A stretch of 32,000 bases of DNA. Source: Pirellula staleyi DSM 6068. GTDB taxonomy: Bacteria; Planctomycetota; Planctomycetia; Pirellulales; Pirellulaceae. The stretch covers positions 5,910,001-5,942,000 of the forward strand of contig CP001848.1 of NCBI GenBank assembly GCA_000025185.1. The letters are read 5' to 3'. The notes under the pieces were generated by a model, which saw only the letters and a list, made by a program, of their open reading frames with translations, ran no database searches and had not been told where the DNA came from. Positions 1 to 32,000 of this stretch are shown piece by piece. Every line of letters starts with the position of its first letter. The stretch's first letter is position 1. The position numbers and the translations under genes are program-made.

Positions 1-955
1 TGGTGGCAAACGACGGCTTGCCGGGCTCACAGCCGTAGAGTTTCATCGTCTCGGCGGTCTCTTGCGAAAGATCCATCAACTCCGGCGCGGAGGCTTGCAT
101 CCGAAACGCCATTTCATAGCTGGCAATGCGCGTTGCAATTTCAGGATCGCCCGTGGCATCCATGCGAAACTTGTTCATCTGCGCGACTGAGGAAGTGAAT
201 CGCTGCTGCGCTTCGTTATCGATCCCCTCAGGATTGCTGAGATTCAAAATCGGCTGTCCGCTGCTTCGGAGTGGTACGCCTTGGTACGTCGTCGGCAAGA
301 AACCGCTACCCCAGTTCGGCGCACCACCACGGGGTCCGCGTGGCCCCGACTGCAGCACCACGAAACCTGGTAGATCGGTCGACTCACTACCGATGCCATA
401 GGTGAGCCAGGCTCCCATACTCGGACGACCAAACAGCGGCGAACCGGTGTTCATGAAAAACTTGGCGGGACCATGGTTGAACACGTCGGTCTTCACCGCG
501 CGGAGCATGCAGATATCGTCGACGATCTTCGACAAATGGGGCAAGCATTCCGAGACCGTTTGTCCACTCTCGCCATGCTGCGCGAATTTGCGTTTTGTGC
601 CGAGTAGTTTCGCTTCTCCTTTGATGAAGGCGAAGCGTTTGTTCGACACAAACGAAGGCGGAATCACCTGACCATCGAGTTCCTGTAGTTTGGGCTTGGA
701 GTCAAAAAGTTCGAGCTGACTCGGTCCACCTGCCATGAACAGGAAAATGACGTTCTTGGCTTTCGCGGGAAAATGCGTCGGCTTGACCGCCAAGGGATTG
801 ACCGCAGTCGGGCCGGGATTTTCAGCAGCGAAACCGTCCCTCGCAAGGAGCGAACCTGCGGCGATGCCGCCGAGCCCCAACTGGCAATCGCGCAGGAAGT
901 GACGTCGCGCCACCAGTCGCGCGATCTGCTGCTCGGGAGTTAGCGGGGTCATCAT
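1..955 (-). CDS. DUF1501 domain-containing protein (sulfatase-like, Tat signal); 3' part of the gene lies beyond the window start
   Basis: Reverse-strand translation from ATG ATG at 955/952 reads MMTPLTPEQQIARLVARRHFLRDCQLGLGGIAAGSLLA..., a twin-arginine signal. It continues ...THFPAKAKNVIFLFMAGGPSQLELF..., typical of the DUF1501 family. The frame stays open to position 1, so it is absent from the ORF track. It lies 19 nt downstream of a PSCyt/PSD1 gene, its usual partner. Confidence 0.85.
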   Translation of the reverse strand, partial: MMTPLTPEQQIARLVARRHFLRDCQLGLGGIAAGSLLARDGFAAENPGPTAVNPLAVKPTHFPAKAKNVIFLFMAGGPSQLELFDSKPKLQELDGQVIPPSFVSNKRFAFIKGEAKLLGTKRKFAQHGESGQTVSECLPHLSKIVDDICMLRAVKTDVFNHGPAKFFMNTGSPLFGRPSMGAWLTYGIGSESTDLPGFVVLQSGPRGPRGGAPNWGSGFLPTTYQGVPLRSSGQPILNLSNPEGIDNEAQQRFTSSVAQMNKFRMDATGDPEIATRIASYEMAFRMQASAPELMDLSQETAETMKLYGCEPGKPSFAT

Positions 956-974
956 CGGAAGGTTCCTGAGAGCG

Positions 975-3500
975 CTATTCGCGGGTGATCGTTTCATCGA
1001 GGTTCAGCAGAACGCGGCAGAGCCGTACCCAAGGGACAAACTCGCCAGCGGTTCGATCCTGCAGCTTCAGAGGCGTGGCTGGGAGATGCTTGCTGGCAGG
1101 CTCCTGTTGCTTGGGAGCGATCGCTTCACGCTCGGCATGGAGGACCGCGAGAAGCGCCGCCTGTTCATCGCTGGTTGGCTCGCGAGAGGTGGCGAGGACA
1201 AAAGCATATGCTGCGCGAGTTGCATCGTCGGCTGCTGTCGATTCGGCAAGGACTCGATCTGCCATCGCCACCGCACACTCGAAGAACGCCGCATCGTTAG
1301 CCAGCGTGAGGGACTGAAGTGGCGTGTTGCTACGCAAGCGGCGTGTGCAGGAGGTGTTTGCGCCAGGTGCGTCGAAGACCATCAGCGAAGGATCGGGAGC
1401 ACTGCGCCAGAAGAAGGTATACATGCCGCGACGGAAACGCTGATCGTCTTTCGCGACCACCCAATTCTTGCGGTTTTGGGTAAAGGCATACACGCCGTCG
1501 GGCTGCGGAGGAAAGACACTGGGACCGCCCAGCTCGTTTGTGATCAGTCCGCTGGTTGCCAGAGCGACGTCGCGCACGATTTCAGCATCGAGACGCAAAC
1601 GTGACTGTCGCTCGAGAAGAATGTTTTGCGGATCAATCGTCGCTAAATCACTGCGGACACTCGACGACTGCTGATAAACCGCACTCGTCACCATCAGGCG
1701 ATGCATCGCTTTCACGTTCCACTTTTGCTCGAGGAACTCGGCTGCGAGCCACTCGAGTAGCGCGGGATGCGAAGGCTTGGTCCCCTGCACACCAAAATCA
1801 TCTTCCGTTTCCACAATGCCCCGTCCAAAGAACTTCTGCCAGTCGCGGCTCATCACCACGCGCGGTGTCAGAGGCTGATCGGCAGCCACCAACCATTTCG
1901 CGAGATCGAGTCGTCCACCTTCGCCGGTCGTCGTCGCGAGAGGTGGAAGCACGGCGGGTGATTTCCCCGTGACTTGAGGCCCTGGATCGAGAAAATCTCC
2001 CCGCTTGTGGACGAACGTTTCGCGTGGCTTGGGGCGTTCTTTCACCACCAGCGTTGTTTCAATTTTGGGGACCTGCGCTTCGAGCTTGGCAATCTCGTCG
2101 AGCAGTGGAAACTGCTCACGCGTTTCTTTCATCTTGGCGAAGTGACTAACGATATCTTGCTTCATCTTCGGGCTGCGATTCTCGGGCTTTTGCTCGAGGG
2201 CGACACGCACCGCTTGCGGCAGCTTATCGCGATCGTCTCCCAGAGAGGCTTCCCAGGCTTCACGCGCAAGGCGAATCGCTTCTTCGTTCTCCTTGAGCCC
2301 TTTTTTGAGCTTAGCGATTTGCTGATTCAGTTCGTCGCGGCGCGAGAGATCGCCGCGCATCACCTCCATCATGGAGGGGGCTTCAATAGCGGGCTCATCG
2401 CAATTGTTGAGCATCGCAAAAAACTGATAGAACTCGGCCTGCGTAATGGGGTCGTATTTGTGCGTGTGGCAGCGAGCACAGCCGAGCGTAAGCCCCAGGA
2501 ATACCGATCCGACGGTCGACACACGATCGGCTACTGCTTCCACGCGGAACTGCTCGGGATCGGTTCCACCTTCTTCATTGGTCAGCGTGTTGCGATGAAA
2601 TCCAGTTGCCACCTGCTGCTCGAGTGTGGCCGCAGGGAGCATGTCCCCCGCAATCTGCTCAATCGTGAACTGATCGAAAGGCATCCCTCGGTTGATGGCA
2701 CCGATTACCCATTCGCGATACTTCCAGATGTTTCGCGCGGAGTCGATGGTGTAGCCGTTGCTGTCGGCGTAGCGCGCTAGATCGAGCCAATGGCGGCCCC
2801 AGCGTTCGCCATAAGCGGGTGAAGCCAAGAGTCGATCGACCACTTTCTCATAGGCATCGGGAGACTCGTCGGCCAGGAACGACTGAATTTCTGCGGGGGT
2901 TGGAGGGAGCCCCACGAGGTCGAGATAGACGCGGCGGAGCAACTGGGTTTTGTCGGCGACTGACGATGGCGCAATCCCCTGCTCTTCGAGACGCGCGAGG
3001 ATAAAGTAGTCGATGGGCGTTTGGGGCCACGAGCTGTTTCGGACTGCTGGCAGCGGTGGACGTTGGATTGGCTGAAACGACCAATGATCGGCCCCAGCGA
3101 CCCGGGCGATTTTCTCGTCGGGCAACTTTGCCCCCGCATCGATCCAGGTGGCGAGCAGTTTGATCTGCGTTTCGCTGAGAGGGTCCCCTTCGGTCGGCAT
3201 TTGCGAAATCGTATCGCTTGTGCCACGAACGGCGTGCAGCAGCAAGCTCTTTTCGCTGGCACCTGCGATCAATACTGGTCCGCTATCGCCCCCCGCCAAG
3301 ATTCCAGGCGATGCATCGAGTCGCAGACCGTTTTCCTGTTTCTTTTCGCCATGACACGCCACACAATGCTTAGCGAAGATCGGCTTAATCTCGGTGAGAT
3401 AGTCGGGAGCAGGCGAGCTGGTTTCGGCGCGGAGAAAGGCCGGGCGAGCGGCAAACGCGATCGCGAAAACTGTCGCTAGGAAATAGACGAACCGTCGCAT
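975..3500 (-). CDS. Planctomycete cytochrome-c (PSCyt1) / DUF1549 / DUF1553 (PSD1) domain protein
   Basis: ORF 975..3581. There is a CxxCH heme motif ([17 protein letters not shown]) near the N-terminus. A central DUF1549-like block follows ([20 protein letters not shown], ...[20 protein letters not shown]). The DUF1553-like C-terminal part ends ...[12 protein letters not shown]. Start placed at the internal Met at 3500, where a signal peptide begins ([26 protein letters not shown]). Confidence 0.9.
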
Positions 3501-3859
3501 CGGCGGGGATACTCGCAAGGGTGAGAGAGTTGCGAAATCGGGCGGGCTGGATCCTTGAGTATCGACTCCTCGTGGAGCCATCGCAAGCGAAATTAGCCCC
3601 TAACCGCTGGTGTCTGCTAGGGTCCAGTCCGCCGAGTGACTTTGCGGCGGTGAAATCCCCCTAACCAACTGCGTCTTCGACAATCTGGCCCAATTACTGG
3701 TCCTCCGTTCATCTGGCGACTACGTTAGAAGTTGGCCCCATCTCCCAGCTAGAGGAAAACGAGGCTTTCCTCGCAAGGTCGCCTCGCTCTAGAATTAAGA
3801 GCTACCCACCAGCCTCTTGCATTTTGCACTTCCCGCCCCATCGCTCCAGGAAAATCGGT

Positions 3860-4744
3860 ATGCGTCACTTCACCGCTCAAGGTCGTCGCTTGTTTTCGAT
3901 GGGGATGGCGGCCATCGCCCTACTAATCCTGGCTCAGCCCTCGATTGCGCAAGATATTCCCCGTCCGCCAGAAATGCCGCGCGAACAGCTCCGAACGACC
4001 GGCAAGGTGCTTGGAATTCGTGGTCCCTTGCTGCAGTTCGAGACAGCTGAAGGGGAAAAGTGGGTGGTGCAAATCCAAGCTCGGCCGCAAGACGTGGAGT
4101 ATATCGGCAACGCCGAAGCAGGCTTTTTGAAGCCCGGCATGCTGGTGCGTTTCACGGCCAAAGTGAACAAGCGTGGGGATGCGACCGAGCCTGTCGATCA
4201 ACTGACACTGTTTACCTTGCGGGAAGGTTGGCCGGTGGGTGTGGTGTCGGCTGCTGATCTGGGTGGGGGTGAAGGCCCCGATCTCTTTGAGAGCAAGGAG
4301 GAAGCGCCTGCCCCGAAGCCTGCTCCCAAAACGGTCGAGACACCTACCTATCAAGTCAGCGGTCAGATCGTGAAGATCAGCCGACTTGGGGAAATGACCA
4401 TTAGCGCGGGCTCGGCCAATGTCAAAGCTAAGCTTGATCCCGAGGCGAAGGTTTCGGTCGACATGGCGGACTTCAGCTACGTGATGCCCGGCGATGAAGT
4501 GGCGGTCGAAGGTTGGTACTACCCGGGTCGAAAAGGACAAGGGATAGCGACGCGCGTGAGCGTTACGGCAAAGGAACCGCTGGTCGATCCGAAGAAGAAA
4601 ACTCGTAAGCCACCGATGACCGAAGAGCCAGCTGGTCAAAAAGAGGAAGCTGCCGAGGGGGCCAAGCCTGCTGAAGAAAAAGCTGGCGATGCCAAGCCGG
4701 CTGAAGCCAAAACCGAAGAAGCCAAGCCAGCAGCGAGTGAATAA
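3860..4744 (+). CDS. hypothetical secreted protein with two weakly similar beta-rich repeats and a K/A/E/P-rich C-terminal tail
   Basis: ORF 3824..4744 (track start is TTG). The ATG at 3860 gives MRHFTAQGRRLFSMGMAAIALLILAQPSIAQ, a signal peptide, and AGGAAA sits 8 nt upstream. No recognisable catalytic motifs. The tail reads KPAEEKAGDAKPAEAKTEEAKPAASE. Confidence 0.6.
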   Translation: MRHFTAQGRRLFSMGMAAIALLILAQPSIAQDIPRPPEMPREQLRTTGKVLGIRGPLLQFETAEGEKWVVQIQARPQDVEYIGNAEAGFLKPGMLVRFTAKVNKRGDATEPVDQLTLFTLREGWPVGVVSAADLGGGEGPDLFESKEEAPAPKPAPKTVETPTYQVSGQIVKISRLGEMTISAGSANVKAKLDPEAKVSVDMADFSYVMPGDEVAVEGWYYPGRKGQGIATRVSVTAKEPLVDPKKKTRKPPMTEEPAGQKEEAAEGAKPAEEKAGDAKPAEAKTEEAKPAASE

Positions 4745-4796
4745 CGATCGCGGCTAAAGATCTCCCAAGCTCGATCCTGGTTCGCTTGGCGAGCGG

Positions 4797-5630
4797 CTAT
4801 TTCATCGGCTCCATCCAGTTGCTGGGTGGGGTCATCTTGAGGGTCCAGAGCACCCCTTGGGTCATGAGGCGTTGATACGCAGGCTCGTCCCAATTGGTGT
4901 GCACGTGTAGTGCTGAAAAACCAAAGCTGCGTCCTTCATCAGGACGTTCCCAGCACCAGCCGATCAGCTCCCATTTGTCGTCGATCTTGGCCTCGATCAG
5001 CGGGGTAATCAGCTGCTGATCTTTGTTCGCTTCGTCGCGCACTTCTTTGAGTCGGTAATAGAACTCATCATAGATTTGTAGTTCGCCGAGACCTTGGGTA
5101 ATCGGGTGCGTTTCGGAGACTGGTCGGATGCTGGTCTTCACGAACTTGTATTTACGATCTTCGCCGCCGTGACAAGCGCCGAATAACGCGACGAACGGAG
5201 GAATCGGCTCCGCCTTGCGCGTTCCCATCCCCCAGTGAATCACCGTGAGTCCACCGCCACGTGCGGCAAACTTGTGGAAGATTTCGAGTCGACGAGGCTC
5301 GGCACTGAGCCACTTCGCACCTTCCGAGAGGAAAAGCACCACGCCATCAGCACCGTCGAGTGCGTCGCTCTTTTCAGGCCACGCAGCTTCGGCCATTTCG
5401 ATTTTGATCTCTAGACCATCGATCGGTTTTAAGAGTTCCGCCAGCCGCTTCTGCCCCAAAACATACTCGTGCGTCCCTACGGGATGACCGTCAGGTCCCT
5501 GGGCGAGAAGTAGCAGTTGCTTGGAACGTTTCGCTGGCTCCTGGGCAAGCGTGTTCTGCGCATCGAGTTGACCGATGAGAGCAAATGCGGCTGTCAGAAG
5601 TACGAACCGAGAGATGGTGCCGCATAGCAT
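4797..5630 (-). CDS. ThuA-like domain protein (class-I glutamine-amidotransferase-like fold), secreted
   Basis: ORF 4797..5774. ThuA-family hallmarks are GGGLTVIHWG, HPITQGLGELQIYDEFYY and GRSFGFSALHVHTNWDEPAY..QGVLW. I prefer the Met at 5630 because MLCGTISRFVLLTAAFALIGQLDAQ is a signal peptide. The ATG at 5774 remains possible. Confidence 0.7.
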   Translation of the reverse strand: MLCGTISRFVLLTAAFALIGQLDAQNTLAQEPAKRSKQLLLLAQGPDGHPVGTHEYVLGQKRLAELLKPIDGLEIKIEMAEAAWPEKSDALDGADGVVLFLSEGAKWLSAEPRRLEIFHKFAARGGGLTVIHWGMGTRKAEPIPPFVALFGACHGGEDRKYKFVKTSIRPVSETHPITQGLGELQIYDEFYYRLKEVRDEANKDQQLITPLIEAKIDDKWELIGWCWERPDEGRSFGFSALHVHTNWDEPAYQRLMTQGVLWTLKMTPPSNWMEPMK

Positions 5631-5794
5631 GGTGGAGAGCCCTGCTGCTGAAGTGGTGAACAAGATCGAATTGGCTGCTGGAAACAGATCGCCAGGAATA
5701 TCAATCGCTGCGATCGGCTTGCTTTGAAAGCCTGTGCGCACAAAAAAGCAGTCGAGGAGGCCCTTGAGCTTCATCGACTGCTGTGGATTTTGGT

Positions 5795-5821
5795 AGCTCG
5801 TCGCTAAAGATGCAACGAGCT
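5795..5821 (-). terminator. stem-loop downstream of the SHD1 gene (candidate terminator without a U-tract)
   Basis: On the minus strand AGCTCGTTGC-atcttta-GCGACGAGCT forms a 10-bp stem (one G-U pair) with a 7-nt loop. It lies 33 nt after the stop at 5854. No clear U-run follows. Confidence 0.35.
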
Positions 5822-5853
5822 TCGCTTAAATTCGATCGATCCGACTTGCTGCG

Positions 5854-7110
5854 TTACCGTGCAGCAAGCTCGGCCAATTTTTCGCTACCGTGACGCTCGA
5901 TCACTTCGCGAACATACTCTTGATCCGCAGGGCTAAGACGTTCGACAGGCACAGTCGTGGTGCGACCGGTTGTCTTGAGAATACGTACCTTGCCATCGAG
6001 GATCAGAATCAAACGGCCTTCGACTCGGAAGCCACCGGTGCTGTCGGTCCAGTTGCGAAGCGGAAGACCTTCAGCCGAGATCTTGAAGGGGTCGGCAAAG
6101 GGATCATCAGCAGCGGGGACTGGCGTGTTGGCTGGTGGTGGCTCTTCGGCTGGAACTTCGGCAGCTTCAGCGGCTGGTGCAGCAGGTTCTGCTGCTGGTG
6201 CGGGAGCGGCAGGTTCGCCAAACAGGTCGTCAACAGGATCAGCGGCTGGTGCTGGTGCGGGGGCAGGTGCCTCAGCAGCGGGCGCAGCGACAGGAGCAAA
6301 AGGATCGTCGGCAGCAGGTGCTGGAGCGGGAGCCTCGGCTGGCTCTTCAGCTGGCACAGGTGCAGGAGCGGGAGCTTCAGCAGCCGGAGCAAAGGGATCG
6401 TCTGCAGCGGGTGCTGGCATCGGGGCCGGTGCTGGGGCTTCCGCTGGTTCTTCAGCAGGAGCTGGTGCTTCAGGGGCTGGAGCTTCGGGAGCGGGAGCTT
6501 CGGGAGCGGGAGCCGGTGCTGGCTTGGGAGTGTCGAACAAGTCCCCCAGGTCGTCCGCCGGAGCTGGCATTGGTGCCGGAGCGGGTGCTTCTGGGGCAGG
6601 GACTTCTGGAGCGGGGACTTCTGGTGCAGGGGCTGGTTCAGGAGCAGGAGCTCCCGGAGCCGGAACTGGCGCTGGTTCTGGTGCCGGTGCAGGTGCAGGT
6701 GCTTCAGGCGCTAGCACGGGCGCTGGTGGTTCAGGGGCCGGCGTTTCCGGAGCTGGAACCGGTGCTGGTGGTTCAGGCATTGGAGCCGGAGCGGGAGCTT
6801 CTGGGGCTGGAACCTCAGGCTTTGTTGCCTCAGGGGCTGGCACCTCAGCAGCGGGCGTCATTGGAGCTGGCTCGGGCATCGGTGCAGGAGCTTCTGGCTC
6901 GGGCATCGGGGTCGGTTCCACAGGGGCATCGCCCGCTGCAGCTGCCGCACCAGTTTCCCCGGCAACTTCGCAGCATGGCGGTGGAGGGCAGCAGCGACGC
7001 GAACGTCGAGCAGCCAACCAACGACAGGCCATTGCCGTGTCGATCAGTGTGAGCGAAGCAATCAGACCAACCAACGCCACCTTGCACCATCGTGCGAGCG
7101 ACTTGCGCAT
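5854..7110 (-). CDS. membrane-anchored or secreted P/A-rich protein with a C-terminal SHD1 (SLA1 homology domain 1)
   Basis: ORF 5854..7167. The Met at 7110 gives MRKSLARWCKVALVGLIASLTLIDTAMA, a signal or anchor sequence. This is followed by the Cys cluster CRWLAARRSRRCCPPPPCCE and about 290 aa of (A/E/V)PAPE-type low complexity. The C-terminal RNWTDSTGGFRVEGRLILILDGKVRILKTTGRTTTVPVERLSPADQEYV matches the SHD1 pattern R.W.D..G.F...A......G.V.L....G....VP...LS..D..Y. Confidence 0.75.
   Translation of the reverse strand: MRKSLARWCKVALVGLIASLTLIDTAMACRWLAARRSRRCCPPPPCCEVAGETGAAAAAGDAPVEPTPMPEPEAPAPMPEPAPMTPAAEVPAPEATKPEVPAPEAPAPAPMPEPPAPVPAPETPAPEPPAPVLAPEAPAPAPAPEPAPVPAPGAPAPEPAPAPEVPAPEVPAPEAPAPAPMPAPADDLGDLFDTPKPAPAPAPEAPAPEAPAPEAPAPAEEPAEAPAPAPMPAPAADDPFAPAAEAPAPAPVPAEEPAEAPAPAPAADDPFAPVAAPAAEAPAPAPAPAADPVDDLFGEPAAPAPAAEPAAPAAEAAEVPAEEPPPANTPVPAADDPFADPFKISAEGLPLRNWTDSTGGFRVEGRLILILDGKVRILKTTGRTTTVPVERLSPADQEYVREVIERHGSEKLAELAAR
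6094..6954 (-). repeat. in-frame degenerate P/A/E tandem repeats (low-complexity coding region)
   Basis: Runs of APAPEAPAPEAPAPE. Larger duplicated units are also present: EVPAPEAPAPAPMPEP vs EVPAPEAPAPAPMPAP, and EEPAEAPAPAPMPAPAADDPFAP vs EEPAEAPAPAPAADDPFAP. The region generates long shadow ORFs in several frames. Confidence 0.85.
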
Positions 7111-7564
7111 CGAAGCAATCTCCAAGTTCAATGTGCGACTAGTTCTATCGTGCCAAACAATGTACATGCAGTATCGAGCTGAAAAACCCAGCCGACACGT
7201 TTATTTCAGGGGCTAGACAGCCATCGAGCGGGCTATCTGGCAGCTTCTATCCGGTCGATTTCGAGCCGTTTCGCTCCACAGGCTTATTCTGCCCAAGGTT
7301 TTCAAGCGACTCGCATAAGTTGGGCATTCAAAAGCCGTTTGTTACGGAAAACCCCAGCTGATCTGACGCCAACGCGACACTTCCCGACGGAAGCGTCCTG
7401 AAGCAACAGCGTAACATCACGAGTGAAATCGCTGCCGCCCGAGCGAAGTGCGTCAAACCTTGCGCAACTTATCTCGATTATGCTACCCCGCAGGAAAGAG
7501 CCTAGCAACCAAATCTGCTGGCACCGATTTTTGGGGTACGGTCAGAGACGACCAGATTTGCCAG

Positions 7565-9985
7565 TTAGGCCGATTCTCCGGCGGCCGGGCTTGCATGGGG
7601 GAGTTCGAAGGCGAAAGTCGCGCCGCCACCTGGATTATTCTCCCCCCAGATCACTCCCCCGTGCGATTCAATAGCCCGGCGACAGATCGCTAGGCCAATA
7701 CCGGTGCCGTCGGGCTTGGTGGTGAAATAAGGCTCAAACAGGCAGCTTAATTTGTCGTTCGGAATGCCTCGCCCTTGGTCGATCACCCGCAAACGAACTG
7801 CCTGAGCGGTGGTGGATGTCTCAACCGTTAATTTGGCGGCTCCACCCTCGCTCGGTTCCGTCGCTTCGAGGCCGTTGCGGACGAGATTCAAAATGACTTG
7901 CTCGATCAGCAGACGATCGACCTTCACCAGCGGCAACGACTCTCCGAGTTCATACACCAGATCGATGCCCCGCTGACGGGCACTGATTTCCATCAGCATC
8001 CCAATCTCTTCCACACATTCGTTCAGATTGACAGGCTGACGATCGAGTTCCCCTTGACGAACAAAGCTGGTGATCCGCCGCACCACTTCCGAAGCGCGAC
8101 GCGCTTGCTGCATCATCTGCGCGGTCCAGTCGAGCAGCATCTGCTTGTTGGGGACTTCCCACCCTGCCACCAACCCTTGAGCTGCCTGCGCATAGTTCGC
8201 AAGTGCATAGAGTGGTTGATTCAGTTCGTGTGCCAACTCAGCCGCCAGCTGTCCCATCGTACTCAGCCGCTCGGCATGCGCGAGTTCGGCTTCGCGAGCC
8301 CTCACGCGTAGCGATTGTTCCTCGCGCGAGGTAATGTCACGCGAGAAAAAAATAATCTCGGCTAAACGCCCCGTGTGAGCGTCGTAGATCGGCTTACCCA
8401 TCGTTTCGAGCAGCACGTAATGACCATGCTTGTGACGGGCGCGACAAGTGAAGTTCGGAACATCGGGCCAGCGATCGATCGCCATCAGCAGTTCAGCAGC
8501 TTCGCGGCGATCGTCTACATGCACCACATCCATGGTGTAGGTGCCAACCAGTTCGGAAGGGTCGTAGCCCAACACCGACGTACACGCGCACGAGACATAA
8601 CGCCAAATGCCCGATGGATCGACGCGGCTGATCATGTCGGCCGATTGTTCGGCGAGCAATCGATAGCGCTCTTCACTTTCGCGAAGCTGTTCTTCCGCTT
8701 GCTTACGATCGGTGATGTCGATCAAGTAGCCAAACATCTGTGCCAAACGCGAACCACGCCAGTTCACGTTCACCACATCATGCACCCAAATGGTTCGGCC
8801 ATCGGCCCCCACGGTGCGATAGTCCCACTCATAGAGCTCTTGAGGGGCGATGATTTTCGAGCACAATTCCTCGCACATTTCGCGGTCATCGGGATGCACC
8901 AGATGATCGATCCAGAAACGTGGCTTCAGAAAATCGGCTTGGGGATAGCCCCAGATTTTTTCGGCTTGAGGGCCTACATACAGATAGACGTCGCTCACAC
9001 CGTCGGCTTCCCAGGGGACGATGCGGCTACTTTCTGCAAGTCGCCGGAAACGATCTTCGCGTCGCACCAGTAATTCCGCTTGCGAGTGTCGTTCGATGGC
9101 CAGCCCAGCGAGCCGTGCCGCCATTTCGGTGAGACGAATTTCTTCGGCATCAGGTGTGAACGGACGTGAGCGATAAAGCGCAAAAGTTCCGATCACCTCC
9201 TGAGATCCATCAAGAATCGGATGCGACCAAATTGCACGCAGATCGTACGGTTCCAGAATGGGAAGATAGGGAATTGTTCGCGAATCTTCACGCACATCGT
9301 GCACGATCACACGTTGCTTCAAGTACGCCGCCGCACCACACGCGCCAAATTCGGGTCCCACTGGAATATTACTGAACGTTGTCACTAACTCCGGAGGCAT
9401 CGACGGCGCTGCCACAATCCCCAAATGCTCGCGCTGCGCATCGAGCATCATCACACTCACGCGGGACCCAGGAAAATGCGCCTCGATTGTCTCGGCGAGC
9501 TTCGAAAGCATCGCCATCAGCGGCATCCCTTCCGTCATCTTGGTCACGATTTCATCGTGCGCATCAAGCATCTTGTCACGCTGCACCGTCGGCGTGAACT
9601 CGCGGTGCAATACCACCATTTCGACGGGACGACCATGCTGATCGGTCGATACCACCGCCACTTGCTCGCGCAGCCAGCGATACTCTCCCCAGCGATCGCA
9701 AAATCGATAATCAACCGAGTAGTTCTCGGAATTACCTGCCAGGAGCGACGACCAGGCCTCATACAACTTTTCGGCGTCGTCGTTATGCACGAGCTGCCGC
9801 CACGACGTGCGATAGGCTGGATGATCGACAATCGGCCGGAGCCAATCGGGACGCCCCACAATCTCGCACGTCCCCTCGTGAAGACTCACGAGCGTGAGGA
9901 ACGAACCGGTGCTATCCAGCGTATGCCGCAGCATCTCCAACAAACGTTGGCTCGTCGGTCGCTCGAAATAGCTGATGGCCATCAC
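7565..9985 (-). CDS. cytoplasmic sensor histidine kinase (PAS-GAF-PAS-PAS-HisKA-HATPase_c)
   Basis: 806 aa with no hydrophobic N-terminal segment. PAS-like blocks include ...YRFCDRWGEYRWLREQV... and ...WDYRTVGADGRTIWVHDVV... A GAF-like block spans aa ~150-300. The H-box is RLSTMGQLAAELAHELNQP. The N-box is NLVRNGLEA, and the G-boxes are DQGRGIP and TKPDGTGIGLAICR. The track start is GTG at 9985; an ATG follows at 9982. Confidence 0.9.
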   Translation of the reverse strand: MMAISYFERPTSQRLLEMLRHTLDSTGSFLTLVSLHEGTCEIVGRPDWLRPIVDHPAYRTSWRQLVHNDDAEKLYEAWSSLLAGNSENYSVDYRFCDRWGEYRWLREQVAVVSTDQHGRPVEMVVLHREFTPTVQRDKMLDAHDEIVTKMTEGMPLMAMLSKLAETIEAHFPGSRVSVMMLDAQREHLGIVAAPSMPPELVTTFSNIPVGPEFGACGAAAYLKQRVIVHDVREDSRTIPYLPILEPYDLRAIWSHPILDGSQEVIGTFALYRSRPFTPDAEEIRLTEMAARLAGLAIERHSQAELLVRREDRFRRLAESSRIVPWEADGVSDVYLYVGPQAEKIWGYPQADFLKPRFWIDHLVHPDDREMCEELCSKIIAPQELYEWDYRTVGADGRTIWVHDVVNVNWRGSRLAQMFGYLIDITDRKQAEEQLRESEERYRLLAEQSADMISRVDPSGIWRYVSCACTSVLGYDPSELVGTYTMDVVHVDDRREAAELLMAIDRWPDVPNFTCRARHKHGHYVLLETMGKPIYDAHTGRLAEIIFFSRDITSREEQSLRVRAREAELAHAERLSTMGQLAAELAHELNQPLYALANYAQAAQGLVAGWEVPNKQMLLDWTAQMMQQARRASEVVRRITSFVRQGELDRQPVNLNECVEEIGMLMEISARQRGIDLVYELGESLPLVKVDRLLIEQVILNLVRNGLEATEPSEGGAAKLTVETSTTAQAVRLRVIDQGRGIPNDKLSCLFEPYFTTKPDGTGIGLAICRRAIESHGGVIWGENNPGGGATFAFELPHASPAAGESA

Positions 9986-10338
9986 AGCACCTTCCCAGCA
10001 CTGCTCGGAAACTCACTTGAAATCAACCCGCCAAGTGCTTTCACTCGTCGCTGTATTCACTTTTTGCATCGCTGCTGTCCGCTCGGCTGCATAATACACC
10101 GTCTGCCAGCAACGAGTGATCACACCCCGTCGATTGCGGTAATAACTTCTAAGCCCCCTCAGGCTTGCGAAATCGCCTCTGGCAGATTTGCCCGATTCCA
10201 AGTCGCGATCCAAATCCTCTCACCAGTTGCCACGTGGGGGTACCCGGCCAACAATACTCTCTCACTGGTAAGTAATGAAACAGCACCCAAGACCGCTTTT
10301 TCCCACGATTTGATTCCTCCCTGCGTCAGGCGTTTCCT

Positions 10339-11286
10339 TTGCCAAGCTCCACCCCGATCGTCGAAACCTCGGAACTGACGAAGATCTACGGGCAGTTCAC
10401 GGCGCTCAGTCGCTGCTCGCTCTCCGTCGAGACTGGCGAGGTATTCGGACTGCTCGGGCCCAACGGAGCTGGAAAAACAACCCTCATTCGGCTGCTGCTC
10501 GGCTATCTCAAGCCCTCAGCTGGCAGCGCTAAAGTCTCAGGATTCGACTGCCACCGTCAATCGGTCGAAGTTCGCAAAGTCCTTTCTTATCTGCCCGCTG
10601 AAGCAGCCATGTTCCCCCACATGCGTGGTAAAGAAGTGCTGCAATTCTTCGCCGACGTCCGTCCAGGTGGAAGCCTCCCGCGCGCTCTCGAATTCGCCGA
10701 ACGCCTGGAACTCGACTTTTCCCGCCGGGTGAACTTCATGTCAACCGGCATGCGGCAGAAACTGGCCCTCGCAGCCACATTGGCGGCCGATACGCCGGTC
10801 TACATCCTCGACGAACCGACCGCCAACCTCGATCCGAACGTTCGGAGCACTGTATTGGCTATGGTCTCCGAAGCCCGGGCTCGTGGACGAACCGTTATCT
10901 TCTCGTCGCACGTCCTGTCGGAAGTTGAAGAAGTGTGCGACCGGGTGGTGATCGTGCGCAAAGGAGAACTCGTTTGTACGCAAGAAATGTCGCAGCTGCG
11001 CATGCAGCATCGCATTTTGTGCCGACTCGATGCTCCGCTCGACGAAGATCTCTCGTCGGCCATACCGGGACTTCGTGTGATCCGGCGTACCGATCGAGAA
11101 GTTGTCTTTGAAACTGCAGGGGAATTACAGCCGCTGCTTGGCTGGCTCGCTACCCTGCCCCTCTCCGATGTGAAGATCGAACCGGTCGGCCTGCGAGCGA
11201 TTTACGATCGATATCACAACACTCAGCCCGGCGCAGTGCAGTCGCCCCCCAGCACCCCTGAACTTTCCCTCGAAGGAGCGAAGTAG
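10339..11286 (+). CDS. ABC transporter ATP-binding protein
   Basis: Walker A GLLGPNGAGKTT, signature variant MSTGMRQKL, Walker B VYILDEPTANLD, and H-loop SSHVL. The start is a TTG per the ORF track, so it is uncertain. Confidence 0.9.
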   Translation: MPSSTPIVETSELTKIYGQFTALSRCSLSVETGEVFGLLGPNGAGKTTLIRLLLGYLKPSAGSAKVSGFDCHRQSVEVRKVLSYLPAEAAMFPHMRGKEVLQFFADVRPGGSLPRALEFAERLELDFSRRVNFMSTGMRQKLALAATLAADTPVYILDEPTANLDPNVRSTVLAMVSEARARGRTVIFSSHVLSEVEEVCDRVVIVRKGELVCTQEMSQLRMQHRILCRLDAPLDEDLSSAIPGLRVIRRTDREVVFETAGELQPLLGWLATLPLSDVKIEPVGLRAIYDRYHNTQPGAVQSPPSTPELSLEGAK

Positions 11287-11347
11287 CTGGCTCCACATCG
11301 AGCCCCCTGCCTCCCCTTCTCTTTCACGCGGGCTAATCCCGAACGCT

Positions 11348-12316
11348 ATGAACCGTGCTGTCCTGAAAAAATGCATCATCGAAGTCAGGCTGCTGCTAGC
11401 CGCGTGTGCTCTTGCGCTGTTTGCCTTCTGCTGGGTTCGCGTCTGGATCGTTAGCACCATCGAATCGAGCGTTTTCAGCTCGATTCTCGATAAACTGTGG
11501 GACAAATTCGAAAGTTTCGCGCCGGTCCCACTCAGCCAACTTGTCACCTACACCGGCCGCATTGCCATGACCTACGACGAGCCGATCGTGGTGATGTGCA
11601 TGTCGCTGTTTGCCATCGCTCGTGGCAGCGACGCCGTCAGTGGCGAGCTCAATCGTGGCACCATGGAGATGCTGCTCGCGCAGCCAGTGAGTCGCCTGCA
11701 AGTTCTCACCACACAGGCTATCGTCACGATCACCGGGGTCATCCTCCTCGCAGTTGCCAGCTATGCTGGCGTGGCTACTGGGGTGCAGCTCACCTCCGTG
11801 CAGGAAGAACCTCCCGCGCGGGTTCTCGAGATTCCGGGCTTCAGCTTCAACATTCCGCTGGAGTTCAAACCTCGTGAGAAGGTTACTATTCCGATGCGCG
11901 AGCGAGTGAAGACCGAGCATCTAATCCCCGGCGCGGTGAACTTGCTCTGCCTCGGCGTTTGCCTGGCGGGACTGGCCACGCTTGTTTCGTCGTGGGAACG
12001 CTATCGCTGGCGCACGATCGGCATCATCGTGACATTCTGGGTACTCTCGACCGTTGCGAAAGTCTTGGGAACAGCCGTCGATGGCTGGGAAGTACTCCGC
12101 TACGTCAGTATTTTCACGGCTTACGAGCCTCAGAAGTTCATCAGCATCGCGATGAACGCACCAGATTTTAACTGGGCACTTTCGTACGCATCGGCCAAGG
12201 GGCCGATCGAACTGGGACCGCTCGGCTGCAATCTGATCCTGCTCTTTATCGGAGCTGTCGGCTACATCTTTTCCGCCATTATCTTCATCAAGCGAGACCT
12301 CCCGGCCCCGCTTTAA
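11348..12316 (+). CDS. ABC-2 type transporter permease
   Basis: 322 aa with about six hydrophobic segments. It sits 61 nt downstream of the ABC ATPase on the same strand. A long loop between TM1 and TM2 is typical of ABC-2 permeases. No substrate can be inferred. Confidence 0.7.
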   Translation: MNRAVLKKCIIEVRLLLAACALALFAFCWVRVWIVSTIESSVFSSILDKLWDKFESFAPVPLSQLVTYTGRIAMTYDEPIVVMCMSLFAIARGSDAVSGELNRGTMEMLLAQPVSRLQVLTTQAIVTITGVILLAVASYAGVATGVQLTSVQEEPPARVLEIPGFSFNIPLEFKPREKVTIPMRERVKTEHLIPGAVNLLCLGVCLAGLATLVSSWERYRWRTIGIIVTFWVLSTVAKVLGTAVDGWEVLRYVSIFTAYEPQKFISIAMNAPDFNWALSYASAKGPIELGPLGCNLILLFIGAVGYIFSAIIFIKRDLPAPL

Positions 12317-12328
12317 GGATCAGCCGCC

Positions 12329-12359
12329 AGCGAATCGTGATATGAAGAGGCGATTCGCT
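12329..12359. terminator. perfect 9-bp hairpin between convergent genes (candidate bidirectional terminator)
   Basis: AGCGAATCG-(13 nt)-CGATTCGCT lies between the permease stop (12316) and the Rieske-DUF59 stop (12382). No U-tract on either strand. Confidence 0.4.
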
Positions 12360-12381
12360 TACTTCGGACAGCGTGGCGCGA

Positions 12382-13173
12382 TTAGAAAATGCCGAGTTGA
12401 TCTCGTGCGTCGTCGGTCATTTTGTCGGGAGTCCATGGTGGATCGAGAACGATCTTCACCTCGACATTGCCCACCTGATCAATCGCGGCGAGCACTTGCT
12501 TGCTGTTGGCGATCATTTGCGGACCAGCGGGGCACATTGGGCTGGTCATGGTCATGTCGATCTTCACATCGATCTTGCCCGACTCATGTGGCACGAGATC
12601 AACATTGTAGATCAGCCCCAGATCGACGATGTTCACGAACAACTCAGGATCGATCACCTTCTTGAGCTCTTCGCGAACACGATCTTCACTCAGTTCGCGG
12701 TTGGTCGATTCCGCTTCGGCCGCCGACGAAGGAGAGCTCTTCGCGACTCCATCATTCACCACTTCATTCGTGCCAAACGTGCTTTCTGGAGTGGCTGGCA
12801 TCCCGGTGGTTCCCGCTGTGCTCACCACTGGTGTGGGAACTGCAGGTCGCGGTGCATCGGGATCGTTCAGACGGATGTAAACCAAGCCCTCTTCCACTTT
12901 CACTTCGTGGGCTAGTGTATCTTCGGTTGCTGGCATCGTGAGCGCTTTGCCTGTTCGCAAATCGAACTTAGCGCCGTGACGTGGGCAAGCGATTTCGAGA
13001 CCGTCGATGCCACCATCACTCAGCGGGCCGCCGTCGTGCGTGCAGATATCGTCGATGCAGTACAGCTGACCACCCAGGTGTGCCAGCACCACCACGCGAT
13101 CATCCACTTCGAATAGATGATGACTCGGGTCGGGCAAATCTGCTAATCGAGCTACCTGCACAAACTCAGCCAT
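12382..13173 (-). CDS. Rieske [2Fe-2S] ferredoxin domain fused to a DUF59 (SufT/MIP18-like) Fe-S assembly domain
   Basis: ORF 12382..13203; the ATG at 13173 gives MAEFVQVARLADL. The N-terminal domain has Rieske ligands C-T-H (CTHDGG) and C-P-R-H (CPRHG), 16 residues apart. A P/T/S/A-rich linker of about 55 aa follows. The C-terminal part, VREELKKVIDPELFVNIVDLGLIYNV...DMTMTSPMCPAGPQM...VLDPPWTPDKMT, is the DUF59 pattern, including the T..P.CP motif. Confidence 0.8.
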   Translation of the reverse strand: MAEFVQVARLADLPDPSHHLFEVDDRVVVLAHLGGQLYCIDDICTHDGGPLSDGGIDGLEIACPRHGAKFDLRTGKALTMPATEDTLAHEVKVEEGLVYIRLNDPDAPRPAVPTPVVSTAGTTGMPATPESTFGTNEVVNDGVAKSSPSSAAEAESTNRELSEDRVREELKKVIDPELFVNIVDLGLIYNVDLVPHESGKIDVKIDMTMTSPMCPAGPQMIANSKQVLAAIDQVGNVEVKIVLDPPWTPDKMTDDARDQLGIF

Positions 13174-13275
13174 AACAAACACGATTCCAAAGATGGTTAG
13201 CAAGCAACAGCGTAGGCTCGATCGAACGATCGCCCCTAAATCGGCGATGACTGAAACAGAGCTAGTCGCAATCCA

Positions 13276-14607
13276 CTAGACGTATTCGCGAACACGCCTG
13301 CTGATGGCGAGGCCCAAAGCATCGCGCACTTGCTCGAGCGTGATGCGATCGAAAATCTGCTGAAAGAAGCCGGTCACGATCATCCGTGTTGCTTCTTTGC
13401 GGGTAAAGCCGCGTGCTTGGGCGTAGAAGATCAGTTCTTCATCAACCTTGCCGGTGGTGCTGCCGTGGGTGCAGCGCACATCGTCGGCCTCGATTTCCAG
13501 ACCAGGAATCGAGTCGGCTCGGGAAGTAGCAGAGAGCAGCAGGTTATCATTGCGCTGATACCCGTTGGTCTTCTGCGCTGCTTTGTCGACCTTGATCATC
13601 CCGCGCCAAACGGTGCGTGATTTGTCTTGCAAAGCGCTCTTGTAGAGGAAATCGCTAATGCACTGTGGCGCTTTGTGATGCTGCAGCGTGTGATACGACA
13701 GGTGCTGCTTGTCTTCAGAGAAGAGCACGCCGTTCACCTGGCTCTCGGCACCAATGCCCGCGAGCTCGACATGTTGATTCACTTTCGCCAAGCGGCTGCC
13801 GATGGCTGCGATCGTCCATTGCAGCGAAGCATCGCGCCCCAGCACTGCTTTTTGATGAGCAAAGTGCCAAACACCAAGACCCCAATTCTGCAGGCTCACC
13901 AGCCGCAAGCGCGAGTTGGCACGCTGAATCACTTCGGTTGCACCGCAGTGCATGCCAGCATCTTTTTCGCCGTGGCTGGCGGTTTCGCTCAGCACAGTCG
14001 CTTCAGCGCCCTCTTCGAGCACCACCAGGGTGTGCCCCATGTCGCAGCCACCATGATGCAAGGCCGAGAGCATGTGCACAGGCTCATCGATGACCACGCC
14101 GCGCGGCACGTAGAGGAATTGACCTCCCGACCAGCATGCGGCATGGAGCGAGGCAAAACGATCGTAGGCGGGGTTCATCGCTTCGGTGAATAGGTAGCGC
14201 CGGATCAAGTCGCCGTGCGTGTGCACGAGTTGATCGAGGCTACCAAACACAACACCCTTGGCGGCCCACTTGGGATCGAGGATCGATTTGACAGGTCGGC
14301 TGTCGACCGCGGAGGTACTGCCAGCCAGCTGGACACCGACGTTCAGCAGCGGCTGCGTGGTTTCAGCAGCTTCGAGCGATCCGATCGGCAGCTGATACTG
14401 ATCGGGCTTAAACAGGCGGATATCGGTACGAATCCACTCTTCGCTGTTACGAGCAGGCCACGACTGCGTTTGAAAAACGTCCCACCAGCGGCGACGCAAA
14501 TCCACGAGCCATGCAGGCTCATTTCGCGAAGCCAGAAATGCCTCGAACGAACGCTGCGTAAACCCCACAAGGCTTTCCGTTGCAGCAGAGGAAACAGTTG
14601 AACTCAT
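13276..14607 (-). CDS. sufD: Fe-S cluster assembly protein SufD
   Basis: 443 aa located downstream of sufB. The C-terminal SufB/SufD-family beta-helix sequence reads ...IPGLEIEADDVRCTHGSTTGKVDEELIFYAQARGFTRKEATRMIV... The N-terminus is divergent, as is typical of SufD. Confidence 0.85.
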   Translation of the reverse strand: MSSTVSSAATESLVGFTQRSFEAFLASRNEPAWLVDLRRRWWDVFQTQSWPARNSEEWIRTDIRLFKPDQYQLPIGSLEAAETTQPLLNVGVQLAGSTSAVDSRPVKSILDPKWAAKGVVFGSLDQLVHTHGDLIRRYLFTEAMNPAYDRFASLHAACWSGGQFLYVPRGVVIDEPVHMLSALHHGGCDMGHTLVVLEEGAEATVLSETASHGEKDAGMHCGATEVIQRANSRLRLVSLQNWGLGVWHFAHQKAVLGRDASLQWTIAAIGSRLAKVNQHVELAGIGAESQVNGVLFSEDKQHLSYHTLQHHKAPQCISDFLYKSALQDKSRTVWRGMIKVDKAAQKTNGYQRNDNLLLSATSRADSIPGLEIEADDVRCTHGSTTGKVDEELIFYAQARGFTRKEATRMIVTGFFQQIFDRITLEQVRDALGLAISRRVREYV

Positions 14608-14706
14608 AGTCGAATCTCGGTCGGCAAAACGATTAGCGTGCGTGACGAATCATCACAGCAACGAAAGCTCGAAACGCTGGAGTTGTTTCCAGCAGATCTC
14701 TGGCGA

Positions 14707-16122
14707 CTAACCTACCGATCCCTCCATCTGCAGCTGAATGAGGCGGTTCATTTCGACGGCATATTCCATCGGCAACTCTTTGACGAGTGGCTCGATAAAG
14801 CCGTTCACAATCATCGTGCTTGCTTCGGCTTCGGTGAGGCCGCGGCTGGTGAGGTAGAACAACTGTTCCTCCCCAATGCGCGAGACACTCGCTTCGTGGC
14901 CGATCGAAACATCTTGCTCGGCGATTTCGATGTAGGGGTAAGTGTCGCTGCGGCTCTTGTCGTCGAGAATCAGCGCGTCGCAAACGACGTTGGTCTTGAC
15001 GTTCGTCGCACCTTTTTCGACACGCACGAGACCACGATAGCTCGAACGACCACCATTCTTACTAATGCTCTTGCTGATGATCTGGCCCGTGGTGTTCGGA
15101 GCACAGTGCACCAGCTTGGCACCAGCATCTTGATGCTGACCAGCACCAGCAAAGGCGATTGACAGGATCTCGCCGCGAGCGCCGGGCTCCATCATGTAGA
15201 CAGCGGGATACTTCATCGTGAGATGCGATCCTAGGTTGCCATCGACCCATTCCATCGTGGCGTCGGCGTAGGCCATCGCCCGCTTGGTCACGAGGTTATA
15301 GATGTTGTTGGCCCAGTTCTGGATCGTCGTGTAACGGCAGCGACCGCCACGTTTCACCAGGATTTCGACAACGGCGGAGTGGAGCGATTCGCTGCTGTAC
15401 ATCGGGGCGGTACAACCTTCGACGTAATGCACGCTGGCACCTTCGTCGACGATGATCAGCGTACGCTCGAACTGCCCCATCCGCTCGGCATTGATGCGGA
15501 AGTAGGCCTGCATCGGGAAATCGATCTTCACACCCTTGGGAATGTAAATGAACGAACCACCCGACCAAACGGCACTGTTGAGCGCGGCGAACTTGTTGTC
15601 GTCTGGCGGAATGACGGTGGCAAAGTATTCGCGGAAGAGTTTGGGATGCTCTTTCATCGCGGTATCGGTGTCGGTGAAGATCACACCCTTTTCGGCGAGA
15701 TCTTCTTTCAGCGAACCGTAAACCACTTCGCTCTCGAACTGAGCCTTCACGCCGGCGAGGAATTTCTTCTCCGCTTCGGGAATGCCAAGCTTGTCGAACG
15801 TGTCTTTGATTTCGGTCGGCACATCGTCCCAAGTGTGACCTTGGTGATCGGTGGGCTTCAGATAGTAGTAGATGTCTTGAAAGTCGAGCGAGACATCGCC
15901 GCCCCATTTGGGCATCGGCTTGGCGAAGAACGTTTCGAGCGAACGGAGGCGGAATTGCCGCATCCAATCGGGCTCGTTCTTCATGTCGGAGATCTGGTTG
16001 ACGATCTCGGCATCGAGACCTTTCCGTGCTTTGAACACGGCGGTCGACTCCGTGCGGAAGTCGTATTTGTTGATCTCGCCGATAGGGTCGGCTGAGGTGT
16101 CGGTCGTGAGGTCAGTGGCCAT
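14707..16122 (-). CDS. sufB: Fe-S cluster assembly scaffold protein SufB
   Basis: 471 aa. Strongly SufB-like throughout: ...[22 protein letters not shown]...[18 protein letters not shown]...[21 protein letters not shown]...[35 protein letters not shown]... Confidence 0.95.
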
Positions 16123-16198
16123 GCTTGGACTGCTTCTAAAAGTGGCTGGCGTGCTGGGGAGTAGCTAGCGCGATCACGCAAGAGCGTGCTTACGACGA

Positions 16199-17020
16199 CT
16201 AACCCACTGCCTGAGGCTGCTTGGATTCGAGCGCCTCGTTCTGCTGTGCTGCGTCGGGATACATCCGGCGAATACGGTCGTAACCTTGCGTGTGGAGTTC
16301 GTCGGCCAGTTCGGCTCCGCCGGTTTCCACAATACGTCCGCCCAGAATCACGTGTGTGAACTGAGGCGGGTTGTGTTCGAGGAGTTTGTCGTGGTGCGTG
16401 ATGATGAGCAGGCCCATCTTCTCGCGACCAATCTCGGCGATGCTTTGGCTCGCGAGGCGAACCGCATCAGCGTCGAGACCAGAGTCGGTTTCGTCGAGGA
16501 TGGCAATCTTGGGCTGCAGCATCGCCAGTTGCAGGATTTCGGCCCGTTTCATTTCGCCACCCGAAAAGCCGTCGTTCACGTAACGACGTGCAAAATCAGG
16601 GTCCATCCGAAGCTGCTCCATCTTGCCTTTGAGTTCCTTACGAAACTCACGCATTGGAATCAGTTCTTCACCCTCTTTGCGGTTCGGGTTACGAACGTTC
16701 GACGACGCATGACGCAGGAAGTCGGCCAGCTTCACGCCAGGAATAGCCACGGGGCGCTGGAAGGCATAGAAGAGCCCCATGCGAGCTCGTTCATCGACTT
16801 CACGTTCGGTGATGTTCTCACCGTTGAAGTAGATCGCTCCTTCAGTCACTTCGTACTTCGGATGTCCCATGATCACGAGACCGAGCGTGCTCTTGCCGCT
16901 GCCGTTAGGTCCCATTAAGGCGTGCGTTTCGCCCTTTTTGATCTCGAGATTCACGCCACGAAGGATTTGTTTTCCTTCTACCGAGACGTGCAGGTTTTCA
17001 ATACGAAGCGTGTCGGTCAT
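16199..17020 (-). CDS. sufC: Fe-S cluster assembly ATPase SufC
   Basis: MTDTLRIENLHVSVEGKQILRGVNLEIKKGETHALMGPNGSGKSTL..., FSGGEMKRAEILQ, IAILDETDSGLD and ITHH match SufC. The ATG at 17020 is preferred over the GTG at 17032. Confidence 0.95.
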   Translation of the reverse strand: MTDTLRIENLHVSVEGKQILRGVNLEIKKGETHALMGPNGSGKSTLGLVIMGHPKYEVTEGAIYFNGENITEREVDERARMGLFYAFQRPVAIPGVKLADFLRHASSNVRNPNRKEGEELIPMREFRKELKGKMEQLRMDPDFARRYVNDGFSGGEMKRAEILQLAMLQPKIAILDETDSGLDADAVRLASQSIAEIGREKMGLLIITHHDKLLEHNPPQFTHVILGGRIVETGGAELADELHTQGYDRIRRMYPDAAQQNEALESKQPQAVG

Positions 17021-17163
17021 GATCAAATTCACCCTCAGCTCGGAGTTGCAAAAGATGCAAAACTCGCGAGCAATTACAAAACTGTTACTTACGATCTTCT
17101 CAAGAGTTGCTTAGTAACTTCCAAGATACTCTTAAGCTCTGTTTAAATTATTCGTCTCAAACA

Positions 17164-17847
17164 CTAGCCGGTAATCTTTTGGTGATCACGCACTGGCTCG
17201 ATGTCGACCGAGGTCGAAACGTAGCCACTGTGATGCGGAATCGGCAATTCGTCTTCGACTTTCTCACCAACGGTGAGGAAGCCAGAGCCAGTCGATTTCT
17301 TCTTGGCGATACGGTGACCCTTGATTTTGTCTTGGATACGCATCAGGCCTTCGAGCAAGGCTTCTGGACGAGGAGGACAGCCTGGGATGTAGACATCGAC
17401 TGGCACCACCAGATCGACACCCTTCACCACGTGATAACCCCACTTGAAGTAAGGACCACCACCGACGGTGCAGGCGCCCATGGCGATCACGAATTTCGGA
17501 TCGGGCATCATGTTGTAAAGGCGGCGAACGCGGCTGGCCATTTTGTAGGTGACAGTGCCAGCGACGATCATCAGATCGGCTTGACGTGGCGTGGCACGAA
17601 ACGCACCAGCACCAAAGCGATCCATGTCGTAGCGACTAGCGCCAGCGGCCATCATTTCAATCGCACAGCAGGCGAGACCAAAGGTCATCGGCCAAATGCT
17701 CGACTGGCGAGCCCAGTTGATGGCTTGCTCGACCGAGGTGGTGAAGACGTTCTCTTCCACACGTGCCTCGATCCAAGGCTGTGAAGCGAGCATCTCCAAA
17801 AGTTGCTGTTGTCCGGCTTGCTGGTTTACCACGTTTGCTGACTGCAT
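17164..17847 (-). CDS. nuoB: NADH-quinone oxidoreductase subunit B (NuoB/Nqo6) family protein, not adjacent to other nuo genes
   Basis: [39 protein letters not shown] and [15 protein letters not shown] are present. All four Cys ligands of cluster N2 are retained. Start placed at the ATG at 17847 ([10 protein letters not shown]...); the N-terminal 44 aa of the track ORF look non-coding. Confidence 0.85.
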
Positions 17848-17862
17848 GTCTTCAATTCCCGT

Positions 17863-17874
17863 CGTGAATTCACG
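17863..17874. promoter_or_regulatory. perfect 12-bp palindrome CGTGAATTCACG, embedded in direct repeat CGTCGTG-N6-CGTCGTG
   Basis: Read directly from the sequence. It lies 16-27 nt upstream of the nuoB-like ATG (17847). It could be an operator or a 5'-UTR element. Confidence 0.35.
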
Positions 17875-18083
17875 TCGTGGGACGTTTCGGAAATAACCGT
17901 GTCGAAAGTCGACGATAGGCGAGCTAGTTTGGGCCGAGCAATCGCCCTGCGCCAAACTGCTTAACATACCGCAAACCAAGGGAGTTCAGCTAGCTACCGC
18001 ACTGGGGAACTGCCAGCCCGAAACACCTTTTAGCTAACCGCATAACCACTCACTTTTTCAACCCAAACCAGCCAACTTCAGAC

Positions 18084-18860
18084 TCATGTTGCAGGTGATT
18101 CCGGGAGCGGGCTCTGCGACGGCTGAAACGTGCAGCAGTTGTCGCCGTCGAGGCGGCAAGTTGCCAGTTTGACCGAAGAGCCCAGCAATTCCGAAAAGAC
18201 CATCTTCTCCAAGGAGCAGATCCCTCGATCGTGCTCGGCAAGGTCCGGATAAGGACATGCCTGAGCCTCGAGCATGGGAAGCTGAACTTCGCCGAAAACC
18301 TCTTCGCCATTAAGACTTGCGACTGTTTTCAGGCGCACTTCAAATGGCACTTTGCGTTTCTTAAAGAGCTCGGCGACCGACTCCATGCGATCGGCCAGAG
18401 GCTGATCGGGGTCGAATTGTCCACCCAGCTCCTGCTGATACATCCCAGCCATCCTCTTGCTCAGCCGCGAGAGCAGACCGCGCCGCACTTCGGCGTTTTC
18501 GATCGTTCGTAGTTCTTCCCACAAAACCATCGCAAGATCGGTGAAATTCGAACCTGCTCGCCGACGCCCTTGCTGCGTCAAGCTGTAAAGATGAGTTGGG
18601 CGGCCGCGACCACTTCGGTGCGTGGCCCGCTCCACATCTCCCAGAGCTTGCAAGCGAACCAATCGTTGCCGAACTGCTGTTGCCGTAACCTTCATTGCAG
18701 CAGCGATTTCGGTCACGCCTTGAGGTCCGGAAGTTCGCAAAAAATCGACCAGCCCCACATCGGAAGCCTCGATCTCGCTACGGAGCGATTCCGTCGTGGT
18801 CGCCATCGACTCACTAGCGGCAGCATCAAGCTCGGTAGGAAGAGAGGACACTCGAGACAC
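18084..18860 (-). CDS. SufR-like winged-helix transcriptional regulator with a C-terminal cysteine cluster
   Basis: The N-terminal HTH reads GPQGVTEIAAAMKVTATAVRQRLVRLQALGDVERATHRSGRGRPTHLYSLTQQG. The C-terminal Cys pattern is C-x12-C-x19-C-x6-CC (ACPYPDLAEHDRGICSLEK...ATCRLDGDNCC). It is the first gene of the suf cluster. Start is either GTG 18860 or ATG 18806. Confidence 0.55.
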   Translation of the reverse strand: MSRVSSLPTELDAAASESMATTTESLRSEIEASDVGLVDFLRTSGPQGVTEIAAAMKVTATAVRQRLVRLQALGDVERATHRSGRGRPTHLYSLTQQGRRRAGSNFTDLAMVLWEELRTIENAEVRRGLLSRLSKRMAGMYQQELGGQFDPDQPLADRMESVAELFKKRKVPFEVRLKTVASLNGEEVFGEVQLPMLEAQACPYPDLAEHDRGICSLEKMVFSELLGSSVKLATCRLDGDNCCTFQPSQSPLPESPAT

Positions 18861-18929
18861 TTCCGATCGTTAACTATTGCTGATAAAACACTTACAGCAG
18901 ATTCAAGCCACGAAATCGAGAGCTGGAAC

Positions 18930-18959
18930 GGGGCAGGAAAATCGATTTCCTGTCGCCCC
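18930..18959. promoter_or_regulatory. inverted repeat GGGG-CAGGAAA-atcga-TTTCCTG-tcg-CCCC upstream of the SufR-like gene
   Basis: A 7-bp perfect core stem plus a 4-bp G/C clamp with a 3-nt bulge. It lies 70-100 nt upstream of the GTG at 18860, inside the divergent sufR-like/liv control region. Confidence 0.3.
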
Positions 18960-19080
18960 CGACAGATCAGCTCGACGTCAGTATCCTATCCGCCAGTCGA
19001 TTTTTGACAACTGCTTATGCGTAAAATATTCTCTACAATCGAAAATTGGCCGAATCGACTGAACACAACTGCCGCACTGA

Positions 19081-19110
19081 TTGACACTTGCGTGCAGATT
19101 GCGCTAGAAT
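19081..19110 (+). promoter_or_regulatory. sigma70-like promoter candidate (TTGACA-N18-TAGAAT) for the liv-type operon
   Basis: TTGACA at 19081-19086 and TAGAAT at 19105-19110. A second candidate, TTGACA (19004)-N17-TATTCT (19027), lies upstream. Planctomycete promoter rules are poorly known, so this is tentative. Confidence 0.3.
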
Positions 19111-19387
19111 CCGCCTGCTGAAAGAATTGGATCGCAAGAGCCCACTCTCGTCTGTTTCTCCCGCCAGAGAGTCTCCAGCTGCTTGTAACACCTCCGATTG
19201 TTCTGCGCCTGATAGTACAAGCCACCTGCTGCTGCCTGGGGTTTATCCCTGGCAACTTTCAGGTAACAACGTTTTGGCCCCTTCTCTCTCCAGGTGCGCC
19301 AAAAGCGAGTCGCTCAAAAGAACTTCTCACGCGATTTTGCACCCGAGCCTTCTCCGAAGACTTACGACCCGGCGAAAGGGAACCGCA

Positions 19388-20677
19388 ATGAGCCGCATGC
19401 TCCACCTCAACGGATTCTGGCCAACAGCTACCAAGTGGGTGATGCTTTCACTTGCTCTGTTCACCGCCACTCTGGTCGGCTGCAACGGCAAAGGAGATTC
19501 CGCCGCCACGTCGGGGGGCAATCCCAAGGTTATCAAAATCGTCTCGAGCTTCCCCCGCACCGGAAGCGCTAAAGCTCAAACCGACACCATCGTGAACGGT
19601 ATTAAGCTCGCCTTGCTCGAAGTCGACTACAAAATCGGCGAGTACACGATCGAGTACATCGATAAGGACGACGCGACTGCCTCGGCTGGACAGTGGACCA
19701 GTGAGGCCGAAACCGCCAACGCCGACTTTGCTCTCAAAGATCCCGATGTGATGGTCTACATCGGCACGTACAACTCGGGGGCCGCCAAGATCTCCATGCC
19801 GATGCTCAATCGCGGAAACATGCTCATGATTAGCCCGGCCAACACCTGGCCAGGACTCACCAAGCCAGGTCTCGGCGACCCAGGTGAACCCGAGATCTAT
19901 CGCCCCAGCGGAAAGCCCACCTATGTGCGTGTGGTTCCAGCCGACGACCTTCAAGGAACTTTGGCAGCCGACTGGGCCAAGTCGATGGGGATGAAAACGG
20001 TTTACATTCTCGACGACAAAGAAGTTTATGGGCGTGGCATCGCCACCCTGTTTCACGAACGGTGCGACGAAATCGGCATCCAGGTACTGGGGCACGACAG
20101 CATCGACGTGAAGAGCCAAGAGTTCAAATCCAAGATGTCGTCGATCAAAGCACTCGAGCCTGATCTTGTCTACTTCGGTGGCACCACTCAGTCACAAGCA
20201 GGCCAAATCGCTAAAGACTTGGTAGCTGCGGGACTCTCGGCCAAACTGATGGTCCCCGATGGTTGCATGGAAGCTGCCTTCATTCAGTCGGCTGGTGCCG
20301 AGAACCTGAACGACCGCTGCTACATCACATTCGGTGGACTTCCGCCGAAAGAGTTGACCGGCAAGGGGAAGGAGTTTGTCGACCGCTATATCGAGCAGTT
20401 CAAGACCGAGCCAGAAGCGTACGCTGTGTATGGCTATGAATCGGCGCGTGTAGCCATCGAAGCGATCAAACGGGCTGGCAAAAAAGATCGCGCCGCGATC
20501 GTCGACGCGGCCTTCGAACTCAAAGACATGGAGGGCTCGCTCGGGCTATGGTCGATCGACGAAAATGGCGACACCACGCTGGCGGTCCTCAGTGGCAACA
20601 CCGTGAAAGATGGCAAGTTCGAGTTTGTTCGCATACTCGATGAAACCCTTGCGAAGGCAGCCGAGAACGATCAATAG
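19388..20677 (+). CDS. branched-chain amino acid (LIV-type) ABC transporter substrate-binding lipoprotein
   Basis: The ATG at 19388 gives MSRMLHLNGFWPTATKWVMLSLALFTATLVGC, with a lipobox L-V-G-C. The body resembles the LivJ/LivK Peripla_BP_6 family (...YIGTYNSGAAKISMPMLN..., ...VYFGGTTQSQAGQIAKD...). It is followed by livHMGF-type genes. The upstream 100 codons of the track ORF (19088) are rejected. Confidence 0.85.
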   Translation: MSRMLHLNGFWPTATKWVMLSLALFTATLVGCNGKGDSAATSGGNPKVIKIVSSFPRTGSAKAQTDTIVNGIKLALLEVDYKIGEYTIEYIDKDDATASAGQWTSEAETANADFALKDPDVMVYIGTYNSGAAKISMPMLNRGNMLMISPANTWPGLTKPGLGDPGEPEIYRPSGKPTYVRVVPADDLQGTLAADWAKSMGMKTVYILDDKEVYGRGIATLFHERCDEIGIQVLGHDSIDVKSQEFKSKMSSIKALEPDLVYFGGTTQSQAGQIAKDLVAAGLSAKLMVPDGCMEAAFIQSAGAENLNDRCYITFGGLPPKELTGKGKEFVDRYIEQFKTEPEAYAVYGYESARVAIEAIKRAGKKDRAAIVDAAFELKDMEGSLGLWSIDENGDTTLAVLSGNTVKDGKFEFVRILDETLAKAAENDQ

Positions 20678-20723
20678 TCGCCTCGCCCTTCCGCGAGAGC
20701 CTCTCGTCACGCCAGCGACAACT

Positions 20724-20746
20724 GCGGTTTGACATCTGCAAACCGC
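20724..20746 (+). promoter_or_regulatory. intercistronic hairpin between the SBP gene and livH
   Basis: GCGGTTTG-acatctg-CAAACCGC is a perfect 8-bp stem. It lies 47 nt after the SBP stop and 29 nt before the livH ATG. Confidence 0.4.
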
Positions 20747-20774
20747 CTCACTGAAGCGACAGTACTGAGTCGAC

Positions 20775-21755
20775 ATGATGCATTCTCTGCTTGCCGATGC
20801 CACCACGAGTGCTCCTTTTGGCACGTTCTTGCAGCAAGTGCTGATCGGCCTCACCAATGGCTCGCTGATCGCGCTGATTGCACTCGGCTATACGATGGTC
20901 TACGGCATCATCGGGCTGATTAATTTTGCGCACGGCGATCTGTTCATGCTCGGCTCGTTCTTCGCCCTCACTGTGATCAGCTTGATCCTGGGAGTTGCGG
21001 GGGGCGAATCATCGTCGGCAGCGTTTATTTTTCTAGCGATTTTTGTATCGCTGGTCCTGGTGCCGCTGTTCTGCGCTTCGCTGAATGTCACAGTCGACTA
21101 CATCATCTATAAGCCGCTACGCAACGCCCCCAAGCTTGCGCCGCTAGTTTCGGCTATTGGCGTTTCGTTCATCTTCATGAACGCAGGACTGCTGTGGCGC
21201 GGTGCTTCCCCCGTCCACTTCCCCAACATTCTTCCGGGCGGCAACTACAACCTGTTCGAATTGATCAACTACGAATCGATTCGCTTCACTGTGAAGGATC
21301 TCACCGTCATCCTCATCACCGTTCCTGTAATGGTGGGACTCACCCTATTTGTGAAGTACACCAAACTGGGAACGGCCATGCGTGCGACCGAGCAAAGCCA
21401 ACTCGCAGCACGCCTGATGGGCATCAACGTCGATCGCGTCATCGCCGTCACCTTCGGCATCGGTGGTGCACTAGCTGGCGTTGCGAGCGTGATCTACGGA
21501 CTCACAATCAACACCGTTAGTTTTCAAATGGGGTTTCAGAACGGCATCTACGCCTTCACGGCAGCTGTGCTCGGTGGCATTGGGAGCCTCCCGGGCGCGA
21601 TGCTCGGTGGCTTGATCATCGGCCTCGTCCGCTCGCTCGGAAGCGAATACATCGGCGAGAACTGGACCAATGCCCTCATCTTTTCGATTCTGATTGCGAT
21701 CCTGGTGTTTCGCCCTTCGGGACTCCTTGGAAAAACAGGACGCGAAAAAGTATGA
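20775..21755 (+). CDS. livH: branched-chain amino acid ABC transporter permease LivH
   Basis: FLQQVLIGLTNGSLIALIALGYTMVYGIIGLINFAHGDLFMLG is the LivH N-terminal signature. The protein has multiple TM segments. Its stop overlaps the livM start (ATGA at 21752-21755). Confidence 0.9.
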   Translation: MMHSLLADATTSAPFGTFLQQVLIGLTNGSLIALIALGYTMVYGIIGLINFAHGDLFMLGSFFALTVISLILGVAGGESSSAAFIFLAIFVSLVLVPLFCASLNVTVDYIIYKPLRNAPKLAPLVSAIGVSFIFMNAGLLWRGASPVHFPNILPGGNYNLFELINYESIRFTVKDLTVILITVPVMVGLTLFVKYTKLGTAMRATEQSQLAARLMGINVDRVIAVTFGIGGALAGVASVIYGLTINTVSFQMGFQNGIYAFTAAVLGGIGSLPGAMLGGLIIGLVRSLGSEYIGENWTNALIFSILIAILVFRPSGLLGKTGREKV

Positions 21756-22897
21756 GCAGCACCAAGCCCCGTCCTCATCAACATTCCGCTGCGAAAGTGT
21801 CGCAAAAATCCCTAGCGAAATACTCGCCGGTTTCCCTCAGCACCCTGGCTGAATGGGGCGTCATCGTCGCGCTAATTCTCTATCCCTTCTTGCCGATTCC
21901 CGCCACTTACGGCACGCAGCTTTCGAACCTCTTTATCTTCGCGATCTTGGCACTCGGTTTGAATGTGGTTGTCGGGTACACCGGTCTGCTGAACCTCGGC
22001 ATCGCAGCCTTCTTCGGAATTGGTGCCTACATCACCGGCATCCTGATGGCCTCCCCCACCTATCCGTTTGGCTGGAACTTTGTGCCGACTCTCGTTGTGG
22101 CAACACTCGGCGCAGGAGCAGCGGGATTAATGCTCGGCGCACCGACGCTGCGACTCCGTGGCGACTATCTCGCGCTGGTCACCCTCGGGTTTGGTGAAGT
22201 GCTTCGAACGTCGCTCGAGAACCTCGAGGAAATCACCGGCGGCACCCGAACTCTCGGCCCAATTCCGCCCCCTGCTCCCGAAACACTCATTGGACTAGAG
22301 TTCGACTGGAGCCAAGATTTTCGGCCGTTTTACTACTTAAACCTGATCGTGCTCGCGATTGTGGTGAAGCTGCTGTTTAACCTCGAACGCTCGAAGCTCG
22401 GACGTGCATGGGTGGCGATTCGCGAAGATGAACTGGCCGCCACTTGCATGGGGATTAGCGCCGCACGTGTCAAAATGTCAGCCTTTGCGGCAGGTGCTGC
22501 GATCGCAGGGCTCGCCGGCTCGCTCTACGCCATCAATCTTGGCAACACGTCAGCCCCAGCTGCGTTTGACTTCAATCGCAGCATCATGATGCTTTGCTGC
22601 GTGATCCTCGGAGGGCTCGGAAGCATTCGTGGCACGCTGCTAGGCGTACTACTCCTCATTGGCTTCGACAACGTACTTTCACCGATTCTCGATGGCCTGA
22701 TTCAGCAGTCGGGACTCAACCCCGACGGCAGCCGTTTTTTGACGTTCAGCAGTTGGCGACTTTTGATTTTCGGCCTCGCTCTGATTCTGATGATGCGACT
22801 CCGTCCAGAAGGACTGATTCCTGCCAGCCGCGTGCAACTCGAACTGCATCCCGAGCACGAAAACGGAGCCACCATCGCCACGAAAGGAGCGACCTAA
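21752..22897 (+). CDS. livM: branched-chain amino acid ABC transporter permease LivM
   Basis: LALGLNVVVGYTGLLNLGIAAFFGIGAYI and LRGDYLALVTLGFGEVLR are typical of LivM. Its stop overlaps the next start (TAATG at 22895-22899). Confidence 0.9.
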   Translation: MSSTKPRPHQHSAAKVSQKSLAKYSPVSLSTLAEWGVIVALILYPFLPIPATYGTQLSNLFIFAILALGLNVVVGYTGLLNLGIAAFFGIGAYITGILMASPTYPFGWNFVPTLVVATLGAGAAGLMLGAPTLRLRGDYLALVTLGFGEVLRTSLENLEEITGGTRTLGPIPPPAPETLIGLEFDWSQDFRPFYYLNLIVLAIVVKLLFNLERSKLGRAWVAIREDELAATCMGISAARVKMSAFAAGAAIAGLAGSLYAINLGNTSAPAAFDFNRSIMMLCCVILGGLGSIRGTLLGVLLLIGFDNVLSPILDGLIQQSGLNPDGSRFLTFSSWRLLIFGLALILMMRLRPEGLIPASRVQLELHPEHENGATIATKGAT

Positions 22898-24219
22898 TGC
22901 CGCTTCTATCGGTCAAAGACTTGACGATGCGATTTGGTGGTCTCACCGCCGTGAAGGATGTCGATATCGATGTCGAAGCGGGGCAAATCGTATCGGTGAT
23001 TGGCCCCAATGGTGCCGGGAAAACAACCGTCTTCAATGCGATCACGGGGATCTACGAACCAACCTCGGGGACGATCGAATTCGCAGGCAGAGAACTGGTG
23101 CGTCCGTTAAATTTGCGCGTGATTGCCAGCTGCGCTGCTATCGGAATACTGACCGGCACAATGCTGATGCTCGCCGCTAGCAATATCGACCAGTTGTGGA
23201 AAGCCGCCGTGAAGCGGCCCATGGTGATCGCCTACGACACCAAGGAGCCACTCACCACAGGACAGATGCTGCGTGGTGCACGCGAATATCTGGCTGGAGA
23301 TCTGGCACTCAATCGACTCCGCAGTGGCCGCTGGACCATCATTTCTGCCGACGGCTCGATCACACTCGGGACCGAGAAAAACTATGAGCTGGCGCTCGCG
23401 CGGCGCGATCTTGTCCGTCGAGCGATCGACGATCTCGACAGCCTCCAGGTGGTACAGGCCGACAAGCTCGAACTGCAACTGGCGACCGGAGAGACGATCT
23501 ACTCGGCTGAGAACGAAGCACAAATCGACTTTTTTCGAAAACAGCTAAGCGATATTGCTGCACGTGCTACTGCCGCCAGTTTTTGGCAGATCGGTGCCAT
23601 GTTTCTCGGAACGATTCTCGGCGCTGCGGGGACCTACGTCGTTTGGAATCGCTCGCGCCGAGTACCAGAAGTGATCTCGCACGGTGGCATTGCTCGCACG
23701 TTTCAAAACATTCGACTTTTTCCGCACATGACGGTGCTCGAGAACGTGCTGATTGGCATGGATCGCAAGTTCAGCAGCAATGTGCTGGCGATGATGCTGC
23801 AGCTCCCCTTTACCCGTCAAGCGCAAAAGAATCTATGCGGCCAGGCGACCGAACTGCTGAAGCTGCTCGATATCGACTCGCATCGCGACGATTTGGCCAA
23901 AAATCTGCCCTATGGCAAGCAGCGTCGCCTGGAAATTGCCCGCGCTCTAGCGACCGAACCGAAACTCCTTTTGCTCGACGAACCAGCGGCTGGCATGAAC
24001 CCATCGGAGTCGGACGACTTGATGCAGATGATCCGCAAAATTCGTGATCGAGGGGTCACGATCGTGCTGATCGAGCACCACATGAAACTGGTGATGGATA
24101 TTTCCGATCGAATTCATGTCCTCGAGTACGGACAAAAAATCGCCGAAGGAACACCGAAAGAAGTACGCGAAAATCCTCGCGTCATCGAAGCCTATCTCGG
24201 CAAGGACGAGGTGAGCTGA
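22897..24219 (+). CDS. livG: LivG-type ABC ATPase carrying a ~190-aa internal insertion with two predicted TM helices
   Basis: The protein begins MPLLSVKDLTMRFGGLTAVKDVDIDVEAGQIVSVIGPNGAGKTT (Walker A). The insertion spans aa ~68-258. After it come GIARTFQNIRLF (Q-loop), LPYGKQRRLEIARAL (signature), LLLLDEPAAGMN (Walker B) and LIEHHMKLV. The C-terminus is LivG-like (PKEVRENPRVIEAYLG). Total length is 440 aa. The track ORF start (22594) overlaps livM and is rejected. Confidence 0.85.
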   Translation: MPLLSVKDLTMRFGGLTAVKDVDIDVEAGQIVSVIGPNGAGKTTVFNAITGIYEPTSGTIEFAGRELVRPLNLRVIASCAAIGILTGTMLMLAASNIDQLWKAAVKRPMVIAYDTKEPLTTGQMLRGAREYLAGDLALNRLRSGRWTIISADGSITLGTEKNYELALARRDLVRRAIDDLDSLQVVQADKLELQLATGETIYSAENEAQIDFFRKQLSDIAARATAASFWQIGAMFLGTILGAAGTYVVWNRSRRVPEVISHGGIARTFQNIRLFPHMTVLENVLIGMDRKFSSNVLAMMLQLPFTRQAQKNLCGQATELLKLLDIDSHRDDLAKNLPYGKQRRLEIARALATEPKLLLLDEPAAGMNPSESDDLMQMIRKIRDRGVTIVLIEHHMKLVMDISDRIHVLEYGQKIAEGTPKEVRENPRVIEAYLGKDEVS

Positions 24220-24932
24220 TGCCGCGACTTTTGGAAGTAAAAGGCCTTACCGCTGGCTACGGCATGATCGAAGTGCTGCACGATATGAGTGTGCACATCG
24301 ATGAAGGGGAAATCGTGACGATCATCGGCGCCAATGGTGCCGGCAAGACGACCACGCTGCATTGCCTGTCGGGACTTGTTCCCGCACGGCAAGGCAAAAT
24401 CCTCTTACGTGGCCAAGAGATTCAAAATCTGCCGCCGCATGAAATCGTGCTGCTGGGACTGAGTCAATCGCCCGAAGGTCGACGCATTTTCCCGCGACTC
24501 TCGGTACTCGAGAACTTGCAGATGGGAGCTTTCACACGCAGCGATAAGCCCCAAATCGCCAAGGATATCGAGCATTGCTACGATCTGTTTCCGATCCTGA
24601 AAGAACGTCAGCAGCAACTGGGCGGAACTCTTTCCGGTGGTGAGCAGCAGATGCTGGCCGTCGCACGAGCGATCCTCAGTCGCCCCAAACTGCTGCTGCT
24701 CGACGAACCTTCCCTCGGTCTGGCGCCGCTGATTGTCCTGAAGATCTTCGAAGTGATTCGCAAGCTCAACCAAGAGGGAATGTCGGTGATTCTCGTCGAG
24801 CAAAACGCCCGCATGGCGCTCAAGCTGGCCCATCGAGGCTATGTGCTCGAAACCGGCCGCATCACCGCCACCGGCAGTGGCCAATCGCTGCTCGACGACC
24901 CCAAAGTGCAAGAAGCCTATCTGGGGCATTAG
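24219..24932 (+). CDS. livF: branched-chain amino acid ABC transporter ATP-binding protein LivF
   Basis: 237 aa. Walker A GANGAGKTT, signature LSGGEQQMLAVARA, Walker B LLLLDEPSLGLAP, and C-terminal DPKVQEAYLG. The start overlaps the livG stop (TGATG). Confidence 0.9.
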   Translation: MPRLLEVKGLTAGYGMIEVLHDMSVHIDEGEIVTIIGANGAGKTTTLHCLSGLVPARQGKILLRGQEIQNLPPHEIVLLGLSQSPEGRRIFPRLSVLENLQMGAFTRSDKPQIAKDIEHCYDLFPILKERQQQLGGTLSGGEQQMLAVARAILSRPKLLLLDEPSLGLAPLIVLKIFEVIRKLNQEGMSVILVEQNARMALKLAHRGYVLETGRITATGSGQSLLDDPKVQEAYLGH

Positions 24933-24963
24933 TCGACGCATCATTTTTTAATGAGCGACGTCG

Positions 24964-26118
24964 TTACTTATACACATGCGGCGGAATGTCGACGTCGTGC
25001 GGTTCTTCGCGAGGGAAGTAACGTTCGACGACATTGAAAAAATCTTCGCGCGTGAAGACGTTGGCCACCATTGCACGGAAGGTGCGAGCACCAGGACGAC
25101 CGGTGGCATAGTTGCAGGCGAACTTGCGCATCAGCAGCGTCCCTTTTTGCTCGCCAAAGCGTGCACAGGTGAGCTCATAATGTCGCAGCATGGTTAGACG
25201 CTGCTCTTCCGCTGTCGGATCGGGAGGAACAGGCTCGCCTCGCAGTGCGGCTGCAGCTTGGCGGAAGAGCCAAGGGCGTCCCATCGAAGCTCGCGCGATC
25301 ATTACGCCGTCGACCCCATAGCGCCGAAACGCCTCGATCACCTTCTCGGGCGAATCGAGATCTCCATTGCCGATCAGCGGAATCTTTTTTAGGTGCGGCT
25401 TAATCTCGGCAATGCGATTCCAGTCGGCAGTTCCGCGAAAGAAATCGGCAGCCGTTCGTCCATGTACGGTGAGAGCGGCAGCACCAGCCGACTCGACAAC
25501 CTTCGCAATCTCGATCGCGTTGATCGCATCGCGCGAGCAGCCTAGGCGAATCTTGGCCGTCACCGGGGTCGGCGCGCATGCCTTCACTACCCGCTCGACA
25601 ATCTGGGCAATTCGATCGGGAAATTTCAGCAAATACGATCCGCTGTGCGCCTTCTCGGTCACATCCTTCACCGGACAGCCGAAGTTGATATCCACCACGC
25701 TCACGTGTAGTTCATTCGCCAAACGCTCTCCCACTTTTGCGAGCGTGGCGGGGTCGTTGTCCCACATTTGCACGGCAAGGGGCCGCGCTTCTTCTTTCAC
25801 TCCCCACAAGCGATCGGGATGCTCTGCCTCGTGCTCGTGCAGCCAGGCAAACCCCGAAGCGTTCACCATTTCGGTCGCTTGGAGCCCAGCGCCGCCAAAC
25901 TCGCGCACCATCTGGCGATAGGCATAGTTGGTATAGCCCGCCATCGGTGCCTGAAGGATTGGGGGATCGACTTTTACCTGCCCGATGTAAATCGGCGGCA
26001 CGTTGAGTCCACCGCCAGGAAGCGGCGCGTAGTAGGCAGGCGATTCGCTACTCGAAGCAGCGAACGCTTGACCATCGGTCACGATAGGTTTTGCCACAGA
26101 GTCTTCTGAATTCGTCAT
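24964..26118 (-). CDS. tRNA-dihydrouridine synthase (Dus family)
   Basis: ILQAPMAGYTNYAYRQMVREFG, DINFGCPVKDVTEKAHSGSYLL, TAKIRLG and LTVHGRTA are Dus TIM-barrel motifs. Start placed at the ATG at 26118 (MTNSEDSV...). Confidence 0.85.
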   Translation of the reverse strand: MTNSEDSVAKPIVTDGQAFAASSSESPAYYAPLPGGGLNVPPIYIGQVKVDPPILQAPMAGYTNYAYRQMVREFGGAGLQATEMVNASGFAWLHEHEAEHPDRLWGVKEEARPLAVQMWDNDPATLAKVGERLANELHVSVVDINFGCPVKDVTEKAHSGSYLLKFPDRIAQIVERVVKACAPTPVTAKIRLGCSRDAINAIEIAKVVESAGAAALTVHGRTAADFFRGTADWNRIAEIKPHLKKIPLIGNGDLDSPEKVIEAFRRYGVDGVMIARASMGRPWLFRQAAAALRGEPVPPDPTAEEQRLTMLRHYELTCARFGEQKGTLLMRKFACNYATGRPGARTFRAMVANVFTREDFFNVVERYFPREEPHDVDIPPHVYK

Positions 26119-26193
26119 ACTGCCAATTCTCAGCCCGAATGTGTGCGCTCGCAAGGAGCATTGTCCCTCGCCCCTGAAAGGATATCGCCCACC

Positions 26194-26799
26194 ATGCAAG
26201 GTTCGCCTGCGGAAGATTCAGCGACGCAAAAACAGGAACTTAGGAAACTGATTCGCCGTAAGCGAGCCGAACTCGATCGGCGTGCCGAGCGCTCGCAAAC
26301 AGTTTGCCAGCGGATCATTGAACTCGAAAGCTATCAAAACGCCTCGCGCGTCCATCTTTACATCGAAGCGGGGAGCGAAGTCGCTACTAAAATGCTGGTC
26401 GCCAGTGCGTTTTCGCTCGGTAAAACGGTCGTGGTCCCTTGGTGTACCTCCGACGACCGGCTCGCTTTTTTCTGGATCCAGTCGACCGACGATCTAACGC
26501 TCGGCAGTCACGGAATCCTGGAACCGTCGCCCGAGATTACGAGTGATTCCTCCCGAAAAGTGCTTCCGGAATCGATTCCGTTTTGGATCATTCCAGGCAT
26601 CGCGTTCGACAAGCAAGGTGGCCGGATGGGACAAGGTCGCGGCCATTACGACCGGGTTTTGTCGACCTTGCCCGCCAGCACCATTACGCTGGGACTCGCC
26701 TTCGACTGTCAACTGGTCGACGAAGTACCACGCGAACCGCACGACCGGCCACTCTCCGGCGTAGCGACTGAAACGGGGCTGTTTTGGCGTGACGCATAA
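26194..26799 (+). CDS. 5-formyltetrahydrofolate cyclo-ligase
   Basis: ELRKLIRRKRAEL..., ...VVVPWC... and IPGIAFDKQGGRMGQGRGHYDRVL (the conserved G.G.GYYDR-type motif) are present. Start placed at the ATG at 26194. Confidence 0.8.
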   Translation: MQGSPAEDSATQKQELRKLIRRKRAELDRRAERSQTVCQRIIELESYQNASRVHLYIEAGSEVATKMLVASAFSLGKTVVVPWCTSDDRLAFFWIQSTDDLTLGSHGILEPSPEITSDSSRKVLPESIPFWIIPGIAFDKQGGRMGQGRGHYDRVLSTLPASTITLGLAFDCQLVDEVPREPHDRPLSGVATETGLFWRDA

Positions 26800-26967
26800 C
26801 GACTTACGAACAGCCTACCCGCTGGCAAATCGAGCCCCGCGATTGTAGGTTAACACCCCCTGCCCTGATGCGCTTTTGCGGCAGTGGAAACCTGAGTTTT
26901 GCCAGGATTCTTTGCTAGAAACTTGCGCCGCCATCGATGGCCCCGCGCAAACGGAGTGACGACTGCC

Positions 26968-28074
26968 ATGAACCCGCTCGATACCGATCTTTCGGCCTGC
27001 CGTGCCCGCCAAGAGCGACTTCTGCACTACATGCACCTGATGCAGTTGGACATGGTAGTGGTGACGCAAATCGAGCATGTGCAGTACCTCGCTGGCCCGA
27101 GATTCGGCTGGGTCTTTTCCCCCGCTGCCGTGCTGCATGCCGACGGCAAGTTGACCCTCGTGGCTCCTGCCAAGCCGACCGTGGAAGCAGCCGCCGACGA
27201 AATCCTGACCTACGACGCACAGTTGCACAGCACCTTGCGTAACGATCAGCGTAAGGCCTCGAGCGAAGTGTTGATGAAGGCGATGCAAAGTCGCCCACTT
27301 GCCGCACGCGTCGGTGTCGAATTTTCTTCGTTTGGTGTCCACATGAGCTGCATTGGCAAAGAGCTCGTCGACATCGAACCAACGCTCTATCGTCTGCGCC
27401 GGAAAAAGGACGACGACGAACTGGCACGCATCTGCCACGCCATTGATGGCACCAAGGCGATGTACAAACTGGCTCGCGAAATCATTCGCCCCGGCATCAG
27501 CGAAATCGAAGTCTTCAATCGCCTGCAAGGGGCAGCTGTCGAGTACTACGGCGAAATGCTCACCGGAACTGGCAACGACTATCAGTGTGGCAGCCGCGGC
27601 GGACCACCGCGCAACAATCGCCTTGCAGAAGCGGGTGAACTTTATATCCTTGACCTCGGCCCGGCGTTTCGCGGCTACTTTGCCGACAACAGCCGCGCTA
27701 TTGCTGTCGATGGTCAGCCGAGCGAACTGCAACTCGCCGCGTGGTCGCAAATCATGCAGGTCTTTAAGCACCTCGAAGCAACCGTGAAGCCGGGCAAGAG
27801 CTGCCGCGAACTGTTCGACGAAGCTCAAGCGATCCTCGACCAATCGCCAATCGGTGTGTTCAACCACCACCTGGGGCATGGCATCGGTCTCTTCCCGCAC
27901 GAAGCGCCACACCTTAACCCCAACTGGGACGATGTGTTTCAAGTCGGCGATGTCTTCACCGCTGAACCGGGGCTCTATGCTCCTGAACTTCGAGCGGGCA
28001 TGCGCATCGAGAACGACTACCTCGTGACCGAAGATGGCGTGAAGCTACTCAGCGATATTCCGCTCGAACTCTAA
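26968..28074 (+). CDS. M24-family metallopeptidase (Xaa-Pro peptidase-like)
   Basis: The pita-bread fold metal ligands are in context: YILDLGPAFRGYFADNSR (D, D), HHLGHGIGLFPHE (H), FTAEPGLY (E) and RIENDYLVT (E). Start placed at the ATG at 26968. Confidence 0.85.
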   Translation: MNPLDTDLSACRARQERLLHYMHLMQLDMVVVTQIEHVQYLAGPRFGWVFSPAAVLHADGKLTLVAPAKPTVEAAADEILTYDAQLHSTLRNDQRKASSEVLMKAMQSRPLAARVGVEFSSFGVHMSCIGKELVDIEPTLYRLRRKKDDDELARICHAIDGTKAMYKLAREIIRPGISEIEVFNRLQGAAVEYYGEMLTGTGNDYQCGSRGGPPRNNRLAEAGELYILDLGPAFRGYFADNSRAIAVDGQPSELQLAAWSQIMQVFKHLEATVKPGKSCRELFDEAQAILDQSPIGVFNHHLGHGIGLFPHEAPHLNPNWDDVFQVGDVFTAEPGLYAPELRAGMRIENDYLVTEDGVKLLSDIPLEL

Positions 28075-28130
28075 TCGCGATCAGCGCGTCCCCAGAGAAC
28101 GAGATCTCGAAGCCACAGGATGGCGCAGCG

Positions 28131-30140
28131 ATGAGTCATGGACTGAATCCCGAACAACAAGAGGCGGTCGATACGCTGCGCGGTCCGCTCCTGGTGCTTG
28201 CCGGAGCTGGTAGTGGCAAAACGCGTGTCGTCACGTTTCGCATGGCCAATCTGATCAAGCATGGCACCCAGCCCGATCGGATTTTGGCTGTCACCTTCAC
28301 CAACAAAGCTGCTGCGGAAATGCAGCATCGCTTGAGCGCGCTGCTCAAAACCAAGTCGAAGATTAAGCCGCAGGTGTCGACCTTCCACTCGCACTGCGTT
28401 CGGCTGTTGCGCCGGCATGCACGTGTGCTGGGCTACCCCGAGAAGTTTGCAATTTACGACCGGGGAGATCAAGAGAGTCTCGCGCGGGGAGTGCTCCGCG
28501 ACATTCGTGTTCCGAGCGATTTGATGCGTCCGGGCGATCTCGTGACGCAAATCGGCAGCTGGAAAACGCTCGGGATTCGCCCGCAAGAGGCCGAGCGTTT
28601 GGCGAGTACCGACAAAGAACATCTCGCCGCATCGGGCTACAAAAAGTATCAGAAAGCACTGCGTCATGCCGGAGCGGTCGACTTCGACGATCTGCTGATG
28701 CTGACTGAAGAACTTTTCAAGATTGCTCCCCAAGTTCGTCAGCAGGAAGCCCGCCAGTTCGATCATCTGCTCGTCGACGAGTATCAAGACACCAATGGTC
28801 TGCAGTACCGCATCATCCGAGCGCTAGCCGACGAGCATCGCAACATCTGCGTGGTGGGAGACGACGACCAGTCGATCTACGGCTGGCGTGGTGCCGAAGT
28901 CAAACACATTTTGCAGTTCAAAAACGATTGGCCCGATGCCAAAGTGGTGCGGCTCGAGTGGAACTATCGCAGCACCAGCGCAATCCTCGAAACAGCCAAC
29001 AAACTGATCGCCTACAACAAGCATCGTCACGACAAAGTGCTGAAGGCAGCCAGGGCGGGTGGCGAACGGCCGCGCATCGAGCAGTATCCCAGTGAGGTGG
29101 AAGAAGCTCGGCAAGTGGTGGCCGATATTGCGTTTCGCCTGAAAGATGGAACGCGCGATCCTCGCGATTTTGCGATCCTGTTTCGAACGAACGAACAGCC
29201 TCGCGCCATCGAAACCGAACTTCGCAAAGCGAAATTGCCGTACGTGATGCTCGGCAGCCAATCGTTCTTCGATCGCAAAGAAGTGCGTGACTTGCTCGCT
29301 TATCTGCGCGCTATCGAGTCTCCTCGCGATGAGGTCTCGATGCTCCGGATCATCAACACACCGCCGCGCGGGATTGGCGAACGAAGTGTCGAAACGGTGC
29401 TTAGTGAAGCAGTCCGCTCCGGAAAAACTGTCTGGGATGTCGTCAGTAATTTGTCCGAAGGACCGACGCTGTTCGGCGATGCCGAAAAGACCACCACACT
29501 TTCCGACAAAAATGTGGCGGCGATTCGCAGTTTCAGCAATCTGATTCAGCGCTACAGCGAGGCGACTGCTCGTGGTGATTCGCTCGCCGAACTCACACGC
29601 AAGCTGATTTCCGAAACAGGCTATGAGCAAGAGGTGCGGCGGATCTACCCCGATCCTGAAGAGCAGCAGATGCGTCTTGCCGCTGTCGAAGAAGTGGTCA
29701 ATAGCGTGGCTGCCTATGAAGCTGAAGAAGAGAAGCCTTCGATCTCCGGCTATCTCGATCAGGTCACGCTCGGACAGCGCGAAATGGGAGACGATAAAGA
29801 GAAGCAACTCGCTCGCAACGCAATCGCGCTGATGACGTTGCATGCCTCGAAGGGGCTAGAGTTTCCACACGTCTACATGATCGGCCTCGAGGATGGCATT
29901 CTCCCCCACTCACGTAGCGTGAAAGCCGATTCGCAAGATCAAATCGATGAAGAGCGACGTCTTTGCTACGTCGGTATCACGCGCGCTCAAGAGCGGCTCA
30001 CGCTGTCGCTTGCCCTGACGCGCATGAAGTGGGGGAAGCCTCGCGATACCACCCCCAGCCGATTTCTGTTCGAAATCATCGGTCAGGCAGATAATCCTCA
30101 CTCGCGCGGCGGAACTCGCCCTCGTAGTTCCAGCCGCTAG
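28131..30140 (+). CDS. UvrD/PcrA/Rep-type ATP-dependent DNA helicase (SF1)
   Basis: LNPEQQEAVDTLRGPLLVLAGAGSGKTRV (motifs Q/I), ILAVTFTNKAAAEM (Ia), LLVDEYQDTN (II), VGDDDQSIYGWRGA (III), NYRST (IV), MTLHASKGLEF (V) and CYVGITRA (VI). Confidence 0.9.
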   Translation: MSHGLNPEQQEAVDTLRGPLLVLAGAGSGKTRVVTFRMANLIKHGTQPDRILAVTFTNKAAAEMQHRLSALLKTKSKIKPQVSTFHSHCVRLLRRHARVLGYPEKFAIYDRGDQESLARGVLRDIRVPSDLMRPGDLVTQIGSWKTLGIRPQEAERLASTDKEHLAASGYKKYQKALRHAGAVDFDDLLMLTEELFKIAPQVRQQEARQFDHLLVDEYQDTNGLQYRIIRALADEHRNICVVGDDDQSIYGWRGAEVKHILQFKNDWPDAKVVRLEWNYRSTSAILETANKLIAYNKHRHDKVLKAARAGGERPRIEQYPSEVEEARQVVADIAFRLKDGTRDPRDFAILFRTNEQPRAIETELRKAKLPYVMLGSQSFFDRKEVRDLLAYLRAIESPRDEVSMLRIINTPPRGIGERSVETVLSEAVRSGKTVWDVVSNLSEGPTLFGDAEKTTTLSDKNVAAIRSFSNLIQRYSEATARGDSLAELTRKLISETGYEQEVRRIYPDPEEQQMRLAAVEEVVNSVAAYEAEEEKPSISGYLDQVTLGQREMGDDKEKQLARNAIALMTLHASKGLEFPHVYMIGLEDGILPHSRSVKADSQDQIDEERRLCYVGITRAQERLTLSLALTRMKWGKPRDTTPSRFLFEIIGQADNPHSRGGTRPRSSSR

Positions 30141-30166
30141 TAGATCTTGCACGAAGCATTTTTGTG

Positions 30167-31645
30167 CTACGTCAGGATCTCTTTCACCACATGTCCCTCA
30201 ACATCGGTGAGGCGGAAATCGCGACCCTGGAACCGATAGGTCAGCTGCTCGTGATTCACTCCCATGAGGTGCAAAATCGTGGCATTCAGGTCGTGAATAT
30301 GGACCGGCTTGTCGACGACGTTGTAGCTGAAGTCGTCGGTCTCACCATGCACCACGCCCGGTTTCACACCAGCTCCTGCCATCCACATGGTGAAGCAGCG
30401 GGGATGGTGATCGCGACCATGATTTTCCTTGGTGAGGGTCCCTTGGCTGTAGACCGTACGGCCAAACTCGCCACCCCAAACGACAAGCGTATCTTCGAGC
30501 ATGCCACGTTGCTTTAGATCCTTCAGCAAACCGGCGGCAGGCTGATCCATGCTCTTGCACAGAAGTGGAATCTGCTTCGGCAAGTTGTTGTGATGATCCC
30601 AGCCTCGCAAAAAGACCTGGGTGAAACGGACACCACGTTCGGCCAAGCGACGTGCGAGCAAACAGTTGTACGCAAAGGTTCCAGGCTCTTTTACTTCCGG
30701 GCCATACAGATCGAGCGTTTCCTGCGTCTCTTTCGAGACATCGACGAGTTCCGGAACCGACGACTGCATGCGATACGCCATCTCGTACTGCGCGATGCGC
30801 GACGTGATTTCGGGATCCCCTACCGCTTCGTACTTCTGCTGATTGAGCTCAGCCAAACCATCGAGCATCTTGCGGCGAGTTTCTTTCGAAACACCACCTG
30901 GATTCGACAGATAAAGGACCGGATCGCCACTACTACGTAGCGCCACACCTTGATGCTTGGTCGGCAAAAAGCCCGATCCCCACAAGCGTGAGAAGAGGGC
31001 TTGGGATGAGGAACCAGGCGCTAGTTTCGAGTGCAGCACGACATACGCTGGCAGGTCTTGGTTTTCACTTCCGAGACCATAACTACTCCAGGCACCCATG
31101 CTCGGCCGACCTGGAATTTGACTCCCCGTTTGGATGTAGGTGATCGCTGGATCGTGGTTGATCGCCTCAGTGTTCATCGTCTTGATGATGGCGATATCGT
31201 CGACCACTTCACCCAGTTTGGGAAGGAGTTCACTGAGCCAGGTTCCGTTCTTGCCGTGCTGAGCAAACTTGAAGGTCGACGGCGCCACAGGCAACCGGGA
31301 TTGCCCCGACGTCATCGTCGTGATGCGTTGTCCTTGACGAATCGATTCGGGCAAATCCTTATCGAAAAAATCAGCCAGTTTCGGCTTATAGTCAAACAAG
31401 TCGAGCTGTGAAGGAGCATCGGCCATGAAAAGCCAAATGACCCGTTTTGCTTTCGGCGCGTGATGCAGCGACTTGAGTGCGCCAAGTGAAACGAGTTCAT
31501 TGGCCGCAGCTACTTTCGCGGCGTCGTCGGCCTGCGAATCGTGTGCAAGGAGCGAGGCTAGCGCTGCGGTCCCGAGACCGTGAGCCATCTTTCCAAAGAA
31601 GTAGCGGCGTGTGTGAGCAGCGAGCAAATCGTCGAACATAGACAT
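30167..31645 (-). CDS. DUF1501 domain-containing protein (sulfatase-like, Tat signal)
   Basis: The N-terminus [34 protein letters not shown] is a Tat-type signal. ...[20 protein letters not shown]... and ...GGEFGRT...GRDHH... are family hallmarks. The protein is a paralog of the truncated gene at 1..955. Confidence 0.9.
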
Positions 31646-31658
31646 AAAATATTCTCCA

Positions 31659-31699
31659 CAAGTGCTTGAACTATTTCTTCAAATTCCTTCAAGCACTTG
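31659..31699 (-). other. perfect 12-bp inverted repeat (hairpin) between the PSD1 gene and the DUF1501 gene
   Basis: CAAGTGCTTGAA-(17 nt)-TTCAAGCACTTG, read directly. It occupies most of the 76-nt intergenic spacer. Confidence 0.5.
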
Positions 31700-31721
31700 G
31701 CGATGATTCTGGAAGAGTGAT

Positions 31722-32000
31722 TTATTCCTTCGTCACGACTTCGTCGAGATTCAGGACCAGGTTGCTCACCATCGTCATCGCGGCGAGACTTGTGACATCG
31801 AGGCTAGCGTCGCGCGGGCTCGCGCCAGTGGCAATCAGTTTTTCAGCAGCCGGTTTGTCGGCGGTGTAGTCGGCCAAGTGGGCCTCGTACATTCGGAGCA
31901 AAACTGCTTGCTCGGCTTCGGTAGGAACTCGCCCGGTCGCGATGCGGAAGGCAAACTTCAGCTGATCGGCGGCTGCAGTTCCCCCTTCTTTCATCGAGCG
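31722..32000 (-). CDS. DUF1553 (PSD1) domain protein, C-terminal fragment; the gene continues beyond the window end
   Basis: The frame is open to position 32000. The C-terminus ...AMTMVSNLVLNLDEVVTKE parallels ...[12 protein letters not shown] of the gene at 975..3500. A DUF1501 gene follows. Confidence 0.8.
   Translation of the reverse strand, partial: RSMKEGGTAAADQLKFAFRIATGRVPTEAEQAVLLRMYEAHLADYTADKPAAEKLIATGASPRDASLDVTSLAAMTMVSNLVLNLDEVVTKE

Follow-up and report, generated by a model that had tools for sequence, protein, structure and literature searches.

Why should the ATPase subunit of a bacterial importer carry two membrane-type helices in the middle of its catalytic domain? ABC transporter theory regards the nucleotide-binding domains (NBDs) as soluble engines in the cytoplasm, with the membrane subunits as their sole means of sensing the outside. 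The window analysed here, a stretch of 32 000 nucleotides from Pirellula staleyi DSM 6068, contains a livG-type gene coding for 440 amino acids. This far exceeds the approximately 255 residues that the original prediction took as the canonical length, a value that agrees with the 255 positions of the NCBIfam LivG model.

The gene is part of a tightly coupled operon with the order SBP-livH-livM-livG-livF, in which SBP denotes the substrate-binding protein (Table 1). Its partners are two BPD_transp_2 permeases, LivF and a Peripla_BP_6 protein. The last of these is a lipoprotein with a signal sequence and the lipobox LVGC, its start codon and lipobox having been read from the sequence. The livH stop codon overlaps the livM start (ATGA), and livG is one uninterrupted open reading frame that overlaps with the livM stop codon TAA at its ATG (TAATG) and with the livF start at its own stop (TGATG). 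A Shine-Dalgarno sequence, AAGGAG, is found 8 nt upstream of livG. LivF is canonical and has no insertion. The LivG protein is 100% identical to P0001 and belongs to the same 90% cluster as Pirellula staleyi ADB19192.1.

All catalytic motifs of an ABC NBD are present in this protein (Pfam ABC_tran, E = 1.9e-30). The N-terminal segment contributes strands 1 and 2, Walker A, a helix and a β-hairpin, and has a mean identity to its homologues of 71%. The C-terminal segment contains the Q-loop glutamine, the LivG-type signature YGKQRRLEIAR (residues 339–349), Walker B LLLLDEP (357–363), the H-loop IEHH (392–395) and a match to PF12399 (BCA_ABC_TP_C, residues 413–438) that is above the cut-off with an E-value of 5e-14. 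The unusually wide spacing between Walker A and the Q-loop that was noted earlier is confirmed, with GPNGAGKTT at residues 36–44 and the glutamine at position 270. What separates them is an insertion of 187 amino acids (residues 69–255) whose position in the solved structure of the LivG homologue MJ1267 (PDB entry 1g6h) falls precisely between residues 72 and 74. Residues 6–72 of MJ1267 correspond to residues 2–68 and residues 74–256 to residues 255–435, as expected for the clean surface-loop insertion that had been proposed; the region singled out at that time, 23098–23670, corresponds to residues 68–258 of LivG.

Both Pfam ABC_tran and the NCBIfam LivG model align in two pieces around the insert, as had been anticipated. 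The score against the LivG equivalog NF008449 (295.4 bits in two stretches) remains under the 362-bit cut-off because the insert splits the match; LivG is nevertheless the best NCBIfam family, more than 100 bits ahead of UrtD. When the NBD is compared with LptB and MJ1267 using Foldseek, target-normalised TM-scores of 0.83–0.89 are obtained. We therefore regard the protein as a true LivG in a form particular to its lineage. It would be the larger of the ATPase subunits in an ABC importer of the LIV-I/HAAT type, a family that transports branched-chain or hydrophobic amino acids.

Table 1. Features of the operon and of the LivG protein (coordinates refer to the window; residue numbers refer to LivG unless a whole gene is given).
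Feature	Coordinates	Strand	Evidence and remarks
Substrate-binding protein gene	19388..20677	+	Pfam Peripla_BP_6, E 4e-34
livH-type permease, 326 aa	20775..21755	+	Pfam BPD_transp_2, E 7e-44
livM-type permease, 381 aa	21752..22897	+	Pfam BPD_transp_2, E 8e-46
livG-type ABC ATPase with insertion, 440 aa + stop	22897..24219	+	
N-terminal NBD segment, aa 1-68	22897..23100	+	MJ1267 residues 6-72; ABC_tran profile positions 1-51
Basic linker RPLNLR, aa 69-74, first residues of the insertion, predicted cytoplasmic	23101..23118	+	Read from sequence
Hydrophobic helix TM1, aa 75-95, VIASCAAIGILTGTMLMLAAS	23119..23181	+	Kyte-Doolittle 19-mer peak 2.08; AF2
Two juxtamembrane helices, aa 96-133	23182..23295	+	AF2 helices 97-115, 121-132
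β3-α repeat 1, aa 134-181	23296..23439	+	AF2 strands 137-140, 146-149, 156-160; helix 163-178
β3-α repeat 2, aa 182-226	23440..23574	+	AF2 strands 184-187, 191-194, 200-204; helix 207-252
Hydrophobic helix TM2, aa 227-250, ASFWQIGAMFLGTILGAAGTYVVW	23575..23646	+	Kyte-Doolittle 19-mer peak 1.57; AF2
Basic junction NRSRR, aa 251-255, end of the insertion	23647..23661	+	R252, R254, R255 at least 90% conserved
C-terminal NBD segment, aa 256-440	23662..24216	+	MJ1267 residues 74-256; BCA_ABC_TP_C aa 413-438
livF-type ABC ATPase, 237 aa	24219..24932	+	Pfam ABC_tran, single piece, aa 20-165

The insertion is present in all of the 120 best homologues, which are between 405 and 596 amino acids long and 106 of which align over 99–100% of the query. 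It occurs in relatives from Pirellulales, Gemmatales, Isosphaerales and Planctomycetales, and two metagenome-assembled genomes with it have non-planctomycete labels. Twenty-five related loci were recovered with the family subset sharing RSRRTPDVI and sample part of the family; 24 are labelled Planctomycetota. The complete order SBP-livH-livM-livG(insert)-livF is seen in 14 of these loci, and the remainder are mostly short or cut contigs with a partial version of the same order. Across most loci the insert is 25–33% identical, compared with 62–76% for the NBD flanks, and it is always in frame. An exhaustive profile search retrieved the insert in 138 of 1.84 billion protein clusters, and nearly all matches begin around residue 67 of a LivG. 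As far as these searches reach, the insert is specific to LivG. A wide distribution of homologous inserts beyond LivG was considered and rejected, only two phage-like proteins having the β3-α unit.

An assembly or frameshift join, or a selfish insertion such as an intein-like or mobile element, could also produce a protein of unusual length, but nothing beyond that length points to it. The same in-frame architecture is found in more than 100 independent assemblies, and the complete genomes of Pirellula staleyi, Tuwongella immobilis and Limnoglobus roseus share it. The GC content has no discontinuity across the gene, the two flanks together make up a complete NBD, and Pfam and NCBIfam give no intein or transposase match. 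Such an origin can be given practically no weight: frameshift, gene fusion and intein are effectively refuted by the conserved reading frame, the even GC content and the complete NBD.

The two hydrophobic stretches that had been seen to flank the insert are borne out (TM1 and TM2 in Table 1). TM1 is modelled by AF2 as a helix comprising residues 73–94 (pLDDT of about 97) and contains on average 0.04 Lys or Arg residues per sequence. Each of the 90 aligned homologues has, in TM1 and in TM2 alike, a 19-mer with favourable Wimley–White octanol free energy, with means of -6.3 kcal/mol for TM1 and -5.7 kcal/mol for TM2, whereas the best 19-mer elsewhere in the NBD averages +0.2 kcal/mol. Most family members have hydrophobic segments at these two positions, and TM1 is common to the whole family. 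Trp residues are present at the helix ends; both ends of TM2 are marked in this way, about 20 residues apart, and Trp250 is invariant. The near-invariant Gly83 of TM1 is part of a GxxxG motif, while TM2 contains a GxxxGxxG motif (Gly238, Gly242 and Gly245), and each of these four glycines is at least 90% conserved. These small-xxx-small motifs indicate that TM1 and TM2 pack tightly together. On the NBD side of TM1 the linker RPLNLR has the family consensus RPxTWxV. The junction after TM2 forms the family motif W.RSRRTPDVI (majority frequency 0.76), which is conserved to the level of the NBD and is the best-conserved part of the insert.

The orientation of the helices was originally deduced from basic residues on their NBD-proximal sides. 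Such residues are indeed present there, but they are equally frequent at the distal ends. The family means for Lys plus Arg, NBD-proximal versus distal, are 3.2 versus 2.8 for TM1 and 3.4 versus 3.2 for TM2, and in the LivG of the window the distal basic residues are KAAVKR after TM1 and RKQ..AAR before TM2. The argument for an in-out-in topology from these charges, which are symmetric across both helices, therefore fails. Because Lys and Arg are equally abundant on both sides of the helices, the positive-inside rule does not discriminate between orientations, and the rule is in any case known to have limited force when a long loop is translocated. The insert is, however, joined to a cytoplasmic NBD at either end: should the helices cross the bilayer, the domain that they enclose has to lie outside the cytoplasm. 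We infer that only one reading is simple, namely an in-out-in hairpin bearing a periplasmic module, and a normally soluble ATPase subunit is probably threaded through the membrane. A sequence search of the PDB returned no HAAT permease structure, and in the supplements of the Tuwongella immobilis subcellular proteome the homologue was not found under the accessions or the annotation phrase searched.

Alternatively, neither helix would cross the membrane and the insert would be wholly cytoplasmic: a monotopic or peripheral membrane anchor, or a module packed on the NBD or on the cytoplasmic face of LivH/LivM. The symmetric charge distribution, which gives no sign of membrane crossing by either helix, agrees with such an arrangement, as do the near absence of cysteines from the soluble module and the closest fold of its repeats, UPF0339/YegP, a family whose members are cytoplasmic proteins. 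It is difficult to reconcile with the helices themselves, which are straight, 21–24 residues long, essentially uncharged and strongly favourable in partitioning in every homologue. They are too hydrophobic for exposure to solvent and long enough to span a bilayer. The Trp residues that bracket TM2 and the GxxxG-type motifs on both helices, typical of intramembrane packing, also argue against it, and the pairs of EF-hands in some variants would suit a Ca2+-rich extracytoplasmic space. We consider a cytoplasmic insert very unlikely.

A hydrophilic domain between the two helices had been predicted, and AF2 folds it with confidence: the pLDDT is 96.1 for the soluble part and 94.8 for the whole protein (pTM 0.82). 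TM1 is followed by two juxtamembrane helices, two β3-α repeats and a 46-residue helix that runs into TM2. The juxtamembrane helices contain the conserved motifs NVDxLWxAAxKR and PF(S/T)Y...Y, and Leu100, Trp101, Ala103, Arg107, Phe119 and Tyr131 are at least 90% conserved. The suspected internal duplication is also upheld. The model contains β-β-β-α units at residues 137–178 and 184–225, and profile–profile alignment of the two repeats with hhalign gives a probability of 97% and an E-value of 3.5e-11. Repeat 1 has the family consensus rW.VvsaDG...L....t.eeA...R..l., while repeat 2 is the most variable part of the protein, with a mean identity to homologues of 12%. The helix of repeat 2 continues unbroken into TM2 (residues 207–252), and the end of TM2 lies 20 residues ahead of Gln270.

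The soluble module is nearly free of cysteines (none in 85 of 90 sequences) and has no recognisable periplasmic signature. The insert matches no family in Pfam or NCBIfam, and only chance-level matches (14-3-3 and Ku80, E > 0.2) were obtained when the soluble domain was compared with PDB profiles. Neither Foldseek against the PDB nor Pfam relates the repeats to a known ligand-binding family. In a Pfam scan of 23 members, DUF2188 and SPOR each appeared weakly in two (E of about 0.02) and DUF1508 was absent. Pfam detects no canonical EF-hand loop of the DxDxDG type in the protein from the window.

The architecture of the insert varies considerably between relatives. Short variants with an insert of about 95 amino acids consist of TM1, the two juxtamembrane helices and TM2, without repeats; they are found in Gemmataceae, Urbifossiella, Fimbriiglobus and Isosphaeraceae (for example P0032 and L024). 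Elsewhere the repeats are absent, single, double or present in up to about five copies, and some variants gain EF-hands or a second hairpin. In Schlesneria relatives two canonical EF-hand loops, DANADGQVSLSE and DDNGDGQLSRTE, are located between the helices; EF-hand variants are seen only among relatives of 498–529 amino acids (for example P0026 and P0022). The hairpin and the juxtamembrane helices are the only parts common to every variant. Going by the short variants, the conserved core function is to be sought in the hairpin and not in the hydrophilic domain that was stressed originally.

We therefore favour, with moderate confidence, a model in which LivG is an integral membrane subunit and the hairpin structurally locks the LivG side of the transporter to LivH/LivM. 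The 187-residue module is inserted in the β-subdomain, in a loop at the surface shortly before the strand leading to the Q-loop. The N-terminal 68 and C-terminal 185 residues would fold together as a normal cytoplasmic ATPase. Since LivF has no insertion, there would be one hairpin per transporter in the bilayer, most likely positioned against LivH/LivM. The juxtamembrane helices and the tandem β3-α pair would be located on the far side of the membrane, exposing a module of about 130 amino acids in the periplasm next to the place where the lipoprotein binding protein docks. By means of the hairpin and the juxtamembrane helices, the LivG half of the asymmetric LivG–LivF motor would be fastened to the membrane domains. 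The periplasmic repeats would be a variable accessory, with possible contacts to the binding protein or to loops in the periplasm.

Some observations fit less easily. A role as a lock only leaves unexplained why the periplasmic repeats are retained in most lineages and why repeat 2 and TM2 are rigidly continuous. The symmetric Lys and Arg content and a soluble module with hardly any cysteines and no periplasmic signature count against a membrane lock as such.

The insert may instead act as a trans-membrane regulator, in which the periplasmic module senses an outside event, for instance that a loaded binding protein has docked or, in variants with EF-hands, that Ca2+ is present, and signals it mechanically via TM2 to the region of the Q-loop. 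ATP hydrolysis by LivG would then be gated directly and not only through the coupling helices of LivH/LivM. The unbroken AF2 helix of residues 207–252, which stops five residues before the native helix and the strand bearing Gln270, is in agreement with this idea, as are the strong conservation of W.RSRRTPDVI at the cytoplasmic junction, the two EF-hand loops between the helices in Schlesneria relatives and the presence of the insert in LivG but not in LivF, as would be apt for an asymmetric point of control. Yet the hairpin is kept in short variants that have no periplasmic domain at all, so sensing cannot be the ancestral or universal function, and the repeats are the least conserved element (12% identity for repeat 2) and match no known ligand-binding family. 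Such a regulator is, in our view, rather unlikely. We are equally doubtful that the rigid repeat 2–TM2 helix and W.RSRRTPDVI act as a mechanical wire linking the periplasm directly with the Q-loop, by which docking of the binding protein, or Ca2+ where EF-hands are present, would gate ATP hydrolysis while bypassing the permease coupling helices. The coupling of periplasmic events to the motor that was raised originally is speculation, with which the rigid 46-residue helix joining repeat 2 to TM2 is consistent.

Under the preferred model of a membrane-locked LivG, a whole bacterial class appears to have an engine that is split by a membrane excursion. Its catalytic domain would fold from one piece synthesised ahead of co-translational membrane insertion and another synthesised after it, and a periplasmic domain would belong to one of the transporter's two engines. 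If this is confirmed, the ABC catalogue gains a new architecture, and there is a natural system in which to ask how asymmetric LivG/LivF motors couple to the docking of the binding protein. Should the direct mechanical connection exist, ABC importers would possess a mode of trans-membrane control not known before. In practical terms, W.RSRRTPDVI after a hydrophobic helix can serve as an annotation marker for proteins that at present carry no label beyond 'ABC transporter ATP-binding protein' and whose split match fails the LivG equivalog cut-off.

Compared with canonical LivG and MJ1267 (NF008449; PDB entry 1g6h), the protein has the same NBD fold and motifs, including the signature YGxQRRLEIAR, the same BCA_ABC_TP_C region and the same operon partners. 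It differs by the 187-residue insertion with its two membrane-type helices and folded module, which is absent from the solved LivG and LptB structures and, as originally proposed, is foreign to the canonical LivG/HAAT architecture. Its novelty, according to the original prediction, would fall if it were a catalogued domain of LivG orthologs; no Pfam or NCBIfam family covers it, and our literature search found no paper describing this insert.

In structural comparisons the soluble module comes closest to the UPF0339/YegP-like (DUF1508) protein SO3888 (PDB entry 2k49), which is also a β-β-β-α tandem. The match is weak, with a Foldseek probability of 0.99 but an E-value of 0.036 and TM-scores of 0.37–0.41. 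Single repeats superpose on small phage proteins with a β3-α unit with deviations of 1.3–2.4 Å over 40–50 residues. The likeness to UPF0339/YegP has no sequence-level signal in Pfam or PDB profile searches and explains little.

Extra modules that modulate the motor are familiar from the C-terminal domains of MalK, MetN and OpuA and from the regulatory insertion in CFTR NBD1. These are likewise attached to or inserted into an NBD, but to our knowledge all are cytoplasmic and none has membrane-spanning segments; the membrane-type helices set the LivG of the window apart.

A parallel in design is the teichoic-acid exporter TagGH of Bacillus subtilis, where the ATPase polypeptide's own TM helix leads to an extracytoplasmic domain, a feature that has been called unusual (PMC11466899). 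TagGH and the LivG of the window have no sequence relationship, and their likeness is confined to an ATPase polypeptide that itself carries a TM helix leading to such a domain. In TagGH a single TM helix and its domain are appended C-terminally to the NBD of a type V exporter. In LivG, a two-helix hairpin is placed within the NBD of an importer, so that two segments on either side of a membrane excursion have to come together as the catalytic domain.

The livG gene is a single open reading frame and stands fourth in a compact operon whose adjacent genes overlap (ATGA, TAATG and TGATG). It is preceded by the Shine-Dalgarno sequence AAGGAG and shows a flat GC content along its length. Its product is 100% identical to database protein P0001 and, at 90% identity, falls into one cluster with Pirellula staleyi DSM 6068 ADB19192.1 (UniProt D2R6Y9). 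Sequence motifs, the C-terminal motif, the best family match and the operon context all agree on its identity as LivG; the NCBIfam LivG equivalog cut-off is missed (295 versus 362 bits) because the insert splits the match. Elsewhere in the window, a 437-aa reverse-strand ORF has a hydrophobic N-terminal segment, then Pro/Ala-rich low-complexity repeats of the APAPE type over about 300 residues, and a short globular C-terminus; it explains why positions 6001-7000 show a GC spike (0.668) and a strong GC skew.

In agreement with the original prediction, all of whose sequence statements could be reproduced, LivG is a complete ATPase interrupted by a conserved module in which a folded domain is combined with two membrane-type helices, unlike the uninterrupted LivF. 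Residues 6-72 of MJ1267, a solved LivG homologue, align with residues 2-68 of the query, and residues 74-256 align with 255-435. By this two-block alignment the extra segment is cleanly inserted and about 187 residues long (aa 69-255), and the originally delimited segment (23098-23670) corresponds to aa 68-258. The distance between the Walker A motif (aa 36-44) and the Q-loop glutamine (aa 270) is enlarged accordingly, and Pfam ABC_tran, as had been expected, and NCBIfam LivG (255 positions) each align as two pieces. NCBIfam gives no match to the insert alone. The two hydrophobic stretches are located at aa 75-95 (TM1) and aa 227-250 (TM2).

Coordinates of the liv operon, of structural elements in the LivG model and of related loci
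Feature	Position	Remarks
437-aa ORF	window 5854-7167 (-)	
Peripla_BP_6 binding protein	window 19388-20677	lipoprotein signal ends LVGC
livH	window 20775-21755	BPD_transp_2 permease
livM	window 21752-22897	second permease
livG	window 22897-24219 (+)	440 aa
LivF-type ATPase	window 24219-24932	canonical, 237 aa
End of NBD strands	aa 65	AlphaFold2
Loop	aa 66-72	AlphaFold2
TM1 helix	aa 73-94	AlphaFold2
Juxtamembrane helix pair	aa 97-115, 121-132	AlphaFold2; motifs NVDxLWxAAxKR, PF(S/T)Y
Repeat 1	strands aa 137-140, 146-149, 156-160; helix 163-178	AlphaFold2
Repeat 2	strands aa 184-187, 191-194, 200-204	AlphaFold2
Single 46-residue helix	aa 207-252	AlphaFold2; repeat-2 helix continuing straight into TM2
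Native helix and strand	aa 257-262, 265-268	AlphaFold2; five residues past helix 207-252, leading to Q270
Short-insert loci	L024:4803-5840, L025:1929-2966, L023:2177-2776	
Second-hairpin loci	L005:4806-6212, L007:4803-6206	

The same architecture is found in relatives with a conserved gene order, and the chance that the insert is an artefact is negligible. The best 120 relatives listed from the full-length search are all 405-596 aa long, and 106 of them align over 99-100% of the query. A hydrophobic segment is present at the TM1 position in all 120 and at the TM2 position in most, and their named sources are Pirellulales, Pirellulaceae, Gemmataceae, Isosphaeraceae or Tuwongella. When a profile built from the insert alone was run exhaustively with HMMER against 1.84 billion cluster representatives, just 138 proteins scored at E ≤ 1e-3, of which 94 reached E ≤ 1e-10; nearly every match starts near residue 67, in a LivG context. 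The only non-LivG proteins matched were P0252 (1157 aa), which also has a DUF6582 domain, and P0257 (912 aa); both contain several copies of the small W.V...DG...L..F.T..EA β3-α unit seen in the insert and, judged from their sequences, appear phage-like.

Searching 185,579 species genomes for the junction motif RSRRTPDVI yielded 25 confirmed loci, 24 of them labelled Planctomycetota (including Limnoglobus roseus, Fimbriiglobus, Urbifossiella, Schlesneria and Pirellulales). The full order SBP-livH-livM-livG(insert)-livF is retained in 14 loci, while the others are mostly short or cut contigs carrying parts of it. Across most loci the insert is 25-33% identical and the NBD flanks 62-76%. All named sources are Planctomycetota except for insert-bearing liv genes in two MAGs, one labelled Alcaligenaceae (locus L010, CAYVRB010000266.1) and one, in a separate cluster, labelled Deltaproteobacteria (P0263, MCL4234020.1); these labels are unverified MAG taxonomy and could reflect mis-binning or horizontal transfer.

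The AlphaFold2 model of LivG, built with an alignment of 90 sequences, has a pLDDT of 94.8 (about 97 for the insert) and a pTM of 0.82. Its NBD part superposes on LptB and MJ1267 with target-normalized TM-scores of 0.83-0.89, which predicts that the two segments come together into a normally assembled catalytic domain. The internal duplication noticed originally is real: it consists of two β-β-β-α units (aa 137-178 and 184-225) in the model, and hhalign aligns the family profiles of the two halves with a probability of 97% (E 3.5e-11). When the soluble module (aa 95-228) is modelled separately (pLDDT 96.1), its top PDB match is 2k49, a tandem-repeat protein of the UPF0339/YegP family (probability 0.99, weak E of 0.036, TM-score of ∼0.4). 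In a viral structure library single repeats alone match, to small proteins of 40-60 aa. In addition, Pfam gave no significant family match and a PDB profile search only chance matches to this domain. The module can thus be described as a tandem of small β3-α units that is not catalogued and resembles YegP only weakly.

Across the 90 homologues TM1 contains on average 0.04 Lys or Arg residues per sequence and no acidic residues. Both TM1 and TM2 have a favourable Wimley-White octanol 19-residue window in every sequence, with mean energies of -6.3 and -5.7 kcal/mol, respectively, against +0.2 for the best window elsewhere in the NBD. Small-xxx-small motifs are present on both helices, and Trp residues about 20 apart flank TM2. 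As read from the sequences, such features characterize packed transmembrane helices and would be untenable for solvent-exposed surfaces; a cytoplasmic or otherwise non-spanning insert is very unlikely. Because both ends of the insert join the cytoplasmic ATPase, two spanning helices would impose an in-out-in topology, and we infer that aa 96-226 lie in the periplasm. The hairpin would cross the cytoplasmic membrane beside LivH/LivM; a PDB sequence search gave no HAAT permease structure. While the architecture and its non-canonical nature thus stand, the charge argument originally used for the orientation does not, as Lys and Arg are nearly balanced across TM1 (3.2 versus 2.8) and TM2 (3.4 versus 3.2).

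Within the insert, Trp250 is invariant in the 90-sequence alignment, and Gly83, Leu100, Trp101, Ala103, Arg107, Phe119, Tyr131, Ala166, Gly238, Gly242 and Gly245, as well as the junction arginines Arg252, Arg254 and Arg255, are at least 90% conserved. The majority frequency is 0.75-0.78 in the NBD and 0.76 at the junction W.RSRRTPDVI, followed by 0.58 in the juxtamembrane helices, 0.53 in the TM helices, 0.47 in repeat 1 and 0.32 in repeat 2. The natural variants agree with this on which part of the insert matters. A short insert of about 95 aa, consisting only of TM1, two juxtamembrane helices and TM2, is found in Isosphaeraceae (P0029 and P0032, which are LivG-LivF fusions of 595-596 aa) and in Gemmataceae, Urbifossiella and Fimbriiglobus (loci L023-L025). 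Most relatives have two repeats and some, such as P0035, have one, while P0142 (579 aa) has about five tandem copies between both hydrophobic helices, so that the repeat number in the family spans zero to about five. The hairpin, the periplasmic collar of juxtamembrane helices and the cytoplasmic junction form the invariant core, and the repeats an evolvable accessory.

Several lineages (P0092, P0102, P0145, P0167, L005 and L007) have an independent helix pair of about 50 aa as another hydrophobic hairpin, located past the Q-loop in the helical subdomain (equivalent to aa ∼291-296 here), and these NBDs would carry two membrane hairpins. In the LivG-like paralogue P0191 (459 aa; a four-member cluster from several contigs) Walker A is degenerate (GLATTDPEV) and the Q-loop glutamine is absent, whereas the hydrophobic hairpin, an NVDxLW-like collar and one repeat are retained; it is possibly a pseudo-ATPase in which the insert has outlived catalysis. 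Finally, variants of 498-529 aa (P0026, P0022, P0038, P0043 and others, and Schlesneria loci L014, L015, L017, L020 and L022) contain two canonical Ca2+-binding EF-hand loops, DANADGQVSLSE and DDNGDGQLSRTE, between TM1 and the repeats, presumably in the periplasmic part.

These EF-hands, the strongly conserved junction and the rigid repeat-2/TM2 helix, which stops 20 residues before the Q-loop glutamine, would fit the original proposal that the insert couples periplasmic events to the motor. Variants without any periplasmic domain exist, however, and we consider such coupling doubtful. Somewhat favoured is a role of the hairpin as a structural lock, making the LivG side of the asymmetric motor integral to the membrane assembly, with the periplasmic repeats as an accessory that may contact the membrane-tethered binding protein. 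Because the insert variants form a natural series, the question is open to experiment. For an ABC specialist the surprise would be a catalytic domain that, with the topology and function we infer, would be threaded through the membrane and is conserved in a whole bacterial class.

In public databases TM1 and TM2 have probably been picked up by automatic TM annotation already, and the novelty therefore lies in recognizing and interpreting the architecture rather than in the raw sequence; full-text literature searches returned no account of the LivG insert. The cytoplasmic regulatory additions of MalK, MetN and OpuA and the regulatory insertion of CFTR are NBD accessories that share only this general idea with the LivG insert. 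The nearest architectural precedent found in the literature is Bacillus subtilis TagGH, in which the ATPase is fused at its C-terminus to a transmembrane helix and an extracellular domain, an arrangement described as unusual (PMC11466899). TagGH is an exporter with a single appended helix, whereas the Pirellula LivG belongs to an importer and carries a hairpin within the NBD itself.
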